Source: Ignavibacteriota bacterium
GTDB lineage: Bacteria; Bacteroidota; Ignavibacteria; UBA10030; UBA6906
NCBI GenBank assembly: GCA_963801355.1
Contig: CAWDEM010000008.1
Location: forward strand, 2,016,001 to 2,080,000
Reading direction: 5' to 3'
Length of the DNA: 64,000 bases
Shown: positions 1 through 64,000 of the stretch, piece by piece
Numbering within the stretch: the first letter of the stretch is position 1
Layout of the letters: each line of letters starts with the position of its first letter
Position numbers and translations under genes: made by a program
The notes under the pieces: generated by a model
The model's input: only the letters and a program-made list of their open reading frames with translations
Databases searched by the model: none
Told to the model about the DNA's origin: nothing

Positions 1-1294
1 TCCCGGGACGTCGAGAAGGGGATCACTGATTTCCAGACATACAAGAAGCTTGTTGCCGGATTCCCGCCCGAGGCCGCTGCGGCTGCAACCGGCATCTCCG
101 CTCAGGCAATCACAGCGACAGCGCACGCGCTCGCTTCCGGTCCATCAGTGGTCATGGCAGGGTGCAATCCTGCGGGCGGTCCGTTCGACCGGGCCACCGA
201 GGTTGCGATTGCGGGACTCAACATACTCATCGGGAGCGTTGGCCGGAAAGGTGGCATCACTCTTTATGCCCGCACCCCTTCGGCACACGCATCAACCGTG
301 CCGGCGGTCGCCCTGGCGGATGTCCCGGACCATTCCATCCGGCTGCTCTTGATCGACGGCGCCGAATCGGGAAATGTGTTCCCCGCGTCATTGCTCAAAC
401 GGAAACTTACATCCGACGGCGGAACAGTAGTGCTCATGTCTCCGTATCTCGCTCCGCGATCAGGCAGTGCCGACTATTTGTTGCCGTCAGCTGCTGCATA
501 TGAATCGACGGAAGAACTTTCCACCCCAACCGGTGCAACCCGATCTTCCTTTGCTCTCTCCCTCCCGCTGTTCAAGCAGTCCGAGAAGACTGTTGATCCC
601 GTGGCATTCCTGGCGAAGCTCGCTGAGGCCGCCGGTCTTCCTCTGCCCGGAGCGACATCCTCGGAAGCCTGCCTCAAGCAGCGTGCCCACGATATCTGGG
701 TTTCCAAACGAGGATCATTGACTACGGCGGCGGATTCTGCAGTGACCCCTGTACAGGGAATGTCGGGAGAAGAAGATTTGTGGAAGGGATTGTCGGAGGG
801 AGAATGCTGGATTGACAGCGAAGATCAGCACCCGTCAGTCATTCCGAAGTTCGATCCTCGGTTCGATGACGCCTGAGCACTTCCAGGCACCGTCTGCATC
901 GGTGAAACCGGCCAAGGGCACATTGAAGCTGATGCCTTTTGGCTGGAGGAACGCGACGATGACGGCCTCTGTGGCGCCGGTGCTCAGCAAGATCTTCCAG
1001 GAATCGCATCTCCGGAGTCTTGGCGGAAGAGTACACCTCAACCCCTCGACCATTGCCGCGAACGCGCTTGCGGACGGGGCCCGCGTGAAAATCAGCACAC
1101 AGTCCGGAACCGTGACAGCCGATGTCGTTGCCGATCCGGCGATCATTCCCGGTGTCATCCACGCCATCGTCGGTCCATCTCCCAACAACACCGCGCACAC
1201 GGATCAACCCGAGGCGGAGGGACTGCTCGGTCTGTGCGTTGTGGGTGCGGACGGTTCATGGAGAATCACTGAAGCAACGATTGCGAGAGCGTAA
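1..1294 (+). pseudogene. qrcB: QrcB/ActB-like molybdopterin oxidoreductase-family subunit, 5'-truncated by the window and split by a frameshift near 845-876
   Basis: Frame 1 is open from base 1 to TGA at 874-876 (AAAATGISAQAI..., ADYLLPSAAAYE). Frame 2 (812-1294) encodes a molybdopterin dinucleotide-binding-like C-terminal domain (VHLNPSTIAANALADGARVKISTQSG...IIPGVI). It lies directly upstream of qrcC/qrcD-like genes. The break may be a sequencing error. Confidence 0.7.
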
Positions 1295-1298
1295 GAGA

Positions 1299-2048
1299 AT
1301 GGAACAGAGCGCAGAATCCAAATCCCGGTATGGCATGGTCATCGACCTTGACCGCTGCACAGGGTGCGGCGCGTGCATGGTCGCATGTGCGGTGGAGAAT
1401 AACGTTGCTCCGGCGGAACAGAAGGCGACGGATCGCACGGGCGACACCTGGTTGCGCGTCTACACGGTAACCAATGGCGAAGGATTCCCGTCGCTTGACA
1501 CGGTATTCATCCCGATGGGCTGCCAGCAATGTGATAATCATACACCGTGCGTCTCCGTCTGCCCGCAAAACGCCGTGGAACTGGACCACGCGACGGGCAT
1601 CGTTGCGCAGATCCCCCAGCGGTGTCTTGGATGCCGCTACTGCATGACGGCATGCCCGTACCATGCGCGATATTTCAACTGGTGGGATCCCCGGTGGCCG
1701 GAAGGCACAGAAACACTGCTCAATCCGGACGTTGCACCCCGCATGCGCGGTGTTGTCGAAAAGTGCAATTTTTGCCATGGGCGCCTTCATACGGCAAGGA
1801 CCAAAGCAGCAGCAGAAGGAAAAAAAGGAATCGAACCCGGCGACTACATCCCCGCCTGCGTTGAAAGCTGTCCCTCACAGGCAATCGTGTTCGGGGACCT
1901 TGCGGATGAGTCGAGCCCCGTTGCGCAGCTGAGCCGGAGCAGTGATGCATTTCAATTTCTTCCCAGACTCGGCACCGCGCCGAAGGTGTTCTATCACTCA
2001 GCGAGGGAATGGGTCCGGAACATGGCCGCACGGGTACCGACGGCGTAA
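1299..2048 (+). CDS. qrcC: 4Fe-4S dicluster subunit (QrcC/NrfC/DsrO family)
   Basis: YGMVIDLDRCTGCGACMVAC, CQQC...PCVSVCP, CLGCRYCMTACPY, EKCNFC...PACVESCP: four Fe-S cluster motifs. ATG at 1299 just after the upstream stop. Confidence 0.88.
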   Translation: MEQSAESKSRYGMVIDLDRCTGCGACMVACAVENNVAPAEQKATDRTGDTWLRVYTVTNGEGFPSLDTVFIPMGCQQCDNHTPCVSVCPQNAVELDHATGIVAQIPQRCLGCRYCMTACPYHARYFNWWDPRWPEGTETLLNPDVAPRMRGVVEKCNFCHGRLHTARTKAAAEGKKGIEPGDYIPACVESCPSQAIVFGDLADESSPVAQLSRSSDAFQFLPRLGTAPKVFYHSAREWVRNMAARVPTA

Positions 2049-2120
2049 ACACTGAACCCCATCCATAAGGATGGGAATGACAACCCCGCCGTTCACGACG
2101 GGATACAGAGGAACAGGATA

Positions 2121-3347
2121 ATGGATCAGCAGTTCATACCCAGAGGATTGCAGCGGACGTCGTTCACACGGTTTCTGACATGGATTCTCCCGTGGATTCT
2201 CCTGCTGGGCATCGGTGTCTACGCAATGTATCTTTGCCTTGCCGACGGCCTGTATCACACCAACATGGATAACAGGTTTGCCTTCGGGCTCTGGATCTAT
2301 CTTGATCTCACCATCATCGCTCTTGGTGCGGGCGCCTTCTTCACCGGTTTTCTCCTGTATATCCTGAGGAGGGACGAGCTCAAGGCAGTCATCAACAGCG
2401 CCGTGGTTCTCGGACTCATCTGCTACAGCGGCGCCGTCCTCGTGTTGATGGTGGATGTCGGACAACCCCTCCGCGCATGGTTCACCTTCTGGCATCCCAA
2501 CACACACTCGATGCTTGCGGAAGTCACGTTCTGCCTCACCTGCTACCTGACGGTCCTCATCATCGAATATCTCCCTGTGGTGTTGAAGAACCGGAAGCTC
2601 AGACAAATCCCGCGGTTCCTCGTGTTCGAGTTCGAACTGCACAAAGTCATGCCGGTCTTTGCGGGTGTCGGGACGTTCCTGTCCTTCTTCCACCAGGGCT
2701 CCCTGGGCGGGCTGTACGGGGTCCTCGTCGGCCGTCCGTTTTCGTTCCGCGAGGTCCTGGGGATATGGCCGTCCACCTTCTACCTCTTCATCATTTCCGC
2801 GGCGGCTGCCGGCCCGAGTTTCGTTCTGGTGACCACGTGGCTTGTACAGAAACTTTCGGGGAAAAAGCTGGTAAAACCCGAAGTCATGAAATTCCTCGGC
2901 AAGGTGTCTGGGTGGATGCTTATCGTCTATGTGCTGCTGAAGGCTATCGACACACTGTATTGGATCAATCATACCGTGCCGGCAGAGGGTGGGCTTGCGT
3001 ACGCGTTCTATACTTCGCAGGGATTCGGCACGTGGATCCTCTTTGCAGAGATCGTTTTTCTGGGTCTCATCCCCGCCCTGTTGTTGCTGAGCAGGCGGAT
3101 GCGGGAAAAGCCTGCCGTGCTGGTGGGCGCGGCGTTTCTTGTCTGCTGTGGTATCGTGATGAACCGTTTCGTGATGACCATCCAGACTCTTGCGCTGCCG
3201 ACATTGCCCTTTGACCTGATGATGTCCTATGTCCCGAGCTGGCAGGAAGTTGCGACATTTCTCGCTGTTGTCGCCTATGGTGTTCTGGTATATTCTCTTT
3301 CGTTTCGGTATACGACTCTCTTTCCTCAGGAAAGAGACATCCGCTAA
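2121..3347 (+). CDS. qrcD: NrfD/PsrC-family integral membrane quinone-interacting subunit, QrcD-like
   Basis: About 10 TM helices. FGLWIYLDLTIIALGAGAFF, DVGQPLRAW...HSMLAEVTFCLTCY and FHQGSLGGLYGVL match my recollection of Desulfovibrio QrcD. Confidence 0.88.
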   Translation: MDQQFIPRGLQRTSFTRFLTWILPWILLLGIGVYAMYLCLADGLYHTNMDNRFAFGLWIYLDLTIIALGAGAFFTGFLLYILRRDELKAVINSAVVLGLICYSGAVLVLMVDVGQPLRAWFTFWHPNTHSMLAEVTFCLTCYLTVLIIEYLPVVLKNRKLRQIPRFLVFEFELHKVMPVFAGVGTFLSFFHQGSLGGLYGVLVGRPFSFREVLGIWPSTFYLFIISAAAAGPSFVLVTTWLVQKLSGKKLVKPEVMKFLGKVSGWMLIVYVLLKAIDTLYWINHTVPAEGGLAYAFYTSQGFGTWILFAEIVFLGLIPALLLLSRRMREKPAVLVGAAFLVCCGIVMNRFVMTIQTLALPTLPFDLMMSYVPSWQEVATFLAVVAYGVLVYSLSFRYTTLFPQERDIR

Positions 3348-3365
3348 TGACAGTGGAGGTGCATT

Positions 3366-4199
3366 GTGTTCCCGTTCATCTATGAGTTTCAGTGGACCCC
3401 GTACCATATGGTATTTCTGGGCCTTTTCTTTTCCGTGGTGGTTGTGATCCTCTCCGCCGTGTCGCTAGCGGGGCTGCGCGCATACAAAACACTCCAGCGC
3501 CGGCGTCATGAGGCCGTTCAGTGGGAGGCGGAATTCAAAGACCTGCCTGTTGTAGCGCGCACATGCCGGCATCAGATCGCGGGCGAAGTCGAGCACAGGA
3601 CGTGCAATAACGAATTCGATTGCCGTACCTGTGAGGCGCATAAAGCATTTCTGGCCAAACACACACCCGGGCTGGCTCCAGCCGGCACACAGGAGTCTGT
3701 CTTTGGCTTCTCCATGCCCCTTGACCGGTACTACCACCGGGGGCACACGTGGGTGACGTATGATGGCGACGGGATCTATACCATCGGGTTGGACGATTTC
3801 GGCAACCGGATGATTGGTGCTCCGGAGTCCGTTGAACTCCCCGGCGTTGGAACTGCGTTGAGTGCGAACGGCAGCGGATGGCTTATCAAAAAGGGACGCG
3901 CGGCACTTCGCATCCTCTCGCCCATCGACGGCATGGTGGTGGAGACCGGGTCCACAAAGGATGGCTGGTACCTCAAAGTGCGCGGTGGGGAACCTGAAGT
4001 GGAAACCCGTCACCTCCTGCGCGGAGAGGAAATCAAGCCCTGGATCCTGAGGGAGTTGGAGCGGCTGCAGGGTGCCGTTTCACCGGCAGGCGTGGGTATG
4101 ACTCTTGCCGACGGTGGCGAGCTCGTTTCTGATATGTCGAAACACGCCCCGCATGTCGACTGGGACGGTGTCTGGGGAGAGATGTTCCTGCAGGCGTAA
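3366..4199 (+). CDS. Membrane-anchored glycine-cleavage-H-like protein with a Cys-rich linker and no canonical lipoyl motif
   Basis: GGAGG RBS then GTG. N-terminal TM helix, C-x12-C-x5-C-x2-C, and an H-protein-like domain (YYHRGHTWV...IGLDDF...ILSPIDG...GW) without the ESVK lipoylation motif. Confidence 0.8.
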   Translation: MFPFIYEFQWTPYHMVFLGLFFSVVVVILSAVSLAGLRAYKTLQRRRHEAVQWEAEFKDLPVVARTCRHQIAGEVEHRTCNNEFDCRTCEAHKAFLAKHTPGLAPAGTQESVFGFSMPLDRYYHRGHTWVTYDGDGIYTIGLDDFGNRMIGAPESVELPGVGTALSANGSGWLIKKGRAALRILSPIDGMVVETGSTKDGWYLKVRGGEPEVETRHLLRGEEIKPWILRELERLQGAVSPAGVGMTLADGGELVSDMSKHAPHVDWDGVWGEMFLQA

Positions 4200-4205
4200 A
4201 GAGGG

Positions 4206-5567
4206 TTATTCCCTCTGCATGTTGTACTTTTTCAACCGGTCATACAGGGTTGAGCGGTCAATGCCAAGAATGGACGCCGCCTCCTTGATGTTCCCGTGCG
4301 TGCGCTCCACCGTGGCGGTGATGATATCACGCTCCGCTTCCTCCAGCGTGATATTCGCCGGCACGTTCCACGCCGCTTTGCCCTGATCCCGCCCCGCAAC
4401 AAGAAACTCCACATCCTCATCGGCAAGCATCGTGGTCTTGCAGGTGACAATCGCCCGCTCAATGGTGTTTTCCAGTTCACGGACGTTGCCCGGCCATTCG
4501 TGATCCATCAGGATGCGTAACGCTCCCTCGGAGATTCCGCTTATGTTCTTCCCGAGTTCGTGTGAGATCCGCTCGACGAAGTTCCGGGCAAGGAGCGGGA
4601 TGTCTTCCCTGCGTTCCCGCAGCGGGGGTATCTGGATGCTGATCACGTTCAACCGATAGAAGAGATCATCGCGGAATTTTCCTTCGCGTACCGCGCGATC
4701 AAGGTCCACGTTTGTCGCGGCAATCACGCGGACATCCACTTCAATCTCTTCAGTCCCGCCGACCCGGTAGAATTTCCGCTCCTGCAATACGCGCAGGAGG
4801 TCCATCTGCAGTTTCGACGAAATGTCACCGATCTCGTCCAGAAAAAGCGTCCCGCCATCCGCCATCTCAAATTTCCCTTTGCGCTGTGAGGCTGCGCCGG
4901 TGAACGAGCCCTTTTCATGGCCGAAGAGTTCGGATTCAAGGAGCGTTTCGGGAAGAGCGGCGCATGAGACGGTGATGAACGGTTTCGCCGCCCGGTCACC
5001 CGAGAAATGGACGGCCCGGGCGATCAACTCCTTGCCCGTGCCGCTCTCCCCCTGGATGAGTACCGTGCTGCGCAATCCGGCGACATCCCTCACCAGATCA
5101 AAAATCTTTCCCATTTTCGGGCTTTTGCTGAGGATGTCATGAAAGCTGTACTGTTTCGTGAGTTTCTTCCGGAGAATGGAATTCTCCCTCTGCAGGTTCT
5201 TGACCCTGATAATCCTGTTGACGAGAAGGGATATTTCCTCGGGGTTGCAGGGTTTGACGATGTATTCCTGTGCCCCTTCCTTCATCGCTGTGATCGCGGT
5301 GTCCACCGTTGCGTAGGCAGTCACAATGATGATGGATGCCTCCGGATGGATCTTCCGGATTTCCATCATTGTCTCGATGCCATCGATGCCACCGGGCATC
5401 TTCAAATCAATGAAATAGATCGCATAGTCGAGGTGCGCGGCTTTGTCGATGGCCTCCCTGCCCGACACTGCGGTATCGACGTTGTAACCGTCTTCCCGGA
5501 GCCATGCCGCAAGCGACTCGCGCATCACTTCTTCGTCGTCCACCACCATGATATGCCAGTGATTCAT
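4206..5567 (-). CDS. Sigma-54-dependent response regulator (NtrC/AtoC family)
   Basis: Receiver domain (VVDDE, DLKMPG), AAA+ domain (GESGTGKE, ESELFGHEKGSFTGA, LFLDEIG, WPGNVREL) and Fis-type HTH (AASILGIDRSTLYDRL). Confidence 0.95.
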   Translation of the reverse strand: MNHWHIMVVDDEEVMRESLAAWLREDGYNVDTAVSGREAIDKAAHLDYAIYFIDLKMPGGIDGIETMMEIRKIHPEASIIIVTAYATVDTAITAMKEGAQEYIVKPCNPEEISLLVNRIIRVKNLQRENSILRKKLTKQYSFHDILSKSPKMGKIFDLVRDVAGLRSTVLIQGESGTGKELIARAVHFSGDRAAKPFITVSCAALPETLLESELFGHEKGSFTGAASQRKGKFEMADGGTLFLDEIGDISSKLQMDLLRVLQERKFYRVGGTEEIEVDVRVIAATNVDLDRAVREGKFRDDLFYRLNVISIQIPPLRERREDIPLLARNFVERISHELGKNISGISEGALRILMDHEWPGNVRELENTIERAIVTCKTTMLADEDVEFLVAGRDQGKAAWNVPANITLEEAERDIITATVERTHGNIKEAASILGIDRSTLYDRLKKYNMQRE

Positions 5568-6103
5568 ACAGTCCTCGTCTTTTCCTCAACAAGCGTGATG
5601 CAATTACTGCACAATTCCGTGCCTTTGGCGTCCACCTGTCGGACATTGTTCGAGAGTGACATCGGACAGCCGGTGTCTGCGCAATGTGTCAGGCCGACCG
5701 TATGCCCGACTTCGTGCACTGCCTCCTTCACGGCCCGTGCGGCGGTGAGGGAGGGATTGGGAGGCAGACCATAGAATTCCTGTTGCAGACGAGCCACTGA
5801 GACGACCGCGGCCGGAGCACCCAGTTGGGCTTGCCCGAGCACGAAGCTGAGCATAGGAATGAACAGGTCCCTGCTGGAAATCGCCAGGAGGCTCACCGCG
5901 TCAGGCGGCACACGGGCCACAAGTTGACGCAGGATGTGCGCGGAACTGAACTGTCTGCGCTGCGGGTCAAAGGCGTAGTCAGGTCCCGGCAACGGGGACA
6001 GGCGCTTCACCTCATGACCGTACACGCGCTGGAGTCCATGTTCTATTGCGGTCAGGATGTCTTCCTCAATCCCGCCCAGTGCAACGATATACATCGATTT
6101 CAC
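5564..6103 (-). CDS. Archaemetzincin (peptidase M54) zinc metalloprotease
   Basis: HEVGHTVGLTHC zinc motif, CPMSLS Met-turn and LCSNC. Overlaps both neighbours by 4 nt. Confidence 0.9.
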   Translation of the reverse strand: MKSMYIVALGGIEEDILTAIEHGLQRVYGHEVKRLSPLPGPDYAFDPQRRQFSSAHILRQLVARVPPDAVSLLAISSRDLFIPMLSFVLGQAQLGAPAAVVSVARLQQEFYGLPPNPSLTAARAVKEAVHEVGHTVGLTHCADTGCPMSLSNNVRQVDAKGTELCSNCITLVEEKTRTV

Positions 6104-7743
6104 AAGACCCGTTCCGGCGCGAAAGGTACTGCAGCCGGTGCAGCCTGGACGGGTTCGACGGGCAGCGTTACCTTGAACACGGTGCCTTCGCCCACGATGC
6201 TGCGCATCTCGATGTCACCCCCGTGTGCCTGAACAATGCCGTAGACCACAGCAAGCCCGAGCCCCACCCCTTTGCCTTCCCCTTTCGTCGTGAAGAAAGG
6301 AGTGTACAGTTTCGCGATATTCTCCGGGGCAATCCCGTCGCCGGTATCGCTGACCTCGAGGACCAGTGAATTATCGACCGGCTCGTGAGAAGTCCGGACC
6401 GTCACGCGTGCGTCGGCTTTGTTCTGGGTCGCTTCGGCACCGTTCATCACCAGGTTGATCAGCACCTGCTGCATCTGGGAGGCATCACACGTAACGAGCG
6501 GAAGTTGCTCGTCCAGCTGAAGATCCATCGCGACGCCCATCAATTTCAACTTGTGCCCTATCAGATTGACGGTGGTCCGGACGACGGCGTTGAAGTCCGT
6601 ATTCGCACGCTGATGCGGTTTCGATCGCCGGGAAAACGCAAGCAGGTCCTGCACGATCCTGCCTACCCTGCTGGTCTCGTTGACTACCTGCGTCAGGTAC
6701 TTTTTGAACTCCTCGATCCTCTGCGGCGGTATACCATCCTCTTTCACCATGCGCTGCATCAGCATGGAAAGGTTCAGCACCCCCGAGAGCGGGTTGTTGA
6801 TTTCGTGTGCAACACTCGCGGAGAGCTGCCCCAGGGAAGCAAGCCGGTCACTGCGCAACAGCTTCTGATGAGCAACCTTCAGCTCTTCGGTGCGTTGATC
6901 CACTTTCGTTTCGAGTCCCTGGGTAAATTCGTTCAACTTGTTGATCGCCTCGTTCAGTCTCACGCGCATGGTGTCAAAAGTCTGTGCGAGTTCTCCGAGT
7001 TCCTCCGAGGAATCGATATCGACCGGCTTGTCGAGGTTCATCTTGCTTACCGCCCGGATTCCTCCTATGAGCTTCTGAATTGGCGCTGTAACATACCTTC
7101 GTGTAAAGAAGATCGTAAAGACCGATATCAGGAGAACCAGTATGGCGGAAACAATAAGCACCCGGTCCTGGACCGTGCTGATCTCCGCATCGACGGTGCG
7201 AAGGTCAAGGGCGACGTCGACAACACCCAGGACATTCAATGCCGCCGGATGGGCGTGACAGTCTGCATTGCTGCAAGCGGGTTCGTTGTACACCGGGGTC
7301 ACGATCTCGAGGGCGCGCGTGCCGTCCGGGGAACGGAAGACGCGCGTACGCGCGGGCATATCCACCCGCACGAGAGGACTCCCTGATGCGTGGCAAATGG
7401 CGCACGCCTCCGATTGCTTGTCCACTCTGGCGGAATCGCCGGGAGCAGTGGAGAACATCACCCGCCCCTCTTTGTTGAAGATGCGGATGCGGTTGATCCC
7501 CTGCTTGGTGGCGATTGTCTGCATGATATCGTACGCCCGCTCCCGTGTGTCGGCAAGCATGGCGTGCCAGGTCGCACTCACAATGCTGCCCGAAAGCTGG
7601 TCGGCACCTGTGATCATTGCATCCAGAAGTTGACGCTCCTGGGTTTTCATATGGTAAATCCCTGACGCCACGCCGACGAGCATGACAATCACTGTCAGGG
7701 GAATTATGAGCTGTAGAGAGAGCTTCCGCGGATAAAGTTTCAT
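6100..7743 (-). CDS. Membrane sensor histidine kinase (HAMP-HisKA-HATPase) with periplasmic c-type heme motifs
   Basis: Two TM helices flank a periplasmic domain with CAICH and CSNADCH. HAMP, AHEINNPL H-box, and DTGDGI/PFFTTK/GVGLGL boxes follow. Confidence 0.93.
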   Translation of the reverse strand: MKLYPRKLSLQLIIPLTVIVMLVGVASGIYHMKTQERQLLDAMITGADQLSGSIVSATWHAMLADTRERAYDIMQTIATKQGINRIRIFNKEGRVMFSTAPGDSARVDKQSEACAICHASGSPLVRVDMPARTRVFRSPDGTRALEIVTPVYNEPACSNADCHAHPAALNVLGVVDVALDLRTVDAEISTVQDRVLIVSAILVLLISVFTIFFTRRYVTAPIQKLIGGIRAVSKMNLDKPVDIDSSEELGELAQTFDTMRVRLNEAINKLNEFTQGLETKVDQRTEELKVAHQKLLRSDRLASLGQLSASVAHEINNPLSGVLNLSMLMQRMVKEDGIPPQRIEEFKKYLTQVVNETSRVGRIVQDLLAFSRRSKPHQRANTDFNAVVRTTVNLIGHKLKLMGVAMDLQLDEQLPLVTCDASQMQQVLINLVMNGAEATQNKADARVTVRTSHEPVDNSLVLEVSDTGDGIAPENIAKLYTPFFTTKGEGKGVGLGLAVVYGIVQAHGGDIEMRSIVGEGTVFKVTLPVEPVQAAPAAVPFAPERVL

Positions 7744-7886
7744 AAGGGGTTGCCGTGCATTTGTGCCTGCCCAATCACCAAAAATGTACCAAAAAAGATT
7801 GAGAAATCCATGAGCGGACAGCAGGGGTTCAGGTGGGGGGATTCAGGTGGGGCTGGCTTCCGCGCGACCGGGATGAAGGAATAATG

Positions 7887-7926
7887 CAGAGGCCGATTCT
7901 CGCCGCACAAAGAGAATCGGCCTCTG
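7887..7926 (-). terminator. Probable intrinsic terminator hairpin after the heptad-repeat gene
   Basis: Perfect 15-bp stem CAGAGGCCGATTCTC / GAGAATCGGCCTCTG with a 10-nt loop; weak U-tail. Confidence 0.6.
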
Positions 7927-7964
7927 TTACACTACTTTGCCACGGAAGACCGCGGCTTGATGTC

Positions 7965-8384
7965 TTACTTCTGCTTCTGTTCTTCCAACTTCTGCTTTTG
8001 CTCTTCCAACTTCTCGCCTTTCTTCTCCAACTTCTGCTGCATCATTTCTCCCTTTTTCTCCAACTTCTCACCCTTCTTTTCGATCATTTCACCCTTCTTT
8101 TCCATTTTATGGCCCTTCATCTCCATCTTCTCTCCCTTCTTCTCCATCATCTCACCCTTCTTCGGATGATGTTTCTTTACTTTCTCCGCATGCTTCTGAA
8201 TCTTTTCGCCTTTCTTCTGGAGCATCTCACCCTTGTGTCCCGCCTTCTCCCCCGCCTTTTCCATCTGCTCTCCCTTCTTCTCCATCTGCTCCATCTTCTT
8301 CTCGACCTTTTTCTCCTGGGCGAACAAAGTCATCTGGGCCCCGACGAAGGCCAATGCGAGCAACACTATCCCGAGTTTCTTCAT
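7965..8384 (-). CDS. Secreted low-complexity K/E/G/M heptad-repeat (KKGEKME-like) protein
   Basis: AAAGGAG RBS, signal peptide MKKLGIVLLALAFVGAQMTLFAQ, then about 15 KKGExxE-type heptads. Confidence 0.8.
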   Translation of the reverse strand: MKKLGIVLLALAFVGAQMTLFAQEKKVEKKMEQMEKKGEQMEKAGEKAGHKGEMLQKKGEKIQKHAEKVKKHHPKKGEMMEKKGEKMEMKGHKMEKKGEMIEKKGEKLEKKGEMMQQKLEKKGEKLEEQKQKLEEQKQK

Positions 8385-8410
8385 AGCGACAACTCCTTTA
8401 TGGTGGTCTG

Positions 8411-8788
8411 TCAATTCTCCTTAGCGCCCTCTTCAATCCACTTCGCCAGCAGTTTCAGTTGATCCTGCGGAAGAGCTACGACTGTGGAAGTGTCCGGAGG
8501 CATCCGGTAGTGGGGTTGATCGGTCGCGCACACAATGTAGAGCCAGCTTTTCGCCGGCTCCTGGGCAACGATGATTGGCTTCTTGCCAGGATACGTCCGG
8601 GCGTTCATCACATCCTCGTACGATTGCAGCATGACCTTGCCACGGGTGAGTTCCGCGTTGTGGCATTGTACGCACTGTGTATTGAGAATCGGCTGGATCT
8701 GGTCCCGATAGCTCACGGGCGGCTGGACCGTCTTCTGGCTGCATCCGGCGAGAAAGGAAGCAACGAGCACTGTTGCAAGCAAGCGCAT
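8411..8788 (-). CDS. Monoheme cytochrome c lipoprotein (Planctomycete cytochrome C-like)
   Basis: Lipobox LAGC, VSYRDQIQPILNTQCVQCH, distal Met in RMPP, and a KWIEEGA C-terminus. Confidence 0.85.
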   Translation of the reverse strand: MRLLATVLVASFLAGCSQKTVQPPVSYRDQIQPILNTQCVQCHNAELTRGKVMLQSYEDVMNARTYPGKKPIIVAQEPAKSWLYIVCATDQPHYRMPPDTSTVVALPQDQLKLLAKWIEEGAKEN

Positions 8789-8972
8789 AATTGACCTCCC
8801 GGGGAATAATCTGGTTTGCTGCAGTTGGCCCCGCAGAATCTACCAATGCCAGGGGCGAAAGTCAAGGGCGGGCGATTTAATACGTGGCTTGACATTCTCA
8901 TCGGAACGCACGATTATTTTATAACCGTAGTACAAGTTTCCCGTTCTACTCCCTAACTATTGGAGGCCAAAA

Positions 8973-10649
8973 ATGAGGCGTCTCGCACTAGTTTCAGCCC
9001 TGTTGGTCTTGGTCGTAAGCTTCAGTGGTGCGCAGCAGTGGACAACGGTCTGGAAACAAACCTCGGTTCCCTACCTCACCCTTCAAGACATCACAGAGAT
9101 GGGCACGGTCAAAGCCGGGTTCGATACAGACAAAGACGGATGGGGAGAGATCCTGTGCACGTGGACGGATCTCGACACAAATGCGATTCTGATGTATGAG
9201 GCAGATGCCAACAACTCCTACAAGCTGGTCTGGTATTGGCGGTTTCCGGTCGACGCCAACTCGTTTGCGGGTATTGCCGTGGGTGATCTCAACAACAACG
9301 GCATTGTGGACATCGTTACGGCACTTCCCTCGGTCGTCGGAACGGACCCCAATCCTCCTCGTGTATGGGTGTTCGAGTGGAACAATGTTGTGGGGCAGAA
9401 CTCGTACGGCTTCCTGAATAGCTCAACGGGCCTCTATGAACCCTCCAGCGCCTGGAATTTCGATGCTGCGGCGAATTATGACCTTCGCCCGTACAGTCTC
9501 ACCATAGAGGATATCGACAACGACGGAAAGAACGAGTTGATCACCGGCGTTCGCTTGGCAGGTGCTTCAAATCGTGAAGCCATCGTTTCTACCGTCGAGG
9601 GGGATTACGGCGGCTTTGTGGTCTGGAGCAACGAATGGAAGCACTCCGAGAGTAACCCGGGCGACGGCTACTGCACCACCACCGGTGACCTGGACAACGA
9701 CGGGAAAAGAGAGATCTACATGTTCCTCTGGGATTTGTTCACACTGAGGATTTTTGAGTGCACGGGAAGCGGACAATTCACACAGGCATTCGCCGTCGAC
9801 CAGCTCTATGCTTCGCAGAGTCTGGACTACGGAGGGGTTGACGCCGTGCGTGTGGCCGACGTGAACAACGACGGTGTGAATGAAATGTATCTCGTCGGAA
9901 CGGACCCCAAGAACCAGGTATTCATTGTCACGGGCGTCACAGACGTCAGCAAGATGACCTCTGCGGACATCAAAGAACTCTGCACGCTTCCGGTGACACC
10001 AAATACCGGCCCGCGAACGATGTACGTAGCCGACCCCGACAAAGACGGAAAGACCAATCTCATGATTGCCGGGGATCGCTACGGGCAGATCTACTCGCTT
10101 GAATACAAGGGCACGGGCAATCCTGCGGATTCTGCGAGCTGGGATTTCTCGATAGTATTCGATATGTTCAAGGAAAGCGGACTGACCACGATCGGCCCCC
10201 GACTGTTCTATGGATACCCCGCAAAGGATATGGACAAAGACGGAAAAGATGAATTCGTTTTTGTCAACTATTCCCCGGACTTCGACGTCTGGCCGGGCGA
10301 CTCTCCCTTGTGGGTTATTGAGATCGATGTCGCATCGGACGTGCGCGATCAGCCGGCGGAAGTCCCGACAGACATCCAGCTGCTCCAGAACTATCCGAAC
10401 CCGTTCAACCCGTCAACGACGATCCCCTACAAGCTCTCATCCCGGAGCCGCGTGCTGATGGATGTGTTCGACGTGTACGGACAGCACGTTGCCACTCTGG
10501 TAAACGCCGAGCGCGAGGCGGGCTACTATCACGCACGGTGGATCGCAACGGTGCCGAGCGGAACGTATTTCTGCCGCCTGATGGTGGAACCGCTGGATGG
10601 CAGCGGGAGTCCATTCAAGGATGTGAAGAAAATGATGCTTGTGCGGTAA
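8973..10649 (+). CDS. Secreted FG-GAP/VCBS-like beta-propeller protein with T9SS type A C-terminal sorting domain
   Basis: GGAGG RBS and signal peptide. Seven DxD/NxDG-type Ca-binding loops (DTDKDG, DLNNNG, DIDNDG, DLDNDG, DVNNDG, DPDKDG, DMDKDG) and a LQNYPNPFNPST...KKMMLVR tail. Confidence 0.88.
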   Translation: MRRLALVSALLVLVVSFSGAQQWTTVWKQTSVPYLTLQDITEMGTVKAGFDTDKDGWGEILCTWTDLDTNAILMYEADANNSYKLVWYWRFPVDANSFAGIAVGDLNNNGIVDIVTALPSVVGTDPNPPRVWVFEWNNVVGQNSYGFLNSSTGLYEPSSAWNFDAAANYDLRPYSLTIEDIDNDGKNELITGVRLAGASNREAIVSTVEGDYGGFVVWSNEWKHSESNPGDGYCTTTGDLDNDGKREIYMFLWDLFTLRIFECTGSGQFTQAFAVDQLYASQSLDYGGVDAVRVADVNNDGVNEMYLVGTDPKNQVFIVTGVTDVSKMTSADIKELCTLPVTPNTGPRTMYVADPDKDGKTNLMIAGDRYGQIYSLEYKGTGNPADSASWDFSIVFDMFKESGLTTIGPRLFYGYPAKDMDKDGKDEFVFVNYSPDFDVWPGDSPLWVIEIDVASDVRDQPAEVPTDIQLLQNYPNPFNPSTTIPYKLSSRSRVLMDVFDVYGQHVATLVNAEREAGYYHARWIATVPSGTYFCRLMVEPLDGSGSPFKDVKKMMLVR

Positions 10650-10699
10650 GCAGCATCGATGCTGATTCACGATCCCGCCTTCTTCTGGCAGCGTTCAGG

Positions 10700-10733
10700 A
10701 AGATCCCGCCCCTCCGGGCGGGATCTTTTTTTT
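10700..10733 (+). terminator. Rho-independent terminator
   Basis: AAGATCCCGCCC-ctcc-GGGCGGGATCTT followed by a T run. Confidence 0.9.
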
Positions 10734-10854
10734 GTCCTGGCTTTCGTGTCCCGTGCCTTATATCCTCACCCGCTTCTTTGAAATCCTCGACTCATATGGC
10801 TATATTGCCACTGCATTCGCCTTGAACTTTTCCAAAGGACCACACGGCCAGAGT

Positions 10855-12726
10855 ATGAAGCAACCTTCGCGTACGTGGCAACTCATTTTTGCATCGCTTC
10901 TGCTTGTCGTCCTGCAGTTCCTTGTGTTCAACCCCGCCCTGGATAGCGGGTTCCTTGCATATGATGATGACGTGTATGTCTACGACAATCCCAACATCCA
11001 GGCACTGAATGCCGCAAATGTGGCCTGGATGTTTGCCGGACCTTACTATCATTCCTATACTCCTCTCGCGCTCCTTTCCCATGCAGTGGATTACCGGCTC
11101 TGGGGAAACAATCCATGGGGACATCACCTCACAAGCCTGTTGCTCCACAGCGCAAATACCGTTCTCCTTTTTCTGTTTGGCCTGATGCTTCTGCATATGG
11201 TGCGCCGGACACCGGGAGCAACAACGCCGGAAATATCGACTGCACGGGTCCCCCTGGCGGATACGGCAAGCATGGTTGGGATGTTTTTCGCAGCGTTGTT
11301 GTTTTCTCTCCACCCGATGCGCGTCGAGTCCGTTGCATGGGTTTCGGACAGGAAAGACCTGCTGGTGGTGTTGTTCGCGCTCCCCTGCTGCATGGCATAT
11401 CTCACGTACGATCATTACAGAGGCACAAAACGCGCTCTACAATGGTATCTCGGCTCGCTTTTCTTCTTTGTCCTGGCATTACTTTCGAAGTCTGTTGCTG
11501 TTGTACTACCGGCGGTATTGATCCTCCTGGATCTGTTCCTATTACATAAGCAAGACCTCAGGAGCAAATGGCCGGCTCTCCTGGCCGAGAAGACCCCATT
11601 CCTCTTGCTGAGTGTCGCGTTCGGCATCCTCGCGTTCATTGCCGGGAAGGAAAGCCAACTGAGCAGCGTTGCGGCGAAACTCTCCTCTGCTCAAAAGGCA
11701 TTGCTGCCGCTCTACTCTATCATGTTCTACCCAATGAAGTTGTTGTGGCCGGCTCACCTTACTCCTTATTATGATGCACCCGGAACCATGCTGATGGTCG
11801 TCGCCGCGATTCTGTGCGTTGCCATCACGGTGTTTGCCATCATCAAGACGAAAAGGGGACGGGGATACTGGCTGCTGGGGTGGTTGTGCTATGTCATCGC
11901 AACCGTGCCGACCGTCACGGGATTGTCCGCCGGGATCCAACCCTGGGCCGATCGATACAGCTACTTCTCCACCATCAGCCTGATGCTATTAGCAGGCGGG
12001 GGTATTCGTAGCCTGTGGGAAATGTATCAACGCAGAGGAGCCACGCCTCGACTTCTGATCACCGTGCTTGGTGCGGTACTCGTTTTCATCTGCGGTCGCC
12101 TGAGTGCACAGCAGCTTTCGTTATGGCAAGATGCTGAAAGGCTCTGGCGTTCGGCAATTGGGATCACTCCCGAGGTGCCCATGCCATATGCGAATCTCGG
12201 AGTCGTACTGGAAAACAAGGGCGATCACGACGGTGCATTGACGATGTACGCGAAAGCGGTTGCGTTGGAACCACAGTTCGCAAATGCCTTGTACAATATG
12301 GGCATCTCTTTTGAGGCCAAACAACTGGTTGACTCGGCAGTGTCCTGCTATGCAAGGGCAATTGCGGCAGACAGTACATACACTGATGCATATGTGAATT
12401 TGGGAAACATCTTCGTGCGCACCGGAAAGCTGGATGACGGGATCAACCTGTTCAAGCAAGCGATTCAACTTGATCCATCGGATCCCGATCCGTACTACAA
12501 TATGGGAATAGCCGTCTACAACCAGGGTGATCGCGTGAAGGCGTTGGAGTGCTTCCAGAGCGCTGTCAAATACTCACCCGGCTATGCAAACGCATACTAC
12601 AACATGGGTATTGTGTTTCTGGACCTGGGGAAAAACGATGCGGCAATGGAGAGCTTCGCGCGTGCTGCCAGGATGGGATCAGAAGACGCTCAAAAGCTGC
12701 TGAAATCCAACGGGTATTCGTGGTGA
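10855..12726 (+). CDS. TMTC-like GT-C membrane glycosyltransferase with C-terminal TPR repeats
   Basis: FLAYDDDVYVYDNP acidic motif, YTPL, HPMRVESVAWVSDRKD, LALLSK, ADRYSY, multiple TM helices and about 6 TPRs (YANLGVVL, AYVNLGNIF, AYYNMGIVF). Confidence 0.85.
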   Translation: MKQPSRTWQLIFASLLLVVLQFLVFNPALDSGFLAYDDDVYVYDNPNIQALNAANVAWMFAGPYYHSYTPLALLSHAVDYRLWGNNPWGHHLTSLLLHSANTVLLFLFGLMLLHMVRRTPGATTPEISTARVPLADTASMVGMFFAALLFSLHPMRVESVAWVSDRKDLLVVLFALPCCMAYLTYDHYRGTKRALQWYLGSLFFFVLALLSKSVAVVLPAVLILLDLFLLHKQDLRSKWPALLAEKTPFLLLSVAFGILAFIAGKESQLSSVAAKLSSAQKALLPLYSIMFYPMKLLWPAHLTPYYDAPGTMLMVVAAILCVAITVFAIIKTKRGRGYWLLGWLCYVIATVPTVTGLSAGIQPWADRYSYFSTISLMLLAGGGIRSLWEMYQRRGATPRLLITVLGAVLVFICGRLSAQQLSLWQDAERLWRSAIGITPEVPMPYANLGVVLENKGDHDGALTMYAKAVALEPQFANALYNMGISFEAKQLVDSAVSCYARAIAADSTYTDAYVNLGNIFVRTGKLDDGINLFKQAIQLDPSDPDPYYNMGIAVYNQGDRVKALECFQSAVKYSPGYANAYYNMGIVFLDLGKNDAAMESFARAARMGSEDAQKLLKSNGYSW

Positions 12727-15700
12727 CTACCGAAACACCACTTCAAGAAGCACTTCATTCCACCCTTCTCCCAATTCAGCCACGATGTTTCCGTCAGAGG
12801 GCAGCCCTCCCACACGACCATTGAGAGTGAGCCGGGTAATATCTCGGTTGCTTACAAGTGGCAACACTGTTCTCCCCACACCAGCGATCTTCATGGTGAG
12901 ATGGCCGGGTCCAGATTCCTGAGGCGTGATACTCGTGCCCGGGGTTGTGAACACCAGCGCAACGCCATCTCTGACAAGTACCTGCCTCAGGCTCCCTTCG
13001 GTGACCTCGAGCGGTACCTTCAAATCTTCGACCTCGAGGAGGACCCGCTTCGTATTGCCCGCCGATGTCCAATCCGTGTTCAAAAGAACGATCCTCTTCC
13101 ATCCCCCCGGACAATTGTAGACATGCCAATCGACATCGGTTGACTCACCGGTGATGCGCATTTCTGTGCGGAGAGTCGATGTGAGCTTCTGCAGCATGAG
13201 TGGGCGGAACGCGTCCAGCGATGCTGCTCCCCAGTACTCTCCGACTGTGAGCATCCACACCTTCCCCGCACCGATCCTATTCTCAACGAGGACGGGATGT
13301 CCGTCTTCATCAGCGGCCAGCACATGGGCGGTCGTTGTGCTCAACCTGAGACCGGGAACATGTTCCGCGGCACATGAGGAGCCATCAGCCCAGATGATTT
13401 GACGCATTTCCCCGCCGACATCTTGTATCCTGACTCCGCCGAGCGCAGTCAGATCCCCGCCCGCGTACCATTGGAAATCCTTCTTCTCCTTCAGGAAGTC
13501 GCGCGTCACATGCTTCGTACATTGCGCTGCACTTAATACAAGGTGCCCGCCATTCCGAACGTATGCGAGCAGCTTCGCATAAATCTCATCCGTCATCGTG
13601 TTCCACCCCGGGAGCACCAGAAGCCGATACTTCGAGAGTTTTTCCGGGGTTGCATCGATGGGAATCAGGTCAACCTGGCCATGCGGCGAGCCCCCGAAGA
13701 ACTGGCGGATCGATGTGGGATCTTGCAGCACGGGATAGAGCCACACTCCAGGCATGAACGCTCCCAACAACTCCCAGCCGCGTTCCGGTGTATCAAACTC
13801 CCAACTCGGCTTCTCCGGCCCGATCATCCCCCAGAACTTGGTTCTTGGAACATCAGGGTCCGACTGTAGTCCGCCGACGAGACAGTCATAGTTGCCTTGC
13901 AGAAATCCGATTCGCACATCCTCCTTGCCCAGATCGATGCTCGATGCGTAATGGTACAACTCCTGCATTTGTTTGCGTCGATTGAAGGTAAACGGATCAG
14001 AAAACGCGCGCGGGGCATCGTGGACGGCGTACAGGGCAAACTCTTCGTCATAGATCAATCTGGCACCATACAGCCACGCCTGCCAGAGCAGGATGAAGTT
14101 GCGCCGCTCAGTGGCATTGTCTGCCGGCACGCGTGGGATGTGGTTGGCATTGTGCACACCCCACAGGCTCTTATCGAATGCATACACCGCCCCGCGTTGA
14201 CTCGCGAACATGAGTGTCGAATGACCGGTCGGGGGTTCACTAAACACCAGCTGGACGCCGGCTTTATAGTCCAGGTGCGTAATCGGCAAGGCCTGACCGA
14301 GGATCTGAATCCCGCCGACCCGCCTCAGATATGCCTCTTCGCACTCGGGAAGCGTTCTGTCAGCCCGGCGCGCAATCGGCTCGGGGTCTCCCCAGCCGTA
14401 GATCAAATTGCTGCGTTCATGTCCATGGATACCCAGATAACTCTTGCCCAGGCGCGCGCGCAGGATCGCATCAGCAGAACGCGTGGGATCAGTAGACTCG
14501 ACGAGGCCGGCCTTGATGCCGTAGCGCACCATCATGTCGCACCAGCGATGATAGTCCTTCAACGTGTCCACAGTGTGCGCTTCCTCTATACGGAAGAGAA
14601 TGTAGTTCCCGGCCTCCTCCTCCCCCATCATCGTCAGAACACTGTCCACTTCGCCATTCTGCGGCGTGAGCGTGTTCTCATCATAGCCAATCCAGAAGGT
14701 AGGTTGCGGAGGAAGGGGTGGAAGCTGTCGCAGATTATCCTTGAGCGAGGGTGGAGGATCATTCACAAAGACGCGGTGCACAAGGACCACATAGCGGGCG
14801 CTACGATTCAGCAGCTGGATCCTGTTCTTCATCTCACGTAGGGATTTTCTAGGAACCGACACATACAGGTCTTGCATCTTCTGCACCATCCGGAATTTCG
14901 CAAAGAAGTGCCGCAAATCAGAACGGCAATCATTGATCGACACATGAAGGTCTATCCAATCGTCCATCACCTCAAGCCCACCCGTGGAATCCTTGGCCGC
15001 CATGAGTTGAAGATGGACGATGCAACTGTCACCCGCCAGTCGGCTGAAGTTCAGGATATCGAATCGGGTCGTGGATTGCCCTGATGCCGGGACTACCGCA
15101 CAATAGGTGCTCAGAAAATGCGCCTTGCCTCCCGAGAAGTCATCGGGCATGACAATGGCTCCTGCCTGATTCTTCCGGCGCAATCCTGCGAGATGCGATT
15201 TCCGCGACACGCGGATTCTCGGATCCTGCCCGAGGAAAACCACAATAGGCTGGCCTGAATAGTAACCCCCGCAATGGAATTCAAGAATTTCCTTCTCGAG
15301 CAGCCCGCCCAGTTGAAACGAAACAGTCCTGGACGTCGTGGCAATCGTCACATGCGTCGAGGAATCGCCTCTCACGCTGAAGCGTATACCTTCAGTCCCG
15401 TTTCCCGAGCCGGGAACAATTTCGCTTTTCCATTCAGGTGTCGTCAACCGGTGGACATATTCCCGGGCGCATCCGCTCCATCCCCTCGCCCAGTCCGTTC
15501 GCGCATAGAGCAGCTTGTCGATCCAGATCAATTCGCCACGTTCAACGCGAAGGCTTCCGTCCCAGTGAAAGGCTTCGTTGCTGACCGGCGAATACGAGAA
15601 TGATTTCCCGAATGTGACCGAGACTACGTAGTCCTTCTGGCTCTCGCCCCTGACCATGGGATCTCCCCGGCTCTCCGCGGAGGGATGTGTTGCGGAGTGC

Positions 15701-17772
15701 GCTTCATCAAACAATGCTGACAGGTGTTTGTGCCGCGCATCTCCCGTCGCTGCATAGCGAGCCATTCTGTTCGCAAAACCAGTGTACATGCCGAGGGCAG
15801 CCTGCTTGTAGAACTTCTGGATGTTTCGTTTGCGCTCCTCAGTTATGGGGCGATAGTATCCCGGCCCCGGATCCATGATCGCGCGCGTCCTGCAATCCTC
15901 GAAAGACTTTAGCGCTGCAGCTATGAATGCCCGTTCGTATTCTGCATCCAGCTCATTTGCTAGAAGCTTGTTCATCGAAATGAGAACGTCGTATCGTTTC
16001 CTCAATGAATCGGGCAGTTCGCGCGGCCCCTGACTTAGTGTCCCTCCTCCTGATATCAGCGCCGGCATTGTCGGATACTCAGCGGTTACCGACTCCGCCG
16101 GCCATCCTCCCTCAGTGGTGATCTCAATGTTCGTATTCACCGGCAATTCGCTGTACATCAAGACTACCTCTTCGGTTGTGCTCATATCCATCGCCGTCCC
16201 ATTGACCGTGACTGACTTCACAGCGGGTCCGCCATTGCGGCATGACAGGTAGATTCTCTTATCACCAAAACGGACAGGTTGTTTCTGCGCATAGAACGTG
16301 ATGGATCCCGGAATGCGGGGCCGTAGGATAAGCCTGTCGGCCCGGTATTCGTAGTCAAAGAGTCCGCGAATCGTTGCAGCGGGTATCGCGAAGTTGTCAA
16401 TCATCAGACTGATGCCACCGACGTGATGCTCGCCGGTATCTGACCAGAGGTTGTTGGTGTTCTCTCCGCGCTGGGACCATGGTGCATCCATGCGGAAGTC
16501 CTTTGCCCATTTCATGGCGCGTGTTGCAGAACGCCGGACGTCTTCGAATTTCCCCAGACGGTAATACATCAGGATAGCCCGACCCTCAACAGTGCCCCAG
16601 GCTCCACCATCCACCCAATGGCCGTATTGACGGAATTCCTCCGTCCCCTGACCGGGTATACTCCCCCCCGTCCAGTATGAATCATCCAGACCCGGTGCAT
16701 TGGTCAGGAGAAAGTCGAAAGGACGGATGGCAGGGAATCCTGCGATTCGATCATATATGGTTCGAGCAGTTTTCGCGTCCACGACCCTGAGTGCTACTGC
16801 GTCAGCATTTGCCACGCCTTCCAGGTAACCGAAATGCTCCTGACCCAGCACGCCATGCTTGAGCCCCCCCGGCTCGACGCTTTTGGCAAAATACCCTTCG
16901 GATGTCAGCAGTTGTGGCAGTGACTCGCGTGTGTTCTTTTGTCTTTGTTCGTACACTTCAAGTTTCTCTTTGTCACCTGTCATCCTGTACAGCTCAACCA
17001 TCCTGTCAAGCGCTGCAAGATAGGTGATGGAAAGCCCTGAAAGATATCCCTTCACGGTGGAACCGTCGGGTTGTTTTATCCCGCCGTAGCTGGGAGCAAG
17101 GAGGTTGCTGGCAGGACCGACAAGAAACAGGTGGTTTTTCGGATCTCTTGTCTTCTCTATGAAATTGCACGCCCGCTCCATCTTTGGCAGATAGTAATGG
17201 ATTGCCTCCATGTCGCGTCTCGCCAACAGGATTTCAGCCTGCATCACCAACCCGGCTGCAGTAGCCTCGTAGTACCAATCGTGTATATTCTGGTCGCCAT
17301 CGCCCTGCTTGAACCCGATTTCATGTGGGCGGGCCATATCGCCAAGACTTCCGTCAGGAGCCACCAGGTGGGAAAACCAGGATCCTGTGGGGCTTCCTCC
17401 CCACATGCTCATTCGCTTCCCATCTCCCTGGTTGTCCCAATGCAGGTCCCATGATCGCTGCAGAGTGGAGAACCATGGCTCCTGGAGAAACGGAGTCGCC
17501 GAGTAGGAAAATCCGTAGCTATTCTGAATCCACCAGGCATCCCAGCCTGCACCTTCGACAAAGGTGTCCCATTCGGGTTTGTACACCATTGTGAGATTCG
17601 GAACTGCAGGAGTAGGATTGAAGAACGCAAACGATTCATCGATCAGACGGAGATAGCTGGTATCCCCTTCGCCCGTGCAGAATTCTCCGTCATAGCGGTT
17701 TGCCTCCCTGGTATCCGGGCCGCATGATATGAAGAACGTCAGAACACAAAGGACAAGACGAAGTGATTTCAT
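12727..17772 (-). CDS. Very large (1681 aa) putative lipoprotein: six-hairpin glycosidase-like N-half fused to a second glycoside-hydrolase-like half with a GH42-trimerisation-like domain
   Basis: Signal MKSLRLVLCVLTFFISC. The helical N-half (YLPKMERACNFIE, YLAALDRMVELY) ends in an LRPRIPG beta-domain. The C-half contains LSKYRLLVLPGWN...LLAYVRNGGHLV...ENRIGAGKVW. Confidence 0.65.
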   Translation of the reverse strand: MKSLRLVLCVLTFFISCGPDTREANRYDGEFCTGEGDTSYLRLIDESFAFFNPTPAVPNLTMVYKPEWDTFVEGAGWDAWWIQNSYGFSYSATPFLQEPWFSTLQRSWDLHWDNQGDGKRMSMWGGSPTGSWFSHLVAPDGSLGDMARPHEIGFKQGDGDQNIHDWYYEATAAGLVMQAEILLARRDMEAIHYYLPKMERACNFIEKTRDPKNHLFLVGPASNLLAPSYGGIKQPDGSTVKGYLSGLSITYLAALDRMVELYRMTGDKEKLEVYEQRQKNTRESLPQLLTSEGYFAKSVEPGGLKHGVLGQEHFGYLEGVANADAVALRVVDAKTARTIYDRIAGFPAIRPFDFLLTNAPGLDDSYWTGGSIPGQGTEEFRQYGHWVDGGAWGTVEGRAILMYYRLGKFEDVRRSATRAMKWAKDFRMDAPWSQRGENTNNLWSDTGEHHVGGISLMIDNFAIPAATIRGLFDYEYRADRLILRPRIPGSITFYAQKQPVRFGDKRIYLSCRNGGPAVKSVTVNGTAMDMSTTEEVVLMYSELPVNTNIEITTEGGWPAESVTAEYPTMPALISGGGTLSQGPRELPDSLRKRYDVLISMNKLLANELDAEYERAFIAAALKSFEDCRTRAIMDPGPGYYRPITEERKRNIQKFYKQAALGMYTGFANRMARYAATGDARHKHLSALFDEAHSATHPSAESRGDPMVRGESQKDYVVSVTFGKSFSYSPVSNEAFHWDGSLRVERGELIWIDKLLYARTDWARGWSGCAREYVHRLTTPEWKSEIVPGSGNGTEGIRFSVRGDSSTHVTIATTSRTVSFQLGGLLEKEILEFHCGGYYSGQPIVVFLGQDPRIRVSRKSHLAGLRRKNQAGAIVMPDDFSGGKAHFLSTYCAVVPASGQSTTRFDILNFSRLAGDSCIVHLQLMAAKDSTGGLEVMDDWIDLHVSINDCRSDLRHFFAKFRMVQKMQDLYVSVPRKSLREMKNRIQLLNRSARYVVLVHRVFVNDPPPSLKDNLRQLPPLPPQPTFWIGYDENTLTPQNGEVDSVLTMMGEEEAGNYILFRIEEAHTVDTLKDYHRWCDMMVRYGIKAGLVESTDPTRSADAILRARLGKSYLGIHGHERSNLIYGWGDPEPIARRADRTLPECEEAYLRRVGGIQILGQALPITHLDYKAGVQLVFSEPPTGHSTLMFASQRGAVYAFDKSLWGVHNANHIPRVPADNATERRNFILLWQAWLYGARLIYDEEFALYAVHDAPRAFSDPFTFNRRKQMQELYHYASSIDLGKEDVRIGFLQGNYDCLVGGLQSDPDVPRTKFWGMIGPEKPSWEFDTPERGWELLGAFMPGVWLYPVLQDPTSIRQFFGGSPHGQVDLIPIDATPEKLSKYRLLVLPGWNTMTDEIYAKLLAYVRNGGHLVLSAAQCTKHVTRDFLKEKKDFQWYAGGDLTALGGVRIQDVGGEMRQIIWADGSSCAAEHVPGLRLSTTTAHVLAADEDGHPVLVENRIGAGKVWMLTVGEYWGAASLDAFRPLMLQKLTSTLRTEMRITGESTDVDWHVYNCPGGWKRIVLLNTDWTSAGNTKRVLLEVEDLKVPLEVTEGSLRQVLVRDGVALVFTTPGTSITPQESGPGHLTMKIAGVGRTVLPLVSNRDITRLTLNGRVGGLPSDGNIVAELGEGWNEVLLEVVFR

Positions 17773-18102
17773 GATTGCGGGTTCGACATTGAGGAGTTGA
17801 TGGGTGTGCTGGAAAGATACCCTCAAGGAGGAGCAAACGCAAGATGTAGCACAGGGGTTGCCAGCGTGGAAAGATCCTGATCGAGCGGCGCAAAAAAGAA
17901 GCGCCCGGACATCGCTCTGCCCGGGCCGATTGAAAGACACAGGTACCAACTTCCATACAATCGTGGATTGGAGGCTGCGTTGACTACGACGCAAAATACT
18001 TAGAGAAGACCTCATCGCATTGCCGGGCAAGGGAGAAGTCCTTCTCGGTAAGCCCTCCTCCATCATGCGTCGTGAGTCTGGCCTCCTATGTATCCTTTTA
18101 TG

Positions 18103-18354
18103 TTACATTCCTTCCTTGACCTCGATGATTTCGTCGGCAACCAGACCATGACCATCGCGATGCACTTTCATCGCAGCTTCCTTGTTTGGAGCGCTGACAA
18201 GACAGAATACCTTTCCTGAGCCTTCATCGAACCAGTATTTCAGATACTGCACCCCATACTTCTTCTGAATCTCGAGGTCTTTTGCGTGGGCTCCGGTAAC
18301 TGCTTCTGCGGTGAGACCCGGTACGTGCTTGTGGATGTCCATGAACAGTGGCAT
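18103..18354 (-). CDS. DUF4242 (SCO4226-like, putative metal-binding) protein
   Basis: MPLFMDIH...AHAKDLEIQKKYGVQYLKYW...KVFCLVSAPNKEAAMKVHRDGHGLVADEIIEV; AAAGGAG RBS. Confidence 0.88.
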   Translation of the reverse strand: MPLFMDIHKHVPGLTAEAVTGAHAKDLEIQKKYGVQYLKYWFDEGSGKVFCLVSAPNKEAAMKVHRDGHGLVADEIIEVKEGM

Positions 18355-18474
18355 AGTGAGTCTCCTTTATTGTTGGGTTCTGCAATTGTGATATGGATTA
18401 GGTACCAGAAACCTTCTCTCTAACACCTGAAGAAAGATCCCGGAATCTGCTTCTCCTCCAATGACCCCAAGTGG

Positions 18475-18509
18475 ACTACCCCATAGTATCTAGAACTACC
18501 CTCGAGTAT
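18475..18509. promoter_or_regulatory. Direct-repeat candidate regulator site upstream of the DUF4242 gene
   Basis: ACTACCC-cat-AGTAT (18475-18489) and ACTACCC-tcg-AGTAT (18495-18509), 20-bp period. Confidence 0.5.
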
Positions 18510-18634
18510 TATTGGTTCCCCTTGACAATCATATGCCAAAAGCCAATTAAGCGTAATGGTTTTTGCTCTATCTCCCAGGGGATCCCTGATGTATCTTTGG
18601 CCTTCGGCATTTCATCCCACGATTCGAGATGATC

Positions 18635-18685
18635 AAAAAAACAAAAAGAAAAGGCTCCCCTTCGGGGGACCCGCCTGCGGATTTG
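18635..18685 (-). terminator. Terminator-like hairpin with long U tract on the minus strand
   Basis: Minus strand reads GGCGGGTCCCC-CGAA-GGGGAGCC-TTTTCTTTTTGTTTTTTT. Confidence 0.65.
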
Positions 18686-18798
18686 TCCGGTTTGTGAGAA
18701 CCCGGCTGAGCCGGAGGGCACATCTTCAAATTTTGCCAGCTTGTTAGGCATGTTACGCGATTTTCACATGCCCTATCCAATCCTTCCCACTCCGAAGA

Positions 18799-18816
18799 AT
18801 ACCCTAAATTCGGTAT
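18799..18816. promoter_or_regulatory. NarL-type 7-2-7 inverted-repeat operator upstream of the sensor kinase
   Basis: aTACCCTA-AA-TTCGGTAt; a related copy lies at 22754-22771. Confidence 0.55.
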
Positions 18817-18852
18817 GGCGTCTGTGGCGGAAAACAGTATATTCAGCGGTGT

Positions 18853-21800
18853 ATGTCTTCTTCAAGATCTGAAATCCTGCTGGCCATATTTGTTTCGACA
18901 CTTGCAGTGGCGCCGGCCGGTTTCTGTGCCGAGGGGCCTACTATCAGATTTGAACACCTTGGCGTCGAACACGGGCTCTCCGACAACAACGTGTACGGCA
19001 TTCATCAGGACAGCAAAGGTTTCATGTGGTTCGGAACGGAAAATGGATTGAATAGGTATGACGGCTATCATTTCACTGTTTACCGTCACACCCCCCTGGA
19101 TTCACTATCAATCTTAAGTAACAACGTTACCCCACACTTTGAGGACAGGTCCGGCTCGCTATGGATTGTTGGAGGTCCGGGTATAGACAGGTTTGACAGA
19201 ACGACTGAACGGTTCACGCACTGTCTTCCCTACATTCCTCTCTCATCAATGTACGAGGATACGCACGGCACACTCTGGTTTGCCGCTCTGGGTAGAGGAC
19301 TCTTCAGGTATGATAAACCGACTGCTTCATTCGTGCACTATAGTCTCGCCAACGATACGCTGACTTCGATTTGCGGGAATCCTGTTGATGACGATCGTAC
19401 GCTTTTTGTCGGTACAGCTCAAGGTGTGTTTACGTTCGATCAGCGAGAAGGCACTTCGGCTCGCCTCGAGGGTGGCCCTTCGGGTGCGATCACGGCAATG
19501 CTCGGAGATCGGGCGGGAAAAGTCTGGATCGGCACTCGAGATGGACTGTACGTATTCAATTGCACCACGAAAATTTGCTCCCATTATCCCTTCGGCAGCC
19601 AAATAACACGGAAGCCGGGGGCAAATGACGTTCAGCGCCTCTATGAAGATAGAGAAGGTCTCGTATGGATCGGCATCGCGGGAGCCGGGATTGCCATGTT
19701 TGATCCGTCGACACGGAAATATCGTCACTTTCCACACGTGGGCTATCAGGCTGGCTGGGTGGGTGGGTGGCAAGCGATTTGTGAAGACAGGGCGGGATCG
19801 CTTTGGGTGATCACGGGTGGCAGAGGTTTGCAGAAGTACGATCGCCGTACGGGATCATTCTCGACGTATCTCAACGACCCGCGCGACGCGCATAGCCTGA
19901 GCAGCAATATTGTCAATTGTATTTATGAGGACAGATCCGGGACTCTCTGGATTGGCACAGGGGGAGGAGGACTCAACAAAATAGATCCTGCCAAAAATGC
20001 ATTCCACCATTACACAGTCAGCACCTCAGCTCAGAAGGGTCTCACACACAATGTAGTGAAAGGATTTGTCGAGGACCACTCGGGCATGCTTTGGATTACC
20101 ACCATGGGTGGACTGAATGAGTTCGATAGGTCGACGGAGACGTTTACCCATTATAGGAACGACCCCAAGGACCCGGGCAGTCTTTCAAGTTGGGCCGGGG
20201 CCGTGCTTGAAGACAGAGAAGGATCACTCTGGGTAGCGGCCGGCGGGCAGGGACTTACGCGGCTCGATCCCTCGCGAAAACACTTCACACACTACATCCA
20301 TGACCCGCGAAACCCTCGTAGCCTCGGAAGCAACACTGTTCTCTCGTTGTGTGAAGACGGGACAGTCGGGCTGTGGATTGGATATGCCGAAGATTACGGA
20401 CTACTAGACCGGCTTGATCGGCACTCAGGAACTATCGCCCATTACAAGGCCAACCAACAGGATTCAAACGCATTCTGGGGAGGCTGGGTCTGGGCCATAT
20501 ACGAAGACACACAAGGCTACATCTGGATCTGTGCGGGTTCGGGAGGTCTGAACAGATTCGACAGGCAGACGGGGAAGTTTTCACATTATCAACACAAACC
20601 GAATGACCCGTTGAGTCTGAGCGCCCACAGCGTCAGGTCCATTCATGAGGACGGCAAGGGGACTCTGTGGGTTGGGACATCAGCTGGGTTGAACAAATTC
20701 GACCGCTCGAGGGGAACATTCGTCCAATACACTGTCCGGGATGGCCTTGAGAGTGATCATCTTGGAGCAATCCTCCAGGATGACCACGGCTGTCTCTGGA
20801 TGAGCACGAGTGGCGGCATCTCGAGGTTCGATCCACGCACGGCCGTATTCTGGAACTACAACGAGGATGACGGGGTTTCCATCCATCCGGGCTTGACGCA
20901 GCCGGGCTACCGGACCAGGAATGGAGAAATGTATTTTGGCGGGATCAACGGCTTTGTCCGCTTTCATCCTGACAGCATCGTCGATAGTCCATATGTGCCG
21001 CCGATCGTGATCACCAGGTTCCTTGTATCCGACACCCTTGCCACGCTTGACACGGCTATTACTGAGAAGAAATTGGTCGACCTTTCGTATGACCAAGATT
21101 CCTTTGCGTTTGAATTTGCGTCGCTCAACTACACGAACCCGGCGAAGAATCAATACGCCTATAAGCTGGAGGGCTTCGACAACGACTGGGTGCAATGCGG
21201 CACACGACGTTACGCCTCGTACACTCATCTTGATCCCGGTGCATATGTCTTCACCGTGAAAGGGTCGAACAATGATCGCAAATGGAATGAAGCCGGAACG
21301 TCGATCTCCGTTATCATACGGCCGCCGTACTGGCAGACCTGGTGGTTCCGTTCTCTAGTAGCGATTGTAGTCATCGCCCTGGTTGCACTTGCCTACAACT
21401 ATCGTGTGGCAAGACTGCTGGAGATCGAGCGGCTGCGAGTGCGCATCTCGACTGACCTCCACGATGAGATCGGAAGTAATCTGAGTGCGATTGCACTTCA
21501 GAGTGACCTGGTGCGGTCCGGTGTTAGCACGGGGGACAAAGGCAATGATCGGCTCGTGGAAATCAGCAGGTCGGCGCGCCAGATGGCAAACGACTTGCGG
21601 GACATCGTTTGGACGATCAATCCGGGCCTGGATCGTTTGAACGACATGGTGGATCGGATGAGGACCATTGCCTCCACAATGCTGGGAGGGATATCCTATA
21701 CATTCCAGGGCCAAGCCGGGACTTCGACCGACAGGCTTGATATGGAATTCAGAAGGAATATCCTGCTGATGTACAAAGAGGTCCTGCACAACATTCAGAA

Positions 21801-22023
21801 ACATGCCCGCGCAACCCAGGTTCGTATATTGATCAACGAGGATCCGGACTGTTTGACCATCACGATTGAAGATAATGGCATCGGATTTGATACTGCCATC
21901 CCCAGCTCCGGAAACGGGCTAAGCAACCTCAAAAGCCGCGCTTCCTCCATGGGGGCAACACTCGAGATTGTCTCTGCCCCCGAAAGGGGAACCCGGGTAA
22001 AGATTGCGGTGAGAATACCTTGA
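18853..22023 (+). CDS. Sensor histidine kinase with two-component-regulator propeller repeats, Y_Y_Y domain and HisKA_3/HATPase
   Basis: Signal peptide, repeated IYEDxxGxLWIGT blades, QYAYKLEGFD...YTHLDPGAYVF, PPYWQTWWF TM, RISTDLHDEIGSNL, DNGIGF and GNGLSNL. Confidence 0.93.
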   Translation: MSSSRSEILLAIFVSTLAVAPAGFCAEGPTIRFEHLGVEHGLSDNNVYGIHQDSKGFMWFGTENGLNRYDGYHFTVYRHTPLDSLSILSNNVTPHFEDRSGSLWIVGGPGIDRFDRTTERFTHCLPYIPLSSMYEDTHGTLWFAALGRGLFRYDKPTASFVHYSLANDTLTSICGNPVDDDRTLFVGTAQGVFTFDQREGTSARLEGGPSGAITAMLGDRAGKVWIGTRDGLYVFNCTTKICSHYPFGSQITRKPGANDVQRLYEDREGLVWIGIAGAGIAMFDPSTRKYRHFPHVGYQAGWVGGWQAICEDRAGSLWVITGGRGLQKYDRRTGSFSTYLNDPRDAHSLSSNIVNCIYEDRSGTLWIGTGGGGLNKIDPAKNAFHHYTVSTSAQKGLTHNVVKGFVEDHSGMLWITTMGGLNEFDRSTETFTHYRNDPKDPGSLSSWAGAVLEDREGSLWVAAGGQGLTRLDPSRKHFTHYIHDPRNPRSLGSNTVLSLCEDGTVGLWIGYAEDYGLLDRLDRHSGTIAHYKANQQDSNAFWGGWVWAIYEDTQGYIWICAGSGGLNRFDRQTGKFSHYQHKPNDPLSLSAHSVRSIHEDGKGTLWVGTSAGLNKFDRSRGTFVQYTVRDGLESDHLGAILQDDHGCLWMSTSGGISRFDPRTAVFWNYNEDDGVSIHPGLTQPGYRTRNGEMYFGGINGFVRFHPDSIVDSPYVPPIVITRFLVSDTLATLDTAITEKKLVDLSYDQDSFAFEFASLNYTNPAKNQYAYKLEGFDNDWVQCGTRRYASYTHLDPGAYVFTVKGSNNDRKWNEAGTSISVIIRPPYWQTWWFRSLVAIVVIALVALAYNYRVARLLEIERLRVRISTDLHDEIGSNLSAIALQSDLVRSGVSTGDKGNDRLVEISRSARQMANDLRDIVWTINPGLDRLNDMVDRMRTIASTMLGGISYTFQGQAGTSTDRLDMEFRRNILLMYKEVLHNIQKHARATQVRILINEDPDCLTITIEDNGIGFDTAIPSSGNGLSNLKSRASSMGATLEIVSAPERGTRVKIAVRIP

Positions 22024-22682
22024 ACGTGAATCCCTCAACTGATGACCAGCCAATTACCCTCTGGGTGATTGAGGATAATGCCACGTACAGGGACACAATT
22101 GCCGCGCTGCTTGACAGCACCGAAGGCATGCGCTGTACCCACGCATTCCAGTCCTGTGAAGAGGCCCTGAAGGCACTCGAGGATGACTTCGCCCCGGAAA
22201 TCATCCTGATGGATATAGGCTTGCCGGGCATTAGCGGGATAGAAGGACTCAGACGGATCAAGGCAATTTCACCGTCAACCGGTTTGATCATGCTCACCAT
22301 CTTTGACGACGAGAAGCAAATATTTGAAGCTATTTGTTCGGGCGCCTCGGGGTATCTGCTGAAAAGTGCGCAACCGCACGAGATTATCGGAGCGGTGCAT
22401 CAAGTTCTCGGGGGCGGGGCACCGATGGATGCACGAATCGCCCGGAAGGTCCTCGATATGTTTTCCCGTCTCTCCGCACCGATGGGAGAGTACGGTTTGA
22501 CCGGCCGCGAGAAAGAAATCCTCCACCTGATGGTGGACGGGCTCACGGCAAAAGGGATAGCCGAAAGGTTGTTCCTGAGCTTTCGTACCGTCGATACACA
22601 TGTGAAGAATATTTATACGAAACTGCATGTACATTCGCGTAGCGGGGCAGTGTCAAAAGCCTTCAGAGAACGACTCCTTTAG
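22020..22682 (+). CDS. NarL/FixJ-family response regulator
   Basis: Receiver (IEDN, MDIGLPG, GASGYLLK) and LuxR HTH (LTGREKEIL...TVDTHVKNIYTKL). Overlaps the kinase stop. Confidence 0.93.
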   Translation: MNVNPSTDDQPITLWVIEDNATYRDTIAALLDSTEGMRCTHAFQSCEEALKALEDDFAPEIILMDIGLPGISGIEGLRRIKAISPSTGLIMLTIFDDEKQIFEAICSGASGYLLKSAQPHEIIGAVHQVLGGGAPMDARIARKVLDMFSRLSAPMGEYGLTGREKEILHLMVDGLTAKGIAERLFLSFRTVDTHVKNIYTKLHVHSRSGAVSKAFRERLL

Positions 22683-22753
22683 CCCCCTGTACCCAACAGT
22701 CATCGTGCGTTGCTGATCCCTTCTTAATCACCTTCCCTGCCGTCCCTTTCAAA

Positions 22754-22771
22754 ATACCGAGTTCTCGGGAT
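22754..22771. promoter_or_regulatory. NarL-type 7-2-7 inverted-repeat operator upstream of the lipoprotein gene
   Basis: aTACCGAG-TT-CTCGGGAt. Confidence 0.55.
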
Positions 22772-22837
22772 TGTTGTGCCCTCTTCGATACATTACATTG
22801 GCACACACCAATGTTAAACAATTTCCCGGGAGGGAAC

Positions 22838-23386
22838 ATGAAGAGCTACCACAGAGTAATTGCGATCCTGTTCATCGCTGGTTGCATGATGAACGGCTGT
22901 ACACAGGACAAACTGCCCACCGAGGCTTTCATCCCCGATCAGCCCCCAACCGCGATCGGCTCGGGAGTTCTCAGGGCGAATATTGATGGAACACCTTGGA
23001 CGTCCGAAGACGCCACTGGCATTCCACTCGGAACATCGACGTACAGTGGAAACATCTTGCACATCAGTGGGGTCCGACCTGCCGTCGGAGACACTGCGGA
23101 GTCGGAAACCATCGATCTCATCATTGACCTGAGTGCCTCGAAGGCAGTCCTCGGTCTGGGTACGTACGAACTCGGCACAATACCCGCGCAGGAGGGAGAG
23201 GCTCAGCACTTCGATGGCCTGTCATGCGTCTGCCACACACACAGCGCACACTCAGGAACAGTTACCATCACAGCGTTTGACATGTCCAGAAAGGTCGTTG
23301 CAGGGGTATTTGCATTCAATGGTATTGGAGTCGATGGGCAAACGCACACATTCAGTGAAGGAATGTTCGATGTCATGTGGAAGTAG
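22838..23386 (+). CDS. Putative beta-rich lipoprotein (DUF6252-like)
   Basis: GGAGGG RBS, lipoprotein-type signal (IAGC/MNGC), and the pattern LRANIDGTPW...GTVTITAFD...VAGVFAF...FSEGMFDV. Confidence 0.7.
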   Translation: MKSYHRVIAILFIAGCMMNGCTQDKLPTEAFIPDQPPTAIGSGVLRANIDGTPWTSEDATGIPLGTSTYSGNILHISGVRPAVGDTAESETIDLIIDLSASKAVLGLGTYELGTIPAQEGEAQHFDGLSCVCHTHSAHSGTVTITAFDMSRKVVAGVFAFNGIGVDGQTHTFSEGMFDVMWK

Positions 23387-23579
23387 TAATAACACGTCGC
23401 GGCGTGGAGAGGTCGGTGGGTCGTCGAGTAGAATGGTGGTGCAGAAACACTCGGCGGCTCACAGGCCTTTTCTCTTGGGCCTCCAAACAACATTCACTAG
23501 CGACGGATTATGATGTTGGAAGAGACAGATAACGTCTTGCTGCCCATCCAACACGGTCGATGCTTGCACAACACACTTT

Positions 23580-26500
23580 CTACTTCTTAGTTCCTGCTCC
23601 TCCTTGCTTTTTCCCTTTCGGCAAGAAGTTTTCCAACACCCAGAGCTCGCTCTTGGATCCCTCATTGACGCTGAACGCAAAGCGGCGGTTGTCGGGGTGC
23701 AGTGCGAAGTCTTCCATTTTCGGGATGTTGAGATCCAGTTTCAGCGGAGTCCCGCCTTGCACAGGAATCCGCCAGATTTCACTGATCGCGGCGTAGTGTC
23801 CCGTCGACCTGTCGAGTGCCTGGGCAATGATGTGACGACCGTCCCTCGTCCACCTCTTCACGTAGTACAGCGAACTGCGAAACAGCTCCCGCGGCTCCCC
23901 TCCGTTGAGGGGTACGGTCTTGACAGCGCCGTCTTCCTGGAACACCACTTCCTGGCCGTCCGGCGAGACATCGTCGAAGGATTTGAGTACTTCCGTCCCA
24001 ACCATGGGACCGGCCGACTCCTCACCGGTGTCGAGGTTGCGCCTTCTGATCCCTCCCTTATCCATGAACACCATGATCTTGCCATCCTGGGAGATCCTGG
24101 GAGCCCAGCGTCCATCTGCCAACTTGGTGGTCTCGCCTGTTTCAGCGTCAACACGAAAGAGGGCAATTCCCTCCACCGTCGTCCCACAAGCGAGGATAGC
24201 ACGGCTGTCTGGTGCCCAGCAGATATCCCAGACATAACGAAGACGGGTGGACAGGAAGCGCTCTTCCCCAGTCTCGGCGGACCGGATTGTGAGATTGTTG
24301 TTTCCGTTACCGATTGCACGTCCAAGCGAAACGTAAAGCAGCCTTTTGCCGTCGGGTGACCATGTTGTCCTAGAGGGGGGACCGTTATATCTTGTCGTAA
24401 CGGGTGCGGGTGGCACGAGCACCTTACCGGTTTCAAGGTCGATCTCACCGTAGTAGAGGCGACCTAAAGGAGTGGTTGTTCTGTAGTACAGGGAACCGTC
24501 AGGAGCGAAGCCAAGAGCATCTGAATACCTGCCGAAATCCTTCTTCAGCAGCTCCGGTTCTCCTTGCTGCTTCCCCCCGGTGATGTGGACGGTCCAGACG
24601 TCCCACGTCCCTGATCGGTCGCTGAGAAAGAGAAGGCTTCTCCCGTCGGGTGTCCACTCAAGCAGTTTGTCTTCAGCAGGATGCCCGGCAACTACCACCT
24701 CGTTCAGGCCATCGGTGGTCATCAGGTAGACGTCACTGTGAGGAGGGCTGCCCTCATTCACCAGACTGAACGCGACAAATCGCCCATCGGGCGAGAAACA
24801 CGCCTTTGTCAACATGTACCAGGACGCTGCAACATTCCTGAGGACGCGCACTGAGCCGTCGGCTGTAGAGATCAGCACCAGTTGATTGTTCGCCTCGCCA
24901 GATATGTTGCGAAGTGCAAGGATGGAACCTGCGTCAGGCGACCAGTCGAACGGCTGGGCAGCGGTCTCGCTGTAGAGGGTACGGAGGTTCGAGCCGTCCT
25001 GGTTTCTAATCCGCAGATGATTGCCCCAACTCTTCGTAGTCGAGTCGAAGTTTTCGATGTCGAATGCGATTTGTTTTCCGTCGCGCGAGAACGCGTAGCC
25101 CTCGACGTAGTACAACCTCTTGCTTTGGGGCCCCTTGTTGCTGATGCGGCTCGTCTGTCCGCTTTCAACGTCGAACTGGACGACGTCACCCGTTCTCTGT
25201 TCCAGGCGCCTGATGTACTTGCCATCCGGCGATAGTACACCCAGCATATCGACAGTTGGTCCTGTCCCGATCTTTCGGACAGTCAGGCTTTTCTCCTTCT
25301 CCAACCCCGGCAAAAAGTTCTCCATCACCCAGACTTCGGAATTGGACCGAAGTGTTTTGTATACTATCCGCTGGCCGTCCGGGTGGACCCGGAGGGACGT
25401 TAGCATACCGACTACCGTTAAATCTAACTGCTGAGGCTCGCCGCCTTGTGAAGGCACGCGCCACAGCTCGTATCGGAGCGTTGCCGGTGTACCATTGGCT
25501 GTGCTCTTGGACGGGACGGCATACAGCAACTGGCGGCAATCTGGCGACCAAGCGACAATACCGCGGGAGTCCGCTACCCTCACCAGCAACCTGGGCGTTC
25601 CTCCGGTTGAGGGCATGACAAAGAGCCCTTTAGATTCAGCGGCGTTCGAACGGAAGTACGCCAACTGCTTACCGTCTGGCGAAACAGCCAATGACCACGC
25701 TTTGACCCCGACCTGTAGTTGACTTTCCTCACCGGATTCGGAATCCCATACGTACAGTGATCCACCGGTGGTAGTCCCTTGGTAGAAGACTTTCCTCCCG
25801 TCGCGCGACACATCGAAGGCTTGACTCCAGGGATGCGCCGGTTTGAACCAGAGTGTTGCTTCGCCCGTAGGCGAATTGATGCGGAGCAAGCCTTCTCTCC
25901 CTTGTCGGTCGACTCCGGTGGCAACGAATGAACGGCCATCGGGTGCCCAGCGCAAACCTTCCATCCGTTCTGTTCTCATGATCTCCGTGCTGGGCTTTAT
26001 ATTTTTTTTATCAGGGGTTTCGAGCGATTGAATAACAATTTCACCCTGACCAGTAACATAGGCTAGTGACTTCCCATCACGAGAGAAATCAGGTCCCCAG
26101 TTGGAGCCGAGGTAGCTGCCAGCGACTTCAGCTGGCGAAGAAAGCGATTTCCCCGTCTTGATGTCGAGCCTTGTTGAGAAGACGTCACGGGACTCCCCCC
26201 AGTTTGAAAAAAAGTATGCTCCCGCTCGTGTGAATCCCTTTCCCTCACCAAGACCGCCAATATCACTCCGGACCAGCATCGGCTCACCAAGAGGCTGCCC
26301 GCCGGAGACCGCGATGAGCCATGCATCCCTGGTTCCACGCCGGTCACTGGCAAACAACACATGTCTGCCGTCGGGTGACCATCCCAGCAGACGATCGTTC
26401 GCCGGATGCCCAACCAGCAGGGAAGTGCGTTGGGTTTTCCGCTCATACACATACACATCGCTTTGGCGCACATCCTTGGTCTGTGGAGAGTCGTACGCGA

Positions 26501-27335
26501 TGTAACCGCCGTCTGGAGAGAAGCACATCATCCCGGGATTTTCAATGACAAGGTCCTGAATGGATCCATCCGTTACAACAATCATCACAGGCCGCTCGCC
26601 AAGCTTGGTGAGGATGTGCCTCCCGTCCGGGGACCAGTCCAATCGAGACGGGTATTTCTCCTTGTCCCGGTAGAGAACACGCTCCCCGGATCCGTCCAGC
26701 GCGATGGTGCGGAGCTCACAGGCGTCGCCCTCGATAAACCAACGGTAGGCGATCTGCTTGCCGTTGGGAGAGAAGATGGAGTTATCCGGGTATGCGTATG
26801 GGACCCCTGGTTTCTTCTTTGTGACTCGACGGTTCTCACCGGTAACCAGATCGTGAACGGCCAGGTCTGGCGTTTCCCAGTCCGTGTAGGAAAGGTAGCG
26901 ACCGTCCGGCGATGGGCTTCCCTCCCCGTTGGCGCCAGGACCTGCCCACACCCTCCGGATGGTTATCTCGGCGCTCCTGGCAGCGGTTCCGGCGCCAAGT
27001 GCTGCCAGCCTCACCCGCGCCTGCGCCACAATCTCGGCCTGGTCGGCAAAGTCGCGCACCACGCGCTCGTAGGCTGCGCGGGCCTCTGCATTGCCCAGCT
27101 TTTCATAGGAACGGCCAATATTCAGGAGCGCCTTTGCCGCAGTCGTTTTCTCTTTGGGGTACTGTGTCATAACCTGTTTGAGCAACTCGATGGCCTTTAG
27201 GTAGTTCCCCTTCCCTTCCATTTCATACAACGCCTGTTGGTACATCAGCTCAGCCTTGTTTTGCTGTGCAGTGGCGATTACTGTCGGAGCGCACAACGCC
27301 AGTGCAAGCAGAAAGATACACGCGATTCTCTTCAT
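23580..27335 (-). CDS. Secreted protein with N-terminal TPR domain and tandemly duplicated TolB-like (PD40) beta-propeller module
   Basis: GAGG RBS, signal peptide, TPR-like ALLNIGRSYEKLG, many WSPDG/FSPDG blades, and two copies of a module ending in WVMENFLP / WVLENFLP. Confidence 0.88.
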   Translation of the reverse strand: MKRIACIFLLALALCAPTVIATAQQNKAELMYQQALYEMEGKGNYLKAIELLKQVMTQYPKEKTTAAKALLNIGRSYEKLGNAEARAAYERVVRDFADQAEIVAQARVRLAALGAGTAARSAEITIRRVWAGPGANGEGSPSPDGRYLSYTDWETPDLAVHDLVTGENRRVTKKKPGVPYAYPDNSIFSPNGKQIAYRWFIEGDACELRTIALDGSGERVLYRDKEKYPSRLDWSPDGRHILTKLGERPVMIVVTDGSIQDLVIENPGMMCFSPDGGYIAYDSPQTKDVRQSDVYVYERKTQRTSLLVGHPANDRLLGWSPDGRHVLFASDRRGTRDAWLIAVSGGQPLGEPMLVRSDIGGLGEGKGFTRAGAYFFSNWGESRDVFSTRLDIKTGKSLSSPAEVAGSYLGSNWGPDFSRDGKSLAYVTGQGEIVIQSLETPDKKNIKPSTEIMRTERMEGLRWAPDGRSFVATGVDRQGREGLLRINSPTGEATLWFKPAHPWSQAFDVSRDGRKVFYQGTTTGGSLYVWDSESGEESQLQVGVKAWSLAVSPDGKQLAYFRSNAAESKGLFVMPSTGGTPRLLVRVADSRGIVAWSPDCRQLLYAVPSKSTANGTPATLRYELWRVPSQGGEPQQLDLTVVGMLTSLRVHPDGQRIVYKTLRSNSEVWVMENFLPGLEKEKSLTVRKIGTGPTVDMLGVLSPDGKYIRRLEQRTGDVVQFDVESGQTSRISNKGPQSKRLYYVEGYAFSRDGKQIAFDIENFDSTTKSWGNHLRIRNQDGSNLRTLYSETAAQPFDWSPDAGSILALRNISGEANNQLVLISTADGSVRVLRNVAASWYMLTKACFSPDGRFVAFSLVNEGSPPHSDVYLMTTDGLNEVVVAGHPAEDKLLEWTPDGRSLLFLSDRSGTWDVWTVHITGGKQQGEPELLKKDFGRYSDALGFAPDGSLYYRTTTPLGRLYYGEIDLETGKVLVPPAPVTTRYNGPPSRTTWSPDGKRLLYVSLGRAIGNGNNNLTIRSAETGEERFLSTRLRYVWDICWAPDSRAILACGTTVEGIALFRVDAETGETTKLADGRWAPRISQDGKIMVFMDKGGIRRRNLDTGEESAGPMVGTEVLKSFDDVSPDGQEVVFQEDGAVKTVPLNGGEPRELFRSSLYYVKRWTRDGRHIIAQALDRSTGHYAAISEIWRIPVQGGTPLKLDLNIPKMEDFALHPDNRRFAFSVNEGSKSELWVLENFLPKGKKQGGAGTKK

Positions 27336-27406
27336 GGCGTATTTCCTCAAACGGTTCGCTTGTAGTGAATGAACTTCACTACTATATACTTTCTGGCTTA
27401 CCTGCC

Positions 27407-27446
27407 ATTGTCGGATCGATGTAAATGATTGTCAGTCTCTTGTCAG
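27407..27446 (-). promoter_or_regulatory. Four phased TGTCA-like half-sites (OmpR/PhoB-type box) upstream of the TPR/TolB gene
   Basis: TGTCG 27409, TGTAA 27420, TGTCA 27430, TGTCA 27441; a TATAGT -10-like hexamer lies on the minus strand at 27381-27386. Confidence 0.55.
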
Positions 27447-27572
27447 GAAATGTCTGGAAGCATACCGTGTTCGTACGAAGAAGAGTAACTGCCCACAGAC
27501 CACATTGTGAGTTCAAAATGCGAAACCCCTACTTGATATCAACTCCCGTCCGACGTCTGCCCTTCTTCTCTC

Positions 27573-28256
27573 TCACCTTCCCACAAGCTTGTACCCCAGA
27601 CCGTGGACTGTTAGGATATACTCAGGCTTCTGCGGATTGTCTTCGAGCTTCTGGCGCAAGTTGAGAATATGGTTGTCCACCGTGCGGGAGCTCGGATATG
27701 CTTCATATCCCCATACTTCGTTGAGTATCTTTTCGCGAGGAATGACCTCATTCCGATGTTTAATCAGGACCTGAAGGAGAGAGAATTCTGTGGAGGTTAG
27801 GTCAATCTGTTTCTTGTTTTTGAAAGCTTTGAATGCGGCAAAATCCAATTTGACATTGCCAAACTCGTATTGCTCGAGTGACGTCACCTTCCCCGTTGTC
27901 CGCCGCAGGTGTGCTTTTACGCGCGCTAGCAGTTCGCGTGTGCTGAATGGTTTGGTAACGTAGTCGTCTGCACCGATCTCCAGTCCCACCACCTTGTCAA
28001 CCTCCTCAGAACGGGCGGTCAACATGAGTATGGGAACCGCGACCTCGCGTTTCCTCAGGGTGCGGCAAACGTCGAATCCATCAGTCCGCGGCAGCATCAC
28101 GTCCAGGATGATAATATCCGGCTTATGCTCTTCGGCGAGTCGCAGGCCGGTTTCACCGTCCTTCGCCGCCAGAACAGTAAAGCCATTGTGCTCGAATGCA
28201 TCGCGCAACCCCTTGAGCATTGCTTCTTCGTCTTCGACAAGTAGAATTGTAGGCAT
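27573..28256 (-). CDS. OmpR/PhoB-family response regulator
   Basis: LVEDE, LDVMLP, GADDYVTKPF, and winged helix SRTVDNHILNLRQKLE...TVHGLGY. Confidence 0.95.
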   Translation of the reverse strand: MPTILLVEDEEAMLKGLRDAFEHNGFTVLAAKDGETGLRLAEEHKPDIIILDVMLPRTDGFDVCRTLRKREVAVPILMLTARSEEVDKVVGLEIGADDYVTKPFSTRELLARVKAHLRRTTGKVTSLEQYEFGNVKLDFAAFKAFKNKKQIDLTSTEFSLLQVLIKHRNEVIPREKILNEVWGYEAYPSSRTVDNHILNLRQKLEDNPQKPEYILTVHGLGYKLVGR

Positions 28257-28285
28257 AACGCTCCTGCTCGGGGATGGTCCCTTTG

Positions 28286-30439
28286 TTATTGAGTGCTCTC
28301 TTTCCTCTTATCATTCGGGAGCGGAAACGAAAGCGTAAACGTGCTTCCCTTGCCGACTTCGCTTACCACCTCGATTGTACCTGCGTGCGCCTCGATGGTT
28401 TCCTTGACCAGTGTCAGACCTATGCCGCTCCCCGGGATGTTTCTTCCGTCTTGCAGCGGAGCGCGATAGAATTTGTCAAAGATCCTCTCGCTATCCTTCT
28501 TGCTTATTCCGATACCGTGATCGGTCACTGCAACGAGGATAGCATTGTTTTGGAGTCTGGCAGATACCTCAACGACCTTTTCATTGCGGGAATACTTGAC
28601 GGCGTTATCCAGAAGATTCAGCAATGCCTGTTCATACGCCTCCACATCCAGAGTACATGGTGGCAAATTGCTCTCGATGTTCTCTTTGATGGCGACTCCT
28701 TGCCCATCGACGAGCAAACGGAAACGCTCAATCGCCTTCTCAGTTGCATCGCGAATCGAGGTGACTTCCGTCCGGTATGTTTTCTTCCCTCTGTCGACTC
28801 GCGAGAAATCGAGAATGTTCTCAACCAGATGGGTGAGGCGCTGGGCTTCGCGTTCGATCAAATGAAAGTACTCCCGTTGTTGTTCCTGGCCCGTGACCCA
28901 ACCTTCGTTCAAGTTCTCCGAGAGTGTTCTGATTGTGGCGATAGGAGTCTTAATCTCATGGGAAACGTTGGCAATGAACTCGGATTTCATCACCGCAATC
29001 CGCTCCTCACGTGAGATATCCCGCAGGATGAAGACTATCCCAAACGCGATCAACACGATAACCGAAGCGAGAAGGACGTAGTAGACAAGCAGACTTTTCG
29101 AGGAGATCGCCTCAAGAGGATCCTCCCCCTTCGTAACCAATGCCAGCTTGGTTCCTGAAGCGAGCTGTTCAAATCGGGCAAACGGTTGCGTTAAGACGAC
29201 TGATGCTGTTGCCAATTCCGATGGAGCGAGAATGTTGTTCGCCGTATCAATCAAAGCGATGCGAACATCTTCGCTTGGCTGTGATTGTTTCAGTGCCGAC
29301 AGAGCAGCCTCCGTGAGCGCATCCTGTCGCATCCTGAAACCAACAAACCTGATGAAGGATTGCTCATCATCGTTGGCACCCACTGCAGTGGTCCAAAGAG
29401 CACTGTCAACTGTCGCGGAGAAATATCGAATCTCGCTCTTCTCCCGGCGATTACTGAATCGGAGATTCCCCTTGCCGCGGGAGTCAAGGTCCTGCCTGAT
29501 TTTCGGAACTATTGCCGTCAAAAGCATTTCACGGAAGCGTTGCTCATCCCCAATTTCTTTTTCGAGCGTTGCGATCGAATCCAGTGCGGCCCGCTGAGAT
29601 GGGGATAAAGAGTGTTGTTGACGCTCCAATCGCGATTTCACCTGATTGAGAAAGAACTCATATTGTGCGCGTTCGCATTTGTCGAATTGCACAATGAGCA
29701 TCTTGTAGAAGTCGAGCATCTCATTGCCCGTTACCAGGGAGGAACCATTCTCTTTCGCCATCTCAAGAAGCTGTAGGCGGGCAACGAGAACGTACGGCAT
29801 TCCCTCGCCGTAGAACTGATTGTGATCCTCGTTGATTATTCTCTGATAGGTCCTCCGGGCATTCCCAAAGTCGGTCTTTTTGAACTGGCACCGGGCAATG
29901 CGTGAGAGAAACGCGGATTGGAGGGGTTTGGAGAGCCTGGAAGAAAAGCCTCTTTGATATTCTGTTAGAGCTTCATCAAGTTTCCCCTGAACCTCAAGAA
30001 GATCTCCGGCACCGAGATACTCACTTTCTTGGAGACGCAACATGCTCCGATCTCTCATGTCGTCGACGCCCACGTCCCGAAAGGTCTTGGGAAAAACCAC
30101 TCGAAGGTTGTTATCGAGGAAGAAGACACCTTGCACGACAGAAGATTGCGTACTGAAGTTTCGGAGAGAATCGATGTGGCTCGTAGTCAGTTGACGAGGA
30201 GGCGAAAGTTGCCGGAACGAGGCGCGGATCTGATCATTCAAATCAGATTCAATGTAGTCAACCGCCAGCGAAAGAGATCTCTTGAGGTTTTCCAGCACAA
30301 GCTGTTGTTGCCACTGCTTTTCTTGCTTGATGGACTTGAGGCCCAGGTAACCGAGAAACACGCAGGGAATCAGAACGGCGATGACAAATATCGTCACGAC
30401 GCGCTTTCGCAGCCTGGGCTTTAGCACTCTACCGATCAT
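28286..30439 (-). CDS. Sensor histidine kinase with large TPR-like periplasmic domain
   Basis: Two TM helices, a helical periplasmic region (GKLDEALTEYQ...IARCQFKKTDFGNARRTYQRI), SHEIKTP, NLLDNAVKY and GSGIGL. Start could be 30445 (TTG). Confidence 0.92.
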   Translation of the reverse strand: MIGRVLKPRLRKRVVTIFVIAVLIPCVFLGYLGLKSIKQEKQWQQQLVLENLKRSLSLAVDYIESDLNDQIRASFRQLSPPRQLTTSHIDSLRNFSTQSSVVQGVFFLDNNLRVVFPKTFRDVGVDDMRDRSMLRLQESEYLGAGDLLEVQGKLDEALTEYQRGFSSRLSKPLQSAFLSRIARCQFKKTDFGNARRTYQRIINEDHNQFYGEGMPYVLVARLQLLEMAKENGSSLVTGNEMLDFYKMLIVQFDKCERAQYEFFLNQVKSRLERQQHSLSPSQRAALDSIATLEKEIGDEQRFREMLLTAIVPKIRQDLDSRGKGNLRFSNRREKSEIRYFSATVDSALWTTAVGANDDEQSFIRFVGFRMRQDALTEAALSALKQSQPSEDVRIALIDTANNILAPSELATASVVLTQPFARFEQLASGTKLALVTKGEDPLEAISSKSLLVYYVLLASVIVLIAFGIVFILRDISREERIAVMKSEFIANVSHEIKTPIATIRTLSENLNEGWVTGQEQQREYFHLIEREAQRLTHLVENILDFSRVDRGKKTYRTEVTSIRDATEKAIERFRLLVDGQGVAIKENIESNLPPCTLDVEAYEQALLNLLDNAVKYSRNEKVVEVSARLQNNAILVAVTDHGIGISKKDSERIFDKFYRAPLQDGRNIPGSGIGLTLVKETIEAHAGTIEVVSEVGKGSTFTLSFPLPNDKRKESTQ

Positions 30440-30490
30440 GGGCAAGACTTCAATTCAATCGTGGGAAGGATAACGAATCCAGTGAAGCGT

Positions 30491-30528
30491 ATTGTCAGGA
30501 AATCGTCGGAATTTGTCAAAAATTGTTG
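30491..30528 (-). promoter_or_regulatory. Four phased TGTCA-like half-sites upstream of the kinase-regulator operon
   Basis: TGTCA 30493, CGTCG 30504, TGTCA 30514, TGTTG 30524. Confidence 0.5.
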
Positions 30529-31050
30529 AGATTGCCCTCATCGGCCGAGCAGACTCATACCCGCACTCTGTTTGACCACATAATTCATCTCTCAAAGTTC
30601 TTCCGCTATTCGTTCACGTTGGTCCTCTAAGGAGCTGCCCGGGATCAGAAAAGGAATGATACTTTCCTTTTCGGCTTCATAGACTTCTCTTCCATGGAAA
30701 ACTATCCTCAGGGGGGACATGTTGAGGGGATTACTACTAAGCTACCAGAGTCGACAATGAAACGCAATCCGGCCACTCGGCAACATAGTTACGTTTCCTT
30801 TTCACGCGCCTGCACTGTATTGCCCATTGGCTGGTGTTAGGCTGCTCGACCAAGGTGTGCCTGAACAGGTCGGAGAAGGGGATCAGGAGATGGGTGATAC
30901 AAATTCGGAATGCGCCGGGCAGAGATCGACCGGCAAATTCCACCTCGTGCAAAATACAACTCTCGCCGCCGTCGTCTTTGTGCCGTGTGCCCTGGCATCC
31001 ATGATTGCATGGATGCTGTGCAATCGGTTGAATCTCGAGAAATAAGGAAA

Positions 31051-31077
31051 TCCCCGAATCTGTTCTGGATTCGGGGA
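31051..31077 (-). terminator. Hairpin immediately downstream of tRNA-Thr
   Basis: TCCCCGAATC-N7-GATTCGGGGA, followed by TTTCCTTATTT on the minus strand. Confidence 0.7.
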
Positions 31078-31081
31078 ATCT

Positions 31082-31157
31082 TGGAGCTGGCGGGCGGATT
31101 TGAACCGTCGACCTGCTGATTACGAATCAGCTGCTCTACCAGCTGAGCTACGCCAGC
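31082..31157 (-). tRNA. tRNA-Thr(CGT)
   Basis: Reverse complement GCTGGCGTAGCTCAGCTGGTAGAGCAGCTGATTCGTAATCAGCAGGTCGACGGTTCAAATCCGCCCGCCAGCTCCA: 76 nt, cloverleaf, CGT anticodon, encoded CCA. Confidence 0.97.
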
Positions 31158-31220
31158 ACATCGTGGGCTCCCTCATTTCTGCCACACAATCGCTAAGTAT
31201 ACGCACTTTTGATCAGGGAA

Positions 31221-31970
31221 TCAACTCGTCTGATGGTCCATGTCGTAGAGCAGAACGGGTTTCGGATGCACCTTCCTCATCCGGATATTCAACATCTCCA
31301 CAAACACCGAGAACGCCATCGCAAAATATATATACCCCTTGGAGATGTGCTGATGAAGCCCCTCTGCAACCAGCGTCACACCGATCAGGAGAAGGAAACT
31401 CAAGGCAAGCATGGTAATGGTGGGGTGCCGGTGCACAAATCTGCCGAGAGCGCCCGAGGACACCATCATGACGATCACCGCTATGACAATTGCAGCAATC
31501 ATGATCCCCACCTGATTGGCCATGCCAACCGCCGTTATGACGGAATCCAAGGAGAAAACAATATCCAGAATCATGATCTGGAAGATCGTCCCCCAGAAAG
31601 ACATGACCTTCCGCGCCACTTTTCTGTGATCCTCCGGTCCCTCCAATTTGTCATGGATCTCAAAGGTGCTTTTGGCGATCAGGAAAAGTCCGCCACATAT
31701 CAAAATCAAATCACGCCCCGAGACGAAGAAGCCCAGCACATCGAACAATGGTCGGGTCAACTTCATGATGGCCGAAAGTGAGAGAAGGAGCAGCACGCGC
31801 GTCACCATTGCCCCGGCGAGCCCGACGGTCCGTCCTCGCTGCTGCTGGTGCGGCGGCAACTTGCCGGTAAGTATCGATATGAATATGATGTTGTCGATCC
31901 CCAGGACGATTTCCAGCACCGTCAGGGTGACAAGCGCGATCCAGGATTCAGGTTGGAAAATCCATTCCAT
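31221..31970 (-). CDS. terC: TerC-family membrane protein
   Basis: LEIVLGIDNIIFI, GGLFLIAKSTFEIH and DIVFSLDSVITAVG signature motifs. Confidence 0.92.
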   Translation of the reverse strand: MEWIFQPESWIALVTLTVLEIVLGIDNIIFISILTGKLPPHQQQRGRTVGLAGAMVTRVLLLLSLSAIMKLTRPLFDVLGFFVSGRDLILICGGLFLIAKSTFEIHDKLEGPEDHRKVARKVMSFWGTIFQIMILDIVFSLDSVITAVGMANQVGIMIAAIVIAVIVMMVSSGALGRFVHRHPTITMLALSFLLLIGVTLVAEGLHQHISKGYIYFAMAFSVFVEMLNIRMRKVHPKPVLLYDMDHQTS

Positions 31971-32013
31971 TGGGGTCTCTCTCTCTATTCACTGTTGCCA
32001 TGCTTCACTGTTC

Positions 32014-34638
32014 CTATTCCAGCAACTTCAGCGCCTCATGAATCAGCGTCTCTACTTTCCGGCGTGTGTCGCCCGAGACCTGCATGGTCTCGAGAGTCTT
32101 GAGCGTCGACTCGGCCCGAGGCCGGATCAGCGCAGCTTCTTCTGTTGCCGATGCAGGTTTCAATGACATCCGGTTGCCCGTCTGCACCGCAAGAACCAGA
32201 TCCTCCGGCGACCATTCCTTCGGCCATGCGTTGTTGAGCAGTGTCATTGCCCGGTACATCCTGTGAATAGCGCCGGGAACCGCCGCTACCCGGGCAGTTG
32301 GTATGCCCTTCAACACGATCTCCCGCTGCCGGGTCGCAGCACCGCTGGGCACGCACACAACCACCGCCATTTTCTCTCCGTCATACCACCAGCCTGTCGA
32401 GTCGCCCGGGTTTGCCGACCGCACAGTCTGCCCATCGCATTCAACGGCAGATGGTGGCCACGTCATGAGACACCGCAACTCGAAAGCCCGGATAGGCAAC
32501 ATGTCCGGGAACGAGCCTTCCCGCGGACCAATAGTCACGTGCATCGTTCCACCCGCTTCCAAGCGTGAGCGTACCGGCGTCCATGCATATTCCCCCCGCT
32601 GGTATCCGAGCGAGTTGCCTTCATCTTCGTACACGCGCACTGACCCGTTGCCGCCGGGGAAGATATTCAGAATCAGAGGGTCCACGGACCGCTCACCGGT
32701 GCGCAGCATATCGGGCTGCATGGGTACGATGGCTCCCGCCCGGACAAACACAGGTACTTCATCCACGGTATACCGGCGTTCGAGCTTCACCGGACCGCTG
32801 ATCCGGGCCCCGCTGCTCCACTCCACCCACATGCCCGGCGGCAGCCAGACCTGCCGTACAGCATCCTGACTGGTCGTATCCACCGGAGCCACCACCGGGG
32901 CCACAATCATATCATTCCCAAAATAGTACTGATCAGTCGACTCATACGCTTCGGGTGCTTCGGGATGCTCATAATAGAGCGGACGCACGACGGAAATTCC
33001 TTCATCATAGGCACGGCGGGCAGCTGTGTAGATATACGGTATCATGGCGTACCGCAATCTGTACGCCTCACGCATTGCCAAGAAGTACTCGTGCGGATAT
33101 GCCCATATCCGCCGTTCGGCACCGGGGTTCTTCGTCGTATGCGTGCGAAGTATCGGACTGAATGCGCCGAACTGCAACCAACGGGTGTACAGTTCGGGGG
33201 CGACCACGCCGGGCATGTGACCGCCGATGTCATGGCTCCAGAAGCCAAAACCCACATTTGCGGCCGTTGCCGTAAAATAGGGCTGGAACGCAAGCGATTC
33301 CCAGACGGAGAAGGCATCTCCCGAAAACCCCACTTGATACCGGTGGTTTCCCAATCCTCCCCAGCGATGGAACAATAATGGGCGCGCCCGGTTCTGCCGC
33401 TCCATGTCCGAGAAGAAGACGTAGTTCAACCACCATGTCGGAGTGACGCCCGGAATCTTGGTTGTTCCCCACTGTTGCCAATCCAGCCACCAGAAATCAA
33501 TGCCGCGTTTCTCAAGCGGGTGGATGACATGCTCGAAGTAGTTGAGGGCGAAGCGCTTATCAACGATGTCAAACGGTACATATTTCTTGCTCGCGGGATC
33601 AATCCCCATGGCACGGGCCATGGGGGGATACTGCTCCTCATGCGGCTGTATGCCCGAAGCAGGATGTATGTTCAGTGTCGACTTCAAGCCGTGATCATCA
33701 CACCAGCGGAGGAATCCGTCAGGATCGGGAAAAAATGCGCGATCCCACGTATACCCTGTCCATCCAAGCCTCTGGCCGGCCTGGTCACGGACATCTTTGT
33801 CCCATCTCTGGTTAAACGTGAGGTGCCAGTCCATGTCAACGACGAGAACATCGAGTGGGACGTTATGCATGCGGAATTCTCCCACAAGCTGCCGGAGCTC
33901 ACTATCTGTGTACGCCCAGTACCGCGACCACCATGCACCAAAGGCGAATCGCGGCGGCATGGGAATCTTGCCGGCCACCCGCATGAAATCGCCGAGCGCA
34001 TCCTTATAGGCGTGGCCGTACCCGAGGAAATACCAGTCCTGCCGGTCTCCTTCCGGCCTGCGTACCACCCACGGCCACTCGCTGTTGTCGAATAGCTGAG
34101 TCTGGGTTTCATCCACGACCACCCACCCGTCGCGTGAGAGGAGTCCGGGTTCAAGAGCCGTCGACCCCTTCACTCCGTCGAGAGTCCGAGTCGTCCCGAA
34201 CAGGTTGGCAGTGTCTTTCATCCCGGGACGCCATGTCATAGCTGCTGCTTTGTTCGGGCTCCCGGCATCACCCACGAGCCGGACCCGGATGCTGAGATTT
34301 TCCTCGCCGAACCGGCCGCTGTTTTCCCGGTACCTCAGTGTGAGGTGCTCCGTCGCGATCTCCAACCAGCCGCTTTCGCGGCGCGTGTCAAACCGGGGTA
34401 CCGGAAGCCGGCGATTGAGAAACACGAGCGACGCACGGTCTTCGAACGCACTGTCAGCCGCCCATTCCATGCGCAGAAGCCGGGATGTCAGGACTGTGAA
34501 CCGGACATTCCCGCTCCTCACAACGGCAGCATCATCAGCACGGGGATCCGTCACTTCCCCCGCGCTTACCGTGGAGGCAAGCAGCATCATGACCGCAGCA
34601 CTCCAGGTGCTCCACATGACGCGCAGAATGGTTTTCAT
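32014..34638 (-). CDS. Secreted GH31 alpha-glucosidase/alpha-xylosidase-family glycoside hydrolase
   Basis: Signal peptide, GAWWSRYW, VVDMDWH, GIDFWWLDWQQ nucleophile motif, HRYQVGFSGD and WSHDIGGH. Confidence 0.92.
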   Translation of the reverse strand: MKTILRVMWSTWSAAVMMLLASTVSAGEVTDPRADDAAVVRSGNVRFTVLTSRLLRMEWAADSAFEDRASLVFLNRRLPVPRFDTRRESGWLEIATEHLTLRYRENSGRFGEENLSIRVRLVGDAGSPNKAAAMTWRPGMKDTANLFGTTRTLDGVKGSTALEPGLLSRDGWVVVDETQTQLFDNSEWPWVVRRPEGDRQDWYFLGYGHAYKDALGDFMRVAGKIPMPPRFAFGAWWSRYWAYTDSELRQLVGEFRMHNVPLDVLVVDMDWHLTFNQRWDKDVRDQAGQRLGWTGYTWDRAFFPDPDGFLRWCDDHGLKSTLNIHPASGIQPHEEQYPPMARAMGIDPASKKYVPFDIVDKRFALNYFEHVIHPLEKRGIDFWWLDWQQWGTTKIPGVTPTWWLNYVFFSDMERQNRARPLLFHRWGGLGNHRYQVGFSGDAFSVWESLAFQPYFTATAANVGFGFWSHDIGGHMPGVVAPELYTRWLQFGAFSPILRTHTTKNPGAERRIWAYPHEYFLAMREAYRLRYAMIPYIYTAARRAYDEGISVVRPLYYEHPEAPEAYESTDQYYFGNDMIVAPVVAPVDTTSQDAVRQVWLPPGMWVEWSSGARISGPVKLERRYTVDEVPVFVRAGAIVPMQPDMLRTGERSVDPLILNIFPGGNGSVRVYEDEGNSLGYQRGEYAWTPVRSRLEAGGTMHVTIGPREGSFPDMLPIRAFELRCLMTWPPSAVECDGQTVRSANPGDSTGWWYDGEKMAVVVCVPSGAATRQREIVLKGIPTARVAAVPGAIHRMYRAMTLLNNAWPKEWSPEDLVLAVQTGNRMSLKPASATEEAALIRPRAESTLKTLETMQVSGDTRRKVETLIHEALKLLE

Positions 34639-34684
34639 GAGTGCATCCTCATTCCTTTCTGGCCCATTTTCATTTCGGGGAGGA

Positions 34685-35356
34685 TCACGCCGGAACGATG
34701 GGAAAATATCGGGCATTGACGTTGCGCGCGACAACGAAAGCGCAGTAGGCAAAGAACGGCGCTGCAAAGACGTCGATGCTGTAATGGGTGTGCTGCCACA
34801 ATACGCAGATCGCCACGCCGGCGACAAAAAGGAGGAATACCGCTCGTGATGTCTTCGAGGGCATAACGAGGAAAAGGAGAAATAACGTTGAGGTATGACC
34901 GGAGAAAAAGAGGTCCTTTGTCAGTGTTGTACCGGTACCGAAGAGCTCAACAAAGGGGTCCCGTAATGCAATCATAGCCGCGGGCGGATCCAGCGGCGTC
35001 AACGCCATCGCTATGATGCGAAATACGACCATGACAACGTACGATTGAAATACGAGCACGCACCGCTCGGGATAGCGGGACAGCAACAGGATGCCCGTGG
35101 CTATTCCCCCATAGATGAATCCGAATGTCACCCAGTTGACATCCTTCGGGCTGAATAGCCGCAGGAGCGGGTCGTCGAGCACACTTCCCGGACGCGTTTC
35201 CACGGCGAGAAGGAAGCGCGTGAGAACGACAAGGGTGACCACAAGCGCGGGCATGGCTATGAACACACGCAGGCGAAAACCCCTGGAGAGCCAGGCGGCA
35301 CGCCAGAGACCGGAGACAGGTGCAAGAGTCATGAAAAAAGCTATAAACTCCCTCAT
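34685..35356 (-). CDS. PAP2-superfamily, sphingomyelin-synthase-like membrane phosphotransferase
   Basis: About 6 TM helices with TKDLFFSGHT and HTHYSIDV motifs. Confidence 0.8.
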   Translation of the reverse strand: MREFIAFFMTLAPVSGLWRAAWLSRGFRLRVFIAMPALVVTLVVLTRFLLAVETRPGSVLDDPLLRLFSPKDVNWVTFGFIYGGIATGILLLSRYPERCVLVFQSYVVMVVFRIIAMALTPLDPPAAMIALRDPFVELFGTGTTLTKDLFFSGHTSTLFLLFLVMPSKTSRAVFLLFVAGVAICVLWQHTHYSIDVFAAPFFAYCAFVVARNVNARYFPIVPA

Positions 35357-35370
35357 CGAAAGTCAACGCC

Positions 35371-38300
35371 TTAATCGGCCTGCATCTCTGGAACGGCTTC
35401 CGCAGGCCGCGGCTTCCATGGGGCTCGTGCAGCCCAGGCAACGCGTTTGAACAGCGCGGGCACGCGGGTCCGCAGCCCGTCTACGTACGTGTACACCACG
35501 GGCACGAGCACGAGCGTCAGCAGTGTCGAGCTTATGAGGCCGCCAATGACCACCACCGCCATTCCCTGCCGCATCTCCGACCCGGATCCAAGCGCGAGAG
35601 CCAACGGCATCATCCCGAAGATCATTGTTGCCGTGGTCATGACGATCGGCCGCAATCGTGTTTTTCCGGCTTCCAGCAACGCCTCACGCATGGCCAGCCC
35701 GCGAGAACGCAACGTGTTGGTGAAATCCACAAGTAATATCGCATTCTTGGTTACCAGACCCATCAACATGATGATGCCGATCATGCTGAACATGTTCAGG
35801 GTCGACCCCGTCAGCGCGAGGCCCCCCAGGGCCCCCACCAGTGCCACGGGGAGCGCGAACATGATGGTGAACGGATGAACGTATGACTCGAAGAGGCTGA
35901 CCATGATGATGTACACGAACAGGATGGCCATGCTCAGGGCAAGGGTCATATCGCTGAACATGTCCCGCATATTCTCGGTATCACCGCCGTAGAAGACCCG
36001 CACGCCTACAGGGATCCCGGCCGCGTTGATCGCTTGCTCTACTTCGGCGTTCACTTGCCCCAGCGGCACTTCTCCCGACATGTTCGCCGCGATAGTCACC
36101 AACCGCTCACGGTCCTTGCGGGAAACGACCGATGGGCCTTTCCCATAGAAGATATTCGCAAGCTGACTGAGTTGCACAGACTGACCGTAACGGTTAATCA
36201 GAGTGATATGGCCGACATCCTCGGCCCGCGTGCGGCTCGCCTTGTCAAACACGACGCGCAAGTCGAATTCCGTGTCTCCTTCCTGGTACTTGGTCGGCAG
36301 ATCTCCCTCAATGGCCGCACGCACTGCCAGACCCACTTCCGCGAGCGTGAGTCCCATCCGTGCCACCTTGTCCCGGTCGACCTCAATCTTCACTTCGGGT
36401 TTGCCTTCCTCCCAGGAACTTGTGACATCCGCCGTCCCCCTGGCCCCGATGACGATCCCCTTTACCTGTTCCGAGAACGCGACAACCTGCTGGAGATCGG
36501 GCCCCATGATCTCCACCTGGAATGGAGCTGCGTTGGCCATACCCCACATGCCGATCGTGCTGAAGCTCGTGGTGAGCCCGGGGATGTCACTGCTCTTGTG
36601 CTTGATCTCCATCATGATGGCGCGTGTGGATCGCGCGCGTTTCCGCTTGTCCAGCAGCTTGACCTGCACCTGCCCGAGATTCGATTGATTGGCGTTCTTC
36701 CACTGGCTCTGCTGGTATCCGGTGGTGCAGAGGTATCGCTCGACTTCCGGCAGCGAGGCGACCAGCTTTTCTACCTCGCGCACGGCCTGATCGGTCTTCT
36801 GAATCGTTGTGCCGAGAGGCATATCGATATTGATGGCAAATTCGCCGCGATCCGAATCGGTCATGAATTCGGTCCCGATGATCCCCGCGGGGTACACGAG
36901 TGCCATGCTTGCCATCAAGAGACCGCCGCTGATGGCAAGAATTGACCTGCGGTGTCCCAGCGCCCAGGCGAGCACCGAGCGATACTGCTCCCCAAGCGCA
37001 TCCTGCAAACCCTCAGACCAGCTGATGAACCTGCCGATGAAGGAAGTTCGCGAATGCTCAATCAGCCGCGCCCAGCGCGAAGCGAGCATCGGCGTGAGCG
37101 TGAACGACACAAGGAGGGAGAGCAGTGTGGACGCCACGATCGTCAATCCAAATTCACCGAAGATACGTCCTACCACCCCTCCGACCAGGGATATCGGAAG
37201 AAACACCACGACGTCCACCAGCGTTATGGCAATTGCAGCAAAGCCGATCTCACCCCGCCCGACAATCGCAGCGTGGACGGGGTCCTCACCTTTTTCGAGA
37301 TGCCGGTGGATGTTCTCAAGAACAACAATGGAGTCGTCGACCAGGATACCGATGACCAGCGCCAGCGCCATTAAGGAGACAAGGTTCAGCGTGAAGCCAA
37401 GCAACCACATGAAAAAGTACGTCGAAATGAGCGACGTGGGGATGGCGAGCAGCACGATCAGTGAATTCCGCGCACTATGGAGGAAGAAGAACAGCACGAG
37501 TGCAACCATGAGGATGGACAGCAGAAGATCGCGTTGCACCTCGGCGAGCGAATTGCGGGTGAAGTTCGTGATGTCCTGGGCGATCACAAACTGCACTCTG
37601 TTTCCCGTTTCCTGCTCCAGCTTCCGCATCGTCTCCTGGAGCATGCTGCTGGTTCTCACCGAATTTGCATCCGACTGTTTCTGGATGATGATGGCGATGG
37701 AGCTTTCGCCGTTGAGCCGGCTCAACGTGTAGTCCTCGCGCACGCCATCGACCACATTCGCGACGTCTTTCACGTACACAACACCCTGCGGGAGGGCCGC
37801 TATCACGGTATTGCGAATTTCCTCCAGGCTCTTGAATTTGCCCGCGAGCCGAACAATGTACTGATTCAACTCTTCATCGATTTTCCCCGTCGGGAAATCC
37901 AGGTTTTCCCGGCCCATTGCCTGGGATACCTGGAGTATGGAGATGCCGTAGGAGTTCAGCTTTTGATTGTCCACTTCCACGCGGACCTCCCTCTCCTGGC
38001 CCCCCATGAGCGTCACCGACGACACTCCCTCCACCTGCTCGATCCGCGGCTTGATGCGATCCTTCAGATACTGGAACAGCTCACGCGGCGGCATCTGGCC
38101 TGTGGCCGAGACGCGCAAAATGGGGAAAGCATTCATGTCGGCCTTGGAGACCCTGGGCGCTTTTGCATCCTCGGGGAGCTTGGAACGGGTCTGCTCCACA
38201 ACCCGTTGCACGTCATTGGTCACCTGGTCCACCTGCGCGCTCATCGAGAACTGCGCCAGCACCACGGAGACTCCTTCATACGAGTAGGAGCGGAGGTTGT

Positions 38301-38532
38301 CCAGTTTGCTGACGCCGCTGATTGCTTCCTCGAGAGGTTTGGAGACGAGCGATTCCACTTCCTTGGGTCCGGCGCCGGGGTACACCGTGACAATCGAGAC
38401 GTACGGCCAGTCCATTTTCGGCAGCAGGTCTGTACTCATTCTGGAGTAGCCGAAGATCCCGAGAACGCCGAGCGTGACGAAGATCATCGTCATGAACGCC
38501 GGGCGGCGTATGGCAACTTCAGTTATCTTCAT
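35371..38532 (-). CDS. RND efflux permease (AcrB/AcrD/AcrF family)
   Basis: GILVDDSIVVLENI, TLTPML, GLVTKNAILLVDF and RLRPIVMTT; 1053 aa. Confidence 0.96.
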   Translation of the reverse strand: MKITEVAIRRPAFMTMIFVTLGVLGIFGYSRMSTDLLPKMDWPYVSIVTVYPGAGPKEVESLVSKPLEEAISGVSKLDNLRSYSYEGVSVVLAQFSMSAQVDQVTNDVQRVVEQTRSKLPEDAKAPRVSKADMNAFPILRVSATGQMPPRELFQYLKDRIKPRIEQVEGVSSVTLMGGQEREVRVEVDNQKLNSYGISILQVSQAMGRENLDFPTGKIDEELNQYIVRLAGKFKSLEEIRNTVIAALPQGVVYVKDVANVVDGVREDYTLSRLNGESSIAIIIQKQSDANSVRTSSMLQETMRKLEQETGNRVQFVIAQDITNFTRNSLAEVQRDLLLSILMVALVLFFFLHSARNSLIVLLAIPTSLISTYFFMWLLGFTLNLVSLMALALVIGILVDDSIVVLENIHRHLEKGEDPVHAAIVGRGEIGFAAIAITLVDVVVFLPISLVGGVVGRIFGEFGLTIVASTLLSLLVSFTLTPMLASRWARLIEHSRTSFIGRFISWSEGLQDALGEQYRSVLAWALGHRRSILAISGGLLMASMALVYPAGIIGTEFMTDSDRGEFAINIDMPLGTTIQKTDQAVREVEKLVASLPEVERYLCTTGYQQSQWKNANQSNLGQVQVKLLDKRKRARSTRAIMMEIKHKSSDIPGLTTSFSTIGMWGMANAAPFQVEIMGPDLQQVVAFSEQVKGIVIGARGTADVTSSWEEGKPEVKIEVDRDKVARMGLTLAEVGLAVRAAIEGDLPTKYQEGDTEFDLRVVFDKASRTRAEDVGHITLINRYGQSVQLSQLANIFYGKGPSVVSRKDRERLVTIAANMSGEVPLGQVNAEVEQAINAAGIPVGVRVFYGGDTENMRDMFSDMTLALSMAILFVYIIMVSLFESYVHPFTIMFALPVALVGALGGLALTGSTLNMFSMIGIIMLMGLVTKNAILLVDFTNTLRSRGLAMREALLEAGKTRLRPIVMTTATMIFGMMPLALALGSGSEMRQGMAVVVIGGLISSTLLTLVLVPVVYTYVDGLRTRVPALFKRVAWAARAPWKPRPAEAVPEMQAD

Positions 38533-38553
38533 TTTCGGAAATCCTGGTATGTC

Positions 38554-39708
38554 TTAGTGTTGCCTGAACTGTACCGGCGCCCCGTCTTTCAGTGCTTTTT
38601 GTCCGAACGAGATTACCAGTTCGCCCTGGCTCAGACCATGCACCACCTGGATCAGATTGTTGCCCCGGATGCCGAGGGTGACAGAACGCAGCCTTGCAAC
38701 GCCGTCTTTCGCCACAAAAACCATGGGTATCGCACCATCCTCTACAAGGGATTCCTTGGCGATGGTCAGGACGCCTTTTGCGCTTCTGGCTTGAATCTCG
38801 ACACGCGCGAACATCCCGACCTTCACCGGGTCTCTCCCCGTATTCGGCACCACCACCTCGACAGGGTATGTGTGACCATTCGGGCTTTCGGATTTCGCTC
38901 CGACGGTGAAGACCTTGCCGGTGAACTGCTCTCCCGGACGGGAGTCGATGTGCAGCACGGCGGTCTGTCCGGCATGGAGCTTCACGACGTCCTCTTCAGC
39001 CACGCTCAGTTTCACCTTCAGGGATGATATATCGACGAGATTTGCAATCTCCATTCCGGGGCCGACCATTTCTCCGACCTCCACGCGGCGTGAGGCGACA
39101 AGGCCCGGGACGGGTGCCTTGATGCGCGAATCGCTCACCTGCCGGTCGGCGGCACGCAATGCGGCGACAGCTCCCTTGAACTGAGCCTCGGCCGACTGAT
39201 AGGCCAGCCGGTACCCCTCCAATTCGATATCTGCAACATCGCCCGAATTGAAGAGCATTTGCGTTCGCTCAAAGTCTTTCTTCGACTTCTCCAGGTTCGT
39301 TCTTGCGGCGAGCATCTGCGCCCGCGCCTGGTCTGCAGCCGCTTCCTTCAGCTCCGCGTCGACCTCGACAAGCGTTTGGCCTTGCTTCACGGCGTCGCCG
39401 ACTTTCACGTGCACTTTGAGGACTCTTCCGGCTGTCTCAGATGCGACCTTCACATCCCGCATCGCGGCGACGTTCCCCACTCCGGAAACGATGTCGGTGA
39501 CGTCGGCAATGCCTACAGGAGTCACTTCCACTGCTGTCGGCTGCGACACCTGCGGAGGATCCGCCTGTGAAGTCCGGGAGGTTACGATGAGCAGGGCACC
39601 GGCAGCGAGAACCACCGCGGCGACGGCAAGCAAGATTACGCGTCTGCGTGAAATCATTGTCTTTCCTGTAGTCTGTGTCGTCGTTCCAGAGTCCGGACGT
39701 GTTGTCAC
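38554..39708 (-). CDS. RND periplasmic adaptor (membrane fusion protein)
   Basis: N-terminal TM, lipoyl-like halves (VKVGDAVKQGQTL, IKAPVPGLV) and VGMFARVEI. Start could be ATG 39657. Confidence 0.93.
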   Translation of the reverse strand: MTTRPDSGTTTQTTGKTMISRRRVILLAVAAVVLAAGALLIVTSRTSQADPPQVSQPTAVEVTPVGIADVTDIVSGVGNVAAMRDVKVASETAGRVLKVHVKVGDAVKQGQTLVEVDAELKEAAADQARAQMLAARTNLEKSKKDFERTQMLFNSGDVADIELEGYRLAYQSAEAQFKGAVAALRAADRQVSDSRIKAPVPGLVASRRVEVGEMVGPGMEIANLVDISSLKVKLSVAEEDVVKLHAGQTAVLHIDSRPGEQFTGKVFTVGAKSESPNGHTYPVEVVVPNTGRDPVKVGMFARVEIQARSAKGVLTIAKESLVEDGAIPMVFVAKDGVARLRSVTLGIRGNNLIQVVHGLSQGELVISFGQKALKDGAPVQFRQH

Positions 39709-41102
39709 GGCGATACCCTCCCCAACGCACGGGCAAGCTGCACCTCTGCGATCCGGCGGTCGTACAATGCCGTTATGAATGACGCCCGTGCCGATGTATA
39801 CGCTGTTTGCACGTCGATGAGGTCCACATTCGACGCCCCTCCGGTTTCGTAACGACGGGTGACTGCGTTCAGAACGTCCAGTGCTTCCATCTGGCCCTTC
39901 CGGGTGATCTCCGTTCGCTTCACGGCAGAACGCAGGTTGAGCTCAGCACCGGTCGCCTGCATGAGCAGTCCGCGGCGGAATGATTCCACCTGCGTCTCCG
40001 TCCGGTGATACTCGGCCTTTGCTTTCTGCAGCTTGGTGTAATCGCCAAAGCTGTTGAAGATCGGCCACCGTACCTGCAGGGCAATTGCCCATGGGGCGAT
40101 GCCGTCCAGTTCAGGAGTGTCGTTCTTCTCCCAGCCGTATTGGAACGCCATGTTGACACTCGGCTTGAAATTGATCCACGCCTGGTCGACACCTGCATCG
40201 GCGAGGCGGAGGTTGGCCTGCATGGTCATCATTGAAGGGTGCGCTTCAAGAAACTCTCGTGAGGATACCGGGTCCGTCCCCCGGGCGGTCGCCGCCGCGT
40301 CCTCAGTACCGGCTGCAGGAACCATGACCGCTGCGGAGCCACTGTCAGCCTCAAGAGGTCTTTCGAGAACGAACCGGGAATTCATGTCCACCCCCATGGC
40401 ATTGTTCAGCTGCAAGCGGGCAAGCTCCAGACCGTTCTCCGCGTTGACCAGATTTCCTTCGTCTGATGCGAGCTGCACCTCCCACCGCAGGACATCCGTG
40501 CGCGTTCGCATGCCCATGCCGGCGCGACGCGTGGTCATATCCAGATGCCGTTTCGTCCGGGCCACGGCTTCCTGTGCGAGTGCAACAAGTTCTTCCGCTT
40601 TGAGCGCGGTGAAGTATGAGACCTTGACGGCTGCCACCACATCCTGCTCGGTATCCTGATACGCGTACACGCTCTTGTCCTGGGCGGCGTTCGCCGCACT
40701 CAGGCCGACGATCTCCGCGCCTCCATTATAAATCGGCTGCACCACAGTAATGTCGGTGGCATAGGTGTTACGATAGGCGAAGGGTTTGATTTCCGACAAC
40801 ATCTCCCGTGGGACCCCGAACGAGCCGGCGGCGGCTTTGATGAAATCAACAGCTGCATTCGCCCTCCGCTCCGAGGCGGGATCAATCCTTGTCACCCCGC
40901 CGGACAATTCCACCTTGGGAAGGAAGTTCGTGATGGCATTGAGCTTTCCCCAGTCGCCCGCATCACGGTCAAACGCCGCAGCACGAAGCGCCTGATTCTG
41001 TTCAAGTGCCGTCGCCACAGCGCGATCCAGGGTCAGATGATCCTGTGCGAAGAGCAGCGGGGCGGCCAACGGAAGTAGCGCGCACAACAACATGATGTTC
41101 AT
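39705..41102 (-). CDS. TolC-family outer membrane efflux protein
   Basis: Signal peptide, LTLDRAVATALEQN, QPIYNGG, YETGGASNVDLIDVQ and LARALG. Confidence 0.92.
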   Translation of the reverse strand: MNIMLLCALLPLAAPLLFAQDHLTLDRAVATALEQNQALRAAAFDRDAGDWGKLNAITNFLPKVELSGGVTRIDPASERRANAAVDFIKAAAGSFGVPREMLSEIKPFAYRNTYATDITVVQPIYNGGAEIVGLSAANAAQDKSVYAYQDTEQDVVAAVKVSYFTALKAEELVALAQEAVARTKRHLDMTTRRAGMGMRTRTDVLRWEVQLASDEGNLVNAENGLELARLQLNNAMGVDMNSRFVLERPLEADSGSAAVMVPAAGTEDAAATARGTDPVSSREFLEAHPSMMTMQANLRLADAGVDQAWINFKPSVNMAFQYGWEKNDTPELDGIAPWAIALQVRWPIFNSFGDYTKLQKAKAEYHRTETQVESFRRGLLMQATGAELNLRSAVKRTEITRKGQMEALDVLNAVTRRYETGGASNVDLIDVQTAYTSARASFITALYDRRIAEVQLARALGRVSP

Positions 41103-41116
41103 AGCCCGTGCCGTGA

Positions 41117-41833
41117 TTATGGTTGCTGTGAATCGTTTGTGACGATGCCGGGCTGACCGCGGTACGGTTGCACTTGAGGGTACATCTCAAGCCCTTTCCC
41201 GGTCATCATTGCCTCGACAAGTAAAGCGTTGGATTTGCGCAGTGTCTTCTCCAAATCGATACCGAGAGCATCTTTCCAGTAGTTTTCGTTTCTGTCAATG
41301 AGTCGAAGAAAACCGTTGGTGTTGGACCAGAGCATGATGCCTGTCTCAAGGGGATCAAGATCATCGTGGAGCAGCCCTGCATCGATACCTTTCCGGATGA
41401 CGGAAATGACCAGATCCCATAGCCTGCGTTCGACGATGAGGCATTGCTCCTGCATCCCTGTGGAGATCTGTTTGTGAAAATCCGGGCTTTCAAAGAAATA
41501 GAGCATGTGGAAGTAGTGCCGGTGATCACGGAAGAACCTGTAGTAACCCTCTGCCAGGTTCTCGATAAGCTTGATCGGGTTCTCGCCTGTCGAAACTGCT
41601 TCCTGCAGGATTCGATACATGACCTCCATGCCGCGGAGCGTAACGGCCAGATAAAGGTCCTCCTTGCTATGGTAGTAGAGATAAAGAGTCCCCTTGCTCA
41701 ACTCTGCGCTTTCAGCCACTTCATCCATCGTGGAGGCGCTCAATCCCTTTTCGATGAAGACTTTTTCGGCAGCACTTATGATTTCTTCTCTTCTGGCTTC
41801 TCTTTCGCGTTCTTTGCGTTCCGGGATTCCCAT
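41117..41833 (-). CDS. TetR/AcrR-family transcriptional regulator
   Basis: IISAAEKVF...TMDEVAESAELSKGTLYLYYHSKEDL HTH. Confidence 0.95.
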   Translation of the reverse strand: MGIPERKEREREARREEIISAAEKVFIEKGLSASTMDEVAESAELSKGTLYLYYHSKEDLYLAVTLRGMEVMYRILQEAVSTGENPIKLIENLAEGYYRFFRDHRHYFHMLYFFESPDFHKQISTGMQEQCLIVERRLWDLVISVIRKGIDAGLLHDDLDPLETGIMLWSNTNGFLRLIDRNENYWKDALGIDLEKTLRKSNALLVEAMMTGKGLEMYPQVQPYRGQPGIVTNDSQQP

Positions 41834-41852
41834 TGTTTTCCTCTAGGCGCAA

Positions 41853-41956
41853 TGACTACTAGTCAATTAATGAATACAAGTATAAGAGAACCAGGCGTAA
41901 TTGTCAATACACTAAAATATTAATTAAACATTAATAAATGGAATGACTAATAGTCA
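41853..41956 (-). promoter_or_regulatory. Sigma-70 promoter of the tetR-tolC-MFP-RND operon bracketed by two palindromic operators
   Basis: Minus strand TTGACA (41902-41907), 17-nt spacer, TATACT (41879-41884). Palindromes TGACTA-C-TAGTCA (41853-41865) and TGACTA-A-TAGTCA (41944-41956). Confidence 0.85.
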
Positions 41957-42040
41957 GCATACGATGGGAAAATTGGAAAGGTTGCACGATGAGGATAAGT
42001 AAAGAGAGGCTTAAAAGGCGCTGCGCGAGGGGTCTGACCC

Positions 42041-43126
42041 CTATTTGAACAACCACTCCAGGAACTTCTCTAATCCTTTATTCCGCCCAGAGTTGCGGTC
42101 TTGATAACGATCCCACTCAAGGTATTTTTCCCGCAAGGCTATGCCCACGGGCCCTACGTAAATACCGCCGTGCGCGAACCCGTCGTAGACGCGAACCGAT
42201 ATAAGGTTTTCCTTGTCGGGCAGAAGCTTTTCGCTCGGAATCGTGTACGCTCTCCAGCGCTGGTACTCATCCCCCCCATAAGAGTATTCCTTTCCCGTCC
42301 TGCCAATTCGCTCCCCGTTGAGGAAGACCTCATCAATATCATCAATCTTCCCAAGGAACAGAATGAGGTGCTCCCCCCTGAGCTCGGGATTCAGCGTAAA
42401 TCGCACCCGGTACCAAGCGTAACCATTGTATTCCGGGTGTCCCTGGGTCTCCCAATAGGCCGGAACCCTGATTTTTTCCCAGTCCCCATCGTCATACTGG
42501 ACCGTTCTCCACGTCATGTTGTCCCCGATCTTGAACTTCCATGTCCCCGGCAATGGCTGCTCAATTTGGATCGGGCGGGCAAGTTCTCTGATTGCCGGTT
42601 GACCGCCAACTATACCCCCTCCGAGTTCCGAATCGTAGACCCGCACAGCGATTACATTTGGTTTGTCCGGGCGCAAGCAATCTGTGGGAAGCCAGTAAAA
42701 TCGGTTGTGATTGTACGCTGTCTCATAATTCGGAGGAAACTGCCCCCTGAAACCAATGAACTGGCCGTTGACGTAGACTTCATCGACATCATCGATGACC
42801 CCGAGATCCAGGTAGAGCTGTTTCCCCAGCCAATCCTTGGGAAGGTTCACCGTTTTCCTGTACCAGGCATAGCCGTCGTATCCCGGAAATCCCTGTTCTT
42901 CCCACTGTGCCGGGACCTTCACTGTCACCCAACCGTCATCCTTGAACTTCGGATCGGCCCACGACTTGTCATCACCGATCTCAAACCGCCATTCACCGCG
43001 CAAATCGATGAGGCGCTGGTATTGTTGCGCATGAGCCCCGCTGCCCGTCCCCAGGATCAGGATGAAGGCGGGCAGCAGGTGGCGGAGTGTGAATGCTTTC
43101 CGAAGCGGCGAATTCGTCATGGCCAT
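42041..43126 (-). CDS. Secreted protein of two tandem galactose-binding-like (beta-galactosidase jelly-roll) domains
   Basis: Signal peptide and two copies of W.F.IGD...VPA.WE.QG.P.Y.GYAWYR...LG.IDD.DEV..NG...VRVYD...GGI. Confidence 0.82.
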   Translation of the reverse strand: MAMTNSPLRKAFTLRHLLPAFILILGTGSGAHAQQYQRLIDLRGEWRFEIGDDKSWADPKFKDDGWVTVKVPAQWEEQGFPGYDGYAWYRKTVNLPKDWLGKQLYLDLGVIDDVDEVYVNGQFIGFRGQFPPNYETAYNHNRFYWLPTDCLRPDKPNVIAVRVYDSELGGGIVGGQPAIRELARPIQIEQPLPGTWKFKIGDNMTWRTVQYDDGDWEKIRVPAYWETQGHPEYNGYAWYRVRFTLNPELRGEHLILFLGKIDDIDEVFLNGERIGRTGKEYSYGGDEYQRWRAYTIPSEKLLPDKENLISVRVYDGFAHGGIYVGPVGIALREKYLEWDRYQDRNSGRNKGLEKFLEWLFK

Positions 43127-43150
43127 TGGTCCTTGCTCAGGGCTCACGCA

Positions 43151-43585
43151 TTAGTGATCGGTGTTGGAGACCAGCGCCATCTGCAGGCGGGCCGCTACTG
43201 TGCTGAACAGATCTGTGCTATTGGCATACTGCCGGGCACCTTCTGCCTTGAAAAGCTCCGGGGAATCAAACACGAGGCTCGCGATATAGGCTTTGTACCG
43301 CACCGAAGGAGTCGTCCCCTCAGCGGCCAGCGTGCTGAGTTCTTGCTGCAAATCGGGGCACTGGAATTCCGGCACAAACAACTTCATTCTGATCAGGTGG
43401 CCGAGGGCTGATTCAATTACGCCTGCATTCCCGGACTTCAGGCATTCCGTGTAACGGCAGGCGACCTTCTGCAGATCCGTCTGCTGGTGTTTTTCGAGGC
43501 TGGAAAAGTACCCCGGCTGGGCTGAAGCGGTCATCACCGCCATGAGCACCATTGCCATCGTCGTCACCGCTACTCTCTGTTTCAT
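43151..43585 (-). CDS. Small secreted alpha-helical hypothetical protein
   Basis: AAGGAG RBS, signal peptide MKQRVAVTTMAMVLMAVMTASA, and HEAT-like CLKSGNAGVIESAL...VRYKAYIA. Confidence 0.72.
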   Translation of the reverse strand: MKQRVAVTTMAMVLMAVMTASAQPGYFSSLEKHQQTDLQKVACRYTECLKSGNAGVIESALGHLIRMKLFVPEFQCPDLQQELSTLAAEGTTPSVRYKAYIASLVFDSPELFKAEGARQYANSTDLFSTVAARLQMALVSNTDH

Positions 43586-43660
43586 GATTTGCTCCTTCTC
43601 GCCTTGTTGTGGGGGATTGTTCCTTGATCTGTACAAGGATACGCCCACAGGAGATCAAAG

Positions 43661-43698
43661 ATGTCCACAGAGAGTAACCAATTGTCACAAATTGTCAC
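43661..43698 (-). promoter_or_regulatory. Four phased TGTCA-like half-sites (OmpR/PhoB-type box)
   Basis: TGTCC 43662, AGTAA 43673, TGTCA 43683, TGTCA 43693 (AATTGTCAC repeated at a 10-bp period). Confidence 0.6.
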
Positions 43699-43712
43699 CG
43701 CGATAGGCGGGC

Positions 43713-44393
43713 TTAAACCACCAACTTGTATCCTGCGCCGTGAATCGTCAAAATGGCGCGTGGATGAGCAGGGTCCGATTCCACCTTCTGCCGCAACCTG
43801 AGGATAAAATTGTCCACCGTGCGTGTGCTGATGGATTCGTCATAGCCCCAAACGCCGCTGAGCAACTGGTCGCGTGTGACGGTATGATTGCGATGCTCGT
43901 AGAGAAATTTCAGGATGTCGATTTCCTTGGGTGTCATCGGCACCGCGACGCCGTCACGCTCTGCGGTGTAGGCTGAGAAATCCACATCCGTCCCACCGAT
44001 CGTCACTCGCTTCTCGAGGGATGAGGTCCCTTCCGAGCGCCGCAGGACGGCTTTCACGCGCGCAAGAAGCTCGCGCAAGCTGAAAGGTTTCGTGATGTAA
44101 TCGTCGGCACCGAGCTCGAGGCCCAGCACCTTATCCACTTCTTCACCTTTCGCAGTAAGCATGATGATCGGTGTGCGGACGCCTTTTGCGCGCGCCTCAC
44201 GGAGCACGTCATAGCCGGACTTCTTGGGAAGCATCACGTCGAGAATGGTCAGATCCCACGATTGATCCAGGAGGGCCCGCAAGCCTTCGTTTCCATCGCC
44301 CGCAACGGTAACTTCATACCCGTCGATTTCCAGGTTGTCCCGCAGGCCGATCTGCATTGCGGGTTCGTCCTCGATAATCAGAATTCGTGCCAT
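43713..44393 (-). CDS. OmpR/PhoB-family response regulator
   Basis: IIEDE, LDVMLP, GADDYITKPF and TRTVDNFILRLRQK...TIHGAGY. Confidence 0.95.
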   Translation of the reverse strand: MARILIIEDEPAMQIGLRDNLEIDGYEVTVAGDGNEGLRALLDQSWDLTILDVMLPKKSGYDVLREARAKGVRTPIIMLTAKGEEVDKVLGLELGADDYITKPFSLRELLARVKAVLRRSEGTSSLEKRVTIGGTDVDFSAYTAERDGVAVPMTPKEIDILKFLYEHRNHTVTRDQLLSGVWGYDESISTRTVDNFILRLRQKVESDPAHPRAILTIHGAGYKLVV

Positions 44394-44419
44394 GGTCTTC
44401 CGCCTGTCGCTCGCTGTCG

Positions 44420-46000
44420 TTAGACTGTCAGGGGCGGGAACAAGAGCCGCATGGTGGTCCCACTGTCAGGGATGCTCTCGAGCTCGATACGGCCGCCGTG
44501 CGCATCCATAATGTGTTTGACCAGCGATAATCCGAGGCCGCTCCCTTTCGTATCGTGTACGTATCCGCTCGGTACGCGGAAGAACGCTTCAAACACCTTC
44601 GTGTGGTATTGAGGGGCGATGCCGATGCCGTGGTCTTCCACTTCGACAAACACGGCTTGAGCCGATCGTGCGGCCTTCACGCGGATGAATTTCTCCGACC
44701 CGCTGTATTTCACGGCATTGTCCAGAAGATTGATGACCGCTTCGGCCACTGCCTCCCGGTCAAGGCGGGCACGAAGCTCATCCTCGGGCAATTCCACGAG
44801 GGGGGAATACCCGGCATGCTGCAGATGAGGAGCGTACGTGTTCACGACGTCGCGCACAACGTCGCGCAGGGAACAGGGCACAGGCTGGTACGGTTTGCGT
44901 CCGGCTTCCATGCGCGAGAAGTTGAGCAGGTTGTTGACCAGGTGGGTCAGCCGTTCGGTCTCACGGAGAATGGTGGCATAGTATTCCTGTTTCTTGTGCT
45001 CATCCTTGAGACGCCCCATCTCGAGTGTTTCCGCAAACATCCGGATCAGCGCTAGAGGAGTGCGCAATTCATGGGAGACATTCGAAACAAATGTCGATTT
45101 CGCCCGCGCAAGCTCCATCTGTCCGCGGACGTTGCGGTACACCAGTCCCACGCCCGCAAAGAGCAGGAGATTGAGGATGCCCACGAGCACGATGTTGCGG
45201 ACGAGGCGGCCATGGACGACTTCGTCGAGCGTGGCGCCGCGCGATCCTATGACGACTTCATGATCCGGGAACAACCAGAGGGCGCGCCGTTGCACGATTT
45301 CGTTCTGAGTTATCGGCCCGCTGGACGCGACAGCCGTCTGTTCCCCCTTCCGGAACACCGCGAGGGCGAACTCCTCCCCTGCGGCATCTTGAAGACGTCC
45401 CGCCAGAACAGTGGTGATAAATTCGTCCTCACGGAACAGCAGCCCGGAAAACTGCGGCAATGCCGTGCCGGAATCATTCGCGAACACCAGCGCGATTCGC
45501 TGCGCGGAGCCCGTCGCGCCTCGCAGGATGATGGGCTCGAGTTTGCGGTATTCGAGCGACCGGTAACGGACCAGCTGTTGCAGCGGCTCGCTCCGGGACC
45601 GGAACTGCGCCGCCACCGCGTCCTCCTGCCCCCGGGTCACCGCGGCCCCGGTGCGTACCGTCAACCTGAGATTCTTTCCCGCACTGTCTGCAGTCATCAC
45701 CGATTCGACGACCGGCGTTCTGCGCAGGAACGCCTGTACGCGTTCGTCCATGGAGGATCCCGGTTCCAGCATCTGCGTCTGGAGCATGGCCGCCCAATGG
45801 GCACTGACATCCCACGCATATTGGTTCAAGGAGTACAACACGACGTCAAGTTCCCGGCGATACAGATCACGCATGACCTGTTCACTCGATGAGTATGTGC
45901 CGATCTGGTACGCCGAAAGGAAGAGCACGGGAAGGAGTACCAGCAGCACAATCAAAAGCATCAGGCGCCGTGTTGCGCCCGGGGCACGGGGTGTGGCCAT
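44420..46000 (-). CDS. Membrane sensor histidine kinase
   Basis: Two TM helices, SHELRTPL, NLLDNAVKY, DHGIGI and GSGLGL. Confidence 0.94.
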   Translation of the reverse strand: MATPRAPGATRRLMLLIVLLVLLPVLFLSAYQIGTYSSSEQVMRDLYRRELDVVLYSLNQYAWDVSAHWAAMLQTQMLEPGSSMDERVQAFLRRTPVVESVMTADSAGKNLRLTVRTGAAVTRGQEDAVAAQFRSRSEPLQQLVRYRSLEYRKLEPIILRGATGSAQRIALVFANDSGTALPQFSGLLFREDEFITTVLAGRLQDAAGEEFALAVFRKGEQTAVASSGPITQNEIVQRRALWLFPDHEVVIGSRGATLDEVVHGRLVRNIVLVGILNLLLFAGVGLVYRNVRGQMELARAKSTFVSNVSHELRTPLALIRMFAETLEMGRLKDEHKKQEYYATILRETERLTHLVNNLLNFSRMEAGRKPYQPVPCSLRDVVRDVVNTYAPHLQHAGYSPLVELPEDELRARLDREAVAEAVINLLDNAVKYSGSEKFIRVKAARSAQAVFVEVEDHGIGIAPQYHTKVFEAFFRVPSGYVHDTKGSGLGLSLVKHIMDAHGGRIELESIPDSGTTMRLLFPPLTV

Positions 46001-46068
46001 CGGAACGGGAACCGGGTTATGGAGATGGTAATGTACGTGGCAACAGTCTGAGATACAACCGGGAACAT

Positions 46069-46099
46069 GTCAGCCTCCCCTTCGGTCAGCCTCCCCTTC
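46069..46099. repeat. 15-bp direct repeat in a divergent promoter region
   Basis: GTCAGCCTCCCCTTC at 46069-46083 and 46085-46099. Confidence 0.8.
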
Positions 46100-46174
46100 C
46101 GCCCCCGGACGAAAGAGTCCTTTCCTTTGGAATTTTTCCGTATATTTTCCGATATCCTCCCAAGGAAACCCGTC

Positions 46175-48994
46175 ATGCTCCCCGCTTCATACCGGAAATT
46201 CCTACGCCGCATTGCTGGAACCATCCCTCACAGCCGGATAATCACCGACCCTCTCCGCACACTTGTCTACGGCACGGATGCGAGTTTCTACAGGCTGATT
46301 CCCCGGGTCGTCCTCAAAGTGCAGACCGAGGAGGAGGTCATCGCCGTTCTCGGACACGCGCGCACACTCTTGCTGCCCGTGACGTTCCGGTGCGCCGGGA
46401 CCAGCCTTTCCGGACAAGCGGTGTCCGATTCGATCCTCGTCCTCCTGGGCAAGGGATGGACGCGCTGGTCCATCAGCCCGGACGCTTCGCACATCCGGTT
46501 GCAGCCGGGTGTTGTCGGTGCCCACGCAAACATGTTTCTCGCACCTCACGGCCGGAAGATCGGACCCGACCCCGCCTCCATCAATGCCGCCATGATCGGC
46601 GGAATTGCGGCGAACAATGCCAGCGGCATGTGCTGTGGAACGGCGCAGAACAGTTACCGGACGCTTGCTGCCATGCGGATCATTTTCGCGGACGGGTCAC
46701 TGCTCGACACCGGGGATCCGGAGAGCCGCCGCCAATTTGAAGAATCGCATTCAGCGTTGCTCGCAGCGGTCTCCGGCCTTGCTACGGCAGTGCGTGCCAA
46801 CCCACGCCTCGGCGACCGCATACGCACCAAGTTCAAGATGAAGAACACCACGGGATACAGCCTGAACGCGCTCGTGGATTTTGAAGATCCGATCGACATC
46901 ATTCAACACCTCATGATCGGATCAGAGGGAACGCTGGGCTTCATTGCCGAGATCACGTATGCCACCGTCCCCGAATACCCGCACAAAGCCAGCGCACTGA
47001 TGCTCTTTCCGGATATCGTCGCCGCCTGTTCTGCAGTTGCGGTGCTGAAGAGCGCGCCGGTAGAGGCCGTGGAGCTGATGGACCGTGCATCTCTTCGCTC
47101 CGTCGAGGACAAAGCAGGCATGCCCCGGTACCTCAAGGAGCTTGGCGCCGATGTCGCCGCCCTGCTTGTCGAAACGCGGGCTCCCTCCGCTGCACAGCTG
47201 GCCGGCAACATCTCCGCCATTACCGCCGCGCTCGGAGGCAGAACAACCGTCAGACCTCTCTCGTTCACCGACGCGGTGGAGGAATATTCCGTCCTCTGGA
47301 ACATCCGCAAAGGACTGTTTCCTTCGGTGGGAGCCATGCGGGAGTCGGGCACGACGGTGATCATTGAAGATGTGGCCTTCCCCGTGCCCCGGCTCGCGGA
47401 GGCAGCGCTTGACCTGCAGAGGATCTTCCGGAAGCACCGGTACGATGAAACGATCATTTTCGGACATGCCCTCGAAGGCAACCTGCACTTTGTGTTCACG
47501 CAGGAATTCTCCACGGAGGCCGAGGTGAACCGGTATCGCGCCTTCATGGACGACGTGACTTCGCTCGTGGTCAACAAATACGACGGCTCGCTCAAGGCGG
47601 AGCATGGCACAGGGCGCAACATGGCACCGTTTGTGGAGTTTGAATGGGGTCACGAAGCCTTTCTCCTGATGCAGGAAATCAAGAAGATCTTTGACCCCTT
47701 GCAGCTGCTGAATCCGGGCATTATTCTGAACGGCGACCGGCAGGCGCACATCAGGAACCTCAAACCGATGCCGGTGGCCCATCCGCTCATCGACAAATGC
47801 ATCGAATGCGGTTTCTGTGAGGTGCAATGCCCGTCGCATGACCTCACCCTCACGCCAAGGCAGCGGATTGTCGCAGTCCGCGAGATGGCGCGCCTGCGCG
47901 AGACCGAAGACGATCCCGCCCGGCTTGCCTTCTTCCGCAAGAAGTTCCGCTATGAAGGTGACGAGACATGCGCCACGGACGGCCTCTGCGCACTCAGCTG
48001 TCCCGTGAGTATTGACACCGGAAAACTGGTGAAGGAACTGCGCCACCTGGGGACGAGTCCGACGGCGAACAGCGTTGCGGCGTTGCTTTCGGAGAACATG
48101 GATGGCGTCACAGCATGGATGCGGGGCGGTCTTGAGGCGGTGCACGTTGCGCATAAGGTGCTGGGGACTTCACTTATGCGCGGGCTCTCAAAGGGTTTGC
48201 GTGCACTTTCCGGCGGTGCGATCCCCCTCTGGAACGAATTCATGCCCCGTGGCGCCGATGCCGTGCCGCACAGCGGACGCAGCCAGGAAACCCGGCCAAC
48301 GGTAGTCTACTTTCCGACCTGCATCAACCGCGCCATGGGTGTCGCAGACGGCGATGCCGATCAGCGCTCTCTTGTCACAGTGATCCACCTCCTTCTCGAA
48401 CGCGCGGGCTTTACAGTAGTCTATCCAGAGAATTTGTCGAACCTCTGCTGCGGGATGGCATTCGCAAGTAAAGGATACAAAGAACAGGGCGATCGGAAAG
48501 CACTGGAACTGGAAGAGGCATTGCTGAAAGCCTCGGAGAACGGCAGGTTCCCCGTGCTCGTCGACATGAGTCCGTGCCTCTTCCGGATGAAGGAGACCTT
48601 TGCTCCGGGCCTTTTCCTCTACGAACCCGTGAAATTTGTGCTTGAGCACATTGTGCCGCGCCTTACACTCAAGCGAGTGCCCGAAACAGTGGCCATCCAC
48701 ACAACATGCAGCGCGGAGAAAATGGGGCTCGCGGGCGATTTCAAGACGCTGGCCGGGATGTGTGCGGAGAAGGTTGTGGTACCGCACGGCGTAGGGTGCT
48801 GCGGCTGGGCGGGAGACCGGGGATTCACTTACCCGGAATTGAATGCCTCAGCACTCGCTTCCCTTCGAGGGTCTCTCCCGGCAGAGTGCACAGCGGGATA
48901 TTCGACCAGCCGCACGTGTGAGATCGGTTTGTCGCTCCACAGCGGTAAGCACTATCAATCGATCCTCTACATCGTTGAGAGGGCTACGCGGTGA
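46175..48994 (+). CDS. FAD- and Fe-S-binding D-lactate dehydrogenase-like protein (Dld-II type)
   Basis: FAD_binding_4 (GTSLSGQ, GPDPAS...GGIAANNASG), GHALEGNLH, KAEHGTG, CIECGFCEVQCP, CATDGLCALSCP, and two CCG domains. Confidence 0.9.
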   Translation: MLPASYRKFLRRIAGTIPHSRIITDPLRTLVYGTDASFYRLIPRVVLKVQTEEEVIAVLGHARTLLLPVTFRCAGTSLSGQAVSDSILVLLGKGWTRWSISPDASHIRLQPGVVGAHANMFLAPHGRKIGPDPASINAAMIGGIAANNASGMCCGTAQNSYRTLAAMRIIFADGSLLDTGDPESRRQFEESHSALLAAVSGLATAVRANPRLGDRIRTKFKMKNTTGYSLNALVDFEDPIDIIQHLMIGSEGTLGFIAEITYATVPEYPHKASALMLFPDIVAACSAVAVLKSAPVEAVELMDRASLRSVEDKAGMPRYLKELGADVAALLVETRAPSAAQLAGNISAITAALGGRTTVRPLSFTDAVEEYSVLWNIRKGLFPSVGAMRESGTTVIIEDVAFPVPRLAEAALDLQRIFRKHRYDETIIFGHALEGNLHFVFTQEFSTEAEVNRYRAFMDDVTSLVVNKYDGSLKAEHGTGRNMAPFVEFEWGHEAFLLMQEIKKIFDPLQLLNPGIILNGDRQAHIRNLKPMPVAHPLIDKCIECGFCEVQCPSHDLTLTPRQRIVAVREMARLRETEDDPARLAFFRKKFRYEGDETCATDGLCALSCPVSIDTGKLVKELRHLGTSPTANSVAALLSENMDGVTAWMRGGLEAVHVAHKVLGTSLMRGLSKGLRALSGGAIPLWNEFMPRGADAVPHSGRSQETRPTVVYFPTCINRAMGVADGDADQRSLVTVIHLLLERAGFTVVYPENLSNLCCGMAFASKGYKEQGDRKALELEEALLKASENGRFPVLVDMSPCLFRMKETFAPGLFLYEPVKFVLEHIVPRLTLKRVPETVAIHTTCSAEKMGLAGDFKTLAGMCAEKVVVPHGVGCCGWAGDRGFTYPELNASALASLRGSLPAECTAGYSTSRTCEIGLSLHSGKHYQSILYIVERATR

Positions 48995-49019
48995 AAAGCT
49001 ACGCGCTGACATCTTCAGC

Positions 49020-49048
49020 TTGACAAACTCATCCATATTGACTACTAT
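49020..49048 (+). promoter_or_regulatory. Sigma-70-like promoter
   Basis: TTGACA-N17-TACTAT upstream of the T9SS cargo gene. Confidence 0.6.
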
Positions 49049-49188
49049 TGCTCCATCCGCAGTGGTGCGCACACTGCCTCACCCGCCCGTTCATCGCGCA
49101 CCTCGTTCCTCCTGATTTGCCGCGTTCCCGCATTTCGGACCCCCGCGCCCTGACATACCATTCACTATTCATCAAAGGGAGCGGAGAC

Positions 49189-50670
49189 ATGAAAAAGCAA
49201 CTCTACACGGCAATCATACTCGCCGCTGTCGCACTCACACCCGGCAACGTGCGGGCACAACCATGGCACTATAATTTCGGATCGTCGACGGGCATTTTTG
49301 CGACTCCTTCCGGCAGCGATTCAACCGTATTTCTGCCCCCCGCCGAACCGGATGGCGGAAAACCACGGGTGAGAATCGGCACAACAGGCGGCAGCTTCAA
49401 TCTGGAAGATCAGCTCATAGCGTTCGGATCCAACTCGTATTTTCGTGGAGTGGCGCCGACCAGCACATCCGTCAACAAGTTCTCGATCTACAACTACGCC
49501 GCCGGCCAGGCGTTTACTCTGCGATTCCGGCTACGCCTGGGGGCATCCGACGGTTCCGCATCAGCCTCATCGGGGACCTGGTCCTTGTTCATCGGCGATG
49601 GTCCGAACTACAGCGATAACAGCAGCTTCTCCGGCAGTCAGGTGTTCACCGGTCTACGATGGCAATTCGGCACCGAGGGAGCAATCACCATGCAGTATCG
49701 CAACGCGGGGGCATGGTCCACTGCCGGACTAACTGGAGCTTCTATCGTCCAGGGTCAGAACTTCGTGGTCGAGGTCTACGGCAACAACGGGATGGCGGCG
49801 CTACCTTATAGTCTCGAAGGTGGACAGGCTGTTGCCCCGCAGTCGTTCGATCTCTGGATCGACGGCGTGCTCGTCGGGGACGATCTTCCAAAGGGGTTGC
49901 TCGCTGACGCCTCGACAATCGACTCCTGGATGTTCTACGGTGAATCAAGCACGGGAAATGTCGCAAATATTTTTCTCGATGATATCGTGTACACAAACGG
50001 AATTGCCGAGACGCGCTTGCCTGTCAGTCTTGCGTCGTTATTCGCCTGTGCCGTTGACGCCAACACGGTCACGCTTTCATGGCGCACGCTTTCGGAGGTG
50101 GCGAATTACGGTTTCGAAGTGGAAAAATCAACCGACGGGATATTTTTCGCGGTCATTCCCGGGAGCTTCATTCCCGGGCACGGCACGACCAACACCCCAT
50201 TCGACTACGCCTTCACCGATCACCAGGCGGAGCCGGGAGTTCGGTTCTACCGACTGCGCCAGCTGGACCTCGACGGCACAGTCCACATAAGCGATCCCGT
50301 GAGAGTAGAGGTTCTGACAGGCACTCCTGAAGCCGCGTCCGGAGGCTTCATGCTCGGCCAGAATTACCCTAATCCTTTCAATCCGAGCACGACGATAGGT
50401 TACAGCCTGCCGGCTGCAGGCAATGGGCACGAGGCTACGGGCAATAGGCACGAGGCGACAGGCACGTGGCGGGTACGGGTCGGCGTGTACGACATCCTGG
50501 GCCGGGAGGTGGCAGTACTGGTCAATGGAACAATATCGCCGGGCACACACGCGGTGAGCTTCAATGCGTCAGGTCTCGCGGGGGGTGTCTATTTCTATCG
50601 TCTGACGACAATGAGCGTGAATGGAGGCGCTGCACATTCCGATGTGAAACGGATGGTGTTGTCGAAGTAA
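49189..50670 (+). CDS. Secreted beta-sandwich protein with T9SS type A C-terminal sorting domain
   Basis: Signal peptide, LPVSLASL...YRLRQLDLDG Ig-like domain and GQNYPNPFNPST...KRMVLSK tail. Confidence 0.85.
   Translation: MKKQLYTAIILAAVALTPGNVRAQPWHYNFGSSTGIFATPSGSDSTVFLPPAEPDGGKPRVRIGTTGGSFNLEDQLIAFGSNSYFRGVAPTSTSVNKFSIYNYAAGQAFTLRFRLRLGASDGSASASSGTWSLFIGDGPNYSDNSSFSGSQVFTGLRWQFGTEGAITMQYRNAGAWSTAGLTGASIVQGQNFVVEVYGNNGMAALPYSLEGGQAVAPQSFDLWIDGVLVGDDLPKGLLADASTIDSWMFYGESSTGNVANIFLDDIVYTNGIAETRLPVSLASLFACAVDANTVTLSWRTLSEVANYGFEVEKSTDGIFFAVIPGSFIPGHGTTNTPFDYAFTDHQAEPGVRFYRLRQLDLDGTVHISDPVRVEVLTGTPEAASGGFMLGQNYPNPFNPSTTIGYSLPAAGNGHEATGNRHEATGTWRVRVGVYDILGREVAVLVNGTISPGTHAVSFNASGLAGGVYFYRLTTMSVNGGAAHSDVKRMVLSK
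50419..50467 (+). repeat. Degenerate 7-bp tandem repeat (GGCnnnn x7) inside the T9SS CTD coding sequence
   Basis: ggcaatg ggcacga ggctacg ggcaata ggcacga ggcgaca ggcacgt, translated as GNGHEATGNRHEATGT. Confidence 0.75.
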
Positions 50671-50684
50671 GGCTTCGAACGGCA

Positions 50685-50720
50685 ACCGCCCCATGAGGTT
50701 TCCGCATCTCACGGGGCGGT
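50685..50720. terminator. Hairpin between convergent genes
   Basis: ACCGCCCC-atgag...ctcac-GGGGCGGT. Confidence 0.55.
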
Positions 50721-50752
50721 CGAATGAAGAGCGTACAGACGCCGCCGGCAAT

Positions 50753-51529
50753 CTATGCCAGGAATTCCAGTACCACACGTCGGAACTCATCCGGAGCATC
50801 CGCATGAACCCAGTGTCCGGCCGTAGGAATCCCGAAAAACTCCGCGTTGGGGAAAAGCTCCAGAATTGCTGGATGGTCAGCCTCAGTGAGAAAGTCCGAT
50901 CGCCCCCCCGAAACAAAGAGTGCCGGACCTGGGAACCGGCCACCGGATGTCAGGGGACCGATCAACGCACCATAGTTGCGGGTAATGGAATCGAGATCCA
51001 TTTTCCACGTGTAGCTCCCATCTTCCTGCCGTTTCAGATTGGTCGCCAGGAATTGGCGTACCGTTGGATCTACGATCGCCGGCGCGATGGTGGTATCCAC
51101 ATCTTCGCGCGACCGGACAGTGGTGAGGTCAACGCTCCACAGAGCATCAAGAATAGCGTCATGGCGGGGAGGATCACCCTGCGGGCGGATGTCCACCACG
51201 ATGAGCTTCCGCACTTCATGAGGATAGCTCAACGCGAATTGCATCGCTGTTTTCCCGCCCATCGAGTGACCGAGGAGATGGACGGGCGCGAGATGATGCC
51301 TGCCGATGAATTCCCGGAGATCATCGGCCATGACCGTATAGTTCATTGATGCGGCGTGCGGTGACGCGCCATGGTTCCGCTGGTCAACCGTGAACACCTG
51401 GAAGTGCTTCCCGAGGAATGCCGCATGGGAATGCCAATTGTTGAGGGAGCCGAAGAGTCCATGAAGGATCACCAGAGGGGAACCGGCACCATAGGTGCGA
51501 TAGTGCAGCTCGAGCGGTTCCAACGTCAC
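50753..51529 (-). CDS. Alpha/beta hydrolase (YbfF/ABHD11-like esterase)
   Basis: LHGLFGS, DQRNHGAS, GHSMGGK nucleophile and AGHWVHAD. GTG start overlaps the dipeptidase stop. Confidence 0.92.
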   Translation of the reverse strand: MTLEPLELHYRTYGAGSPLVILHGLFGSLNNWHSHAAFLGKHFQVFTVDQRNHGASPHAASMNYTVMADDLREFIGRHHLAPVHLLGHSMGGKTAMQFALSYPHEVRKLIVVDIRPQGDPPRHDAILDALWSVDLTTVRSREDVDTTIAPAIVDPTVRQFLATNLKRQEDGSYTWKMDLDSITRNYGALIGPLTSGGRFPGPALFVSGGRSDFLTEADHPAILELFPNAEFFGIPTAGHWVHADAPDEFRRVVLEFLA

Positions 51530-52677
51530 TCTCCCCGCGCGCACTTCTCCACCGCCCGCCACACCCTGAAGACATTTCCCGAACACACCTTTTCGATCTG
51601 TTCCCGGGTGTACCCCATCTTCAGGAGCTCCGCGATGAGGTTTGGATAGCCGGAGACGTCCTTCAGGCCGGTCGGCAGGTCGTCTCCCAGGCCGTCAAAA
51701 TCCGAACCGATGCCCACGTGATCGATGCCGACAAGACGGGCCACATAGTCGATGTGCTCCGCCACATTTTTCACATCCGCATAGCGCCGCGGCGTTCCCT
51801 TGGATGTGCTGTCATTAACTGTTCGCAAGCTGTCGACGAGGAACATTGAACCGAAATTGATGTCGATGACCCCACCGTTGGCAGCGAGAGCACGGAGGAG
51901 GTCGTCGCTCATATTCCGTTCGAAGCCCGGTGTGAAATAGCGGCACGCTGAATGGGTGGCAAGTACCGGCGCGCGGGAGAGCCGGAGCACATCAAATGCC
52001 GCGCTGTCCGAAAGATGGGAAATATCGATCATCATCCCGACGCGGTTCATTTCGGCGACGAGACGTTTGCCGAACGGGCTGAGTCCGTTCCAGGGGCGCG
52101 TTGTGTCCCACGAAGCGTCGCCGATGTGATTTGCGTGGACATGGGTCAGCGTGATATACCGGACGCCCCGATCATGGAACAGCTGCACATTGCTCAGGTC
52201 CCCCTCAAGCGGCGCACCGTTCTCGATACCCAGGGCGATCGCCACCTGTCCGCGTTTCCGGGCCGGGGCGATTTCACCGGCAGTGCGCACCAGGGCAAAG
52301 CGATCCGGTCGCCGGGCTACGAGCTGCTCGATACCCGCGATGGATTTCTCCGCGAATTCCTTCGCGCCTCCGTTGGTTTCGTAGGAATGCGGGACGTACA
52401 CTGCAAAGAAGGCACAGTCCAATCCGCCTTCCATGGCGCGGGGATAATCGAAACAAGTGGTGTCCGTCCGTTCCGCCACATCCACCGACCGCCCGAGCAG
52501 GCGGTACGGAACATCAAGATGCGTATCCACAATGACGAGCTCGTGCGCCAGGCGTTCAGCCTCATCATGCACTGCACGATCGTTCGTCATCCTGACCTCT
52601 CCGCAACCACTGCAGGAGAGTGCTCCAATCACGACGCACCAGCCCGCGATGGGCATCCATTTCGGCATACGCATCAT
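51526..52677 (-). CDS. Membrane dipeptidase (peptidase M19)
   Basis: DTHLD, GIENG, YITLTH, IDISH, ATHS and GIGSDFDG. Confidence 0.93.
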   Translation of the reverse strand: MMRMPKWMPIAGWCVVIGALSCSGCGEVRMTNDRAVHDEAERLAHELVIVDTHLDVPYRLLGRSVDVAERTDTTCFDYPRAMEGGLDCAFFAVYVPHSYETNGGAKEFAEKSIAGIEQLVARRPDRFALVRTAGEIAPARKRGQVAIALGIENGAPLEGDLSNVQLFHDRGVRYITLTHVHANHIGDASWDTTRPWNGLSPFGKRLVAEMNRVGMMIDISHLSDSAAFDVLRLSRAPVLATHSACRYFTPGFERNMSDDLLRALAANGGVIDINFGSMFLVDSLRTVNDSTSKGTPRRYADVKNVAEHIDYVARLVGIDHVGIGSDFDGLGDDLPTGLKDVSGYPNLIAELLKMGYTREQIEKVCSGNVFRVWRAVEKCARGE

Positions 52678-53699
52678 GCACTCCCTCCTTGCATCCCCCC
52701 TGTCATTGCAGCATCCAGGACCAGTTGATTCGCCAGTCCGTTTTCACCCGGACTCTCGAGTTCGCTGCCTTCCAGTACCGCCCTGGTAAAATGCCGCACT
52801 TCTTCGGTCACGAGATTAGGGATTGAAAACGTCTTGGCGATGGTCTCCGGATGCGCATCGGTCCCGAGCGTCATCGTCATGACAGTGTCATGACCGCCGG
52901 AGCTGAAATCCCCCACCCTGATCAACCCTTGTGTTCCGATGATTTCCAGCTGTTTATCGCGCATGGAGGAGGAATAGGAACAGAACACCGTCCCGATCGT
53001 GCCGCGTGAGAATTTGAGCCCGATCAATGCGCTCTCTTCGGTCTCCTCCGGTGTCGGGGAGGGCGAGAGGACACTGCGGACGGACACGACGTCGTCTTCA
53101 AGAAGGAACCGGAGAGTATCTAGACAATGGACCCCGATATCGAACACCGGTCCCCCACCCGCAATCGCCCGCTTATGCAGCCATCCGCGACGGCTCTTGC
53201 GCCCGTCATACACAAAATCAGCACGGGCATACGCGATAGAACCGAGGACGCCCGAACGAATGAGGTTGCGGATGTGCCGGATCAGGGGAGAGAAGCGTAC
53301 CAGATGGCCCACCATGAGACGCACACCAGCGATCCGGCATGCCTCGATCATCTGTCCCGCCTCTCGCACGTTGAGCGCCATCGGTTTTTCCACCAGGACG
53401 TGTTTGCCTGCCTTCGCGGCGGTGAGGGTTTCCGGGCAGTGAGCAGCATTTGCAGAGACGATGAATACGGCGTCCACATCAGGGTGGGCCACAAGCTCTT
53501 CCGCCGAGGAAAACGACAGCCGGACGCCGTGCGTCCGTGCTTTTGCCGCAGCCTCGGCGGGGGATCGTTTCTGCAGGGCAACCACCTCGACATTGTCCGC
53601 AGCGCGCATCGCGGGAAGCACGGCACGCTCCGCAAATTCGCCGAAGCCTATGATGCCAAAGCGCAGTCTGCGCGAAGAAGTCATTGCGACCTCCGCCAT
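52674..53699 (-). CDS. Gfo/Idh/MocA-family oxidoreductase
   Basis: GIIGFG, GKHVLVEKPMA and GGGPVFDIGVH. Confidence 0.92.
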   Translation of the reverse strand: MAEVAMTSSRRLRFGIIGFGEFAERAVLPAMRAADNVEVVALQKRSPAEAAAKARTHGVRLSFSSAEELVAHPDVDAVFIVSANAAHCPETLTAAKAGKHVLVEKPMALNVREAGQMIEACRIAGVRLMVGHLVRFSPLIRHIRNLIRSGVLGSIAYARADFVYDGRKSRRGWLHKRAIAGGGPVFDIGVHCLDTLRFLLEDDVVSVRSVLSPSPTPEETEESALIGLKFSRGTIGTVFCSYSSSMRDKQLEIIGTQGLIRVGDFSSGGHDTVMTMTLGTDAHPETIAKTFSIPNLVTEEVRHFTRAVLEGSELESPGENGLANQLVLDAAMTGGMQGGSA

Positions 53700-54985
53700 C
53701 CATACATGATCAACGCAACGGTTGCCACGGCTCCTATGCCGGCGAAGTAGTACCAGATGTAATGCGCATGATCGTAGGCATGGACCATCTGTTCCGGCGT
53801 CAATGTCCGGGGATCAGGACAGTATGCGTTGAGAAGGTAGCCGGAGACGGCAAAGCCGATGATGGCGGCGAAGAACGTATGAAGATGCGCAAAACCCAGG
53901 TACAACCCCTCCTGTCCGCGCGGCGCCTGCTTCGAAAAGAACTCCAGGTACCGTGGCGATATGAAACACTCCGCAAGCCCCTGCACCGTGATACCGATGA
54001 CGAGCATCACCGTGATGGGATGCGCCTTGATGAAGCCCGCAATCACCATCTCTTCCCCGCTCCACCCCTCAATCACTCCCCCCATCGACATGCAGAGGGC
54101 TGAGAGCGGCATGAGCGCCATACCGACAATCATCGACGTCAGGGCGCTGGTCTTCTTCATCAGATGTGTCACCAGCATAACTGTTGTGACAACGACGAAT
54201 GGATTGACGTTGGCAATCCATTCCGGGGCAGCTGTCGGCCCGACAGTGCGGAGCACGTACTTCGGCATCGTGGCGTACATCTGCTGCTGGATCACCCAGA
54301 ACCCCGTGACAATCAGGATAAGCACAAGCAGGCGACCATTGGTGACCACGTCACGGAACCCGATCCACACCTCGCGGAGCGTCTTCGTACGGTCGGTAGC
54401 GTCGACCTGTTTGTAGAAGATCGCAACGGCGATGAGCGCCACAAACGTTAATCCTGCCGCATACAGGTTGATCGTTTCCAGGCCCATGTAGATCCGGAGG
54501 GGATAGGCAATGGCTTTGCCGGAAAATGCCCCGATATTCACCATCCCGTAGAAAATGGAATACGCACGGGCACGGGAGTGCTCATCGGTTGTTTTGGCGA
54601 CCGTTCCCGTGATGATTGATTTGATGAACGACCCGCCGATCATTGTGACAACGAGGGCGGGTATGACCGTCTCCTTGTAGGGGAACAATCCAAGCGTGGA
54701 GTAACCTATCGTCAGCAGGGAAAACGCCACCAGCATTGCACGGCGGAAACCCATGGTATCCGCGAGGGCACCGCTGAAAGGGGGGAGCAGATAGAGGCCT
54801 CCCGCAAAAAGTCCGCCGATCCAGGCCGCATTGATGTCGCTGAAACCCACGACATTGGTGAGATAGAGCGTCAACGCAACGAACATCCCGTAGTATGCCG
54901 CCCGCTCCAGCAACTCGACGATGTTGGCGGTCCAGAACGCGCGCGGGAAATGCCATGAGTGCGCAGAAGCCAAGGAGGTCCTCAT
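53681..54985 (-). CDS. MFS transporter, POT/peptide-transporter-like
   Basis: ELLERAAYYG (ExxERxxYYG), AYSIFYGMVNIG and AECFISP; about 12 TM helices. Confidence 0.88.
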   Translation of the reverse strand: MRTSLASAHSWHFPRAFWTANIVELLERAAYYGMFVALTLYLTNVVGFSDINAAWIGGLFAGGLYLLPPFSGALADTMGFRRAMLVAFSLLTIGYSTLGLFPYKETVIPALVVTMIGGSFIKSIITGTVAKTTDEHSRARAYSIFYGMVNIGAFSGKAIAYPLRIYMGLETINLYAAGLTFVALIAVAIFYKQVDATDRTKTLREVWIGFRDVVTNGRLLVLILIVTGFWVIQQQMYATMPKYVLRTVGPTAAPEWIANVNPFVVVTTVMLVTHLMKKTSALTSMIVGMALMPLSALCMSMGGVIEGWSGEEMVIAGFIKAHPITVMLVIGITVQGLAECFISPRYLEFFSKQAPRGQEGLYLGFAHLHTFFAAIIGFAVSGYLLNAYCPDPRTLTPEQMVHAYDHAHYIWYYFAGIGAVATVALIMYGWRRSQ

Positions 54986-55009
54986 GAATCACACGATGAT
55001 GATATGCAA

Positions 55010-55039
55010 ACGGGGCGGCAAGAAAGATCGCCGCCCCGT
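55010..55039 (-). terminator. Terminator-like hairpin after ferritin
   Basis: ACGGGGCGGC-N10-GCCGCCCCGT. Confidence 0.6.
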
Positions 55040-55065
55040 ACAGGATCAGGGTGTCCGATACGCTG

Positions 55066-55560
55066 CTACTCTTTTCCCCTCGCACGAAGGTGCCGGTCGA
55101 CCATGAGCAATGCCGGGCCGGACTCGCCGGACATTTTCAGCAGCTCGACGATTTCCGAGGCGTTCTTCTCCTCCTCGACTTGCTCTTTGATGAACCACTG
55201 GAGCTCGATCTGCGATGCAACATCTTGCTCTTTTGTGGAAGCTTTATACAGGTCGTTGATCAGCGCCGTTACTTTTTGTTCATGTGCGTAGACCTGCTGG
55301 AAGATTCCCAGGAGATTCGAAAACTTTGTGACGGGCTTTTCAATCGCCTGCAGGGTGACGCGGCCGCCCCGTTCGTAGACGTACTTGAACAGCTTCATTG
55401 CGTGCGAGAGTTCTTCCTGCCATTGCGCCTGGAGCCAATGCGCCGCGCCCGGAAGATTCACCGCCTCACAATGGGCGGACATGGAAAGATAAAGATACGC
55501 AGACTCGATCTCGTTGCGAATCTGCTCGTTGAACGCATCCTGTAGGGTTTTACTGAGCAT
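55066..55560 (-). CDS. ftnA: Non-heme ferritin
   Basis: [31 protein letters not shown] and [12 protein letters not shown] ferroxidase residues. Confidence 0.93.
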
Positions 55561-55596
55561 GGGTGCTGTCCTTTTGACTGGTTATGGAAGTGTTTA

Positions 55597-55638
55597 AAGC
55601 TACCAACTGCGGCACCTAAAGTCAATGAAATCATCAAC
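55597..55638 (-). promoter_or_regulatory. Candidate ferritin promoter with overlapping imperfect palindrome
   Basis: Minus strand TTGACT-N17-TAGCTT (55625-55597); imperfect palindrome GTCAATGAAATCATCAAC at 55621-55638. Confidence 0.4.
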
Positions 55639-55687
55639 ATTCTCGGGTTTGCACCATCGCCCCGACGTGCGTATCTTAAACCATTCC

Positions 55688-57652
55688 ATGCGATGGTCAT
55701 TTATCATATTCATTGCCGGCCTGCAGTGGGGACTTGCCCAGAGTCCCCCCGAAACCCTTTCGGCCGTGCAGACAGACGGATGTGCGGCCAAACTGCGCGG
55801 TCGCACGCCAACGCACCAGGCCTCCGCCGCAGATTTGTCGGTGGATGCTCTCTACTACCGCCTCGATCTCCGCCTGGACATCCCCCCGGCAATCCTCCGG
55901 GGCGACGTCACGGTTCGTGTACGCGTGGTGGCCGACAGCGCCTCGGCCCTGCTTCTCGATCTCTCGGAGAGCATGACCGTCGACGCAGTGCGGTCGAATG
56001 GTCAACTCCTGTCCATCACCCGGCATCCACAAAGCTTCCTGATCCAACTCCCGCGGTTCTTTTCCAGAGGGGAAGTCATCACTGTGGAAATCGCTTACCA
56101 CGGCACGCCCGATCCCACCGGGTTCGGAAGCTTTGTCTTCGGATCACTCCCCGGCGGCCCCTGGATCTGGTCGCTGAGCGAACCCTATGGAGCCCGGGAT
56201 TGGTGGCCCTGCAGGGACCATCCCCTTGACAAGGCGGACTCTGTGGATATTCTGGTCACCTGTCCGTCAGGGCTGCGGGTCGGTTCGAACGGCAAACTGA
56301 TGGAGGTGCGCGAGAACGGTGACGGCACTGCCACACATTTCTGGGCAGAACGCTATCCGATCGCAACCTATCTTGTGTCGATTGCCGTCTGCAACTATGC
56401 GGCGTTCTCGAATTGGTTTTTCTACGCTCCTTCGGACTCCATGGAGATCCTCAATTACGTGCTCCCCGAGCACCTTTCCCTCGCCCGTGAACAGCTCCCC
56501 AAAACTGTCGATATGTTGCGCGTGTTTTCCACACTCTTCGGACCCTATCCGTTTTTGAAGGAAAAATACGGGCATAGTGAGTTCGGCCGCGGGGGCGCAA
56601 TGGAGCATCAGACCATGACCTCCACGACAACATTCGATGAGGATGTCGTCGCGCACGAGCTTGCACATCAGTGGTTCGGCGACCTCATCACCTGTGCGAC
56701 CTGGCAGGACCTCTGGCTCAATGAGGGGTTCGCCACCTACTCTGAGTCGCTCTATCGCGAAGCCCGCTACGGGTCTTCCGAGTACCGGCGGCTCATCGGC
56801 GATCGCATGGCGAGCGCAAAGAACGCAAAGGGATCGCTGTTCAAAACAGATACTTCCTCCGTGTCCGCCCTGTTTGCCGTGACAGGCGTGTATGCCAAAG
56901 GCGCCTCCGTGTTGCATATGCTCCGGCATGTCGTCGGCGATTCCGGGTTCTTCCGCATCCTCAAGGCCTATGTCGCCGACACACGCTTCCGGTATGGCAC
57001 AGCCTCCACTGCAGATTTCCAGAGTGTATGCGAATCGGTTGCCGGAAGATCCCTCGGATGGTTCTTCGGACAATGGGTCTACGGTGAATCTTTTCCGCGG
57101 TATACGCTGCGGTGGTCCGCAACCGGCTCCAGCGATAGCAGTCTCGTGACGGCCACGATACGTCAGACACCGTTGGCTTCATCCCCCGCATATTTTCAAA
57201 TGCCGGTTGACATCCGGTTCAGCGGCACCGGCAGTGACACGACAGTTACCGTATTCAACTCGAACGCCGAGGAGACGTTTGAATTTCGCCTTCCCTTCAA
57301 GCCCACCCGGGCTGATCTCGATCCGGACAACTGGATACTGCGAGAAGTTCTCGACCCCGAACCTCTCCTTCCGCTGACTGCCCAGCTTGACCAGAACTAT
57401 CCCAATCCTTTCAACGCGGGGACTACCATTACTGTCCGTCTTCCCGGCAGGACGCATGCCGCCGTGCGCATCTATGATCTCCTCGGCCGACGGATCGCCA
57501 CCCTTTCCGAGGGGACACAAGAACCGGGAACCCATCCTTTGTATTGGAAGGGCACCGACGAGACAGGGCGCCACATGGCGAGCGGATCCTATTATGTGCG
57601 CCTGGAGACAACCGAAACCACCATTGCACGTCGACTACTACTTCTCCGTTGA
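55688..57652 (+). CDS. M1-family aminopeptidase with T9SS C-terminal sorting domain
   Basis: GGAMEHQT, HELAHQWFGD...WLNEGFATY, YAKGASVLHMLR and DQNYPNPFN tail. Confidence 0.93.
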   Translation: MRWSFIIFIAGLQWGLAQSPPETLSAVQTDGCAAKLRGRTPTHQASAADLSVDALYYRLDLRLDIPPAILRGDVTVRVRVVADSASALLLDLSESMTVDAVRSNGQLLSITRHPQSFLIQLPRFFSRGEVITVEIAYHGTPDPTGFGSFVFGSLPGGPWIWSLSEPYGARDWWPCRDHPLDKADSVDILVTCPSGLRVGSNGKLMEVRENGDGTATHFWAERYPIATYLVSIAVCNYAAFSNWFFYAPSDSMEILNYVLPEHLSLAREQLPKTVDMLRVFSTLFGPYPFLKEKYGHSEFGRGGAMEHQTMTSTTTFDEDVVAHELAHQWFGDLITCATWQDLWLNEGFATYSESLYREARYGSSEYRRLIGDRMASAKNAKGSLFKTDTSSVSALFAVTGVYAKGASVLHMLRHVVGDSGFFRILKAYVADTRFRYGTASTADFQSVCESVAGRSLGWFFGQWVYGESFPRYTLRWSATGSSDSSLVTATIRQTPLASSPAYFQMPVDIRFSGTGSDTTVTVFNSNAEETFEFRLPFKPTRADLDPDNWILREVLDPEPLLPLTAQLDQNYPNPFNAGTTITVRLPGRTHAAVRIYDLLGRRIATLSEGTQEPGTHPLYWKGTDETGRHMASGSYYVRLETTETTIARRLLLLR

Positions 57653-57658
57653 GCCACT

Positions 57659-58456
57659 ATGACATCCTCACGCGGGACCGCATTCATTACAGGTGCCTCA
57701 TCCGGCATCGGGAAGGCCTTCGCCCAGCGGCTGGCGCGCGACGGCTATGATCTCATTCTTCATGGCCGTCGCGAGCCGCAACTCAAGGCCCTGTGCGAAG
57801 ACCTGCGGACACGCTACGGGGGAAACATCGAGTATGTCATCGCCGAGCTTTCCCATCCCGCGGAATTGCGGCAGCTGGAAGACCGGCTGCGTGCCATCCC
57901 AGATCTCATGCTGCTCGTGAACAATGCCGGGTTTGGAACGAAGCATACATTCGAAGATGAGGAAGTCGGCGTGCTGGACGCAATGATCCAGACGCACATT
58001 ACTGCGCCTGTCAGGCTGATACACGCCGCGCTCCCCCGCATGCTGGAACGCCGCAAAGGCGCGATCATTAATGTCTCGTCCGTGGCGGGTTTCCTGAACT
58101 CGCCGGGAAGCGTGTACACCGGCACCAAGGCCGCGTTGACAAACTTCTCAGAGTCGCTGGATCTTCAGACGCGCAGCAGGGGCGTACGGGTCCAGGCCCT
58201 GTGTCCGGGCTTTACGCGTTCGGAGTTTCACGAGCGGATGGGAGTGGAGATTTCGGAAGAGTTCTTCAAACACTTCATGAACGCGGAAGAGGTCGTGGAC
58301 GCATCATTGAAGGCTCTGAAGCGGGGTCAGGTGGTGTGCATCCCCGGGCTCCGGTACAAATTCGCTGCAGCGGTCCCGCGGTTTCTGCCGAGAAAGGTGA
58401 TGTACGGGTTGACGTACGTGTACAGAAGGCTCAAAGGACAGAGGCAAGGGGTGTAG
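57659..58456 (+). CDS. Short-chain dehydrogenase/reductase
   Basis: TGASSGIG, NNAGFG, NVSS and YTGTK. Confidence 0.93.
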   Translation: MTSSRGTAFITGASSGIGKAFAQRLARDGYDLILHGRREPQLKALCEDLRTRYGGNIEYVIAELSHPAELRQLEDRLRAIPDLMLLVNNAGFGTKHTFEDEEVGVLDAMIQTHITAPVRLIHAALPRMLERRKGAIINVSSVAGFLNSPGSVYTGTKAALTNFSESLDLQTRSRGVRVQALCPGFTRSEFHERMGVEISEEFFKHFMNAEEVVDASLKALKRGQVVCIPGLRYKFAAAVPRFLPRKVMYGLTYVYRRLKGQRQGV

Positions 58457-58460
58457 GAAC

Positions 58461-58530
58461 CAATTGACAATTGTGGACCCACAATCCACAATTGTCAATT
58501 GAAAGAAAGGCATGACTCCCTTCATGCCTT
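58461..58530. terminator. Two adjacent hairpins between convergent SDR and M16 genes
   Basis: Perfect 17-bp inverted repeat CAATTGACAATTGTGGA-N7-TCCACAATTGTCAATTG (58461-58501), then AAGGCATGA-N6-TCATGCCTT. Confidence 0.7.
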
Positions 58531-58577
58531 CCCTCTGTTCGTTCGAAGAAGCAACCTCCATACGGGACGTGCGCCCA

Positions 58578-60647
58578 TCATTTCGCCGGCTTGGCGAACA
58601 GTGTGTCGCCCACCCCCGCGTTCACCTCGCACTTGTCCAGCGTAAACGTGATGACCTGCCCCATCACGCTCTGCTCCATCTTTGTGGGCATCTGGACTCC
58701 GCCGAAGGTTTTGTAATCGAGGAGGTCCGTGGACTGTTCCATCGGACCGCGCGGCGTTGTGCTGACTGACACTTCGCGAAGCTTCAGAAAGTCCTTCGCA
58801 TCGAAATAGTGCCGCAATGTCGGACCGGAGGCACCCGTGAATGTCACTTCATAGGCCTCCCTGCCTTTGATCTCCTTCACTCCGGTGACTTCGGCGGCGA
58901 ACCCGAGAGACTTGTATGCCGAGTAGAAGTCCATTACTGCGTCGGGCTTCTTGGCTTCCGTCTGCTCGGGCGTCAGGTCCTTGATCCCCTGCGGTGTCCC
59001 GGTCCACCCCGACTTCCCGTCAAAGCCGGCGCGCTGGACCATCCCCATCATGTTCATTTCCTCATAGAGCTTGTCCGGGGCCTTCTGGACCGTTTTCACC
59101 TTCATCTCCATGCCCTGGATCTTGCCGCTCATCTCCAGTGTCTTGTCCTTGATCGCCGCATAGGCCTCTTTGCCGCCCACGCGGCTGACATACTTTGCGA
59201 AGATCTCATCAGGTGTCAACGTGATCGACCCGGCCGGTCTCTCCACCACCTTCTTCCCTTCTTCGTCATACATCGTGACCGCGCCGAACTTTCCCACCTT
59301 GTCACGGACATCCTTCGCAGCCCCGACCACCGCGACAAGCATATGATCGGGATCCAGGTACTGCCGGGCGACACGCCGGACATCCTGGGTGGTGACTGCA
59401 GCAAGGCGTTTGAGATAGGTCTTGAAGTGGTCCCGCGGAAGCCCGAAGCGTTCCACATCAATGGCGTAGGACGCGACCGTGTTCGGTGACTCGAGACTTG
59501 CGACAAAGGCCCCGCTGAGTGCATTTTTTGCACGTTCGAGCTCGGCAGCGTCTACATCTTCATCACGGATGCGCTTGAGTTCATAGAAGATTTCGTTGAG
59601 TGCGCTGTCCGTGACGCTGTTCCGCACCGAAGTGGACGCGGTGAATGCTCCGATGAGTTCGTCCGGGCCCAGGGCACTGTACGCGCCATACGTGTACGAA
59701 TGTCTCTCCCGCAGATTCATGAAGAGGCGGGCGGTACCGCCTCCCAGAACGCGGTTCATCACCGTGACCGGCATGACATCCGGCGATGTCCGGAGGAGTT
59801 TCACTCCCTGGGCAACGCGGATGACGGATTGCACGGAACCCGGACGATCGACCAGAGCAACCTGGAGTGACGGAAGCGGCCGCACTTCCGGATACGTCGT
59901 CACCGGCAACGTCCCCTTCTTCCAGCTCCCGAAGTACTTCTTGACGAGCTTGAGTGCGGTGTTTTTCTCGACATCACCCACGACAGCGAGAATAACCCGG
60001 TTTGGCTTGAAGTAGGCATTATACAAGTCGAGGCACTTTCCCCGCGTGATCTTGCCAACGGTCTCCTCGGTCTGGATCTCACCGTACGGATGAGCATCGC
60101 CATACAATACTCTCTTCCGAACGACATCCACGACGGCATCAGGTTCTGACTTGCGTGCCTTGAGACCCGATTGTGTCTGCATCACGACCCGCTCCAGCTC
60201 ACTCTGCGGAAATGTGGGATGGAGCGTGATATCCGCAAGCAGTTCCAGCAATTTTTCCGTGTGACGGGAGAGGCCGGAGGCAAAGAGCGCCGTGCCGCCC
60301 ACGCCGAGTGATCCGCCGATCTGATCGATCTGCTCATCGATCTGATCCTTTGTGCGCCCGGCGGTCCCGCATTTCATGACTTCACCCATCACGTCCACAA
60401 CGCCGGCAACCTCGCCCTCGAAGATCGGTTTCCTGTCAATCAGCAGTCTGATAGCCACCGTGGGCAGTTCGGTGTTGCGGACGACGATCACACGCATCCC
60501 GTTAGCCGTGGTCACCAGGTCGTAATCGGGGAACGACACCGCGGGGGGCGGTCCCGGAGGCGGCATCTTGCTCCGGTCCAGCTGTGCCTCTGTATGCTGC
60601 GCCAGCAACAGCGCGCAGCCGACGAGTACCATCAATGTCCGTTTCAT
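58578..60647 (-). CDS. M16 (pitrilysin-family) non-catalytic subunit with C-terminal beta-rich extension
   Basis: Signal peptide, NGMRVIVV and RLFMNLRERHSYTYGAYS; lacks HxxEH; extra C-terminal domain of about 210 aa. Confidence 0.88.
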   Translation of the reverse strand: MKRTLMVLVGCALLLAQHTEAQLDRSKMPPPGPPPAVSFPDYDLVTTANGMRVIVVRNTELPTVAIRLLIDRKPIFEGEVAGVVDVMGEVMKCGTAGRTKDQIDEQIDQIGGSLGVGGTALFASGLSRHTEKLLELLADITLHPTFPQSELERVVMQTQSGLKARKSEPDAVVDVVRKRVLYGDAHPYGEIQTEETVGKITRGKCLDLYNAYFKPNRVILAVVGDVEKNTALKLVKKYFGSWKKGTLPVTTYPEVRPLPSLQVALVDRPGSVQSVIRVAQGVKLLRTSPDVMPVTVMNRVLGGGTARLFMNLRERHSYTYGAYSALGPDELIGAFTASTSVRNSVTDSALNEIFYELKRIRDEDVDAAELERAKNALSGAFVASLESPNTVASYAIDVERFGLPRDHFKTYLKRLAAVTTQDVRRVARQYLDPDHMLVAVVGAAKDVRDKVGKFGAVTMYDEEGKKVVERPAGSITLTPDEIFAKYVSRVGGKEAYAAIKDKTLEMSGKIQGMEMKVKTVQKAPDKLYEEMNMMGMVQRAGFDGKSGWTGTPQGIKDLTPEQTEAKKPDAVMDFYSAYKSLGFAAEVTGVKEIKGREAYEVTFTGASGPTLRHYFDAKDFLKLREVSVSTTPRGPMEQSTDLLDYKTFGGVQMPTKMEQSVMGQVITFTLDKCEVNAGVGDTLFAKPAK

Positions 60648-60665
60648 GGTCGTGGCTCCTTTCTG

Positions 60666-61985
60666 TTACTGGTTTTCTGTTTTAGGGACGTAGTACAACA
60701 CCGTGCGGTTTTCGTTTTTCAGATACTGCCGCGCGACACGCCGCAGGTCCTCGCGGGTGACTTCCTTGTACTTCGCAATTTCGGTGTTGATGAGGTTCGC
60801 GTCGCCAAGAAAGAGGTGATAGTCCGCAAGCTGCATCGCTTTCCCCTGGACGGTCGAATTCTTCCGAATGAAACCGGTCTCGCGTTGATTTCTGATCTTG
60901 GTGAATTCGACATCGGTGATGAGATCCTTCTGCAGGCGTTCGATTTCCTCCTGCATGACTTTCTCCACCTGTGCGGGCGTCTTGCCGAAACCCGCGATGG
61001 CGAGTGCAATGAAGAGACTGGGATCTTCCAGAGGAAGCGGGATGCTCTCCACCGCGACCGCAAGTTTCTCCTTGTCTACCAGACGTTTCGTCAAACGGGA
61101 GCTTTCGCCGTCGGACAAGAGTGTCGTCAGCATGCTCAGGGCGTAGTAATCCTTAGTCCCCTGTGCCGGCATGTGGTACGCCATGATGACCGCCGGAAGC
61201 TGGATATTGTCGGGGACGCTGTCGCGCACTTCCGCCGACTGAGGAGGTTCGACCTCGGTGGGCCGGAAGATCTCACCGGCACCCCGGGGAATCTCACCGT
61301 AGTACTTCAGGATGAGCGCTCTCGTCTTCACAACATCGATATCCCCTGCGATCGCAAGACAGGCATTGTTCGGCACATAGAAACTCTTGTAGAACTTCTG
61401 GAATTCGTCGATCGATGCGCGATCAATATACTGCGCCGATCCGACCGGTGTCCAGCGGTACGGATGCACCTTGAATGCGTGAGACATCGTTTTCTCAAGT
61501 ATGGAACCGTACGGTCTGTTCTCCAGAATCTGCTTCCGCTCTTCCTTGACAACTCCACGCTGGGTCTCGACGCCCACCGAATCGATCTTCAGCTGAAGCA
61601 TTCGCTCCGATTCCAGCCACATCGCGAGCTCGAGCTGGTTCGACGGAAGTGAAATGTAGTATTCGGTCTTGTCGAAACTTGTGCCGGCATTCAGGTTGCC
61701 TCCGGCATTCTGGACAATTTTCTGGAATTCTCCTCGGGGAATATTCGGAGACCCTTCAAACATGAGGTGTTCGAAGAAATGAGCGAACCCGGTGCGGTCC
61801 GGTTGTTCGTTCTTTGACCCGACGTGGTACGCAACCACCTGCGACACAATCGGGGCGGAATGATCTTCGTGCAGAATCACATGCAGACCATTCGGGAGTG
61901 TGTACTCCTCAAACTTGATGTTGACCTGCGCCGTTGCGAGCAGCGGCACGACGGTGAGAAACAACAGGAGCCGCAAGCGTTTCAC
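60666..61985 (-). CDS. M16 (pitrilysin-family) catalytic subunit
   Basis: YHVGSKNE...TGFAHFFEHLMF, NAGTSFD and VVKEER. GTG start with AAGGA RBS. Confidence 0.93.
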   Translation of the reverse strand: MKRLRLLLFLTVVPLLATAQVNIKFEEYTLPNGLHVILHEDHSAPIVSQVVAYHVGSKNEQPDRTGFAHFFEHLMFEGSPNIPRGEFQKIVQNAGGNLNAGTSFDKTEYYISLPSNQLELAMWLESERMLQLKIDSVGVETQRGVVKEERKQILENRPYGSILEKTMSHAFKVHPYRWTPVGSAQYIDRASIDEFQKFYKSFYVPNNACLAIAGDIDVVKTRALILKYYGEIPRGAGEIFRPTEVEPPQSAEVRDSVPDNIQLPAVIMAYHMPAQGTKDYYALSMLTTLLSDGESSRLTKRLVDKEKLAVAVESIPLPLEDPSLFIALAIAGFGKTPAQVEKVMQEEIERLQKDLITDVEFTKIRNQRETGFIRKNSTVQGKAMQLADYHLFLGDANLINTEIAKYKEVTREDLRRVARQYLKNENRTVLYYVPKTENQ

Positions 61986-62072
61986 GGTCTTGTCCTTGTA
62001 TTGTGGTAGAAGATTCAGAGTCCGGAGAATAGGGTGTGATGCCAGGTAATGCACTGTCGGAACTTCCTCATG

Positions 62073-64000
62073 TCATGGGTCGAGATCAGGATTCTGCCTC
62101 ACCTCAACGGTGTCCGTCCGCGACACAATTGTCCGCGTTGTCACGGTTGTCAACTCGCGCCGCAATGTCACCGGAGCCGCCAGGTCCGGATAGGTGACCA
62201 CAATGCCTTCGATAACCTTCTGCCCGGGTTTCATCGTGAGCGTCACGGGAACCTCGAGGATGCTGTCCGGAAACGCGTACCATGTCAGGGTCCTGGCTTT
62301 TTCCGATTTCAGCCTCCCGGTCCGGCGCGCGCCGGTCGACCACCGGGAGTGCAGATCGAAGGGCTGGTCTGACCTGTACTTGACCTCAACCAATAACGGT
62401 CGGCGGGTGCCGACAAGTTCCACCGTGCGTAAAACAGACTGCGAGGAGTCATGCAGGGAAGTGTCCGGCCGAATCTCCTGATGGGACGAGACGGCCAGCC
62501 ATTCGACTCGTGACGGCTTCTCCAGGCGCGGACTGAACACGTTGAGCTCTCCTTCGAGGACCGAATCGCGGCCCGCAATGCCTACGTGAAGGCCGTCCAG
62601 AAATTCAGCGCCCCTGATGTGCAGCACACTCGAATCACTGCCGATCTCGTAGCGTTGTTCCGCCCTCACTGACCGTTCCCACCGGGCATCATACACAGGA
62701 CGATTCAGAAGGACGACGGCAAGAATCACGATCGCGGACAGGAGAACAACAAGCACCGCCTTCTTCCTGAATTGCTTCAAGAAGGAGAAGTCGTGGCCTG
62801 CACTCATAGAGACGGCCGCGAAGCCGAAAACAAAGGGAAGCGACAGGACCATGAACACCAAGGCATATCCCACGTCCACCAAACCCACTTTCCACCAACC
62901 GTCAAAGACCGACTCCGCCATAGCCCGCTGGAACAACCCGAGGTATTCCAGAAACACCATATGGAGCGGGAGGTAGCACGCCGCAAGCGCCATCGCACCT
63001 TTGACCACAGGGTGACGCACGAGAACCGCGAGCGAAAAGAAGAGAAGTACCGACCCGGCATAGAGGGCTATTTCAGGATTGGCGAACATCAGCACGACGA
63101 GCGCGGCAATCAGAAGGACAAACACACGGAAGAAATACGGATAGGGATCTGTACTGATGCGCAGGCGACGGAGCATCTGCACTGCAAGCCAGAAACCCAG
63201 GGCACCACACAACAGCGCCAGGGCGACGTAGCCGCCGAAGTTGTTGACCCAGGGGAAACGATATCCCCGGACAGCCCCGAGGAGGGTCTCAGGGAACCAG
63301 ATGCATGCCTGTACAATGAGCGCGGCAAGAACAAGCTTTGCGGCGGACCAGCGGGGCTGAGTGGATTTGTCACGGATCCTGTTGCGCCGCAACTTGGCAA
63401 AGGCGACGACAGCGATGACGATCGTCAACGCGTGTACCACCCAGAGCATCCAGTGATCCACGAACAGCAGGCTGTTGCCTATCTGGAGTAGATAGTACGC
63501 ATCCGTGCCGCGTGAGGGCGTGCCGCCATCGAACCGCTCGACGAGCCGCTGCACAAGCAACCCCGAGCGCGCCAGGCCGTTGGAATCGAATACCGCGAGG
63601 TTGTCGAGAGGAGAATGGATCGGGTACGACACGTCGGAGGTGAAATCGATGGCGGGAATCCCTTTTTCAATAAAGGGAATGTGATCCGAACCGCCCCCCC
63701 CCGGTGTAGAATAATTAAGTGTCGCGCTATGCGTGAGGTACCGGAGATTCTTGAACCCGAGCTCGTTATAGTACACATCAAATGCGGCTTCGGGAAGCCA
63801 GCGTGGAGCACTGACCTGGAACGTTGCGTCGGGATCCATCTCAAGGTAGCTCGCCCCGTCAGCCATATCGATCTGGATCATGAGTGCGACGCTGTCGATA
63901 TGCGGGAACTCCTTCACGAAGTGGGTCGATCCCCGGAGTCCCTCCTCTTCCCCGCCGAAGCAGCAGAAGACGAGTGTGGCAAGACGGTCGCGGGGTGCGA
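62073..64000 (-). CDS. M28-family metallopeptidase with multiple TM helices, 5'-truncated by the window
   Basis: FGGEEEGLRGS, IQIDMA, GSDHIPF and HSPLDN, followed by about 8 TM helices. The frame is open to the window end. Confidence 0.88.
   Translation of the reverse strand, partial: APRDRLATLVFCCFGGEEEGLRGSTHFVKEFPHIDSVALMIQIDMADGASYLEMDPDATFQVSAPRWLPEAAFDVYYNELGFKNLRYLTHSATLNYSTPGGGGSDHIPFIEKGIPAIDFTSDVSYPIHSPLDNLAVFDSNGLARSGLLVQRLVERFDGGTPSRGTDAYYLLQIGNSLLFVDHWMLWVVHALTIVIAVVAFAKLRRNRIRDKSTQPRWSAAKLVLAALIVQACIWFPETLLGAVRGYRFPWVNNFGGYVALALLCGALGFWLAVQMLRRLRISTDPYPYFFRVFVLLIAALVVLMFANPEIALYAGSVLLFFSLAVLVRHPVVKGAMALAACYLPLHMVFLEYLGLFQRAMAESVFDGWWKVGLVDVGYALVFMVLSLPFVFGFAAVSMSAGHDFSFLKQFRKKAVLVVLLSAIVILAVVLLNRPVYDARWERSVRAEQRYEIGSDSSVLHIRGAEFLDGLHVGIAGRDSVLEGELNVFSPRLEKPSRVEWLAVSSHQEIRPDTSLHDSSQSVLRTVELVGTRRPLLVEVKYRSDQPFDLHSRWSTGARRTGRLKSEKARTLTWYAFPDSILEVPVTLTMKPGQKVIEGIVVTYPDLAAPVTLRRELTTVTTRTIVSRTDTVEVRQNPDLDP

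Follow-up and report, generated by a model that had tools for sequence, protein, structure and literature searches.

The locus analysed here, in which genes for a Qrc-like, quinone-reducing membrane complex converge on genes for a sensor kinase, an archaemetzincin and a sigma-54-dependent regulator, raises the questions of whether the kinase and regulator control the complex and of what the protease acts on. The window analysed comprises 64,000 nucleotides of an Ignavibacteriota bacterium. After re-reading of gene calls, coordinates and motifs, all features named in an earlier note on this DNA were found in the sequence. Moreover, the qrc operon is larger than the window showed: it begins about 2.9 kb upstream of window position 1 and runs in the order small protein, gcvH-like 1, qrcABCD, gcvH-like 2. 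The features are listed below, with L001 coordinates for the upstream parts (L001:18001 is window position 1).

L001 15096-15134, upstream of the window: two enhancer palindromes, with the two best genome-wide scores
L001 15222-15237, upstream of the window: sigma-54 site
L001 15292-15540, upstream of the window: 82-aa membrane protein with a TMADGG motif (TMADGG in 59/59)
L001 15570-16544, upstream of the window: GcvH-like protein 1
L001 16526-17128, upstream of the window: pentahaem qrcA (208.9 bits, NCBIfam cut-off 180)
1..1294, + strand: 3' part of qrcB (frames to 876 and 812/866-1294; the start of the gene lies about 870 bp upstream of the window)
1299..2048, + strand: qrcC, four Fe-S cluster electron-transfer subunit (NF041782, 350.2 bits, cut-off 400; clearly the top-scoring family)
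2121..3347, + strand: qrcD, NrfD-family quinone-reducing membrane subunit (NF041784, 580.7 bits, cut-off 570)
3366..4199, + strand: GcvH-like protein 2 (PF01597)
4101..4118, + strand: TLADGG motif of GcvH-like protein 2, aa 246-251 (DGG in 77/77)
4206..5567, - strand: sigma-54-dependent response regulator (receiver, AAA+, Fis-type HTH)
5564..6103, - strand: archaemetzincin, peptidase M54 (NF033823, 154.6 bits, cut-off 145; PF07998 over cut-off)
6100..7743, - strand: sensor kinase (TM, periplasmic sCache_heme-like domain, TM, HAMP, HisKA, HATPase)
7390..7404, - strand: haem-c motif 1, canonical CxxCH, kinase aa 114-118 (50/51 sensor domains)
7255..7275, - strand: haem-c motif 2, CX4CH, kinase aa 157-163 (51/51 sensor domains)

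The converging stops of GcvH-like protein 2 (+) and the regulator (-) are 6 bp apart, and the archaemetzincin gene overlaps each of its neighbours by 4 nt. A scan for terminators and sigma-70 promoters returned counts at chance level only.

The arrangement was compared across the best 80 of 311 QrcD loci, a set drawn from Ignavibacteria/Bacteroidota and Acidobacteriota, with Desulfobacterota Qrc loci lying outside it. Within this set, the GcvH-like 2 gene was found downstream of qrcD in 79/79 loci with a readable flank and gcvH-like 1 upstream of qrcD in 62/63. Kinase and regulator adjoined qrc in 37 of the 44 long loci (27 convergent, 10 divergent), and kinase, regulator and protease genes were all present in 32/44; the genomes behind these counts are related, and the counts are therefore not independent. 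As the linkage of qrc with kinase and regulator recurs in two phyla and two gene orders, it is not due to chance, and the synteny suggested in the earlier note holds. Literature searches returned no paper describing the module.

Regarding the membrane complex, the operon shows the Qrc gene order of multihaem cytochrome, molybdopterin-family subunit, Fe-S subunit and NrfD subunit. QrcA and QrcD exceeded their NCBIfam cut-offs. Since QrcB (254-281 against 440 bits in three intact orthologues) and QrcC both fell below theirs, each with Qrc still the best-scoring family, the complex is filed, on family scores, as Qrc-like and not as a strict equivalogue. Of the QrcD quinone-site and proton-path residues named in the available part of PMC6303296, 13/15 were present when a fixed offset was chosen by eye from the numbering of that paper, and these 13 were kept in 77-79 of 79 orthologues; a sequence search for a solved QrcD structure found none. 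The split of qrcB over two frames is caused by one extra base near 842-845. We rejected the split as a genuine feature, as qrcB runs in one frame in 66/66 other loci with both halves, and one base fewer is present at 842-845 in a single contig from run X1 (depth 2.5) and in another from run X2 (depth 5.2); a mis-assembly or a lesion particular to this strain is the probable cause.

According to the accessible parts of PMC6303296 and PMC8076601, the complex shares with QrcABCD of Desulfovibrio vulgaris its gene order, a multihaem QrcA, a molybdopterin-family QrcB and a four-cluster QrcC. The known complex has a QrcB without Mo/W cofactor, receives electrons from type I cytochrome c3 and resides in a sulfate-reducing host. 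In contrast, QrcA is pentahaem here, QrcB and QrcC score below the family cut-offs, and the operon has three extra genes, a sigma-54 promoter and a linked two-component system. The context of sulfate reduction evoked in the earlier note does not apply, because no dsrA match was found in this 100%-complete genome. With respect to electron partners, no obvious small tetrahaem c3 was seen among 13 ORFs with at least two CxxCH motifs (one tetrahaem ORF of 178 aa is present), NrfA was discarded as a candidate for want of a match, and the two NiFe hydrogenase operons inspected in the genome look cytoplasmic.

The proposed haem-c type of the periplasmic sensor is supported by the CxxCH and CX4CH motifs in the sensor domain of the kinase. 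PF21563 was matched by 56/56 sensor domains at E<=0.05, the query scoring below the curated cut-off, and Foldseek matched the domain to GSU0935 (3b42, E 2e-6). CX4CH sits at the haem-site position of GSU0935, in a sequence alignment to 3b42 that is weak (E 0.042). The domain thus combines an extracytoplasmic Cache fold with a haem-c motif, as in the sCache_heme family, but the family position is occupied by CX4CH in all 51 sensor domains and the canonical CxxCH sits earlier; by these sequence features we file it as sCache_heme-like. As in GSU0935, GSU0582 and an NO-binding Pseudomonas protein (available part of PMC12889525), a periplasmic Cache domain lies between two TM helices and is followed by HAMP, with a haem motif at the equivalent place; unlike in those sensors, this motif is CX4CH, and a second, CxxCH, motif is added. 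Because a separate CxxCH accompanies the CX4CH at the family position, the kinase is likely to be a two-haem sensor. Haem-c motif 1 is absent from the kinase of the acidobacterial MAG CO124. Since a related HAMP-linked sCache_heme domain binds NO (same source), the signal read by the kinase may, by analogy, be NO instead of the periplasmic redox state.

GcvH-like protein 2 had been described as a lipoyl-less, H-protein-like membrane protein, which our analysis supports. It has one TM helix, a cytoplasmic Cys/His cluster (pattern in 76/77), an H-protein fold and a C-terminal helical extension. Its model (pLDDT 86.7) had H-proteins as best Foldseek matches (E 9e-8), and its score of 43 against 116 bits in TIGR00527 does not reach the H-protein family cut-off. 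Like the glycine-cleavage H protein and GcvH-L, it has the H-x-W strand; unlike them, these proteins have no conserved lipoyl lysine (Lys at the lipoyl column in 4/58 for GcvH-like 2 and in 0/49), and they carry an added TM helix or Cys-rich domain and a C-terminal helical extension with a DGG loop. A separate canonical GcvH is encoded elsewhere in the genome. The 82-aa small protein is a membrane protein of no known family; no fusions were seen among the best 150 of 559 matches, all of at most 160 aa, and the ESM Atlas gave only Acidobacteriota clusters, under 0.9, for it and no usable match for the Cys/His segment. All three accessory proteins carry the conserved DGG motif, which in GcvH-like 2 lies on a coil segment with the lowest model confidence (pLDDT 58, residues 241-250).

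The archaemetzincin, encoded by a single-copy gene, has intact zinc-binding and catalytic residues. HEXXHXXGXXH, the Met-turn, the Cys4 zinc site and the family score place it in M54, the best PDB sequence matches are archaemetzincin structures, and the full HEXXHXXGXXHCX4CXMX17CXXC-type motif occurs in 48/48 orthologues. This motif type is shared with AmzA and inactive CarG (available part of PMC3427221); unlike either, the present protein overlaps two-component genes and has a candidate target motif. The suggestion of a dedicated protease is supported. Position 150 is Leu in 41/41 sequences versus Ser/Ala in 15/20, which matches Ala versus Gln in the motif between cassette types; this swap was set aside, as it reflects a single evolutionary split with no trend within the second cassette type.

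The small protein, GcvH-like 1 and the shared DGG motif provide the best lead on the role of the protease. Co-folding placed the DGG copy of the small protein in the archaemetzincin cleft with a score of 0.76 (best of 3 controls, 0.00), a mark reached by 116/157 solved and 2/215 mismatched pairs in a calibration that, unlike this job, used neither custom alignments nor a zinc ligand. Runs agreed in at least 89% of contacts, with partner pLDDT of at least 58. In the model, motif residues 60-65 pair in reverse order with edge-strand residues 88-94 and touch the zinc ligands His130, His134 and His140; a prediction of this kind may dock an extended peptide in such a cleft by analogy to metzincin complexes of solved structure. 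Motif and protease also go together among genomes (both in 43, neither in 14, discordant in 4 of 61), and DGG or EGG was present in 23/23 HybAB-type cassettes with a visible protease. Mimicry by the motif of the ADGG loop that precedes Walker B in the regulator itself is not supported: the loop is common in such activators and varies in Qrc-type regulators, though the motif of the accessory proteins does not, and ADGG regulators are retained in three cassettes whose accessories carry EGG.

A cleft pose shows binding only, and the archaemetzincin could instead be a non-cleaving adaptor that grips DGG loops and connects the accessory membrane proteins with either the regulator or the kinase. The available part of PMC3427221 offers a precedent, in that archaemetzincin-like CarG serves a transcription regulator and archaeal members had no activity on standard substrates; the gene also adjoins a sigma-54 regulator gene wherever neighbours are readable, with one contig-limited exception. 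CarG, however, has lost the catalytic Glu, which is kept here in 41/41 Qrc-type and 20/20 HybAB-type sequences, and the score of the query in the non-proteolytic family is 97.6 (cut-off 250). We regard this alternative as unlikely.

Less probable still, the motif may serve in assembly, as a signal keeping the cytoplasmic accessory subunits attached to Qrc, with the protease acting on another target, e.g. the regulator or kinase. The complete genomes G037 and G023 keep kinase, regulator and protease, and no DGG-bearing GcvH-like protein was found in them, which makes the regulator the tightest partner of the protease; in addition, GcvH-like 2 keeps DGG in loci lacking an adjacent protease gene. 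Nevertheless, 4/5 genomes without an adjacent protease hold a paralogous one, and paralogous cassettes in which receiver domains are fused to the GcvH-like domains have neither the motif nor a protease of their own (11/11), yet do have an NrfD subunit. The strong cleft prediction with null controls likewise argues against this reading.

The sigma-54 promoter that had been anticipated upstream of the qrc operon is supported by the sequence. Around it, the constituents of a sigma-54 two-component regulon are present, namely rpoN, activator domains, a -24/-12 site and an upstream enhancer of the common TGT-N11-ACA activator-site class (available part of PMC4641369). A plain consensus scan was uninformative without conservation (24 matches versus 21.6 expected). 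Across loci, the sigma-54 pattern preceded the operon in 35/59, the enhancer in 41/59 and both, correctly spaced, in 27, compared to shuffle maxima of 3, 4 and 1, respectively, and 0 sigma-54 patterns on the reverse strand. When Acidobacteriota were left out of matrix training, 14/21 acidobacterial loci outscored all 50 shuffles, four of them with a weak sigma-54 half; the remaining 7 gave no promoter signal, and three of these have the regulator alongside. In kinase upstream regions, taken as control, the enhancer occurred in 0/35, versus 49/59 operon upstream regions. Control of the kinase operon by sigma-54 or FNR found no support (enhancer and FNR pattern each 0/35, sigma-54 5/35), and the second-best regulon candidate, C4:241506, was rejected, having no clear gene start downstream.

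For none of the 25 top-scoring named families listed did the regulator reach the cut-off, and its recognition helix is conserved across orthologues and differs from that of paralogous cassettes. Linkage of the kinase-protease-regulator operon to qrc by history only, with another activator serving the promoter, is very improbable. In its favour, the enhancer class is generic, many other activators are encoded in the genome, 7/44 long loci lack a regulator nearby and a comparable site lies ahead of a hydrogenase operon, including in genomes that have no Qrc module. Against it, the linkage survives the convergent/divergent switch, close orthologues of the trio occur elsewhere or across a contig break in three genomes whose first stretch examined has no adjacent trio, and the paralogous cassettes score lower with the same matrices (6/8 under 15, best 26.5). 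The supplements of the D. vulgaris sigma-54 regulome paper contained no hit for DVU0692, DVU0694, DVU0695 or 'qrc', and Desulfobacteraceae Qrc is described as constitutive in the available part of PMC11887813.

The architecture resembles NtrC/AtoC/ZraR-type systems in its receiver-AAA+-HTH activator and in the placement of a tandem enhancer some 100-130 bp ahead of a -24/-12 promoter. It differs from them in its protease and H-fold accessories, which to our knowledge are not part of such systems.

In a published acidobacterial metatranscriptome, every module gene of MAG CO124 was at 0 RPKM in 4/4 oxic samples, and anoxic induction was significant for the kinase (padj 0.004), gcvH-like 1 (0.003) and qrcD (0.018); no reads fell on the protease gene or on gcvH-like 2 in any of the 8 samples. 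In this low-depth data set, in which many genes change with anoxia, the module is transcribed only anoxically in CO124. We lean towards viewing the linked genes as a self-contained, anoxia-active respiratory module.

Taken together, these results suggest a model in which production of the quinone-reducing membrane complex is very probably turned on by the haem-based sensor kinase together with its activator; as a whole, we assign this best explanation a probability of roughly 0.6. The haem-c Cache of the kinase would sense a gas or redox cue and phosphorylate the regulator, which, as inferred from linkage, would bind the two palindromes and open the sigma-54 promoter, a step we hold with high confidence. 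By homology, and nearly as surely, QrcABCD would shuttle electrons between the periplasmic cytochrome pool and menaquinone, with protons from the cytoplasm. The three accessory proteins are then predicted, with fair probability, to present their DGG loop on the cytoplasmic side for binding in the archaemetzincin active-site cleft. Whether the protease clips the loop, for which the bond following Met/Leu is the likeliest site, and thereby switches the two H-fold proteins or drives their turnover is close to an even matter, inclining slightly against. The small membrane protein would serve as anchor plus motif that tethers or competes for the protease and, being the first product of the operon, gives feedback; the H-fold proteins would act as regulated adaptors, with Qrc, the kinase or the regulator as candidate downstream targets, and not as lipoate carriers. 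More tentatively, this could constitute a new signalling layer, in which H-protein-fold effectors are switched by site-specific proteolysis through the dedicated archaemetzincin, feedback is set by a small membrane decoy encoded in that same sigma-54 operon, and sister cassettes switch the same fold by receiver-domain phosphorylation instead.

Overall, these findings provide a short conserved candidate substrate for the archaemetzincin family, with a predicted pose. Natural substrates were stated to be unknown in 2012 (available part of PMC3427221), and none is reported for any member in the literature reviewed; the DGG loop would, if the model is true, be a defined one. They also point to a role of the H-protein fold that does not involve lipoyl, and to a gas-sensor domain, itself described only recently, in a likely two-haem form. 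Finally, for a Qrc-like complex found beyond the sulfate-reducing Desulfobacterota, they supply a candidate regulator along with promoter and enhancer sequences; at least one member of the lineages concerned alternates between oxic and anoxic conditions.

The seven genes that the earlier note had described, together with the 6-bp gap between the two convergent units and the two 4-nt overlaps, were all borne out in the sequence. Moreover, the unit continues before the window on the same contig (upstream locus L001, where L001:18001 corresponds to window position 1), with qrcA, a second GcvH-like gene, the gene of an 82-aa membrane protein and promoter elements.

Features of the unit (window coordinates unless L001 is indicated)
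to 1294, +: qrcB, 3' part
1299-2048, +: qrcC
2121-3347, +: qrcD
3366-4199, +: GcvH-like 2
5567-4206, -: sigma-54 response regulator
6103-5564, -: archaemetzincin (the protease)
7743-6100, -: kinase
L001: qrcA, five haem motifs, score above cut-off
L001: GcvH-like 1 (the second GcvH-like gene), Cys-rich N-terminus
L001: -24/-12-like site, 70 bp before the gene of the 82-aa membrane protein
L001: two palindromes, 104 and 126 bp upstream of the -24/-12-like site

In the family scan, QrcD and the archaemetzincin scored above the NCBIfam cut-offs; for QrcC and QrcB the Qrc models were the best match, yet with scores under cut-off. The regulator was resolved into receiver-AAA+-HTH and the kinase into a periplasmic domain, HAMP, HisKA and HATPase, while the small 82-aa protein matched no Pfam or NCBIfam family above cut-off and had 559 cluster representatives at E<=0.001. 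Within the window qrcB is split over two frames, and alignment with two close relatives places an extra base near window 842-845, where one contig each of runs X1 and X2 is a base shorter; the gene is single-frame in 66/66 other loci holding both halves, and we interpret the two-frame form as either an error in the assembly or a lesion particular to this strain. Four to six cysteines are kept within the N-terminal residues 41-125 of QrcB orthologues (55/57), a pattern that an Fe-S cluster could explain; in Table 1 of PMC8076601, QrcB stands without a listed cofactor. Directly upstream of the kinase and on the same strand (window 7965-8788, -) lie genes for a lipoprotein-like small monohaem cytochrome c (PSCyt1 above cut-off) and a secreted Lys/Glu-rich repeat protein.

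The source genome (G000) is 100% complete and carries rpoN; dsrA and nrfA had no match in it. A polysulfide/thiosulfate-reductase-like operon with sulfur-transport and rhodanese-like genes (C8:1224796-1230371, labelled by reading translations) is a possible menaquinol sink, and an alternative complex III-like operon is located at C8:473 kb.

Scanning of contigs with QrcD yielded 311 confirmed relatives, of which the best 80 were kept, a sample that covers Ignavibacteria/Bacteroidota and Acidobacteriota, with 28 loci titled Acidobacteriota and 2 titled 'bacterium' only; among the named loci, the closest carry titles of Bacteroidota or Ignavibacteriae MAGs. Co-occurrence across genomes was recovered, GcvH-like 2 following qrcD in 79/79 loci with enough flank (78 by script, the last on inspection) and GcvH-like 1 lying upstream of the operon in 62/63. 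Among the 44 loci that reach 9 kb or more upstream and 8 kb or more downstream, regulator and kinase are present in 37 (27 convergent, as in G000, and 10 divergent with a common promoter region) and all three genes in 32. The gene overlaps are partly conserved, 4 or 1 nt being found for kinase/protease in 29 of the 42 loci with both readable and for protease/regulator in 32/47. Distribution of the module is patchy: QrcD scored above cut-off in 1/200 sampled genomes of an acidobacterial centre genome's phylum, the centre genome aside (a tally that takes in the unpublished genome G090, which supports no claim made here). At two loci (L105, L109) the Qrc-type module adjoins a HybAB-type cassette, both having a kinase, a regulator and a protease of their own. 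No paper on this gene combination was found in the open full-text literature covered; earlier papers confined QrcD to Deltaproteobacteria, a range widened to Acidobacteriota by a 2023 paper (PMC10564751).

A predicted sigma-54 promoter before the qrc operon, for which the earlier note had advised looking, is present in G000, and its patterns recur above shuffles in relatives. Fifty-nine loci offered 300 bp of sequence ahead of the small gene, a set partly overlapping the 11 regions from which the patterns were derived; the sigma-54 pattern occurs in 35 of them, the palindrome in 41 and both, properly spaced, in 27. On the reverse strand the sigma-54 pattern was matched 0 times, and the maxima over 200 shuffles were 3, 4 and 1, respectively. 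Because of this overlap, the matrices were retrained on non-acidobacterial loci alone, whereupon 14/21 acidobacterial loci exceeded all 50 shuffles, 10 of them strong in both halves, and seven (six Bryobacterales-type, one other) did not exceed them all. All five Bryobacterales-type genomes tested carry rpoN, and five loci of this type without standard sites (L075, L104, L108, L112, L124) share a half-conserved variant palindrome about 130-150 bp ahead of the small gene. Palindromes in tandem, spaced by 20-23 bp, were found in 42/59 loci versus at most 1 in shuffles, and the palindrome precedes 0/35 convergent kinase genes versus 49/59 qrc operons (the 59 include training loci). In G000 the qrc promoter has the best genome-wide score (39.4 versus 30.5). 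Since TGT-N11-ACA is a common activator-site class (PMC4641369), the palindrome is assigned to this regulator on the basis of linkage. It is very likely that the linked two-component system controls transcription of the Qrc-like operon.

A sigma-54 site with a similar palindrome also accompanies a cytoplasmic sulfhydrogenase-type NiFe hydrogenase operon (G000:C8:432195-436930; L129); it is strong in G000, in five close relatives and in two genomes that lack the Qrc module, and weaker or absent in the rest of the 30 loci. This operon is possibly a second target of the regulator, or the target of a paralogue.

Published expression data are available for the acidobacterial MAG CO124, to which Dyksma and Pester 2023 (PMC10564751) assigned qrcABCD. 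Their supplementary table contains the same module (kinase CDS 42, archaemetzincin 43, regulator 44, GcvH-like 48, qrcD-A 49-52, GcvH-like 53, small motif protein 54), with 0 RPKM for every gene in each of the four oxic samples. In the anoxic samples, significant increases were seen for the kinase (padj 0.004), GcvH-like 53 (0.003) and qrcD (0.018), qrcB and qrcA increased without significance, qrcC and the small gene had reads in 3/4 samples and the regulator in 2/4; the protease and GcvH-like 48 had zero reads here too, at low overall depth. Of the module, the passages located in their text name only qrcABCD.

The periplasmic domain of the kinase gave a confident model (pLDDT 86) resembling Cache domains, including the haem-c sensor GSU0935. 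The c-haem motifs attributed to the kinase are indeed present, CX4CH at the GSU0935 haem position in 51/51 sensor domains and canonical CxxCH in 50/51; the latter is absent from the CO124 kinase. The family has been named sCache_heme, and NO-sensor properties are reported for a HAMP-linked member (PMC12889525, a 2026 preprint), so that periplasmic redox state is one signal option and NO is at least as likely.

GcvH-like 2 combines one TM helix, an H-protein fold and a helical extension, with a Cys/His cluster conserved in 76/77. In agreement with the lipoyl-less character proposed earlier, neither GcvH-like protein keeps the lipoyl lysine. All three accessory proteins have a DGG motif in common, found in the small protein in 59/59 (TMADGG invariant; retrieval was by tblastn, which itself favours motif carriers), in GcvH-like 2 in 77/77 and in GcvH-like 1 in 59/62. 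At two more loci the small ORF is shortened and motif-less, GcvH-like 1 lacks the loop and the adjacent protease is absent. The motif sits on the least confident coil of the GcvH-like 2 model, and the basic residues that follow the TM helices suggest a cytoplasmic placement. An EMADGG stretch of the regulator, before Walker B (window 4848-4868), resembles the accessory motif; such activators commonly have it, and it did not co-vary with the accessory proteins.

The small protein, itself devoid of an H fold, was co-folded over residues 36-82 with the protease, using custom alignments and a zinc ligand; this scored 0.76, against 0.00 for the best of three controls; the score mark is reached by 116/157 solved complexes versus 2/215 mismatched pairs. 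Contact agreement between runs was at least 89%, and the partner had a pLDDT of 58 or more. In the best-defined contacts, residues 60-65 of the motif lie along protease residues 88-94 in the opposite order, which we take to be the edge-strand pose of a metzincin substrate, and three zinc ligands fall within the predicted interface. That the score mark was passed may stem from resemblance to metzincin complexes already solved. The protease is predicted to bind the DGG motif, which fits the gene presence pattern; judging from the contacts, the scissile bond would follow Met63 or the next residue. Cleavage of the motif, and any later action of the H-fold proteins, are putative.

Paralogous cassettes provide a natural control. 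Reading 48 stretches around further GcvH-like matches in relatives, we found 11 cassettes, one in G000, with the H fold fused to a receiver domain, and in these DGG/EGG and an own protease gene were each seen in 0/11 (three end near a contig edge). The G000 cassette (C4:1615387-1624230; L029:9378-18230) holds two receiver-GcvH-like fusions, a divergent sigma-54 regulator, an Fe-S subunit, a HybB/HmcC-like NrfD, a 13-haem cytochrome and a kinase with two haem motifs and an extra Cys-rich insert, with neither protease nor DGG motif. The 23 HybAB-type cassettes with visible protease carry DGG in 20 and EGG in 3; the other stretches were truncated at contig ends, lay away from the protease gene or, in a single instance, contained the canonical GcvH. 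Across 61 related genomes, with labels entered by hand and no statistic attached, motif-bearing GcvH-like proteins and protease were both present in 43, both absent in 14 and discordant in 4. Two 100% complete genomes (G037, G023) keep kinase, regulator and protease, no motif-bearing GcvH-like protein being found, and count against the motif-protease pairing; in G037 multihaem cytochrome genes surround the trio. At L202:172-12797 the kinase, regulator and protease genes are embedded in a cluster for multihaem cytochrome, Rieske protein and cytochrome b that is devoid of a GcvH-like gene; a comparable multihaem cluster is found in G000 at C4:668-683 kb. The receiver-fused and DGG-bearing forms suggest one effector fold with two alternative inputs.
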